From assembly GCF_000014265.1 (NCBI RefSeq), contig NC_008312.1, positions 7,050,001 through 7,082,000 of the forward strand: DNA of 32,000 nt, written 5' to 3'. Of this stretch, positions 1-32,000 are shown piece by piece. Within the stretch, counting starts at the first letter, position 1; each line of letters opens with the position of its first letter. The notes under the pieces are model-generated. The model searched no databases and had not been told where the DNA came from. It saw only the letters and a program-made list of their open reading frames with translations. Origin of the DNA: Trichodesmium erythraeum IMS101. GTDB taxonomy: Bacteria > Cyanobacteriota > Cyanobacteriia > Cyanobacteriales > Microcoleaceae. The position numbers and the translations under genes were made by a program.

Positions 1-473
1 AACCATGAAGAATCCTAACTTGTAACTATTGATTTGTGTAAGTTTGAGCTACAAGGTGAAATAAAACAATACATTTTTTATCCCAGTTTTAGTAAGAGCA
101 TTAAGCTATTAGCAGTCAGCTCTCAGCTTTTGAATTTATGAACTACTAAGATTACCTGATAACCAATTACATATCCTTTCCTTTCCTTTCATAACATACG
201 AAATGGGTAGCAAACGGAATCCTGTGCAAACATAATTTTTAACTCTTCTTGAAGGGTAATTCCTCCTTCTAGCTGATAGCTGATAAATGGCAGCCAAATG
301 CTTATATACGAGATTTCAAAGGAAACAATTTTTTTATAGGGAGAATAAATTCACCATGCTTGAAAAAGGGAGGCTTGAGACTCTATTTTTTGTCATTAAT
401 AATAATCTAATTTTCTTTGATTTAAGCATTTTTTACATGATCATGGAAAATATCTTGAGGAGCTATAAGCTTA

Positions 474-1247
474 CTACAACTTTAACACTTGATATTGCAC
501 ACCTGTTTCAAAAATTCTTACCCCTCCACCTTCAGCAACAGTTTGTTTTAAAACTTCAACATTACTAACAGTAACTCCTGCCAAATAATTAATCCCAAAT
601 GCCTTTAACTCTAATAACCAAGGCATACTTGGACCCATCAAAACTAACTGAGAATTTTTTGCCAACTCTACCAACCGCGGAAAAGTTTTATTAGCAATAG
701 AAGTCGCTGTTAAAAAGACCCATTCGGCCTCCGGTAATAAATATTCTGATGCAGTGTCCGGAAAGTCCTCTGCTCCCGGTTGCCGTTCAATGACAGTCAT
801 CTCCATTTCATTCTGATAACGAGACAACTTAGGATACCTACCAATAATAGCAACTTTTTTTCCACGGATCATTGGTAAAAAATATTCAAATACTGCCAAA
901 TTCCCAGGTCCATAAGGAGATAAGGGTTCTGCTTGAGTCGGAGGTAGCTTTTCCTTTCGCACAGCAGATCTTCGATTTATCTCTGCATTAATAGTTGCCA
1001 TTCCCACAGTTGCCTCAAAGCTATTCCAAGACCGCAACCATGATGCCAACTCTTTCGCAGGTTTATTTACTAGAGTTCCTGACCAAGGCAATGTGCGCGT
1101 AGTTGTACCCGGGCTCATACATAAACCAATACCTTCAGTTTCACATAAAGTCCAGGTTAAACCTATTAATATTTTTTTGATAGGAGTCGTAGTGTTGCCA
1201 TATTCTAACAATAAATCATATATTTCTTTTGGATGTATGATAGTCAT
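474..1247 (-). CDS. DUF364/DUF4213-type Rossmann-like protein (putative metal-chelation domain family)
   Basis: 257-aa ORF. The GLTWTLCETEGIGLCMSP segment is followed by a Rossmann-like KKVAIIGRYP segment, the layout I associate with DUF4213+DUF364 proteins. Assigned from memory of the family only. Confidence 0.6.
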   Translation of the reverse strand: MTIIHPKEIYDLLLEYGNTTTPIKKILIGLTWTLCETEGIGLCMSPGTTTRTLPWSGTLVNKPAKELASWLRSWNSFEATVGMATINAEINRRSAVRKEKLPPTQAEPLSPYGPGNLAVFEYFLPMIRGKKVAIIGRYPKLSRYQNEMEMTVIERQPGAEDFPDTASEYLLPEAEWVFLTATSIANKTFPRLVELAKNSQLVLMGPSMPWLLELKAFGINYLAGVTVSNVEVLKQTVAEGGGVRIFETGVQYQVLKL

Positions 1248-1852
1248 TGCAGTTATTAGTTATAAGTTATTAGTTAGTCTTCTGTAGAGGAACTGGATGA
1301 ACTCCTCCATAAATTACGTAGAATTACTATATTTAATAGGGTTTAATGGCAGTTAAACTCTACATCTAGTGTATATTTATCTGTGTAGTTAAGTCTTGAC
1401 CTGATCAGTCTAGTAGACTGACACATATTTAATGGTTTAATAAGTGTAGGTTTGGCAGCATCGAACGTAGCAAGAGCCCGTCAGGGTAACCCAACCACAA
1501 TAACACTTATATTTATATAAGGCTTACATTTTTATATCTGTTAGTCCGTGAAAGGGAGTTGGATGGCTAAAATTTATAACAGTTTTCACTTTATAACTAC
1601 AAAACTTTTGCCTGACTCCAAAAGTGCATAAGTGTCTTGAAGCAAAAATATCTGTATTTTGGAATAATGAAAACTGCTATAAGCTGTGAAAGGCATTTAA
1701 AAATCTCTCCTAACGCACCATTTTACTTATGTCAGTTTAGTATTATTATATAGGATATTATATAATATATGTCTATAATTCTATATTTAATTTTAAGGAT
1801 TATTCTTTAAGTGTTTAAGATTATACTTAATTTCAAATCAAAACTCCACTCT

Positions 1853-1981
1853 TCAATTTGAGATGGGGTATAAGCATTCAATCAGCAGATTTGATATTAG
1901 CGTGCCTAATTCTCTAACTTTGAGTAAGTTTACTTGTTATAAATTTTGATATTCAAAACTCATCAATTCAGACTGAGTCAT
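1853..1981 (-). pseudogene. Possible XRE-type helix-turn-helix remnant with an in-frame TAA
   Basis: The minus-strand frame starts at ATG 1981, 15 nt after the cyclase stop. It reads MTQSELMSFEYQNL*QVNLLKVRELGTLISNLLIECLYPISN*. The LGT..SN...IE....P.S spacing resembles an XRE HTH. The frame is too short and is interrupted at 1937-1939. Confidence 0.3.
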
Positions 1982-1996
1982 AGTAATAATTAACCA

Positions 1997-4231
1997 TTAA
2001 GTTTGCAGGGATTTATACAAAGATTCTAACTTAGCCGAAACATCAGGTGGTTTAGCCGTAAAATGAATATAAAAATTACCATTTTCTGCTTTTTTATCTA
2101 AAACTTTGCCATAAACATCCTCACTTTCTTTTCCATCCCAGAAAAAATTAATCTTAATATTAATCAAAGCATGGGGAATATTTTCCCCTGAATTTACTAC
2201 CTGAATTTCTGCTTCTTTTTTCGACAACTTTACCAAACTTCCACTCTGACCACAAGCACTAACATTTTTGCCATCTAAAACTACATAATGTAAAGAAATT
2301 GCTTCTTTTAGAGGCAAATAAATTTCTTCTTCTTTCGGTAAAAATAAATTATATTTACCACCAATACCACCAAGGTCATAAATAGTAATTGGCTTTTTTA
2401 CTCCTTTTGGCATAACCTCTTTTTTACCATTAATTTTAATTATTGATCCTACTTCATTTAAAGTAGTTTCAGAAATTAAAATTTGCCCCCCAGTAGTATA
2501 AGATTCAATTCGATAAGTTAAATTTACTTGATTGCCAACAATACCATATTTTGTCCGTTTCCAGGAACCAATATTACCAACAACAACTTCTCCTGTATTA
2601 ATCCCAATTCCCATTTCTAAAGGTGTCAAACCCCACTCTTTCATTTGTTTATTTACAGGTTCCATTGCCAACTGCATAGCAATTGCACAAGCAACAGCTC
2701 TTGTCGGATCGTCTCCTCTATAAGTAGGAGCACCAAATAAAACTAAAATTCCATCTCCCATAAACTCATCAATAGTTCCCTGATACTCAGTAATTACATC
2801 TGCCATATATCCCAAATAAAAGTTAAGAATTTTCACAACTTCTTCTGGTGGCAAACGTTCTGATGTAGCAGTAAAACCTCTGAGATCGGAAGTTAAAATT
2901 GTAATTTTACGGCGCTCGCCTCCTAACTTTAACCCTTGCGGACTTTCTAATAAAGTAGCCACTACTTCATCGGTTAAATAACGACCGAAAGTTTTGCGAA
3001 TATTCTGAGCAGTACGAGCAATATAAGCTGTAATCACAATTGCTGATGTAATCATACCTAAAAACGCAGGAACAACAGGCAACCACCAGTTCCACAAAAA
3101 AGCAATATAAGTGCTAGCAAATAAAACTCCACCAGCCACAAAAATCGTAATTACTTTCCAAATAGAAAAATAACTAACACTAACACCAGTTCGCCATTTC
3201 CAAGTTGTTGCAGATCCTACTCCAGACCAAAATAAAATCCATATCCATTCGTAGGTATCCCCCCAAATTTTAATCATGGAACGACCATCAATAGCAGAAC
3301 TAATCAGTTGACTAATTAGATTAGCATGAACTTCAACCCCACTCATAGGTTCTAAACTTCTAATTAAGCTACTACTGTAGGGAGTAGAATGTAAATCATT
3401 AAAACTTTGACCCACCGCTCCAATCAAAATAATTCGATCGCGACCCCAGTCAAGAGGTACTCGATCTTTTAAAATATCCATCATGGAAACAGTCTCGAAG
3501 GAGCGACTAGGACCACGGTAGTTCAAAATAATTAGAAAACCACCTGCATCTGCCCGTACATAGCCACCATCATCAGCTTCAAATGGTTCTAATACAGCCT
3601 TGCCTAACTGATATTTGTCACCCTCAATTTGCTCTGGGCTAATATCAAAACTCTTTAAATACCGCAAAGCAATATGAGAAGCAAAACTTAAGATATTTTG
3701 TCTATTTTGAAGGGTCACAAATAAATAAGCCCGTCGAATTTTTTGATCTGAATCTACTTTTAAATCATTAGCACCTGCCCGCTTATTCTCCTCCAAAACA
3801 GGTGCTGCTTCTGTAACGTCCGCTTGTCTTTCTCCCACTACCTTTTTAATTCCAACTATATTGGGGGTAGACTTGAATACTTCCACTAATTTCTGATGAC
3901 CAGGTTCCACAGGTAAATCCCGATAAATATCTAAGCCAATAACTTTTGGCTTCATTGCTTTCAATTTATTCAGCAAGTCCGCATAAACAGCATCAGGAAA
4001 AATTGGTTGCCCAATAGCTCTAAGGTCGTCTTCATTAATGCCCACAATAGCAATTCTATTGTCTCGACTTTCCAAAGGCCGCATACGCATATATCCATCA
4101 TAAGCGCTCCACTCCCAAAACTGTAGTAAGCCCAAAAAACGCAGTAGGATTATTAATCCTGTTATACTGGGTCCAGTTATCCAGACACCATACCATTGAT
4201 TAAAAAAACAAAGAAACTTACTCCATAACAT
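1997..4231 (-). CDS. CHASE2 sensor-domain class III adenylate/guanylate cyclase with an extra C-terminal beta-rich domain
   Basis: 744 aa. An N-terminal TM segment is followed by a periplasmic CHASE2-like region (IAIVGINEDDL, ILIGAVG). A block of TM helices comes next. The cyclase core shows ITILTSDLRGFT, FMGDGILVLFGAP, IGINTGEVVVGNIG and YGIVGNQVNLTYRIE. About 125 further residues follow the cyclase domain. Confidence 0.9.
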   Translation of the reverse strand: MLWSKFLCFFNQWYGVWITGPSITGLIILLRFLGLLQFWEWSAYDGYMRMRPLESRDNRIAIVGINEDDLRAIGQPIFPDAVYADLLNKLKAMKPKVIGLDIYRDLPVEPGHQKLVEVFKSTPNIVGIKKVVGERQADVTEAAPVLEENKRAGANDLKVDSDQKIRRAYLFVTLQNRQNILSFASHIALRYLKSFDISPEQIEGDKYQLGKAVLEPFEADDGGYVRADAGGFLIILNYRGPSRSFETVSMMDILKDRVPLDWGRDRIILIGAVGQSFNDLHSTPYSSSLIRSLEPMSGVEVHANLISQLISSAIDGRSMIKIWGDTYEWIWILFWSGVGSATTWKWRTGVSVSYFSIWKVITIFVAGGVLFASTYIAFLWNWWLPVVPAFLGMITSAIVITAYIARTAQNIRKTFGRYLTDEVVATLLESPQGLKLGGERRKITILTSDLRGFTATSERLPPEEVVKILNFYLGYMADVITEYQGTIDEFMGDGILVLFGAPTYRGDDPTRAVACAIAMQLAMEPVNKQMKEWGLTPLEMGIGINTGEVVVGNIGSWKRTKYGIVGNQVNLTYRIESYTTGGQILISETTLNEVGSIIKINGKKEVMPKGVKKPITIYDLGGIGGKYNLFLPKEEEIYLPLKEAISLHYVVLDGKNVSACGQSGSLVKLSKKEAEIQVVNSGENIPHALINIKINFFWDGKESEDVYGKVLDKKAENGNFYIHFTAKPPDVSAKLESLYKSLQT

Positions 4232-4346
4232 TCTTGATTAGCACCTTTTAGAAAAAAACAGGTTAATCTTACTAACTTTACTACACAATCAAACTGAGGC
4301 TGCCCTGAAAAAATTTAGGGGCAGTCCTGTTCCATCGTAACTAAAT

Positions 4347-5102
4347 TTATTCTTCTACTTGACAGCAAGGTGCAAAAGGCTCAGAAGCAATTTCTTCTAA
4401 TTCTACTGATCTTAATAGCTCTTCCCACTCTTTAGGGTTAGAAGTACGTAAATCTGCTACAGTTGCGATTGTATCATGCCAAATTTTGGCTTTTGCGTAT
4501 ATTTTTGCTTGTTCAAGGAGAGTGGCATTTTTTAAGCTATTTTCTAACTCTGAACTTATTTCTACTTTTTTGATAGTTCCCTGAACCAAATTGTCAGTAC
4601 CGCGATCCAAAGGGTCGCAAACTATAGCAAATGTCCAAGTGTATTCTTTGTTTGTTTTCAAAGAAACATTTTCTGGTAGAGTCAGTTTCACAATACCAGA
4701 AGTTGTAGAAATATTTAATTCCGTAGAATAGAGACTTTTACCAGATTTGTCTTTAATTTCAAATTCTGCTAACTTGGCTTTGTGTTCAGGAACATACAGA
4801 AAAAATTTGGGATTAGTAGATATTGTAGTTCCAGTATTATCTGTTGGCATTAGAGCTATCAATTCCTTCTTTTTCTTCTTTTCTCCTGTAATAGCACGAC
4901 AATATCCACGAGAACCTCCGCCAGTTGTGCCTGATGATGGGGGTCTTGAAGTATTACCAGTAGGAAACTCTACACTAATTAGCTCTGGGGTTAACTGTGC
5001 TTTTGCCAATTGCCAAGCTGAAAAGGTTACAATTATTGGAGATATTACTAAAGCTAAAAGTCCCCAATCCCAATATTTAATATTTGGCTTACCCATAATC
5101 AC
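4347..5102 (-). CDS. DUF928 domain secreted protein
   Basis: 251 aa with an N-terminal signal/TM segment. It has a GGGSRGYC motif and a YTWTFAIVCDP block typical of DUF928. It lies immediately upstream, on the same strand, of a CHASE2 protein, a pairing common in cyanobacteria. Confidence 0.7.
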   Translation of the reverse strand: MIMGKPNIKYWDWGLLALVISPIIVTFSAWQLAKAQLTPELISVEFPTGNTSRPPSSGTTGGGSRGYCRAITGEKKKKKELIALMPTDNTGTTISTNPKFFLYVPEHKAKLAEFEIKDKSGKSLYSTELNISTTSGIVKLTLPENVSLKTNKEYTWTFAIVCDPLDRGTDNLVQGTIKKVEISSELENSLKNATLLEQAKIYAKAKIWHDTIATVADLRTSNPKEWEELLRSVELEEIASEPFAPCCQVEE

Positions 5103-5734
5103 TCATATTTCCTTTAATCAAATAATTTAAGTTTATTAGTCATTCTAACATATCCCTTAATCAGTTAATTATCTATATATATTAAGAGCTCCCATCCATG
5201 GTATTTCTCAAGGAAATTTAACTCTCGATAGTGAATAGATGGTCGTATTAAATTAATTACACATTTATATAAGATAAACTATTTGCTTTCCCAAAAGCAC
5301 AGATAATCAAAATAGGTCAATAATTTTGCTGAGGTACTTATCTTCTCATTTTAGATAAATATTAATTTTTCACAGTTAATAACAGACAACATTTCATCTA
5401 AATATCTCCTCTTAATAAGTAGGGATACTCCATTTTTATTCCCTAGTATTGATTGTAAACCAGGGTACACTAAGAATCACTTAGCTTTTATCTTCCCTAT
5501 TGTCTGTTGGATTCGAAAAAAATTGGATATATGATTGAAATACTAAATAGCTTGTAGGAATTATTATATTAATGAGGTCAAGTATCTTTTTCTCTTTCCT
5601 ATTCCCTAAAATCCAAAATTTGCATCTCGCCAATTTTTAAATTGCTAATTATTATATAAATAATCAGGCTTTGCTTTCTAGGTTTTTTTTAGGTCTAGGG
5701 AGTAGTTAGGTGAAATGAGAAATGCAAAGGAAAT

Positions 5735-5882
5735 AGCCGGATATCTTTGTCCCTTACTGCCCTCTTTTTAGTAAGCCCAAAATACATTCTATGAATGAGC
5801 TTTTTGGTACTTTTTTCGACAAAAAAGCCTAAAGCATTGACAAATAAATGCTTTGAGTTAATCAGTAAGTCCTAAGCCCGAG
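5735..5882 (+). repeat. Dispersed intergenic repeat family A, copy 1
   Basis: It aligns along its length with 5993-6157. Shared segments include agccggatatctttgtccctt / agtcggatatatttgtccctt and gtcctaagcc / gccctaagc at the ends. It has an internal 8-bp hairpin, aaagcatt(5831-5838)/aatgcttt(5847-5854). Confidence 0.6.
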
Positions 5883-5992
5883 TTTGCTCTTCTTTGTCTT
5901 TTTAAGCAGCTAACCTGAATCCTGAAAAGTTAAGCTATAGAAACATTATATGCAATCTCCCCATAGAGGAGAGGGGAATCTATAGAGGAGGT

Positions 5993-6157
5993 AGTCGGAT
6001 ATATTTGTCCCTTGTGACCCTCTGGGATAAGAAGGCCAAAAATGCTAATTTTTTTAGCTCTGTGGACTAAACACTAGCGACTTTTGTTCGACTCCAAAAA
6101 GGTATTAACCAATATCAGTCAATACTTTGATACTTAATCAACAAGCCCTAAGCTTAA
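5993..6157 (+). repeat. Dispersed intergenic repeat family A, copy 2
   Basis: Second copy, about 260 bp downstream of copy 1 in the same orientation. The equivalent hairpin aaaggtatt(6098-6106)/aatacttt(6121-6128) carries compensating changes relative to copy 1. Confidence 0.6.
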
Positions 6158-6172
6158 AATTTATGTATTAGA

Positions 6173-6217
6173 TTTATGGTCAATAAACTAAGGTAAATAG
6201 CTTCCTCTTTCAAGAGG
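6173..6217 (+). repeat. Dispersed repeat family B, short copy
   Basis: tttatggtcaataaactaaggtaaatagcttcctctttcaagagg resembles the core of the copies at 6875 and 15965. It ends in a small C-rich/G-rich hairpin. Confidence 0.4.
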
Positions 6218-6258
6218 ATAAAAAAAAAGAAAATTCTAGATTTTATTGCCTTCCTATT

Positions 6259-6295
6259 ACTGATATTACTGATAACTGATAACTAATAACTGAAA
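6259..6295 (+). repeat. Heptamer tandem array (ACTGATA/ACTAATA units, STRR-like)
   Basis: Five units of actgata-like heptamers with one 2-nt interruption. The array runs directly into the ATG of the 2TM gene at 6295. Confidence 0.7.
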
Positions 6296-6792
6296 TGACA
6301 AATCCACAAAATGAAATTACTCAAACTTATGCTCAAGATGATGTTCAACAAATTCTCCAGCTTGCCTTAGTCAATCGTTCTGAAGGAGGAGAATTTACAA
6401 AAGTACAACTATTAGAAATTGCTCAAGAGATGGGTGTTTCTCCTGAAGAATTAGCAGTAGCAGAGCAGGAATGGCTTTCCCAACGGGGAGAGTTTCAGGA
6501 AAAACAAATTTTTAATCAAGTTCGCCGAGAAAAATTAAAGCAAGGTGCTATTAAATACGGTATTGTTAATTCATTTTTATTATTGCTTAATTTAGTAACT
6601 TCTCATACTTTTTCTTGGTCTTTACCAATTTTATTATTGTGGGGATTATGGTTGGCTTTGGATGTTTGGAAAACTTTTCAAATTGAAGGAGAAAACTATG
6701 AAAATGCTTTTCAAAGATGGCGTTTAAAGAAACAGTTAGGGCAATCTATTGGTTCTTTAGTTGATAAATTTTTCAAGATTGTAAAATCTTGA
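6295..6792 (+). CDS. 2TM domain-containing membrane protein
   Basis: 165 aa. A soluble acidic N-terminal half is followed by KYGIVNSFLLLLNLV...WSLPILLLWGLWLALDVW, two closely spaced TM helices as in the 2TM family. Confidence 0.65.
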   Translation: MTNPQNEITQTYAQDDVQQILQLALVNRSEGGEFTKVQLLEIAQEMGVSPEELAVAEQEWLSQRGEFQEKQIFNQVRREKLKQGAIKYGIVNSFLLLLNLVTSHTFSWSLPILLLWGLWLALDVWKTFQIEGENYENAFQRWRLKKQLGQSIGSLVDKFFKIVKS

Positions 6793-6874
6793 ATAATAAT
6801 TAGGATACTTCTATTAAATCCAGTTACTTCATATTTGAAATATTCTACTATTAGCTTTGCTAAAACTATAAGTT

Positions 6875-6952
6875 TTGTAGGGATTTGGTAACTAAAAAAT
6901 AAAGTCTCAACCCTTCCCTTTCAAGGTTAGGGAAGAAAGTATTTAAATCCCA
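6875..6952 (+). repeat. Dispersed repeat family B, copy 2
   Basis: ttgtagggatttggtaactaaaaaataaagtctcaacccttccctttcaaggttagggaag aligns at about 70% with 15965-16043. It contains the hairpin cttccct/agggaag. Confidence 0.55.
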
Positions 6953-6972
6953 ATGCTGAGGGATGCTCGGTA

Positions 6973-6993
6973 CTGATAACTAATAACTAATAA
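6973..6993 (+). repeat. Heptamer tandem array (CTGATAA/CTAATAA)
   Basis: Three consecutive heptamers of the same unit family as 6259-6295. The array lies just after family B copy 2. Confidence 0.6.
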
Positions 6994-7923
6994 TTAAAAT
7001 AACCAAATTCCTACAATATTTAATTCTACTAATAATACTATTAAAGAATTGAGATAAAATCAATAATATTTTGACTATTTTTAGTCAAATTAATGTTAAT
7101 TATTATTATGTTTACTTATTCCTATAATGATGTACTTTTCTAATTTACTGCTCAGGAAAATGTATATTTTTTTTGACCAATCAATGGTATTAAATGATTT
7201 AGTTCAGGCTATTTTATATTTTCATAATCTGGATAAGGTATTATAAATAGTTTATGAATTTTTTTGAAAAAGAAGATATTTTTTTATTATTAATTTAGCT
7301 AAATTAATATTATAGTAACGGTGATAAATATTTGCCACAAATACTTATTTTACTACAAATACTTGTATCATTTATATTAGTTAGTAGTTAGTATTTAGTA
7401 GAAAGATATGTTATTATCATTTTCTAGCCTGAAACAATTCTATGATAACAAATATACCAATAAAAAAGTACTTTTAGGGAATTTCATTATTGCCCCGATG
7501 TCTGCAAAACTATCCCTTTACAATCCAAATTAATTGCCTTAGCTAAAATACATAGTGCTATATATATCTAACTTTAACTATTTTTGCCAACTAAATTATT
7601 CAAACATATTCTTTTTTTATCCATGGTTTTATATGAATAAAAAAATCTACATATCAGCAATAAAATAAGCGATTGCTCACCTAAATTATGAAAAAAGCGA
7701 CCGTGCTAAATTTATCAATAATTTTTTGAAAAATTGAATTGCAAGTATTCAGATATCATCTTTTAAAAAAAATAACTCTCAGATTAACTAATGACATTTT
7801 TATTTATAACTTTTAATTTTCTTTAGAGACTAATTCCTCCTGAATTATGTGATCATGAATTAATAACTAATAGCTAACAGCTCTTTATGCAGCACAATCC
7901 AATAAATGCTGATATATACCTAA

Positions 7924-8847
7924 CTAAAACCTATCAATTCGTCGCGCTTTATCTGGTAATCTTGCTTCTTTTTGACCGATAATTCTTGCCCTACCATTTA
8001 GCAAACCAATAGGAGTATTAAATAACTCCACTAATTCGGCTTTACCTGATATAATTTTCACCGTTGTTAACGGTAATTCTTTTAATAACCATCTGCTCAA
8101 ACGATACAAATATTCTTTAGTTTTCAACTCTCTCATTAAATCAACACCGTACAGTTCATGCAAATATTTATTTGACTTTCCATACCTGCGCCATTGACTT
8201 TGTAAATCCTTCCATGTTGAACGATGTCGATGTCTAACTATCGCATTTTCTACAAATTTAAACTGATAAGATGTTTCTCGTAAAATCCGCCAACAAATAT
8301 CAGCATCTCCACCTGTTGTTAAGTAAGAACGAAATAATCCTACTTCTAAAAATACTTGCTTTCTAATAGCTAAATTAGCAGTTTGACCATAAGGGCAAAA
8401 TGGATGAGCTAAAGTATATTTTTGGGAGAGAATCTCTTGTTTATCTGCATATTTTTCTAATAAACTTTTACCAGGCAAAGAAATTACTTCTCCTACTACA
8501 ATACCAACATTAGGGTCAGAAAATGGCTGAATTAAATTTTCTAACCATTGAGGTTGAGGACGACAGTCAGCATCAGTAAAAGCAATTATTTCGCTATTAG
8601 CTGCCCGAATACCAGCATTACGAGCAGCATAAGAACTTTGAATCTGATTTTCTTGCAGTGGGCGAATTGTATTTGCCTTTGACTCTGCTGCTGCTTGAAT
8701 AATGGAACTACTATGATCGCTACTATTGTTATCTACTAATAAATATTCTACTTGCTCAAGAGTGTAGGTTTGCGATCGTAGACATTCTATCAAGTCTGGT
8801 AAATCTTTCTCACCATTATAAATTGGTATAACTACAGAAACCAACAT
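7924..8847 (-). CDS. Family 2 glycosyltransferase
   Basis: 307 aa. It starts with VSVVIPIYNGEKDL, has the FTDADC (DxD) motif and a downstream GGDADICWR block, all typical of the GT2 (GT-A) fold. Confidence 0.85.
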   Translation of the reverse strand: MLVSVVIPIYNGEKDLPDLIECLRSQTYTLEQVEYLLVDNNSSDHSSSIIQAAAESKANTIRPLQENQIQSSYAARNAGIRAANSEIIAFTDADCRPQPQWLENLIQPFSDPNVGIVVGEVISLPGKSLLEKYADKQEILSQKYTLAHPFCPYGQTANLAIRKQVFLEVGLFRSYLTTGGDADICWRILRETSYQFKFVENAIVRHRHRSTWKDLQSQWRRYGKSNKYLHELYGVDLMRELKTKEYLYRLSRWLLKELPLTTVKIISGKAELVELFNTPIGLLNGRARIIGQKEARLPDKARRIDRF

Positions 8848-8864
8848 TTTCAGTCTTTCAATTA

Positions 8865-9953
8865 CTAATATAATAAGCAGAAGCTAACTAAAATTAAACT
8901 AACTAAGTAAAAAGTTCCTACCACTTGAGTTTCCAACCAACCTGATAGCTCCAAATGATGATGAAAAGGAGCCATTTTAAATAATCGTTTGCCTGCTCCA
9001 TCATGTTTTTTTGTTGCTTTATAATAACTCACTTGAACAATAACAGAAAGAGTTTCAATTAAGAAAATTCCACTAACAATAAAAAGTACCCACAGAGTAT
9101 TAGTCAGCAAAGCAACTGCTGCTAAACCACCACCCAAAGCTAAGGAACCCGTATCACCCATAAACACTTTAGCAGGATTACGATTATGAGCAACAAAACC
9201 CAGACAACTACCACTCATACAAGCACAGAAAATCATTAATTCTAAAGAGGTAGGGGCTAAATAAGCTCCTAATCCAAAAAAAGTGATTGCCCCTAAACCC
9301 CCCATTAATCCATCTACGCCATCAGTAAGATTTGTAGCATTACTTTCAGCAACTAAAACAAAACCTGCCAGAGGCCAAAATAGCAATCCCAAAGATAATT
9401 GTAGACCAAAAGGTAAAACAATATTAGTAATCGTACTAGGCTGACTCCATGCTAGCCACCCACAGAATAGAATAGCAAAACCAATCTGCAAAGCCAGTTT
9501 TATTTTCGGGGATATTCCTTTATTTGTCCTGCGTTGCAAAATTTGCCAATCATCTAGCCAACCAATAAACCCATAAGCCAAAGTAAGGAAAGATACCCCT
9601 ATTACATCTGGCTGAAATCTAGATAATACCAGAGCGATCGCTACTGCCACTGGTACAAAAAATATACCTCCCATTGTTGGAGTCCCAGCTTTTTGTAAGT
9701 GGGCTTTCGGGCCATCTTCCCTGATTATTTGTCCAGCTTTTAGCTTTTTTAGTATAGGTATAACCCAGTAGCCTAAACTTATAGTTACTAGGCCACAAAG
9801 AATGAGTGGAAAAGTAAGAGATCCGATACTAAAAATCCTATTAGCCATACCATCTAGAATCAAGGCAAAGCAGCTTAACCCTAAACTCAGAACCAATAAT
9901 AAATTTTTTCCCGTAATGGTGAAAGACTTACCAAAAGTTAGTTTATTTTGCAT
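8865..9953 (-). CDS. mraY: Phospho-N-acetylmuramoyl-pentapeptide transferase MraY
   Basis: Polytopic membrane protein with MraY signatures: KAGTPTMGG, NLTDGVDGL, FMGDTGSLALGG and APFHHHLE. The track ORF starts at TTG 9983. I prefer ATG 9953 (MQNKLTF) because GAGGAG (9961-9966) lies 7 nt upstream. Confidence 0.95.
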   Translation of the reverse strand: MQNKLTFGKSFTITGKNLLLVLSLGLSCFALILDGMANRIFSIGSLTFPLILCGLVTISLGYWVIPILKKLKAGQIIREDGPKAHLQKAGTPTMGGIFFVPVAVAIALVLSRFQPDVIGVSFLTLAYGFIGWLDDWQILQRRTNKGISPKIKLALQIGFAILFCGWLAWSQPSTITNIVLPFGLQLSLGLLFWPLAGFVLVAESNATNLTDGVDGLMGGLGAITFFGLGAYLAPTSLELMIFCACMSGSCLGFVAHNRNPAKVFMGDTGSLALGGGLAAVALLTNTLWVLFIVSGIFLIETLSVIVQVSYYKATKKHDGAGKRLFKMAPFHHHLELSGWLETQVVGTFYLVSLILVSFCLLY

Positions 9954-10052
9954 AAAAACACTCCTCAACACACACTTTTTCAAACTTAAAATTTAATGCA
10001 TAACTGTTAAGTTTAGCTAATAGGTGAATAGCTTTTTAGTAATTAAAAATCT

Positions 10053-11093
10053 TTAGTCACCTGAGTCATCTGCATTTTCATCCAAAATTTCATCATCATG
10101 AAAATTATCATCTACAGCTATCAATTCTGATATTTCTTCTTCCTCTTCTGTATATTTTTCTAATTCAGAAGGGTCTCTAGGCAACATCTTGCCCGATGCT
10201 TCCAACCAATCAATAAGAGATGAATCCCGTTGAGTAGAAATTACATCTGCTGGTTCATGCCGAGGTATGAGGCGCAAAGATGGATTATACAATAATATTG
10301 GTTCTGACTGGGGTTGATTATTTCTACGGCTAATAGTTACTGCTTCTTTTCCTACTGTTTTTCCTGCTATTTCTTCTGCAATACTTGTTGAAGCTAAAGG
10401 TTTTGGTACTAGTATTTCCTCTTCTACAGTAGTTTGTGGCAGTCCTATTTCTTTTGCTGTGGTAGTTGGAAGTACTACAGGTTGCACCACTGTGTCCTGA
10501 ACTGTAACTGCTTTTCCTGCTATTTCTTCTGCAATACTTGTTGAAGCTAAAGGTTTTGGTACTAGTATTTCCTCTTCTGCAGTAGTTTGTGGCAGTCCTA
10601 TTTCTTTTGCTGTAGTAGTTGGAAGTACTACAGGCTGCACCACTGTGTCCTGAACTCTAGTAGTTTCTGACACTTCTGTTTTCTCAACTGTAGTAGTTTC
10701 TGACACTTCTGTATCCTGAACTGTAACTGCTTTTCCTGCTATTTCTTCTGCAATACTTGTTGAAGCTAAAGGTTTTGGTACTAGTATTTCCTCTTCTGCA
10801 GTAGTTTGTGGCAGTCCTATTTCTTTTGCTGTAGTAGTTGGAAGTACTACAGGTTGCACCACTGTGTCCTGAACTCTAGTAGTTTCTGACACTTCTGTGT
10901 TCTCAACTGTAGTAGTTTCTGACACTTCTGTGTTCTCAACTGTAGTACTAGTTTCTGGCACTCGAAATTGTGTTACTGTTTCCTGTGGTGTAGTAGTTGA
11001 TGGTCCTACAGGTGGTGCCACTGTTTCTTCTACTGAGTTAGTTTGTGACTCTGCAGTTTGTGGTATAATGTTTGTTTGTTGTTTTTCTTCCAT
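10053..11093 (-). CDS. DUF3134-like protein with a long N-terminal T/E/V-rich tandem-repeat extension
   Basis: The C-terminal ~90 aa (LYNPSLRLIPRHEPADVISTQRDSSLIDWLEASGKML...EEEEISELIAVDD, acidic tail) match my memory of the small cyanobacterial DUF3134 family. The preceding ~250 aa are repeats. The gene lies directly upstream of mraY on the same strand. Confidence 0.65.
   Translation of the reverse strand: MEEKQQTNIIPQTAESQTNSVEETVAPPVGPSTTTPQETVTQFRVPETSTTVENTEVSETTTVENTEVSETTRVQDTVVQPVVLPTTTAKEIGLPQTTAEEEILVPKPLASTSIAEEIAGKAVTVQDTEVSETTTVEKTEVSETTRVQDTVVQPVVLPTTTAKEIGLPQTTAEEEILVPKPLASTSIAEEIAGKAVTVQDTVVQPVVLPTTTAKEIGLPQTTVEEEILVPKPLASTSIAEEIAGKTVGKEAVTISRRNNQPQSEPILLYNPSLRLIPRHEPADVISTQRDSSLIDWLEASGKMLPRDPSELEKYTEEEEEISELIAVDDNFHDDEILDENADDSGD
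10350..10955 (-). repeat. Intragenic tandem repeats (units of 153 and 219 bp, with nested 33-bp sub-repeats)
   Basis: The string ttcctgctatttcttctgcaatacttgttgaagctaaaggttttggtactagtatttcctcttct recurs at 10361, 10514 and 10733, giving offsets of 153 and 219 bp. tagtttctgacacttctgt recurs at 33-bp spacing at 10661/10694 and 10880/10913. The copies are nearly identical. Confidence 0.9.
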
Positions 11094-12229
11094 ATATCCT
11101 CAGTTAAGGAATTTTAGTAAACGTATCCCAATATTTTAAATTTAGCTGCTCTGTTTGACCCGGTATCTTGGATTTTAAGAGATTTGGCAATAAATTCTCT
11201 AGAGAATAATATATATAAATATTTTTCCTGTATTTATTTAATATGCCTAAACAGAAGTACTGCGCCTTATTTATTAGTTCAGTTTTGGGATAAAGTTTTG
11301 GCATAATATAGCATAATGTACTGAGCTACATACTGTCACTATGGGTAAGTCAAAAGTTATGCCTCACTAAGACCCTAACAGATGCTTAAATAAAGCAGAT
11401 TTAATTCATTTAATACAAACAGAGCATATTTCAGATAAATGATTTACAAAGCGTGAATAGTAAAACTCTTGTGGTGCAGTCATCCTGCTCGCTAATTGTG
11501 TTCCTCATAGCAGTAAGAAGTGCTGTATTTATATCATTTCCCCCCTCCTCCAAAATTTACTGCAACTTCGGTTTGACCTAAATCTTCTGGATATAACCTC
11601 CCTACCTTATGTGAGCTAAAAGTCTGAGGGGCTTGGGACAACTCCTGACTTTTAATAAATAGCTTAGTCATTTGTAGCAAATATTTATCACCCTTAGCAT
11701 TAGACCAATTCCTAAAAATAATGGGATACTTTTTCAATACTCCAGTTATTAAGTAATTCAGTTAAGCTTCAGTAATGTTTTTAACTATTAGTTTCCAATA
11801 AAAGATATTTTATTAAGTCCAACCCTAAGACTTAAGTCTGTTCAATACAATGTCTCTATCTATTTTCCAGAATATGTGGCAATACTTTTGAGATTTAGTA
11901 TTAGTTTTATTTAGATTCAAATTAATCGGTGGTAGTGAGCTAATGCAATTTTTTTACCACAGTTAAGAATATCTTTAAAAATGCCTAATACCCGGATAAT
12001 CAAAAAATATTTGATAAATTTTTTTCACTTATAAATAGTAAATAGATATAGACTTTATTGATAGATATAGCAACCCAATTTGAGTTATCATCCAAATTGT
12101 AGTAGTTATGGCCCTAGAGTCAGGAGTCATAAATTCAAAGGTTTCCAGTGACAATTAACTGTTGTAAACATTATCATAACTAATGCGCAAATTGCGAAGT
12201 GCCGTTGCACTATTATTTACCTATTCTAA

Positions 12230-12279
12230 TTAGGACTTACTGAATAAATTTTATGTGTGAGAATAGGGGACAGATCGGC
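12230..12279 (-). repeat. Possible short family A copy (both termini only), inverted
   Basis: ttaggacttactga (12230-12243) matches the reverse complement of the 3' end of copy 1. aggggacagatcggc (12265-12279) resembles the reverse complement of its 5' end (agggacaaagatatccggc). The interior is missing. Confidence 0.35.
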
Positions 12280-12579
12280 ACGTTCAAGTTGAAGCATAGA
12301 GGCACTGATAAATGGGAATTAATCAATGTTTCTCCCCTTAATAGATTAAAATCATCAACTTTAAGCCAACTTGTGCCAAAAGATTGTACATTTTTCACAC
12401 AAAAAAAAGTGAAAGTTCCGTGGTGAAAATGCTTTCAGTTTTTTCACCTGACCCTAACGATTTAAACTCACAAGAAGGCCAATAATTTAACTTGTATAGA
12501 TGTATAATTAAATATTGCACGACTACTTACAAGTATTGTCATCTTAGAATTCAAGCAATATTGACAATAAACAGGAATT

Positions 12580-13164
12580 ATGATAGAAAAATCTCAATTA
12601 ATTGAAATACTTACAGGGAAAAATCGTGGTTTACTAGCAAGTAAAAATGATCACGAAGAAATTTTGGGGGCGATCGCTCAGTTAGAAGAAAAGAATCCTC
12701 ATCCCCACCCATTGGAAAAAAAAGAATTATTGAATGGTAACTGGAGGTTACTTTATACTACTAGCCAAGAATTACTACGAATTGACAACTTTCCTCTCCT
12801 GAAACTAGGTGAAATTTATCAATGTATTCGACTTCAAGATCAAGCAATATATAATATTGCTGAAGTATATGGTAAACCATTTTTAGAAGGAATTGTAAGT
12901 GTTGTTGCTCAGTTCAAACCTGTTTGTGAAAAACGAGTAAATGTTAAATTTAATCGTTCAATTTTAGGTTTGCAAAGCTTGATTGGTTATCAATCACCTA
13001 ACAAATTAATTTCGGAAATAGAATCAGGAAAAAAATTTACTGCTATTGATTTTAATATACAAAATCGCGAACAAAAGGGATGGTTAGATATTACATATTT
13101 AGATGAAAACTTACGCATTGGCAGAGGCAACCAAGGAAATGTATTTGTACTAATTAAAGTATAA
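12580..13164 (+). CDS. PAP/fibrillin family protein
   Basis: 194 aa. It has RGLLAS...I..L...NP and LLNGNWRLLYTTS, with a C-terminal LDITYLDENLRIGRGNQGNVFVL block, all characteristic of plastoglobule/fibrillin-type lipid-associated proteins. Confidence 0.85.
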   Translation: MIEKSQLIEILTGKNRGLLASKNDHEEILGAIAQLEEKNPHPHPLEKKELLNGNWRLLYTTSQELLRIDNFPLLKLGEIYQCIRLQDQAIYNIAEVYGKPFLEGIVSVVAQFKPVCEKRVNVKFNRSILGLQSLIGYQSPNKLISEIESGKKFTAIDFNIQNREQKGWLDITYLDENLRIGRGNQGNVFVLIKV

Positions 13165-13623
13165 GTAGATAGGCATTCAAATTTGTCGCCATATAACAAA
13201 ATATAAATTTCCTCTCAAGTCAACTGTCTAGAGGAGCTTAGGGTTAATTGACAAAATTTAATATAATTAAGCAATTGCTGTGCCTACCTACTTAATATTA
13301 TCCCCTCAATAACTTCTCTCAATAAGTAAGTATGGCCCGACAGGCTACTCAAAAGTTCAAAGTAATCATTCATGTAAGCTTCCTTAGGGAAATGTACACA
13401 TTCATTTAGCAGAGCTTTTCATATCGGCGACAGGCAAAAACGGAAACGGGATTTACTAATATCTAAATCCTAAATGTATAGTGCTTAAATAGCTATGAAA
13501 AATATCTAAATTATTTCTACTTTATTGTTAATTCTTGATGTTCGAGTCAATTTTTCCTACTAAAAAAAGCCTTTTAGTTAATCCCACTATTTTTTCTAAA
13601 GTAATCACTAATTATTTTTTTTG

Positions 13624-14181
13624 TTAGAAATCTTCTATTAGAGAAGATAAGCGCTTTAACAAGGGGTCAGATTCTGTTATTGGTTGTTCAACAGGTATAT
13701 CTTCTTCTACTTGGTTTGTTGTAGTAGTGGTTAATTCTGACTCTTGATTAGGTTTAACAATAGATACCTCTACTTTATTAATAGCAGCTTCAATTTTTGG
13801 TAATTCTTTCTTGAAAACCTCCAAAGTTTCAAGATGTTTAGAGTCAAAAGATGATTGCATTTGAGTCAATTGTTCATTCATTTGACTCAAGTATTTTTTA
13901 AAATCATTTAATTGATTTATCTGATTGTATTCATTTTGTTCACTAGCAGTCAATTTTTTTTCCAACTCAGAAATTTTCTGTTCTAGACTTTGCAAACTTG
14001 ATACAGGTTGAGCTAACTCCGTAGACGAAGATCCATACAAAAACTGCCATAGAGCTTGCTTACAGAGATTACTAAAAGTTTGGTATTTGTGAACATTGAA
14101 CTCTTTTTCAATAGCTGCCCATAACTTCTTATCTGCTGCCTCTTCGGTAAAAAAGACTTCTTTTTTCTGATTTTTTCCCAC
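13624..14181 (-). CDS. Hypothetical protein with a ribbon-helix-helix-like N-terminus, a central coiled coil and an acidic amphipathic C-terminal tail (candidate ParR-like partner of the upstream ParM)
   Basis: 185 aa. Residues ~7-50 (KEVFFTEEAADKKLWAAIEKEF..KYQTFSNLCKQALWQFL) have a strand-helix-helix pattern. Residues ~60-135 are heptad-rich (LQSLEQKISELEKKL...). A T-rich linker follows, then the tail EEDIPVEQPITESDPLLKRLSSLIEDF. It is the next gene downstream of parM on the same strand. Confidence 0.5.
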   Translation of the reverse strand: MGKNQKKEVFFTEEAADKKLWAAIEKEFNVHKYQTFSNLCKQALWQFLYGSSSTELAQPVSSLQSLEQKISELEKKLTASEQNEYNQINQLNDFKKYLSQMNEQLTQMQSSFDSKHLETLEVFKKELPKIEAAINKVEVSIVKPNQESELTTTTTNQVEEDIPVEQPITESDPLLKRLSSLIEDF

Positions 14182-14570
14182 AGCATCAGGTCACACTTTA
14201 ATTAACTTAAAACTTATCACAATATCAAGTATTTTCGTAAATATTGTTTAAAAAACTTCTTAGCTACTAACAATAAGAATTCAGTTTGTAATCCCAGATT
14301 AAACTTTACTTTATCCTTCTATAGGGGAAAAATAAAATTTATTTTCTACTTTTCCCCCATTATTTCTGACTTTCAGATAAAGAAATAACTACATATTAAT
14401 TTGAGACATTTACCGTCAATCTTTTAGATAAAACGAGTAATTCAATGTATATCTATTAAGTTTAACAACCTGGATTTTTATAAGGGTTGATTACCTTTTA
14501 GATTTATCTAATTATAGGTAAAAAGTTCCCTAAAAAGGGGAAACTTTAAACCCAATTTTTTAGTAACAAC

Positions 14571-15665
14571 TTACTTAGATATAGCTAGTTGAGCTTCTCC
14601 ATAAATATATTGCCCCAGAGCATTGGCTTCTCTTGGTGGTTGAGCCAGGTGAGACTTGAGACCTGCTTCTTGAAGTAGCTTTTCCAAATCTTCCCGGAAA
14701 AAATCTGCCCCACCACCAGTGAGAATAACATCGCTTACCCTTTCTGGTATCCACTTAATTAAACGGTCACAAAGTTTAGCAGCAAAAACTTTACGCAGCT
14801 CAGGTATAATACCATCAAGATTAATAGGTTTTGTAGCTCCTTTGGGACGATAGGAACGCTGACCTTCAGGTTTGTGGACTGCTTCTAATAAATACAAAGA
14901 TTGAGAGTCTGCCCCTTCAATCTTACTAGCTACATCTTCATAAAATTGGCTCATAGCAAAAGGTTCACTCTTAGAGGCTGCTCTGGCAAACCGGAATCGA
15001 TCTACCATCAAGAAATCAGTGGTTTGATGGCCAATATCAACAATAGCAAGAGATAGTTTAGGTAATTGTGGTTGAAATTCTTTGCCATGATTAGCCTCAG
15101 TCCATAGTAAACTACCATATCCTTCTGGCATGACCCAAACCTTGTTAATTCTAATTTCTACTTCTTCACCACCTCGATAAAACATTTGATGAGGAGATTC
15201 TAATTGGCTAATAATTTGTGCTTTTTCCTTTTCAAATTGTTCTTGGTTATAGAATGGTAAACCTATAACAACCGAAAATTCTCCTTTGAGCTGAAAATAG
15301 CCAGCACAGGCCAAAACTTTAACTAAAGCATCTTCAATTTTAGACTTGGCAAAAGATCGTTCATCACCAAATAGATTAGCTCCAAAGTCAGCAGCTAGTT
15401 GACCTACAGCATATCCATAACCTTGATATTCCAACCACATATCTAATAATGGATCTGTAGGTTTAGACTCAAAATTGCCTGCTCTGACCTGATCTACACT
15501 CAATTGTTTGACATTGGACGGAATAAAAACTACGCCATTTTGGGTTCGACTGACACAAGCTTTGGTAGCTGTTCGTCCTAGGTCTGCACTAAGAATAGCT
15601 TTTTTATTAATATTAGATGGTTTTTGGGTCAGCATTGCTGCTGCTGCTGGCTGTTTAATTACCAT
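14571..15665 (-). CDS. Actin-like ATPase of the ParM/StbA family
   Basis: 364 aa with the actin-fold nucleotide motifs in order. Phosphate-1 is ADLGRTATK, phosphate-2 is VDIGHQTTD and the adenosine motif is LTGGGADFF. Size and layout fit ParM/StbA rather than MreB, FtsA or Hsp70. Confidence 0.85.
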   Translation of the reverse strand: MVIKQPAAAAMLTQKPSNINKKAILSADLGRTATKACVSRTQNGVVFIPSNVKQLSVDQVRAGNFESKPTDPLLDMWLEYQGYGYAVGQLAADFGANLFGDERSFAKSKIEDALVKVLACAGYFQLKGEFSVVIGLPFYNQEQFEKEKAQIISQLESPHQMFYRGGEEVEIRINKVWVMPEGYGSLLWTEANHGKEFQPQLPKLSLAIVDIGHQTTDFLMVDRFRFARAASKSEPFAMSQFYEDVASKIEGADSQSLYLLEAVHKPEGQRSYRPKGATKPINLDGIIPELRKVFAAKLCDRLIKWIPERVSDVILTGGGADFFREDLEKLLQEAGLKSHLAQPPREANALGQYIYGEAQLAISK

Positions 15666-15673
15666 AATGGTAG

Positions 15674-15725
15674 TATTACCTCATTAAAGTTCTTAAATAA
15701 AAATATTACCGTTATTAAGAGTTCT
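15674..15725 (-). promoter_or_regulatory. Pair of imperfect ~21-bp direct repeats immediately upstream of the parM start
   Basis: tattacctcattaaagttct (15674-15693) and tattaccgttattaagagttct (15704-15725) match at about 18 of 22 positions with 30-bp spacing. They begin 9 nt from the parM ATG (15665). A regulatory role is inferred only. Confidence 0.3.
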
Positions 15726-15807
15726 ATTTGCTGATTTCCATATATAGTATTTTGAAAATCCAATAAACACTATAAGTAGAAAGTATATTATCAACAAGCT
15801 GAATAAA

Positions 15808-15846
15808 CTAGGATTTATTAATAATTTACCTAGGTTTATTAACAAT
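15808..15846 (-). promoter_or_regulatory. Second pair of direct repeats upstream of parM
   Basis: ctaggatttattaataat (15808-15825) and ctaggtttattaacaat (15830-15846) are spaced 22 bp apart, about two helical turns, roughly 145-180 bp upstream of parM. Confidence 0.3.
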
Positions 15847-15964
15847 ATACATTTGACCTTTTCAAGGGTGGGTCACGTTTGTTTCTTGTTTCAACCAGGG
15901 AGGTTATCCTCTTCCTTTTCACAAGCTTAATTTCCAGTCTTCCGACTAAAGTTATAGGGATTAA

Positions 15965-16043
15965 TTGTAGGGGTTTGGTGACCAAAAAGTAAGGTCAATA
16001 GCTTCCCCTTTTCAGGTGGTTCGGGAAAAAACTTCACTATGGG
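15965..16043 (+). repeat. Dispersed repeat family B, copy 3
   Basis: ttgtaggggtttggtgaccaaaaagtaaggtcaatagcttccccttttcaggtggttcgggaa aligns with 6875-6952 and more loosely with 6173-6217. Confidence 0.55.
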
Positions 16044-16322
16044 TTTTTCTTGGTTCTGATTTTCAGCATAAGGTACTAACAAGGTGATAACTGGAAGGGG
16101 CAAACTACTACTACCCGAAAAGAGTAATTATCTTTTTGGCTTTTCTTCCCTTGTTGGCCACAGAAATATGCTTTGGAAACTCTTTAAAATATTCCTACAC
16201 ATTTAATTTGGGTCTAAACCTATTTTCTCTATTAAACTAATAGTATTTACTGTTATTGGACTACAGGTGGAGAGATTTAGGAGGTGGATATTGGTACATC
16301 CAAAAACTCAATTTCTGAGATT

Positions 16323-16350
16323 ACTTTTAACTTTTGACTTTTAACTTTTG
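16323..16350 (+). repeat. Heptamer tandem array (ACTTTTA/ACTTTTG x4)
   Basis: Four exact alternating heptamers: actttta acttttg actttta acttttg. Confidence 0.7.
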
Positions 16351-16461
16351 AGTTGTCCATAGCTCTATACCTTCTCACCAAAGAGTATAAGTCAGGGTCT
16401 AATTTATAGAATAGAGTAGATAAGCTATTTTAAGATAGTCCCTCCGTTTTTTCTAAAAGGC

Positions 16462-16550
16462 TTAGGCTTGTGGGTTGAATTCCAACAGTGACTTAGGATG
16501 TTTAGCATTGATTAGGGTTTGAATCTAAGGGCCAATATTGATACGGGACT
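16462..16550 (-). repeat. Probable family A copy in inverted orientation
   Basis: cttaggcttgtgggttgaattccaacagtgact resembles the reverse complement of the 3' part of copy 2 (cttagggcttgttgattaagtatcaaagtattgact). agggccaatattgatacgggac resembles the reverse complement of the family 5' end. Confidence 0.4.
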
Positions 16551-16917
16551 TTTTTACTGTCTATTGATTCTAAATTCCATGCTTTAACAAACTCTACAGG
16601 GCAAACCCATATAATTAGCTAATTTCTATATATACATATTACTTTTTCAAATTAAATAAACACCATAGTTGGAAATTCTATTTTCAACAAATGTCATCAA
16701 CCAGAGTTTGTTGACAAGATACGTAGGCCCTACTTACCTCTACCAAATATTAAATTCGTTTTACTAATGATGCTTTGAATCAACACTATTTGCAACTAGA
16801 GGCCAAAAAGTTGCCCTAATGTCTATTGTTAAGTTAAATTTAGTTAAGATTATTAAATCTTAAAAATTACAAGGCCTACTTAAGATACGTAATTTTACTA
16901 AAAAAGGACATTTTTTG

Positions 16918-18804
16918 ATGAAAATTTCTTGGAGAACAATTGTACTTTGGACTATACCAGCTTTGGTCATTGGTTTTTTTCTTTGGCAAGGGACATTTGG
17001 TCAGACACAAGTCAATATGGGTAGTAACACTGCAAGTACCCGCATGAGCTATGGTCGATTTTTAGATTATTTACAAGCGGATAGAGTCACCAGTGTAGAC
17101 CTTTATGATAATGGTCGTACAGCTATTGTAGAAGCAGTAGATCCAGAATTAGATAATCGAGTACAAAGATTACGAGTAGATTTACCTGTTAATTCCCCAA
17201 GCCTAATTTCTCGTCTGCGAGAAGCAAATATTAACTTTGACAGCCACCCTCCACGGAATGAAGGGGCAGTGTGGGGTTTATTAGGAAATTTGATTTTCCC
17301 AATTTTATTAATTGTTGGTCTGTTCTTCCTATTCCGTCGTTCTAGTAATGTACCTGGTGGCCCTGGACAAGCAATGAACTTTGGTAAGTCAAAAGCTCGT
17401 TTCTCAATGGAGGCCAAAACAGGTGTTTTGTTTGATGATGTGGCTGGGGTTGATGAGGCCAAAGAAGAGTTACAAGAGGTTGTGACTTTCTTGAAAAAAC
17501 CAGAAAGATTTACGGCTGTAGGAGCGCGTATTCCCAAAGGTGTGCTTTTAGTTGGTCCTCCTGGAACTGGTAAAACTTTGTTGGCTAAGGCCATCGCTGG
17601 TGAAGCTGGTGTACCATTCTTCAGTATTTCTGGTTCGGAATTTGTGGAAATGTTTGTTGGTGTCGGTGCTTCCCGTGTACGGGATCTTTTCAAAAAGGCT
17701 AAGGAAAATGCTCCTTGTATTATCTTTATTGATGAAATTGATGCGGTTGGTAGACAACGGGGTGCTGGTATTGGTGGGGGCAATGACGAACGAGAGCAAA
17801 CTCTTAACCAACTACTAACTGAAATGGATGGTTTTGAGGGTAATAGTGGAATTATTATTATTGCTGCTACTAACCGACCTGATGTTTTAGACTCTGCATT
17901 GTTACGCCCTGGTAGATTTGACCGTCAAGTTACTGTTGATGCTCCTGATATTAAGGGTCGTTTATCAATTCTAGATGTTCATGCTCGTGATAAGAAGTTA
18001 AGTAGCGAAATATCTCTAGAGGCGATCGCTCGTCGGACTCCTGGTTTTACAGGTGCAGATTTAGCTAACCTATTGAATGAAGCTGCTATTCTGACTGCTC
18101 GTCGTCGTAAAGAAGCAATTACTATGCTAGAAATTAATGATGCTGTAGACAGAGTGGTTGCAGGTATGGAAGGTACCCCGCTCATGGATGGTAAGAGCAA
18201 GCGACTTATTGCTTATCATGAAGTTGGTCATGCTATTGTTGGTACTTTACTTAAAGAACATGATCCTGTGCAAAAAGTGACTTTGGTGCCTCGTGGTCAA
18301 GCTCGTGGTCTTACCTGGTTTATGCCTAATGAAGATCAAGGTTTAATCTCTAGATCACAAATCTTGGCTCGCATTACTGGTGCTCTTGGTGGTCGCGCTG
18401 CTGAGAAAGTCATTTTTGGGGATGCTGAGGTGACAACTGGTGCTAGTAATGACCTTCAACAAGTTACAGGGATGGCACGTCAAATGGTAACTCGTTACGG
18501 TATGTCTGATTTAGGCCTGATGTCTCTGGAAACTCAACAAAGTGAGGTGTTCTTGGGTCGAGATTTAATGACTCGTTCAGAATATTCTGATGAAATTGCT
18601 TCTCGTATTGATTCTCAAGTCCGCACTATTGTAGAACATTGCTATGAAAATGCTTGTGATATGATGCAGGATAACCGGATTGTTATAGATCGTTTGGTTG
18701 ATTTGTTAATTGAAAAAGAGACTATTGATGGTGACGAATTCCGGCAAATTGTGGCTGAATATACTAATGTTCCAGAAAAAGACCGTTATGTTCCTGTTCT
18801 CTAA
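16918..18804 (+). CDS. ftsH: ATP-dependent zinc metalloprotease FtsH
   Basis: It has an N-terminal TM pair, Walker A GPPGTGKT, Walker [10 protein letters not shown], the SRH region [19 protein letters not shown] and the zinc site HEVGHAIV. The track starts at TTG 16915. ATG 16918 is the likelier start. Confidence 0.97.
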
Positions 18805-18845
18805 TATACTTTTATTTGGTAAATCAGAGATGATTGAGATTAGTT

Positions 18846-19097
18846 CTAGGAAGAATTGATTATACCTTCTCTGAAATAACTAATTAGTATCTCAAAGGTC
18901 GAACTCTCCAGTTGTGTTCGGCCTTTGATATCTAGTTTCCGTTTGAAACATTGGATATCCGATATAGCAATGAGCGCTGGTATATTTACAAATTTCTGGA
19001 AAGGCCAAATAGCTAAAAGTCTTATATTATCGTCAATTGATTCCCCCTGTTGCCAGATGAGCTTTTGCCTGCGCACAGCGCTATAAATGTAAGCCAA
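18846..19097 (-). CDS. Small ORF c: HicB/UPF0150-like domain, paralogous to ORF a. It has no ATG and lies in frame with ORF b across a TAG.
   Basis: SAVRRQKLIWQQGESIDDNIRLLAIWP...IPALIAISDIQ parallels ORF a's SALRKKKLIYQKDLEDGNVLAIQP...IEEIAILIERL. The only start is TTG 19097, with no obvious SD. It is separated from the ORF b stop (TAG 19101-19103) by a single codon in the same frame. Confidence 0.45.
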   Translation of the reverse strand: MAYIYSAVRRQKLIWQQGESIDDNIRLLAIWPFQKFVNIPALIAISDIQCFKRKLDIKGRTQLESSTFEILISYFREGIINSS

Positions 19098-19100
19098 CGA

Positions 19101-19475
19101 CTATAACCAAATTGACTGTCCTACCAACATTTTCCCTTGATGCTCTTCACACCATTTTTTTGATATTCCCATTTGATATTTGATAGTTGCTTTTGGAGAA
19201 ACTCCGAAAACATCCATGATTTCAGACTCAGTTAGAAGAATAAGTGTGCTTACTTTATAAGTTGGTGGTGGTGCTAAAGCAATAAGATAACGTACCTGAT
19301 TAACTTTAATCTGTAATTTTTGATTCCAAGTTTCATTAATAATCTCCTCAGAACCGGGATGATGACGACCAAAATCAACAGTAATACTTTTACCAGTATG
19401 ATGCTTGATTTCCAAAGCTTGATGACGAATATCAGGAAATAAACCAGATGAAGGTGGATAATTTATCCCAAGCAT
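19101..19475 (-). CDS. Small ORF b: N-terminal HicA-toxin-like segment plus an uncharacterised C-terminal half
   Basis: IRHQALEIKHHTGKSITVDFGRHHPGSEEIINETWNQKLQ resembles the HicA core pattern GSH......G..vtvP.H..kel..gtl..il.q. GAGG (19483-19486) lies 7 nt before the ATG. The ATG overlaps the end of ORF a by 13 nt. This is recognition by eye only. Confidence 0.5.
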   Translation of the reverse strand: MLGINYPPSSGLFPDIRHQALEIKHHTGKSITVDFGRHHPGSEEIINETWNQKLQIKVNQVRYLIALAPPPTYKVSTLILLTESEIMDVFGVSPKATIKYQMGISKKWCEEHQGKMLVGQSIWL

Positions 19476-19717
19476 TTAGCTACCTCAAATTCAAACCAAT
19501 TCCCTTTTGGTCGAACTTCTAAAAGTCTACCATTACTATCTCTTGGTGAGTCTATTTCCATTAGTCTTTCTATCAAAATCGCTATTTCTTCTATTGTGTA
19601 GAAAAGAGAAGTGTCTAAGGCAGGTTGAATTGCTAATACATTACCATCCTCCAAATCCTTTTGGTAAATTAATTTCTTTTTTCTCAAAGCTGATTGTAAG
19701 AGTTTTTCTCTTTCCAT
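19463..19717 (-). CDS. Small ORF a: HicB/UPF0150-like antitoxin-fold protein with no DNA-binding domain
   Basis: KLIYQKDLEDGNVLAIQPALDTSLFYTIEEIAILIERLMEI resembles the HicB N-domain pattern y.v.le.eedGgy.a.vPaLpGc.sqG.TleEA..n..eAiel. It starts 11 nt after the methyltransferase stop. Confidence 0.5.
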   Translation of the reverse strand: MEREKLLQSALRKKKLIYQKDLEDGNVLAIQPALDTSLFYTIEEIAILIERLMEIDSPRDSNGRLLEVRPKGNWFEFEVAKCLG

Positions 19718-19728
19718 ATTGTGATACC

Positions 19729-21636
19729 TTATGGCTTGTTTAAAAGTAAAATTTGTTCTATTTGCTGAATATCATCATCGACTAAATCAAACCAGTTATA
19801 AATGAGTTGATCGTTATTTTTTTCAAGAATTTGTTGTTCTTTTTGATCGGTAGATTGTAAAATTAGGCGGGTATTTTCTATCAATTGATTGACAGTAGCT
19901 AGCGACTTTGCTTGTCTAAAGTTAGGTATGGGATAAGATCTTAAATAAGATGCCCAATAGCGAAACCTTTTAGAATAAAGTTTATTACCACTGGTTACTT
20001 TATGAAAAAATTCCAAAACCTTAGAATTTAATAAAGATAATATCAGCAAGTAATGTTCAAGTGACTCTTCTTTTAGCAAAATATAAAAACAAGTGCCATT
20101 AACAAATAATCCCTTGTTATCTATAGCAAAACAATTGTGAGTTGAAATGTCTGGTGTAACAATCTTAAGATGTTGAAAATCGGTGGGTGATTGATGTACC
20201 CAAATCTCGTACCATTGTCGTCCAGTTTTTTTGATATAAATACGCGCTTCTAGTTGTTTTTGATGAGACAGTAAATATTGTTGAGTATTTGGATATAAAT
20301 TTAAGTTAATGGGTAAAAGTTTATTGTTTTGATATTTGTAAGGATATAAAACATAGAGATCGCTTTTTTCCTGCCAGTCACAATACTATTTACAAACATT
20401 ATGGCTTTCCAAAAGTGGAAAAATTACTGTTGACTCTAAATGGAGATTATTAATAAAATCAAAGGTCATAGGTTTGATAAAAACATTATCAGCCGTTGTT
20501 TTAATTCCTACACTGATTTTGTGACTAATATCAGCTAAGGTGCAAAATGTATTTTGTTTCAGTTTTTCAATAAGTTTTTGTTCTCTAGTAGTATGAAATG
20601 TCCATATAGATTGATTTATTTTTGGTAAAGCGGTTTTGAATTGTTTAACCTGAAAGTAGCGTTGTTGCCACTGGATAAATTCACAATGAGGTTGTTGGTT
20701 TAATAACTCGAATAAATTCTCAACTTTTAGATAGTTAGTGGCTGGTTTTCTCATTTGTTGAATGGAGGTGTAAAGAAAATAATCTGAAGCAGGAATTTGT
20801 TTTTCCAAAATTAATATCGTAGGTAAAATTGCAGCTTCAAATAATTTAGTATCCCCAAGATCGATAATTTCAATCAGACTATAATGTTTGAAAATATAAG
20901 TTCTTAATGCTTTTGCTCCTTGAGTTGTTAACAGCTTATTAGAGATAATATAACTTAATTGACCTTGTGGCTTGAGTAAATAATGCCCCAATTCAATAAA
21001 TAATCCGGCTATATCAAAGTGTCCACGAGCCGTTTGATATCTTTCAATGTAGTGATTTCGACGTTCTTTTGGTTGTAAATTTTGAATCCGAATATAAGGA
21101 GGATTGCCAATTATACAATCAAATCCACCTTCTGCAAAGACTTTAGGAAAGTTTTCTTGCCAATTAAATATCTTAGGATTTGAGAATAGCAAATTAATTT
21201 GATAATCGGTAAAGGAATGAAGTAAAGCATCACCTTGAAAAATTGGGATATTTACCTCTTTAACCCCCAGTAAGTTTGCTTTATTTTTGAGTTGTTTTTT
21301 AGCTTCATGTACAGCATTATTTTCAATATCAACACCATACAAATTATTTTCTAAAATATGGCGAATATCTTGAGGTTTTAGTTGTCCAAACTGCTTTTGC
21401 CACAATGAACAAAGTAAATCAAAGGCTTTGAGCAGAAATAACCCAGAACCACAAGCTGGATCGAGTATTTTGATTTTGTCCAACGGCGTGAATTTGTTTT
21501 TGTCCAAATAAGAGAATAGGGTGTGACTAACAATATAATCAATCAGGTTATCAGGGGTATAATGAACACCTAATAATTTACGCTGTTGTGCTGAATATTG
21601 AGTTTGATGATTCCAGGCTGAAGATTCTATTTTCAT
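19729..21636 (-). pseudogene. Gamma-class N6-adenine DNA methyltransferase (Eco57I/TaqI-like, with a C-terminal target-recognition domain) interrupted by one in-frame TAG
   Basis: Motifs are GVHYTP, ILDPACGSGLFLL (AdoMet motif I) and IGNPPYIR (motif IV, NPPY). The track ORFs 20386..21636 and 19729..20079 share one frame. My translation of 20080-20385 has no other stop. It reads ...ESHNVCK*YCDWQEKSDLYVLYPYKYQNNKLLPINLNLYPNTQQYLLSHQKQLEARIYIKKTGRQWYEIWVHQSPTDFQHLKIVTPDISTHNCFAIDNKGLFVNGTCFYILLKEES... The TAG is at 20386-20388. Confidence 0.85.
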
Positions 21637-22001
21637 CGGTAAAAATTATGTTATACACAAATATTTATTATGAACTAGGCCATTAATATTTTTTGATTTA
21701 ATATTTCAATTGGTAGTGGTTTTAATTGCTTTTTAGTTCTAGTTTAAATAACTAACAAAGTGTGATTATTTTTTGAACTAAATATAATCAGATAACTAAG
21801 TTTAGCTAGTAGAAATCTAAAGTATTAATTGTGGTAATCGTCTATAATAATAGTACATAAAATTGTCTGGGGTTGGAATCCATAAGCAATTTTTCCTTCT
21901 GCCTTCAGCATGGCTGCCTTCTACCTTATTAAAATATGTTTTACATGATAAAATACTACAGATATTCTATAATTAATGAGACAAGCTTAAATTAATCAAA
22001 C

Positions 22002-23312
22002 ATGGCAATTTCAACAGAATATAAACAACGACGCAAACAATTAATAACAAAAATTGGCAATGGTACGGCTATATTTAGAAGTGCGCCAATGGCTGTAATG
22101 CACAATGATGTAGAATATGCTTATCGTCAAGATAGCGATTTTTTTTATTTAACAGGTTTTAATGAACCGGAAGCTGTGGCAGTTATTGCACCACACCATG
22201 AAAAGCATAAATTTGTTCTGTTTGTACAACCAAAAGACCAATTAAAAGAAACTTGGACTGGTTATCGTGCTGGAGTGGAAGTTGCTAAGGAAAAGTATGG
22301 TGCTGATGCAGCTTTTTCTATTAATGAACTGAATAAAAAGTTGCCTGAATATTTGAAAAAGGCTGATAAAATTTATTATCGTTTGGGACGCGATCGCAAC
22401 TTTAATGAAACAGTATTTAAACATTGGCAAAATTTAATGCGAGTCTATCCGAAATCTGGCACTGGTCCAATAGCAATTCAAGATGCAGGGACAATTTTAC
22501 ACCCAATGCGTCTTGTTAAAAGTGCTAAGGAATTAGAACAAATGCAAAAAGCTGCTGATATTGCTGTTAATGCTCATAATTATGCGCTCAAGTTTGCTCA
22601 AGCAGGTCAGTTTGAATATCAAATTCAAGCGGAAATGGAGTATATATTTTCTCGTCATGGAGCTACTCCTGCTTATCCTTCTATTGTTGCTTCTGGTGCT
22701 AATTCTTGCATTCTTCATTATATAGAAAATAATCGACAAATGCAAGAAAATGATTTGTTATTAATTGATGCTGGAGCTGCTTACAATTATTATAATTCTG
22801 ATATTACTCGAACTTTTCCCATAAGTGGGAAATTTACCCCAGAACAAAAGATTATTTATGAGTTAGTTTTAAGGGCACAGTTAGCGGCAATTGAACAAGT
22901 AAAACCAGGAAATCCTTATAAGCAAATTCACGAGACAGCAGTGCGAGTTTTAGTGGAAGGATTGATAGATTTAGGAATGTTAAAAGGTAATATTGATGAA
23001 ATAATTGAAAAGGAAAAATATAGGCCTTTTTATATGCATAAAACCGGACATTGGTTGGGTTTAGATGTTCATGATGTAGGTGTTTATCAGTGGGGAGAAG
23101 AACCTCAAATTTTACAACCAGGACAAGTTTTGACTGTGGAACCTGGTATTTATATTGGTCTTAATATTAAACCTGCTGAAGGTCAACCGGAAATATATGA
23201 TCGTTGGCGTGGAATTGGAGTAAGAATTGAGGATGATGTTTTGGTTACTGCAGAAGGATGTGAAGTATTAACTGCGGGAGTGCCTAAGTTAGTTGAGGAT
23301 TTAGAAAGTTAA
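22002..23312 (+). CDS. pepP: Xaa-Pro aminopeptidase (aminopeptidase P, M24B family)
   Basis: 436 aa. The N-terminal AMP_N-like region has YRQDSDFFYLTGF. The pita-bread metal ligands are in order: LIDAGAAYNYYNSDITRTF, HKTGHWLGLDVHD, TVEPGIY and GVRIEDDVLVT. Confidence 0.9.
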   Translation: MAISTEYKQRRKQLITKIGNGTAIFRSAPMAVMHNDVEYAYRQDSDFFYLTGFNEPEAVAVIAPHHEKHKFVLFVQPKDQLKETWTGYRAGVEVAKEKYGADAAFSINELNKKLPEYLKKADKIYYRLGRDRNFNETVFKHWQNLMRVYPKSGTGPIAIQDAGTILHPMRLVKSAKELEQMQKAADIAVNAHNYALKFAQAGQFEYQIQAEMEYIFSRHGATPAYPSIVASGANSCILHYIENNRQMQENDLLLIDAGAAYNYYNSDITRTFPISGKFTPEQKIIYELVLRAQLAAIEQVKPGNPYKQIHETAVRVLVEGLIDLGMLKGNIDEIIEKEKYRPFYMHKTGHWLGLDVHDVGVYQWGEEPQILQPGQVLTVEPGIYIGLNIKPAEGQPEIYDRWRGIGVRIEDDVLVTAEGCEVLTAGVPKLVEDLES

Positions 23313-23313
23313 A

Positions 23314-23460
23314 TTATGATAGAAATTTTATAGCAACATTAGGAGTATATATCTTAACTTCTTGACTTATCCAATTATCAAATTGTTGGTGAACAATTTC
23401 ACTACGAGGATCGTTATTCACAAGAGCTATTAGTAAATTAGAATTAATAACAATATTCAT
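23314..23460 (-). pseudogene. Truncated PIN-domain (VapC-like) toxin remnant
   Basis: The minus-strand frame from ATG 23460 reads MNIVINSNLLIALVNNDPRSEIVHQQFDNWISQEVKIYTPNVAIKFLS*. This matches the N-terminal third of cyanobacterial PIN toxins. It is only 48 aa long, and Asn replaces the usual first catalytic Asp (VIDSN -> VINSN). Confidence 0.5.
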
Positions 23461-23779
23461 TAATTATTAGCTAAAAAATAGACCTTTGTTCTAACTATTC
23501 TCGAATTTCTTCGACAGTCAGTAACTTGGATTCAGTGATACATTACTTTCTTTTTGTATTTTTTCCTTACGCTTAAATAATTCTACCACTACTTGCTCAC
23601 AGATAAAAATGTCATAATTGAACTTAGTCGTAACTCACTAAAATATAGGCGATAACATTAATATAAAGATAATTTGAGTAAATTGGAAATAGGAAATTCA
23701 AGTTTAAATAAGGATTGATTTTTCACTTTGGCAATTAAGTATAATAGAGAATTATAGAGCAACTAAAAAAGCAGGGAAT

Positions 23780-24004
23780 ATGAACAGTATCATAATCGAA
23801 AGCTTTGATGACGACCTCATAATTAGGTTATAAAAGCGAGGGGAATATAGTGGATGTTCTCTTGAAGCGGAAGCTAAAGAAATTATCGGTGTAGTCTTAA
23901 TAGAAAGCGAAGAAAATTCTTTACGTCTTGCTGACAAAATCAAGGAAGGTTTTTACCATTTTGGAGATATTGAAATGCCAATTACATCTAAACACTGCCT
24001 CTAA
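23780..24004 (+). pseudogene. FitA/VapB-like (Arc/RHH 'plasmid stability') antitoxin with an in-frame TAA and no toxin partner
   Basis: It reads MNSIIIESFDDDLIIRL*KRGEYSGCSLEAEAKEIIGVVL...LADKIKEGFYHFGDIEMP. This follows the family pattern M.sitIRnlddelk.rLr.rAa.hGrSmEeEaReIL. The TAA at 23831-23833 sits where Arg/Lys is expected. Confidence 0.55.
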
Positions 24005-24005
24005 A

Positions 24006-24089
24006 TTAGTTAAATTTGGTTTAACTACACAGCAAATCTCTGAAGCAGTAGATTTACCATTAAATGAAATACAACAGCTAATGGAATAA
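24006..24089 (+). pseudogene. Possible C-terminal fragment of an Rpn/DUF4351-type putative transposase-nuclease
   Basis: LVKFGLTTQQISEAVDLPLNEIQQLME* resembles the conserved C-terminal tail (GLS.EQIAEAL.L..EEV.Q) of these abundant cyanobacterial proteins. It is only 27 aa with no upstream body. Confidence 0.25.
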
Positions 24090-24505
24090 AAATATTACTA
24101 TAAGTTAATAGAATAAATATGATTGTTATATCAAGTTATTTGGTGTCTAGCAAACACTTTACATTTATAAATTAACCTCTCTCCATAGTGATTTGTTTCT
24201 AATTTATTAAACGTATTATTATCAAAATTAATTCCTTCTTATTCTATTTTTTTACTAAGTTTTTAAGACGCTAACTAAAAATGATTAACCTCTTTAATTG
24301 ATATTAAAATTTCTTGGTTATCTGATAAATTTACTTCCTCTAAGAACTCGATAATTTTTTCATTTTTTAATTAATTTTACCGAAATCAATTTAACTTATT
24401 AAATATACAGATTAAATATACAGAAAATTTTAGCTTAATTCTAACACTTATTTATTATAAATAAACATAGATTTAGACACAAGGTTTTGGCATAAATTAT
24501 TTGTG

Positions 24506-24529
24506 TTGGGTTTCGTTGCCTCAACCCAA
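24506..24529. repeat. GTTGGGTT...AACCCAA hairpin motif
   Basis: ttgggtt (24506-24512) and aacccaa (24523-24529) form a 7-bp stem with a 10-nt loop. It lies about 25-50 nt downstream of the tex S1 segment stop. A related arm pair (tgtaggtttgg ... aacccaaccaca) flanks 1444-1498. Confidence 0.4.
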
Positions 24530-24554
24530 ACTATAATAACTGATTAATTATTAA

Positions 24555-26711
24555 TTACTTCCTATTTCTCATAGATAAACCAATACGTTTCAACTTTTCA
24601 TTTACTTCCAAAACTCGCACTTTTACTACTTGCCCAACTTTCACAACTTGCTTGGTATCTTTAACAAAATAATCTGCTAATTGAGAAATATGCACTAATC
24701 CATCTTGATGAACCCCCACATCAACAAATGCACCAAAATTTGCCACATTAGTTACTATTCCCTCTAACTCCATTCCTACTTCTAAATCCCTAATTTATTT
24801 AATGCCTTCTCGAAAATTTGCATACTTAAATTCTGCTCTAGGATCTCGCCCTGGTTTTTCTAATTCACTAATAATATCTTTTAGAGTTGGTTCCCCAATT
24901 TTATCAGTAACATACTTTTTTAAATCCACATATTTTATTTTATTATAAATTTGGTTAATTTGATTTATTGGCACTCCTAAATCTTGAGCGATCGCCTCAA
25001 CCACAAAATAACTTTCTGGATGTACTGCCGTATTATCTAAAGGATTTTCACCACCACGAATCCGCAAAAATCCAGCACAAAGTTCAAAAGTTTTTGCTCC
25101 TAATTTTGAAACTTGTAAAATTTCCTGACGACTTTTAAAAGCTCCATTTTCATTCCGATATTTAACTAAATTTTTTGCCACTGTAGAACTCATACCAGAA
25201 ACAAAAATTAGTAGTTCTTTAGAAGCAGTATTCAAATCTACTCCCACATAATTAACACTACTTTCTACCGTCTCATCTAACTTTTTTTTCAACAATTTTT
25301 GGTCTACATCATGTTGATATTGACCGACTCCAATAGACTTCGGTTCAATTTTCACAAGTTCTGCTAAAGGGTCTTGTAAACGTCTACCAATACTAATAGC
25401 TCCCCGGACCGTAATATCTAAATCAGGAAATTCTTCTATGGCTACTTTAGAAGCAGAATAAATCGAAGCTCCAGATTCATTAACCATAACTTTTATTGGC
25501 TTTTCTTCCAAAGTAGAAATTACCTCAGTAATAAACTCATCTGTTTCTCTTCCTGCCGTACCATTACCAATAGCAATTAGTTCAATTTTATACTTTTGAA
25601 TTAACTCTTTAATTGTAATACTAGCTTGTTGCTTTTTTGCCACAGATTGATGGGGAAATATAGCTTGATATTCTAAAAATTTACCTGTTTCATCTAACAC
25701 TGCAACTTTACACCCGGTTCTAAATCCTGGGTCAATTCCTAAAGTTGGTTTCATCCCTGCAGGAGGAGATAATAATAACTCCCTAAGATTAGTTTCAAAA
25801 GTTTTAATTGACTCAATATCTGCCTCTGCTTTTTTTTGGGTTCTTACTTCATTAATTAGGGAATTTTTCATCAAACGATTAAAAGCATCTTTAAGCATTT
25901 CCTGATAAAAAATTCTGATTTCTTTGACTCTAGTACGAATTTCTGAATCTGCTAAATAAGATAGTATAAATTCTCGGTCAAAATCAATATCTAAACTTAA
26001 TACTTCTTCCGTTTCTCCTCGTAACAAAGCCAAAATATTATGAGGAGCAATATCTTTAACATTTACCCGAAAATTTCGGTACATTTCAAATTTAGTCGTA
26101 CCTTCTGGATAATCATTTTTTATTTTGGAAGTAAAACAACCAGAGTTGAGAAAATATTCTCGAATATAACTCCTTAACTCTGCCTTTTCTGCCACTGCTT
26201 CTGCCAGAATATCAGACGCTCCTTGGATAGCATCTTCTATATTTTTTACTCCTTTTTCTTCAGCAATATATTTAACTGCTTCTTGTTCAAGAGATATAAT
26301 TTTTGCTTGAGGATGATTTTGAGATTGGATAAATTCTGCCAAAGGTTCTAAACCTTTTTCTCTAGCAATAGTTGCTCTAGTTCGGCGCTTTGGCTTGTAG
26401 GGAAGATAGAGGTCTTCTAATTCTGTTTTCTGCAAACAAGACTCTATTTTTTCCTTTAATTCTTCTGTAAGTTTACCAGTTTCACTAATTGCTTTTAATA
26501 TAACTTTTTTTCTTTCTTCAAGTTCTTGAAGATAAGTATATCTATCCCAAATATTCCGCAATTGAGTTTCATCCAGGGAACCAGTATATTCTTTTCGATA
26601 ACGAGCTACAAAGGGAATAGTTGCTCCTTCGCTTAAAAGTTTTAGAGCATTTTTAGTATTTTTAGGATTAATATTTAATTCTTGAGAAATATATCTATTT
26701 ATTTCCATCAT
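24555..26711 (-). pseudogene. tex: Tex (S1-domain transcription accessory protein) interrupted by one in-frame TAA between the body and the S1 domain
   Basis: The 638-aa ORF has Tex N-terminal, YqgF-like and helix-hairpin-helix regions (IPFVARYRKEYTG, LGIDPGFRTGCKVAVLD). The 72-aa ORF is a canonical S1 domain ([28 protein letters not shown]). Both are in one frame and read [20 protein letters not shown]. The TAA is at 24795-24797. Confidence 0.9.
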
Positions 26712-27149
26712 GAGCTATCTATATAAACATAATTTTTGATAATTTTATACCAATTTATAAAAAAAATACAAATAATCAAGGTAATAAAAAAACTTTAGAG
26801 AGTAGTGGCTTGATCACGAATTAATCACGAAAAAGATAAGTTATGACCTAAAGATTATATCGTATTCATTTATAATAACTTCATAAGTAGGTTGTATATG
26901 ACTTCCCTACTCCTGAATTCAAATATATATAATCAGAACTAAGTATTTTTAACCAACATTTATCATACTTGACGTGAGAGTTATTGGGAAATAAAGTAAA
27001 AGTAAAATAAGTTAAGAAAAAATTGGCTAGCTTGAGTACTAAATATTAAGGGGACTTTAAAGTAGCATATATTACTCAGATCATTAACACCGATTAAATT
27101 GTAAAGCATTTCAATGCTTACTCTTAACCTTCACTCAGATATATTAGTA

Positions 27150-27601
27150 AACATTGAGGGATAAACCTCCTCAGCGCTCTGTTGGAGGAGGCCGTAAGCT
27201 TCGTTTACTGACTTCTAAAAACAAATGATTTTATATTCTCTTCTACTTGAAATGTTACCTCGCCTTTGATAGTATCTTGTTTGATATAGACTGCAGCTAG
27301 GTATATAATTAGCCTCATGGTTTACAGCCTATTTTAGAAGCATCCTTAGGAGAAAAAAGCAGTATCAGAATGCCATATACCCACCCCATAAAAAACCAAA
27401 GGGGGAAAAATTAAGCGCAACAGCAAAAGTATAGAAAAGGGAAAGTTGAGTCTATTTAGGGTGATATTTGAAAACGCTTTCGCGGGAGTCAAAGGTTATG
27501 GAGCTGTAAATGAGATTTACTGTCGTCATAAGGATGATTTTGATGACAAGTTAATGTTAATAGTAACTGGTGAATTGAATTTGTACCTGATGGCAGCATA
27601 A
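27150..27601 (+). mobile_element. Degraded IS5/DDE_Tnp_4-type transposase remnant (N- and C-terminal pieces; catalytic middle deleted)
   Basis: The N-terminal piece reads ...KPPQRSVGGGRKLRLLTSKNK*FYILFYLKCYLAFDSILFDIDCS*. The C-terminal piece reads MPYTHPIKNQRGKN* and then, after a frame shift at an A-run, RNSKSIEKGKLSLFRVIFENAFAGVKGYGAVNEIYCRHKDDFDDKLMLIVTGELNLYLMAA*. Both fit the ends of this transposase family. I could not find terminal inverted repeats. Confidence 0.6.
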
Positions 27602-28760
27602 ATAATAAAATCACTAACTAAATTTAATTAGTTTGATTTTTCATTTTTGCTAGCCTAAGTTATTTCCTCACAACTCTATTTTATGCCAAATTAATTATAT
27701 ATTAGATTTGTTTTAAATTCAGCAAAAAAAATTGCTAAAACTATTATTAGTCAAAGTTAATAGTGTTTTTTAGAAAGAAAATACTGAAAATTTTATAGAG
27801 TAATTTTTTGAGCATTTTCAATTTTTCTACACCAAACAAATTTATCCTTTTTCGTAAAATAATTCATTTTTTTTATTCATTAATGCCAAAATATTTACTG
27901 TTTAACTTTGACAAAATTTACAAGTTATTATTATGCCTTTATCCTGCTCTCCATCAAGAATATATGGTTTCAAATAAAACCTAGTTTTATCTAAATAAAT
28001 TAAATCAATTTATCCTTTTTTATGTTTAAATTTGAGTGCTATTAATTTTATAAATTAGATTTATAGCCTTGAGGAATTTGAATCATGATTTTTCCTCATT
28101 GCTTTATTTATCATTTTCCATTTTATAGCTAAATTTTTGATAATTCTTTTTATAATATATTTTCTGAAATTAATTTTTTTTCGATATTTTTAAAGTCTGT
28201 TTTTATTTTTTTTATTACTTTTAAAAAATTATTGTTTTACATCACTGATGTTTTTTTGATTATCAGTTTATTTTTGTCGATATATTTTTCTGTAATTATA
28301 CTTAATTATATAATCTTAATGCCCCTATAAATTGCTATTAAATCAACCAATCAAAGATAGATTGTTACTCATTTTTAAATTTTCATTACTGCCTTTATAG
28401 GAAATATTTAACTTATCAATATTATGCATTTAACTTAGTTCCTAATTTGATAAAAATTCTTATGGCTACTTATTCTTTATAAAATATTTTACAATCTGGT
28501 ATAAAGTTGATGATAAACCTCATATTTCATAGATATGTTTTAAGCTTTCACACTAGATATTACTTATTAAATATCTGTAATTAATTTAGCACAATTACTT
28601 ATAATAATGTTAATATTAATTATATGGTGATTCTCCTTTATGTTGTAATAATTGATAATTACGGGGTGAAAAAAATGAGATTGAGAGACTAAAAAAAACA
28701 GATTTTTTTCTCACAAATCATTTATGAATGCTATAGTTGATATTTTTTTAATAGGTAAAA

Positions 28761-29630
28761 ATGGCTCATTTAAAATTACGGCGTGCAGAAAATATTAGTG
28801 GTGATATATTTGTTGATAATACTTGTATAGACTGTGATACTTGTCGTTGGATGTCGCCCAAAATTTTTCATCGCAATGGAGCAAAATCAGCAGTTTACTA
28901 TCAACCTAAAAATCAAATAGAAAGATTAGAAGCAATGCAAGCTTTATTATCTTGCCCGACGAATTCTATTGGTACTGTTGAAACTCCAAAAGATATTAAA
29001 AAAGTTCAAGAAACTTTGCCAATTTTAGTTACAGATAATGTTTATCATTGTGGTTATCATTCAGAAAAATCTTTCGGCGCTGCTAGTTACTTTATTCTGA
29101 GACCAGAGGGAAATATTTTGGTAGACTCGCCTCAATTTTCAGCTCCGTTAGTAAAGCGTTTGGAAGTAATGGGAGGAATTAAATATATGTATTTAACTCA
29201 TAAAGATGATGCAGCAGATCATCAAAAATTTCGAGAGCATTTTAGTTGCGATCGCATGCTCCATGTTGATGATATCTCCCCAGATACTAAGAATATAGAA
29301 ATAAAGTTAACTGGTACAGACCCAATTTCCTTAACTCCAGATTTATTAATTATTCCTGTGACTGGTCACACTAAAGGTCATACAGTGTTACTCTATCAGA
29401 AATTTTTATTTACAGGAGATCATTTAGCATGGTCTAGTCACTTAAATCAACTTTATGCTTTTCGTCGCCACTGTTGGTATTCTTGGTCAGAACAAATTAT
29501 CTCTATGGGTAAGTTAATAAGTTATAATTTTGAGTGGGTATTACCTGGTCATGGTCACCGTTATCATACTGATAAAAAAACTATGCAACAAGAGTTAAAA
29601 AAGTGTATTGTTTGGATGGAAAAATATTGA
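28761..29630 (+). CDS. Ferredoxin-domain / metallo-beta-lactamase-fold hydrolase fusion protein
   Basis: The N-terminal CIDCDTCRWMSP ... LLSCPTNSIG has CxxCxxC...CP spacing, typical of a single 4Fe-4S cluster. The MBL-fold ligand blocks follow: YLTHKDDAADH, TGHTKGH, FTGDH and LPGHGH. Confidence 0.8.
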   Translation: MAHLKLRRAENISGDIFVDNTCIDCDTCRWMSPKIFHRNGAKSAVYYQPKNQIERLEAMQALLSCPTNSIGTVETPKDIKKVQETLPILVTDNVYHCGYHSEKSFGAASYFILRPEGNILVDSPQFSAPLVKRLEVMGGIKYMYLTHKDDAADHQKFREHFSCDRMLHVDDISPDTKNIEIKLTGTDPISLTPDLLIIPVTGHTKGHTVLLYQKFLFTGDHLAWSSHLNQLYAFRRHCWYSWSEQIISMGKLISYNFEWVLPGHGHRYHTDKKTMQQELKKCIVWMEKY

Positions 29631-29990
29631 GCTATATTAGTTTTAATTTAGTAAATTTGTCGAATATATGTTATTATAAATATGTAGATAAAGTTGAATT
29701 TCTACTTAATATTTATTGCTCAAAATTATAAAGATTTGAGAATTACTGCATATACTTTAGTATTACATATCATAATGATAAGGGGTTGAGTAATTTTAGA
29801 ATTTATGATGATGGGTAAATAATCTATGCTAATATACAAAAGCAAATAAAATTAAGTGTCTAAGAACCTAAGAACCTTAGAAGCAATAGTCATAGGAGAG
29901 TAGTCTTGGTTTATAAAAATGGCACCAGACTAATTACTTTTGCACCAGAAAAAAGAAGAAAAATCTCAATAATTGGAGGATGATACATTA

Positions 29991-30179
29991 ATGACGCAAG
30001 TGATACTAGGAGAAAACGAGGGCATTGAATCTGCATTACGTCGATTTAAAAGACAGGTTTCTCAAGCGGGAATATTCCCAGATATGAAAAAGCATCGTCA
30101 CTTTGAAACGCCGATTGAAAAACGGAAGCGTAAAGCAATGGCATTACAGAAGCAAAGGAAGAGACGTTCTCGCTATTAA
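29991..30179 (+). CDS. rpsU: 30S ribosomal protein S21
   Basis: [48 protein letters not shown]... is a textbook S21 sequence. GGAGGA (29975-29980) lies 10 nt before ATG 29991. The track's TTG 29973 start is unlikely. Confidence 0.95.
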
Positions 30180-30269
30180 GAAAAAAGTTTATTTTCAGCG
30201 ATCCCCACCCTAAATTGGTGACTTTATAAGTCGATAGGCGATACTTGAAGGTATTAAAAAAGCTTGTTT

Positions 30270-30291
30270 GGAGACGCAGATAGGCGTCTCC
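30270..30291 (+). terminator. Perfect GC-rich hairpin downstream of rpsU (possible terminator or processing site)
   Basis: ggagacgc-agatag-gcgtctcc has an 8-bp perfect stem, conspicuous in AT-rich surroundings, 90 nt after the rpsU stop. No T-run follows on the + strand, so it is not a canonical intrinsic terminator. Confidence 0.3.
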
Positions 30292-30765
30292 TATGGCGCT
30301 AAAAATATCAAGCTACATATTGAAATATTGTACTTAATACAAGTGCTTTTGTATTATTATTTAACTATCCTAATTAGGGCTTGTATACTGAAGTTTTATC
30401 AGTGAGGATAGCTGATAAGATATTGAGGCATAGAGGTATAGAAAATATAAATTACAGAGGACATGCTCGAAAGTATTTTATTTCAATTTTTATCCCCTTA
30501 ATAGCTAAAAATCCTCTATTATTATCGAACTTAGTAATAACTTATTATATATTTTTCTCACAAAAAAAGTACTTAGTAATATTTAAGTAAATGCGTTTAG
30601 TTTTTTTCAGCTAGTCCTAATTACTTGAGTCCATAAGAAGGTTAATAATTTAGCTTATATGGATGTGTTATTAATTTGTAATAACTACTTATAACTAATT
30701 TTCTGTTAAATTTAAGATTAATTTAATTACTGAATCTAACCCTATATTTTGATAGAGAAAAAACT

Positions 30766-31446
30766 ATGGTTGTAGATCAGCAAGCAATTGATATTGCTCC
30801 TTTTATTGACCACTCCTTATTAACTATTACTGCTACCCCAGAGGAAGTGTCAAAATTTTGTATTGAAGCTGACAAATTTCGATTTCCATCAGTTTGTGTA
30901 TACCCTTGTCATGTAAGAAAAGTAGTAGATTTACTTAGTACTAAAAGTCCTAAAGTTTCTACAGTAATTAATTTTCCAAATGGTACTGCTACTAGTAAAA
31001 CAAAACTATATGAAGCTTTAGAAGCGGTAGAAAATGGAGCTTCAGAATTAGATGTAATGGTTAATTTGACTTATATTAAAACAGGTGAAATGTCCCAATT
31101 ACATCGGGAAATAGCTGAAATACGTGAAGAAACTGGTAAAACAGTTAAAGCTATTTTAGAAATGGCTTTGCTTACCAAAGATGAAAAGTATTTAGTGATA
31201 GAGGTTTTGATGGATGCGGGTGTAGCTTTTATTGCCACAAATACTGGGTGGTATGGTGGGGCAACAGTGGCAGATGTAAAACTACTCAAAGAAATAACTA
31301 AGGCTAATGTTGGAATTAAAGCGGCAGGAGGAATTAAAACCTACGAGCAAGCAGTAAGCCTAGTTTTGGCTGGTGCGACTAGGTTGGGTACATCCCGTGG
31401 TCTAGAATTGCTCAACCAACAAAATAACCAGTCGGAATTGGAATAA
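30766..31446 (+). CDS. deoC: Deoxyribose-phosphate aldolase
   Basis: 226 aa. It has IDHSLL, SVCVYP, V(I)NFPNG, ELDVMVN and the Schiff-base region VKAILE, then IKAAGGI and RLGTS, all typical of class I DeoC aldolases. Confidence 0.9.
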
Positions 31447-31477
31447 GTCAAAACTCAGAATTAAAAAGAGGTGAAGG

Positions 31478-31509
31478 TAGGAAAGCTCATAAAAGTTTCC
31501 CTATTTTTT
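31478..31509 (+). terminator. Candidate intrinsic terminator of deoC
   Basis: taggaaa (31478-31484) pairs with tttcc(c)ta (31496-31503), giving 7 bp with one bulge and an 11-nt loop. tttttt (31504-31509) follows directly. It lies about 30 nt after the deoC stop. Confidence 0.5.
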
Positions 31510-32000
31510 CAACTTGGGACATTTAATCATATCGAATTGTTCTCTCCCCAAGGGTTGGGTCTTTTCCTTGAGCCATCTCTAGTATGTCCTGCGCTATAGT
31601 TTAAACCTGAAAAAAACTTTGATTCTCTGTTACTTGTTGCTTAGAGCAATTATTACTACAAGTATTATAAATCGAACCCCATAGCTCTAGTTTAATAGGT
31701 GCAAACACTAAAGTTATGTACCCGCTTGTTTTTAAAGCTGTTTAGGATGATATTTTGATTCAGTCCAACCCTACTTAGGCTAATGTTGATATTTATAATA
31801 CTCGCCTTAGTTTCCTGAGCCCAAACCATACACCTGGGAAGTATTAGCACTAAGTATTTAGGGTGTACACACTGATTTTAATCATTTTTGGGGAAAATTT
31901 CCGCACCTGTGCACCTGAGTCATAAATTAATTTTGACTTTCGAGTTGTGAGTAGTACTATAGTTACTCTCTCATCTCTAATGCCCTACTCCTAACTTCTA

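Follow-up and report, generated by a model that had tools for sequence, protein, structure and literature searches.

FcmB and FcmC of Nostoc punctiforme, encoded by Npun_R4472 and R4471, were described in mSphere in 2025 (PMC12645912), and CorM and CorR of Anabaena sp. PCC 7120 were reported together with a CorM filament structure (PDB 9RMI; bioRxiv 10.1101/2025.06.27.661541). FcmBC and CorMR are one system under two names, a chromosomal descendant of ParMR with which filamentous cyanobacteria control cell shape (PMC12645912; bioRxiv 10.1101/2025.06.27.661541). The published experiments comprise deletion phenotypes, filaments at the membrane and the interaction between FcmB and FcmC. DNA distribution in the mutants is normal, and two-hybrid assays gave no sign of an interaction with MreB, MreC or MreD (PMC12645912; bioRxiv 10.1101/2025.06.27.661541).

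The adaptor of the Anabaena system, CorR, attaches to the membrane by its N-terminus and contacts the actin with its C-terminal helix. The N-terminal helix is followed by an (RHH)2 domain that does not bind DNA; in EMSA, CorR bound neither its own promoter nor a parC, no parC being found (bioRxiv 10.1101/2025.06.27.661541).

Locus organization and chromosomal setting

We analyzed a 32,000-nt stretch from the genome of Trichodesmium erythraeum IMS101, hereafter the window, that carries two genes very probably orthologous to fcmB/corM and fcmC/corR, and thus a ParMR-derived chromosomal module for a cortical cytoskeleton that determines cell shape. Both genes lie on the minus strand. The first, fcmB (14571..15665, ATG start), encodes an actin-like, filament-forming ATPase of 364 aa, and the second, fcmC (13624..14181, GTG start), encodes an adaptor of 185 aa. 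They are separated by a spacer of 389 bp (14182..14570, minus strand). The 185-aa protein is an exact match to WP_011613885.1, Tery_4592 of IMS101, located on a 7,750,108-bp contig. As this exact FcmC sequence is found on the 7.75-Mb contig, the locus is chromosomal and does not belong to a plasmid or other mobile replicon.

The surroundings agree with this placement. A PAP_fibrillin gene lies at 12580-13164 (Pfam, 2.4e-63), and the conserved neighbor ftsH, considered for context only, is transcribed divergently on the plus strand (16915..18804). Further large ORFs of the window encode mraY, a glycosyltransferase, a DNA methyltransferase, a Xaa-Pro aminopeptidase and a ComEA-like protein. The ten ORFs that were scanned, all of them large, are of housekeeping type, and none of them matched replication, integrase or partition families. 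Among relatives, about 75 loci have fcmC next after fcmB and on the same strand, counting those where the contig extends far enough. More than 70 Microcoleaceae loci retain the order ftsH - fcmB - fcmC, with ftsH divergent upstream, and the pair also occurs in complete Microcoleus genome records of 6.3 and 6.8 Mb. The initial annotation, made from the sequence alone, had placed two ORFs 389 bp apart between fibrillin and ftsH, without plasmid or prophage genes nearby, and had proposed synteny across relatives as a check; all of this is borne out by the ORF family scans, the size of the contig and the conserved gene order.

As a separate observation, a few Nostocales megaplasmids also carry FcmB-class genes, and these plasmid-borne FcmB copies have a predicted hydrophobic N-terminus built in, so that they may represent a form of the system that does without the adaptor.

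FcmB belongs to the CorM family

FcmB is recognized by the NCBIfam equivalog model NF052678 with 598.1 bits over residues 11-360 (cut-off 300), and by the Pfam families ALP_N (2e-18) and MreB-like_C (4.4e-8). Aligned with Anabaena CorM (PDB 9RMI, chain 9rmi_G), it is identical at 223 of 352 residues (63%, E = 1.9e-146), and the nucleotide-binding motifs DLGRT.TK, VDIGHQT.D and TGGG are all present. The 364-aa protein with actin-fold nucleotide motifs that had been read from the sequence is thereby upheld. Counterparts in other Trichodesmium genomes are 93-95% identical. Similarity to partition actins is far lower: FcmB reaches 50.1 bits with the ParM model NF010498, whose cut-off is 417, and resembles ParM chains in the PDB only marginally (E about 0.01). 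The possibility raised at the outset that this homolog clusters with ordinary plasmid ParMs is not borne out either, with identities to these of at most 26%.

Architecture of the FcmC adaptor

FcmC is likewise assigned by an NCBIfam equivalog model, NF052682, with 118.6 bits over residues 3-185 (cut-off 90). Four segments, all encoded on the minus strand, can be distinguished along the chain. Residues 8-52 (14026..14160) form a conserved N-terminal domain of RHH-like topology, as judged from conservation in about 130 cluster representatives and from the AF2 model, in which an extended segment precedes helices at 15-29 and 36-52 (pLDDT 75). Residues 59-140 (13762..14007) are predicted as a single long helix, a coiled-coil spacer, with block-mean pLDDT of 75-95 over most of its length. 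This long-helix spacer is of variable length in the family, the range being roughly 130-380 aa. An acidic linker follows at residues 141-171 (13669..13761), with 7 D/E against 1 K/R, and is modeled at low confidence (pLDDT <50 for residues 140-170). Residues 172-185 (13627..13668), DPLLKRLSSLIEDF, form a strongly amphipathic C-terminal helix with a hydrophobic moment of 0.64, and AF2 places a helix at residues 173-183.

The motif DPLLxRLxxLLEDF forms the C-terminal end of nearly every FcmC family member, the window protein included, and both this motif and the N-terminal domain are conserved over 164 representative FcmC clusters. Judged by its sequence, the C-terminal helix is the likely counterpart of the CorM-binding helix H5b of CorR (residues 150-162), without which CorM recruitment is abolished in Anabaena (bioRxiv 10.1101/2025.06.27.661541).

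Conservation, composition and the AF2 model thus reproduce the layout recognized in the initial annotation, namely a strand-helix-helix N-terminus, a coiled coil, an acidic tail and an amphipathic C-terminal helix. The same annotation had compared the protein with ParR. The putative actin-binding helix at the C-terminus holds up, while the N-terminal part of the comparison needs amending, as the first 10 residues of the Anabaena adaptor bind membrane and not DNA. The suggested search for an RHH fold recovered the topology, with two helices after an extended stretch, but not its significance. The best Foldseek match by TM-score to the N-terminal model was a ParD RHH domain (TM 0.61-0.65), but with E = 8.9, and the full-length model returned irrelevant long-helix matches only. 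Profiles of the FcmC family and of its N-terminal domain gave no significant RHH or ParR match against PDB sequences and Pfam, apart from scattered weak RHH matches, among them RHH_8 in 2 of the 65 members. An hhalign comparison of the FcmC family with the partner proteins of cyanobacterial plasmid ParMs returned a probability of 0.4%, that is, no detectable homology. A second, word-indexed protein search, run with a diverse FcmC profile, returned so many Microcoleus sequences that diversity did not increase. The predicted N-terminal topology is therefore compatible with an RHH fold, which is not significantly demonstrated.

By orthology with Nostoc punctiforme and Anabaena, polymerization, membrane recruitment and a function in cell shape would also be expected in Trichodesmium. 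FcmB/CorM would assemble with ATP into dynamic antiparallel double filaments, onto which the dimeric adaptor FcmC/CorR would dock with the amphipathic helix of its last ~14 residues. Binding of lipid by the extreme N-terminus of the adaptor would recruit the filaments to the membrane, in a system that would work without a centromere or DNA binding and whose loss would produce wide, round cells.

Spacer and upstream region

Between fcmB and fcmC lie 207-909 nt in Trichodesmium, Okeania, Dapis and their close relatives, as against some 27-28 nt in Microcoleus and Tychonema. The 389-bp gap reflects a spacer expansion specific to the Trichodesmium/Okeania/Dapis clade and is no feature of the FcmBC system itself. 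It had been singled out at first as unusual for a parMR operon; the gap is real, but it is the clade that accounts for it, the corresponding distance in Microcoleus being ~28 nt. Within the spacer, a conserved non-coding element (14321..14393, minus strand) was identified by alignment in 16 of 16 clade loci and is single-copy in the window. It contains a hairpin with arms at 14321-14337 and 14344-14360, for which RNAalifold predicts 18 pairs, 4 with compensatory changes, at a weak covariation term of -0.95. Rfam yielded no match, either across the window at the gathering threshold or across the locus at E <= 1. A weak terminator-like hairpin (14526..14542, minus strand) was found by consensus scan 29 nt past the fcmB stop, at chance level (3 sites against 2.2 expected); counts in the promoter and terminator scan were generally about chance or below. 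Because the spacer is long and holds a terminator-like hairpin, co-transcription of fcmB and fcmC as an operon is not assured.

Upstream of fcmB, a conserved leader lies just 5' of the start codon (15666..15725, minus strand), with a block TAATAACGGTaatatttt..TGAGGTAATA kept in 17 related loci. About 145 bp upstream of the gene, two tandem 21-bp repeats (15808..15850, minus strand; TRF score 65) are specific to the window. It is here that a working ParMRC-type segregation system, of the chromosome or of an integrated element, would have its centromere, bound by FcmC. The actin fold of the ParM class, the strand-helix-helix topology at the N-terminus of the adaptor and the repeats themselves all speak for such a system. 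The repeats, however, are absent from the aligned upstream regions of the 17 related loci, so there is no conserved parC-like centromere, and no other repeat array upstream of fcmB is conserved among these relatives. The ParM equivalog score far below its cut-off, the housekeeping context on the chromosome, the negative EMSA results for Anabaena CorR with promoter and parC, and the normal DNA distribution in the mutants point the same way. We consider DNA segregation an exceedingly improbable function of the pair, and this reading has already been largely refuted. The equivalog models and the 2025 papers on the orthologs instead support the proposal, made at the outset, that the pair is a ParMR-like filament system domesticated for a role in the cell, shape for example.

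A single-nucleotide deletion at the FcmC N-terminus

The Anabaena results draw attention to the extreme N-terminus of the adaptor, since the first 10 residues of CorR are essential for membrane binding and their deletion gives a null phenotype (bioRxiv 10.1101/2025.06.27.661541). Trp is found at position 3-4 in most FcmC family members. The window protein begins MGKNQKK, and the Leu/Phe-Trp motif is absent. Comparison with relatives traced this to the region 14160..14186 (minus strand), which holds the ancestral ATG (14184-14186), a run of six A (A6, 14171-14176) and an A_AAA_AAG heptamer (14160-14166). In all 17 Trichodesmium, Okeania and Dapis loci compared, the run has one extra A and the ATG is in frame (MLWEK...). 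A deletion of 1 nt in the T. erythraeum clade has taken the ATG and the Leu-Trp codons out of frame with fcmC. The deletion is present in every sequence recovered from this clade. At least 22 contigs, drawn from independent samples, carry the A6 form, and it appears in IMS101, GBRTRLIN201 and several ocean MAGs. In the 90% cluster of the window FcmC, 11 of 12 members have the same length of 185 aa as the window protein. A pattern scan of a metagenome collection for the A6 and A7 alleles found nothing there, and the matter was settled by exact look-ups in the protein collection, which did not retrieve an A7 version of the window FcmC. A sequencing error was considered and rejected, as a finished genome and many assemblies made independently share the allele.

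With Met-Leu-Trp out of frame and residues 1-10 essential in Anabaena, membrane recruitment in T. erythraeum may differ or be weaker. We tentatively regard the clade as a possible, if doubtful, natural variant of the FcmC N-terminus, in which anchoring is altered or weaker, or full-length protein is made only by -1 frameshifting. A further step would be a system that is partly disabled or rewired, in which FcmC made from the GTG start binds the membrane weakly or not at all and FcmB is less cortical or differently regulated. The recurrence of the A6 allele in IMS101, GBRTRLIN201 and ocean MAGs, the Trp at position 3-4 common to most of the family and the null phenotype of the CorR deletion are consistent with it. 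Yet the rest of FcmC and the whole of FcmB are intact and conserved (FcmB at 93-95% identity), which suggests continued selection, and the N-terminal helix of CorR is described as poorly conserved in Oscillatoriales (bioRxiv 10.1101/2025.06.27.661541). By a crude calculation, the N-terminal hydrophobic moment is 0.19 for the window FcmC and about 0.48 for the Nostocales type, but it is low (0.15-0.25) across Microcoleaceae with or without Leu-Trp, and relatives in this group that retain Leu-Trp give values no higher than the window protein (0.15-0.19). On balance, partial loss or rewiring seems rather unlikely. The frameshift itself would start at the ancestral ATG and slip by -1 on A_AAA_AAG, giving a product MLWEKIRKKEVFF..., two residues off that of the relatives. 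The ATG-frame codons AGA AAA AAG form an X_XXY_YYZ heptamer, familiar from frameshifting in E. coli dnaX. Read on the sequence, a slip at this site regains the FcmC frame three codons past the deletion, and the surroundings of the ATG are the same as in relatives. Nevertheless, a coding stretch rich in lysine and in A gives rise to the heptamer as a by-product, and an in-frame GTG start, the one used by annotators, lies 5 nt downstream of the ATG; we judge frameshifting to be very unlikely. Were it to occur, the level of full-length FcmC would be under translational control. In the papers searched for IMS101 transcription start sites, neither Tery_4592 nor Tery_4593 is named.

Comparison with known systems

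The system to which this locus very probably belongs was published in 2025 (PMC12645912; bioRxiv 10.1101/2025.06.27.661541); its genetics, biochemistry and structure have been described, and both proteins are now named by curated models. New here are the long, clade-specific spacer with its hairpin element, the N-terminal deletion in FcmC and the FcmB-class genes on Nostocales megaplasmids. The broader interest lies in a plasmid-partition machine that became a second cytoskeleton for cell shape, with a link to multicellularity in cyanobacteria, and in the fact that the correct biology was recovered from a reading of the letters only.

The closest likeness is with FcmBC/CorMR itself. Both Tery proteins pass the equivalog models, their genes stand in the same order and lie on the chromosome of a filamentous cyanobacterium, and parC is absent. 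The adaptor shares its conserved N-terminal domain, long helix, disordered acidic linker and C-terminal helix predicted to bind the actin. The T. erythraeum locus differs in its 389-bp spacer, whereas the Nostoc and Anabaena genes are adjacent, in an FcmB segment ahead of the actin core that falls short of its CorM counterpart by about 20 residues, and in an FcmC N-terminus that lacks Leu/Phe-Trp because of the 1-nt deletion. It also differs in its host, a marine, non-heterocystous representative of the Oscillatoriales.

With type II partition systems, such as ParM/ParR/parC of the E. coli plasmid R1, the locus shares an actin-fold ATPase followed by a small adaptor with a predicted RHH-like topology at its N-terminus and a C-terminal helix for binding the filament. 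In contrast to these systems, fcmBC is chromosomal and has no conserved iterons, FcmC is longer than ParR and contains a coiled coil, and in Anabaena membrane binding takes the place of DNA binding and the FcmB/CorM filaments are antiparallel rather than polar. The MreB rod complex offers the functional parallel, with membrane-associated, circumferential, antiparallel double-stranded actin-like filaments whose loss leads to round, wide cells. FcmB nevertheless represents a separate actin family that reaches the membrane via a separate adaptor, and dynamic instability, rather than motion powered by peptidoglycan synthesis, marks its filaments (PMC12645912; bioRxiv 10.1101/2025.06.27.661541).

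Identity and surroundings of the gene pair

The two genes paired in the initial annotation are real ORFs on the minus strand. fcmB (alias corM, 14571-15665) encodes a 364-aa protein with Pfam domains ALP_N and MreB-like_C, and fcmC (alias corR, 13624-14181), 389 bp downstream, starts with GTG and encodes a 185-aa protein, for which the Pfam scan gave no family, only spurious coiled-coil matches. The pair is flanked by fibrillin (12580-13164) and ftsH (16915-18804), as had been described. The remaining large ORFs are mraY, a glycosyltransferase, a DNA methyltransferase, an Xaa-Pro aminopeptidase, and a ComEA-like protein. Among the ten large ORFs scanned, no replication, integrase, or partition families were matched, in line with the earlier claim that such genes are missing nearby, and neither tRNA genes nor Rfam matches were found in the window.

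At 19729-21636 (minus strand), the 416-aa adenine DNA methyltransferase is similar to the N-terminal portion of BREX PglX and of type IIG enzymes, and is followed on its strand by a distinct ORF of 116 aa. The two have the appearance of one larger methyltransferase gene that was truncated or split. Another minus-strand gene (10053-11093) encodes a 346-aa protein with a DUF3134 domain at its C-terminus. It contains long, almost perfect tandem repeats with periods of 153 and 219 nt (97% matches), in which T, E, V, and P abound, and related loci differ in both the length of the protein and the number of repeats.

Against curated NCBIfam equivalog models, the 364-aa protein reaches 598.1 bits with NF052678 ("filament morphology actin-like protein FcmB"; cut-off 300) and the 185-aa protein 118.6 bits with NF052682 ("FcmC"; cut-off 90). 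The latter is exactly Tery_4592 of IMS101 (WP_011613885.1), on a contig of 7,750,108 bp. The actin has one strong PDB match, 9RMI "CorM" (E = 1.9e-146, 63% identity over 352 residues), in whose alignment the nucleotide-binding motifs are retained, while ParM chains match weakly (E ~0.01).

FcmBC/CorMR is already known, named, and structurally characterized, and the window locus is no new system. Both genes were named in Nostoc punctiforme, where loss of either yields wide, round cells with normal DNA distribution. There, FcmB forms membrane-bound, circumferential filaments, and FcmC forms membrane foci and is required for membrane localization of FcmB; FcmB and FcmC interact, but neither does so with MreB, MreC, or MreD, and the genes were chromosomal in every genome inspected (Nguyen et al., mSphere 2025, PMC12645912). 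CorMR of Anabaena is the same system: CorM forms antiparallel double filaments with dynamic instability (cryo-EM, PDB 9RMI), MinC clears these from the poles, and parC repeats are lacking (Springstein et al., bioRxiv 10.1101/2025.06.27.661541). The proposal of a domesticated ParMR module with a role in cell shape, made from the sequence, matches this published biology almost point for point.

Conservation of the pair and its spacer

FcmB relatives were scanned in one genome per species, giving 486 loci, and gene order was derived from the best 80. These 80 are all of Microcoleaceae type, and each contig that is long enough has fcmC after fcmB, so the synteny survey suggested in the initial annotation found the pair conserved. 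A divergent ftsH lies upstream in more than 70 of the 80, and a downstream fibrillin is limited to Trichodesmium, Okeania, Dapis, and a few relatives. FcmB is far more conserved than FcmC, with identities of 93-95% and 70-73%, respectively, between the window and three other Trichodesmium genomes (L001-L003).

The 389-bp gap had been regarded as unusual. This holds against Microcoleus and Tychonema (~27-28 nt) but not within Trichodesmium, Okeania, Dapis, and close relatives, where the spacer spans 207-909 nt. PMC4143802 describes the IMS101 genome as only ~60% protein-coding, so long spacers are normal for this organism. The spacer is more than random filler: in every one of 16 loci aligned from Trichodesmium, Okeania, and Dapis it holds a hairpin-containing non-coding element of ~70 nt (14321-14393 of the window, minus strand, where it is single-copy). 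Microcoleus lacks this element, no Rfam family corresponds to it, and its covariation is weak, with a few compensatory changes. It may serve as an internal promoter, a 5' UTR element, or a processing site. Downstream of fcmB there is also a weak terminator-like hairpin, and such sites occur at the frequency expected by chance.

Structure of FcmC

CorR begins with a lipid-binding amphipathic helix (residues 1-10), followed by a predicted (RHH)2 domain that showed no binding in EMSA to its own promoter or to parC, then by a long helix and a disordered linker; CorM recruitment needs the C-terminal helix, residues 150-162 (bioRxiv 10.1101/2025.06.27.661541). AF2 modeled full-length window FcmC (pLDDT 68) with helices at 13-28, 31-49, 59-140, and 173-183 and a low-confidence acidic linker at 140-170. 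The coiled coil assigned earlier to the adaptor finds its counterpart in the long helix of CorR and in helix 59-140, and the suggested insertion of its C-terminal helix into the actin agrees with recruitment of CorM by CorR 150-162.

The proposed RHH-like N-terminus is compatible with the modeled topology, and no significant fold match was found. AF2 of this domain with 65 sequences (pLDDT 75) predicts an extended segment followed by helices 15-29 and 36-52, the topology expected for one half of an RHH dimer. By TM score, the top Foldseek match was a ParD RHH domain (TM 0.61-0.65), but with E = 8.9, and neither sequence nor profile methods yielded a significant relative among RHH or ParR proteins. 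The RHH assignment is therefore compatible with our results rather than demonstrated by them, and takes its basis from the published dimer predictions. An exhaustive profile search placed the FcmC family at 164 representative clusters (50% identity), all of which keep the N-terminal k-s-V-x-F-t...aDq-LL-aiE..l....FSdLCKqALwqFL and the C-terminal DPLLxRLxxLLEDF, joined by a helix of variable length.

The start of fcmC

In 17 Trichodesmium, Okeania, and Dapis loci compared with the window, the A-run that follows ATG CTG TGG G is longer by one A, which places the ATG in frame (MLWEKNQKK..., MLWKK... in one locus). In the window (14160-14186, minus strand) the run has six A's, a 1-nt deletion by which the ancestral ATG-Leu-Trp start has left the fcmC frame. 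The ATG opens a 57-aa out-of-frame ORF, and an overlapping GTG starts fcmC (MGKNQKK...). Sequencing error is ruled out, since the exact 185-aa protein recurs across independent samples, in 22 contigs or more, including the finished IMS101 genome, GBRTRLIN201, and several ocean MAGs. The deletion was found in every T. erythraeum-clade sequence recovered, 11 of 12 members of the 90% cluster are 185 aa (the remaining one 138 aa), and the seven-A version of the window protein was not found in a collection of 15 billion proteins.

A Trp at position 3-4 is present in most family members (MALW, MLWE, MFQW, MFPW) and is located inside the segment essential for membrane binding in Anabaena. Two points call for caution: the N-terminal helix is described as poorly conserved in Oscillatoriales (bioRxiv 10.1101/2025.06.27.661541), and a crude calculation gave low hydrophobic moments for the N-termini of all Microcoleaceae. 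Read in the ATG frame, AGA AAA AAG contains a slippery heptamer, A_AAA_AAG (14160-14166), where a -1 slip would regain the fcmC frame and give MLWEKIRKKEVFF...; production of FcmC by this route seems unlikely. An altered or frameshift-dependent N-terminus in T. erythraeum is, overall, doubtful. The Trichodesmium pair is an ordinary FcmBC/CorMR ortholog with minor peculiarities.

Comparison with plasmid systems

Upstream of fcmB the sole repeat is a tandem of 2 x 21 bp (15808-15850), missing in relatives. What is kept across the clade (L001-L019, related loci) is a ~60-nt leader (TAATAACGGTaatatttt...TGAGGTAATA, 15666-15725) adjoining the fcmB start codon; outside it, the ftsH-fcmB intergenic region (0.5-2 kb) varies widely in length and sequence. 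The window actin falls below the cut-off of the classical ParM model (50 vs 417 bits). Ordinary plasmid ParMs are distant: apart from four records (see below), none exceeds 26% identity to window FcmB.

FcmB-class actins, 53-57% identical to window FcmB, occur on Nostocales megaplasmids: Nostoc N6 pNPM2 (L089, 3539-5065), Trichormus variabilis ATCC 29413 plasmid A (L090, 3539-5068), and a Dolichospermum UHCC 0315A plasmid (L094, about 2143-4044). Two that were scanned pass the FcmB equivalog cut-off of 300 bits, at 617 and 561 bits. In both papers, the clade is presented as chromosomal only (PMC12645912; bioRxiv 10.1101/2025.06.27.661541). In all three, the open frame runs at least ~150 aa upstream of the annotated start, with a conserved hydrophobic Gly-rich segment (MIPLVFGALGxAVGAVAGAF...) and then a helical region. 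Synonymous to non-synonymous changes between L089 and L090 are similar in extension (28:38) and core (84:108), and their ORF maps show no evident FcmC-like gene downstream. Megaplasmid FcmB may represent a form of the system that anchors itself and needs no adaptor.

Ordinary Nostocales plasmid ParMs have partners of 189-212 aa, annotated as hypothetical (L091, 2667-3305; L092, 2658-3224; L093, 2634-3272), whose C-terminal tail is likewise acidic and hydrophobic, FYDETDNMFEDI. Their sequence homology to FcmC is undetectable, yet their tail parallels that of FcmC.

Follow-up and report, generated by a model that had tools for sequence, protein, structure and literature searches.

A probable decaying Type II restriction-modification cassette between ftsH and pepP of Trichodesmium erythraeum IMS101

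What kind of system is encoded by the compact minus-strand block that separates ftsH from pepP (aminopeptidase P) in Trichodesmium erythraeum IMS101? The window analysed here is a 32,000-nt stretch of this genome, with proteins that exactly match ABG53571-75. Both flanking genes lie on the plus strand (ftsH, 16915-18804; pepP, 22002-23312), ftsH converging on the block and pepP diverging from its methyltransferase gene. A preliminary description placed an N6-adenine methyltransferase gene and three small open reading frames (ORFs a, b and c) between them, and its geometry is accurate: a gap of 11 nt (19718-19728) separates the methyltransferase gene from ORF a (19463-19717), ORF a overlaps ORF b (19101-19475) by 13 nt, and ORF b ends in a TAG that is followed by a single TCG codon and the TTG start of ORF c (18846-19097). 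The same description suggested that the methyltransferase may be coupled to a HicAB-like toxin-antitoxin module, with the decaying remnant of a defence cassette as its fallback. We find the fallback borne out by a TAG in the methyltransferase gene (M) and a 1-nt deletion in the restriction gene (R): the block is very probably an ordinary decaying Type II restriction-modification (R-M) system, with M followed by R, which was horizontally acquired and is dead in IMS101.

The locus and its methyltransferase gene

The ftsH-pepP interval was compared among relatives, a check that the preliminary description had proposed, and the cassette is polymorphic for presence and absence. The block is missing in Okeania sp. 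KiyG1, where ftsH directly adjoins pepP across a spacer of 1546 nt. Because neither cassette gene is traceable in this spacer, the sequence comparison supports the view that the block in IMS101 is a foreign islet. In Okeania sp. MAG L001, ftsH is likewise convergent with the cassette. A search for flanking repeats as an insertion signature gave nothing convincing at the locus, the terminator scan of the locus found none, and promoter counts were at chance level. The sole Rfam match, to Yfr11 (18810-18932, plus strand), is sub-threshold (29.8 bits, with the gathering score at 44) and is not reproduced downstream of Okeania ftsH; we take it as chance. Tery_4595-4598 are not mentioned in any paper that we found, and the literature likewise yielded no methylome or enzymology for them.

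The methyltransferase gene occupies a single 636-codon frame (19729-21636, minus strand) and is a pseudogene of a gamma-class, M.BseCI-like N6-adenine DNA methyltransferase. Read from 21636 to 19729, the frame encodes 416 aa, meets an in-frame TAG at codon 417 (20386-20388, minus strand) and then continues for 218 codons that include the TaqI_C target-recognition domain, which is lost through the TAG. The gene is annotated in IMS101 as two, ABG53574 (416 aa) and ABG53573 (116 aa). The single methyltransferase gene reported earlier is therefore interrupted at 20388-20386, although its identity as an adenine methyltransferase is confirmed. In the repaired frame, Pfam detects an Eco57I/N6_Mtase catalytic domain (Eco57I 2.4e-36; N6_Mtase 1.4e-15) and a TaqI_C domain at residues 462-549 (1.3e-9). 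The DPACGSG and NPPY motifs are legible in the translation, and the repaired frame thus combines motifs for AdoMet binding and for catalysis, (N/D)PP(Y/F), with a target-recognition domain. Its closest solved relative is M.BseCI (7qw5; E 3e-69), with homology over the full length (residues 15-611 against 9-564 of 585), recognition domain included; Trp417 aligns with a Trp of M.BseCI in an aligned K-W pair. Codon 417 is TGG (Trp417) in Okeania and in all other Trichodesmium contigs that cover it (L044-L051, L056, L058-L060), and the TAG occurs only in the window and in the identical metagenome contig L043. Intact 635-aa orthologues are present in Okeania and in other Trichodesmium, and T. erythraeum strain 21-75 likewise has an intact methyltransferase.

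Two other classifications of the methyltransferase were rejected. A BREX (PglX) assignment falls short of the NCBIfam cut-offs (121.7 and 93.9 bits against 400 and 500), and PADLOC matches to fused Type IIG enzymes span the methyltransferase half of the profiles only, the 635-aa protein having no extra domain. Residual split-enzyme activity in IMS101 is conceivable, since the truncated 416-aa part retains all catalytic motifs and RefSeq annotates a separate 193-aa TaqI_C fragment.

The small reading frames

ORFs a and b are the two halves of a ~205-aa gene (19101-19717, minus strand), a pseudogene of a candidate Type II restriction endonuclease. Its 301 homologues are 205-208 aa long and cover a and b only; intact homologues are collinear with the two halves at 57-92% identity (67-92% for the 205-208-aa proteins listed in the alignment). 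Outside Trichodesmium, a and b form a single ~205-aa gene in every relative, as they do in some Trichodesmium haplotypes. The TAA stop of ORF a (19463-19465, minus strand) arises where one nucleotide has been deleted between 19464 and 19463: intact Trichodesmium haplotypes read GGATATAAT (GGATACAAT in Okeania) where the window reads GGATA-AAT, one T having been lost relative to the intact haplotypes. The a/b overlap and the b/c junction had been read as tight coupling of three genes. Instead, the overlap is the footprint of the deletion within one gene, and at the b/c junction the restriction gene reaches its genuine stop, beyond which lies intergenic DNA.

The statement that the block holds no recognisable restriction endonuclease does not stand. 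The PADLOC REase_II model (PDLC03565) matches residues 68-171 of an intact homologue (E 7e-11) as well as ORF b (1.5e-7), with the match limited to the profile core (positions 233-336 of 359), and the protein has a conserved PD...ExK motif and lies adjacent to a methyltransferase partner. The defence-HMM search proposed at the outset thus recovered both halves of an R-M pair, MTase_II (2e-107, for the Okeania methyltransferase orthologue) and REase_II, and no toxin-antitoxin family. Across the R family, P95-D96 and K105 are invariant, E103 is conserved in at least 90% of sequences, and conserved glutamates lie on the helix preceding the motif. The AlphaFold model is confident (pLDDT 81.7, pTM 0.84); its top Foldseek ranks, Sau3AI, PvuII, MutH, EcoRV, DpnI and HinP1I, are non-significant (best E 0.26, TM <= 0.36). 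The family has no sequence match in Pfam, NCBIfam or PDB, sequence and profile searches against PDB returned nothing at E <= 10, and tblastn against plasmids gave no match. One defence-HMM match, the motif and the gene context together point to a candidate Type II restriction endonuclease family with probable nuclease activity.

This gene context is widely conserved. Of 35 genome loci, which span more than ten phyla and varied neighbourhoods, 28 have a methyltransferase homologue immediately before R. M also directly precedes R in L001, L003 and L006, and Parabeggiatoa (L008) and Acetothermia (L006) are examples with an intact pair; at one locus (L035), R follows a beta-class N6_N4 methyltransferase instead. 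The two genes travel together in unrelated genomes, and the range of the R family takes in cyanobacteria, anammox Planctomycetes and an archaeon. Compared over identical pairs of genomes, R is more conserved than its methyltransferase (70-76% versus 44-56% identity). What had been described as a departure from standard R-M layouts is the standard M-then-R order of Type II systems, broken by point lesions.

We propose that a Type II R-M cassette, with co-oriented M and R 11 nt apart, would have entered an ancestral Trichodesmium genome horizontally, at a site between ftsH and pepP. The intact 635-aa M.BseCI-like methyltransferase would methylate a specific site, and the ~205-aa PD-(D/E)XK-type endonuclease would cleave that site in its unmethylated state. 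Two lesions mark IMS101: the TGG-to-TAG change at codon 417 truncates the methyltransferase before its target-recognition domain, and the 1-nt deletion splits the endonuclease gene into ORFs a and b; all cassette activity has presumably been lost in this strain. As for the site itself, ATCGAT, the BseCI specificity and a possible one for the cassette, is only mildly depleted (99 observed, 132 expected; 0.75) in 236 kb of host loci of intact cassettes, much like several other palindromes. The most depleted of 2069 hexamers in host DNA are CAGCTG (15 observed, 52 expected) and GAGCTC (18 observed, 49 expected), and CAGCTG is equally absent from a cassette-free Okeania locus.

ORF c (18846-19097, minus strand), located in the stretch that separates the restriction gene from ftsH, is a chance open frame over a small repeat, not a gene. 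Its DNA beyond the restriction-gene stop could not be aligned with Okeania, and where the window has TCA (19040-19038), each of the 13 other Trichodesmium contigs examined has TAA. It has no Pfam or PADLOC match, and its exact product is absent from a collection of 15 billion proteins. Three HMMER matches among 1.8 billion representatives, which might have spoken for a real protein, were all discounted: one, to a repetitive surface protein, is an artefact of summing low-identity repeats, and two are small ORFs over a shared DNA element of ~125 nt. This dispersed, non-coding element occupies the middle of ORF c (18962-19086) and recurs at 85-93% identity in unrelated loci on other cyanobacterial or metagenome contigs. 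It is unlikely to be a structured RNA (fold z about 0 on both strands, no stable fold) or a high-copy MITE (one further exact-pattern match only in the metagenome collection). The idea that ORF c is a second copy of the 5' end of R was also rejected, with the family profile scoring -0.2 bits (rank 79 among 1000 shuffles); pairwise BLAST of ORFs a and c gave E 0.006, a likeness no better than that of shuffles.

Decay within Trichodesmium and alternative readings

Among ~24 natural Trichodesmium contigs, no haplotype has both M and R intact. Most haplotypes (15 contigs) have an intact methyltransferase beside a frameshifted R. Haplotypes with a broken M and an intact R have two origins, W479* (L058/L059) and an 11-nt deletion (L056/L060), and four independent lesions are found across the Trichodesmium population. 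Both frames would have to be intact in a working system; IMS101 has the TAG at codon 417 and the 1-nt deletion in R. M and R are under relaxed selection within Trichodesmium. The ratio of synonymous to non-synonymous substitutions is 2:10 for the methyltransferase and 0:5 for ORF b, whereas the flanking genes show 7:1 (ftsH) and 16:8 (pepP); with M and b set against the flanks, Fisher's exact test gives p = 7e-5. In sister haplotypes, ORF b substitutions strike the glutamate of the ExK motif (E22K in b) as well as H107 and G109, two invariant positions. The IMS101 methyltransferase branch carries five missense changes and one nonsense change, with no synonymous change. Between Trichodesmium and Okeania, omega of R is 0.19, and R was therefore under selection until recently.

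With a fully active restriction enzyme as R, one would not expect haplotypes that have lost M and kept R.

The R family might not be classical at all, that is, not toxic without its methyltransferase and conditionally active, methyl-directed or nicking in the manner of MutH or Sau3AI. A non-toxic R would explain the survival of M-dead/R-intact haplotypes, which arose twice, and the reading is also in keeping with the absence of any haplotype with both genes intact, the omega of 0.19 between Trichodesmium and Okeania and the presence of Sau3AI and MutH among the top, non-significant fold ranks. However, we regard it as improbable. The model that R matches in PADLOC is that of a Type II restriction enzyme, and the two-gene cassette is scattered over more than ten phyla in varied neighbourhoods, like selfish R-M systems. 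More mundane explanations are also at hand: the Trichodesmium/Okeania copy of R carries H73N and Q166E, at positions conserved in 38 of 39 and 39 of 39 relatives, and the H4 copies carry G164E and G109R; early termination of the methyltransferase may abolish coupled R expression; or another genomic methyltransferase may protect the site. We think it similarly doubtful, on present evidence, that the ~205-aa endonuclease family, which is widespread and unusually conserved, is non-lethal without M (conditional or strand-directed), or else that M+R- and M-R+ copies complement each other in polyploid Trichodesmium.

It is very unlikely that the system still works in IMS101, with a and b joined by a programmed frameshift or acting as two subunits, and with the TAG read through or the M fragments complementing each other. 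Split methyltransferases are known in other systems, the 13-nt overlap supplies b with its own ATG, the E, H and G of the catalytic stretch are still ancestral in IMS101 b, and ORF a shows zero nucleotide changes across 14 Trichodesmium contigs compared base by base. The last of these is not unusual, however, for 255 nt at a local rate of ~8 per kb, and compared with intact haplotypes the sequence has simply lost one T. The substitutions in b are without exception non-synonymous (five, none synonymous) and strike invariant residues in sister haplotypes, the IMS101 copy of R carries G164E at a family-invariant glycine, and the five missense changes on the IMS101 methyltransferase branch are likewise unaccompanied by synonymous ones.

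We give scarcely any credence to the initial proposal that a, b and c form a HicAB-like toxin-antitoxin module, or a new addiction or defence module, to which the methyltransferase is coupled in transcription. The ORFs are indeed small and tightly spaced, and toxin-antitoxin genes (RelB/ParE, FitA-like) occur near pepP in some Trichodesmium contigs (L045, L048, L051), but on the far side of pepP. The toxin-antitoxin-like features ascribed to the small ORFs are not corroborated: a, b, c and an a+b+c fusion match no Pfam, NCBIfam or PADLOC family at E <= 1 except for the REase_II match of b, and none of the three ORFs matches a toxin-antitoxin family at that threshold. The small genes are not conserved as separate neighbours in other genomes: homologues outside Trichodesmium, and some Trichodesmium haplotypes, have a and b as one gene, while c is missing in Okeania, is not conserved and has a stop in all other haplotypes. 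The methyltransferase, too, is interrupted.

Sequencing or assembly errors typically take the form of single-base lesions, but that the genes are really intact can practically be dismissed because independent assemblies and strains carry both lesions: the contig collection indexes the 84-aa and 124-aa products in over 100 blocks, four independent Trichodesmium genomes or MAGs have them annotated, the independent metagenome contig L043 is 100% identical over 6420 nt, TAG included, and strain GBRTRLIN201 has the same 416-aa methyltransferase product.

Implications and comparison with known systems

The annotated or proposed genes Tery_4595-4598 and ORF c reduce to two pseudogenes and one chance frame, a collapse that fits the known sparseness of coding sequence in IMS101, which makes up about 60% of the genome (PMC4143802). 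The R family, listed as 'hypothetical' in public sources, gains a name as a candidate Type II endonuclease paired with M.BseCI-like methyltransferases. The Trichodesmium series, with its four lesions, no intact pair and M-broken/R-intact haplotypes, makes a small natural case of R-M decay. The cassette is not a new kind of system; its R-enzyme family is uncharacterised.

Four comparisons place the cassette among known systems. With HicAB modules it shares small ORF size and tight spacing only, and differs in that no domain matches, a and b together make up one conserved 205-aa protein and c is not conserved. PD-(D/E)XK enzymes of the PvuII/EcoRV and MutH/Sau3AI groups fill eight of the ten top Foldseek ranks for R and share its PD...ExK motif (P95-D96, E103, K105), but no match is significant (E >= 0.26, TM <= 0.36) and no PDB chain is similar even with a profile. 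Like the BseCI (ClaI-isoschizomer) Type II system, the cassette has separate M and R subunits, and the alignment with M.BseCI covers DPACG, NPPY and a well-conserved C-terminal recognition domain; it differs in that the partner endonuclease family has no named relative and both window genes are pseudogenes. The fourth comparison is with orphan methyltransferases and R-M remnants that result when the restriction gene is lost. Death of R first is a classic route of decay to orphan methyltransferases, and the 15 Trichodesmium contigs with an intact M and a frameshifted R resemble such remnants, whereas the haplotypes with a broken M and an intact R do not follow the expected order of decay. IMS101 represents the next step after the death of R, in which the methyltransferase is dead too.

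State and gene content of the block

The minus-strand block between ftsH (16915-18804, +) and pepP (22002-23312, +) is a decayed Type II restriction-modification cassette, comprising a methyltransferase pseudogene (M) broken by a stop codon, a restriction-endonuclease pseudogene (R) split by a deletion into ORFs a (19463-19717) and b (19101-19475), and a spurious ORF c (18846-19097). The suggestion of a decaying remnant in the preliminary description was therefore correct, as was its account of the layout: ORF coordinates confirm the orientations, the 11 nt between the methyltransferase frame, ending at 19729, and the start of ORF a at 19717, the 13-nt overlap of a and b (19463-19475), and the TAG plus one codon separating b from c. 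These ORFs and pepP encode proteins identical to ABG53571-ABG53575 of T. erythraeum IMS101, ORF b being Tery_4595 and ORF a Tery_4596, and the locus tags of the block genes are without mention in the literature. The surrounding genes are ordinary chromosomal ones (adenylate cyclase, glycosyltransferases, mraY, a PAP-fibrillin gene, an actin-like gene, ftsH, pepP and tex) in a genome of documented low coding density (PMC4143802). A promoter and terminator scan returned promoter-like sites at chance level only and no terminator. Just past the ftsH stop (18810-18932, +), Rfam gives a sub-threshold match (29.8 bits against a gathering score of 44, E = 0.08) to the cyanobacterial sRNA Yfr11, with no such match past ftsH at the two Okeania loci compared.

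In the window, M is a pseudogene. Its frame (21636-19729, minus) contains an in-frame TAG at 20388-20386, which was missed when a single methyltransferase gene was proposed and which leaves pieces of 416 and 116 aa in the ORF list. Translation past the TAG gives a 635-aa product whose catalytic domain is Eco57I/N6_Mtase (Pfam) and whose TaqI_C recognition domain (residues 462-549) lies 3' of the stop. Codon 417 is TGG in Okeania and in every other Trichodesmium contig covering it, M.BseCI (PDB 7qw5) has Trp at the aligned position, and unbroken 635-aa orthologues are found in an Okeania MAG, T. erythraeum 21-75 and several Trichodesmium MAGs. The protein resembles M.BseCI over residues 15-611 (E = 3e-69), and a PADLOC model for Type II methyltransferases is matched along its full length (2e-107 for the Okeania orthologue); identity with BREX PglX was rejected, as model scores fell far below the cut-offs.

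ORFs a and b are one putative restriction-endonuclease gene, now a pseudogene. A search with an a+b+c fusion retrieved 301 proteins, all of about 205-208 aa and all aligning within the a+b part; the 120 matches listed are 67-92% identical to the query, lack a Pfam domain and are named 'hypothetical'. Homologues are continuous across the a/b junction (...AKCLGYNYPPSSG...), where the DNA reads GGATA-AAT in the window, GGATACAAT in Okeania and GGATATAAT in intact Trichodesmium haplotypes, indicating that one base was lost in the window between 19464 and 19463. Contrary to the view that no restriction endonuclease is recognisable, a PADLOC model for Type II restriction enzymes is matched by residues 68-171 of the intact R protein (E = 7e-11) and by ORF b on its own (1.5e-7). 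In a 40-sequence alignment of the R family, P95-D96 and K105 never vary, at least 90% of sequences keep E103, and the preceding helix has conserved E76 and E78. The AlphaFold model is confident (pLDDT 81.7, pTM 0.84). Foldseek returned no significant PDB match (best E = 0.26), the non-significant ranks being led by Sau3AI, PvuII and MutH (eight of the top ten), with EcoRV, DpnI and HinP1I lower; the PDB gave no match to R by sequence or by profile.

A methyltransferase coupled to a toxin-antitoxin module is not supported, since a+b is a single putative restriction-enzyme gene and ORF c a chance frame, open only in the IMS101 lineage. In the PADLOC comparison, the methyltransferase and ORF b matched Type II restriction-modification models and ORF c matched nothing, nor did it match any Pfam family. 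Its exact product was not found in the protein collection, Trichodesmium-Okeania DNA homology ends at the restriction-gene stop codon, and its TCA codon (19040-19038) is TAA in 13 of 13 other Trichodesmium contigs examined. Exhaustive HMMER searching matched only two small ORFs with a DNA element in common and one repetitive surface protein, the latter discarded as a summed-repeat artefact; a faint similarity of ORF c to ORF a was no better than that of shuffled controls against the family profile. The dispersed non-coding element within ORF c (about 125 nt, 18962-19086) is sharply bounded and carries an imperfect terminal inverted repeat (ATAGCGCTG...CAGCGCT) together with GGCAACAG-like units in varying number; copies of 85-93% identity occur at unrelated loci (L053 2992-3121, L054 377-512, L055 about 2306-2458), and no stable fold was found for it.

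Insertion and recurrent pairing

Comparison of the ftsH-pepP interval bears out the description of the block as an islet: it is an insertion, absent from Okeania sp. KiyG1, where ftsH and pepP lie side by side in one orientation, with a 1546-nt spacer lacking any trace of M or R at the protein or DNA level. No insertion-type repeats were found flanking the block. In another Okeania MAG (L001) the cassette is convergent with ftsH, as in the window. Between Trichodesmium and L001, dS is 0.24 for M and 0.17 for R, 2-3 times lower than in the adjoining ftsH (0.51), and the cassette may have been exchanged between the two lineages more recently than its flanks. With omega about 0.2 for both genes in this comparison, M and R were under purifying selection for most of the Trichodesmium-Okeania divergence. 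The Okeania R orthologue (L001 7956-8573) has a TGA at codon 7 of its 205-codon frame, is called from Met16 as a 190-aa protein, and may have been independently crippled.

The 205-aa gene lies 3' of a 634-642-aa Eco57I+TaqI_C methyltransferase in Okeania, a metagenome contig and an Acetothermia MAG, among unrelated flanking genes. Scanning one genome per species, we found R homologues at 35 loci, in hosts including Planctomycetota with anammox Brocadia, Ignavibacteriota, Bacteroidota, KSB1, Anaerolineae, Sumerlaeota, Latescibacterota, Gammaproteobacteria, Acetothermia, an Okeania cyanobacterium and a Nitrosotalea archaeon, with a methyltransferase homologue directly upstream in 28. Such recurrent pairing marks out a mobile Type II R-M cassette of two genes. 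In the same genome pairs, R is 70-76% identical and M 44-56%; in a more distant group the values are about 59% and 30%. At one locus (L035 4418-6603), an R homologue of 60% identity, without a BseCI-like partner, follows a beta-class N6_N4 methyltransferase (PF01555) and a 175-aa ORF of unknown kind, and the locus has another, partial R copy at 8336-8569.

Decay and haplotypes in Trichodesmium

Nine contigs recovered with ORF a share at least 99.4% identity with the window over 6.4 kb. Synonymous and non-synonymous substitutions among them number 2 and 10 in M and 0 and 5 in ORF b, against 7 and 1 in ftsH and 16 and 8 in pepP (M plus b versus the two flanks, Fisher's exact test, p = 7e-5). The ORF b changes include H26N and G28R at family-invariant positions and E22K at the glutamate of ExK; R of IMS101 itself carries G164E. 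Polarised with Okeania, the IMS101 methyltransferase branch holds five missense changes and W417*, with no synonymous change. Sequencing error was rejected as the source of the IMS101 lesions, which are also present in separately assembled genomes and in other strains.

Trichodesmium contigs sampled by way of ORF a and of intact R and methyltransferase proteins fall into four haplotypes: M intact with the 1-nt deletion in R (H1, 15 contigs); M W417* with the same deletion (H2, IMS101 and L043); M W479* (TGG to TGA) with the R frame intact (H3, L058 and L059); and M with an 11-nt deletion (window 20106-20116) and the R frame intact (H4, L056 and L060). A further contig (L057) has an intact R frame and lies outside the methyltransferase lesion sites. 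No sampled contig has both genes intact. Comparison of L056 and L058-L060 with L044-L051 and L061-L068 gives four independent lesions, one in R and three in M. The variant at 19228 and the frameshift site occur in all four combinations, suggesting that the haplotypes have recombined with one another.

An active restriction enzyme beside a dead methyltransferase should kill the cell, so R was probably already harmless in the H3 and H4 lineages. Candidate reasons are H73N and Q166E, common to Trichodesmium and Okeania R at sites conserved in 38 of 39 and 39 of 39 relatives, and, in H4, G164E and G109R, which its R carries. Alternatively, premature methyltransferase termination may abolish coupled R expression, another genomic methyltransferase may protect the site, or there may be complementation between the chromosome copies of polyploid cells.

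Other differences lie nearby. Beyond pepP, Trichodesmium haplotypes diverge: L045, L048 and L051 carry RelB-like/ParE and FitA-like toxin-antitoxin genes (positions 339-1152), and the window has just a 48-aa ORF (23314-23460, minus) without a family match. In the minus-strand frame at 24555-26711, tex (Tex_N to HHH_9, 638 aa) ends at an in-frame TAA at 24795-24797, with the S1-domain coding part continuing in frame to 24555; as other Trichodesmium contigs have a single 718-aa gene, this is a second strain-specific nonsense mutation in IMS101, within about 5 kb of the broken methyltransferase.

Recognition sequence and relation to known systems

M.BseCI methylates ATCGAT, which is mildly depleted (99 observed, 132 expected) in the 236 kb of host DNA that surrounds intact cassettes at 24 loci. 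The most depleted pair of 2069 hexamers there is CAGCTG (15 observed, 52 expected) and GAGCTC (18 observed, 49 expected). CAGCTG is absent from the window (3.7 expected) and also from the cassette-free Okeania KiyG1 locus (3.3 expected), so the depletion is not attributable to this system. The cassette in IMS101 is a new but broken member of a known system type, and its wider interest is modest, lying in the unnamed, widespread putative restriction-enzyme family and in the haplotypes that combine a broken methyltransferase with an intact R frame.
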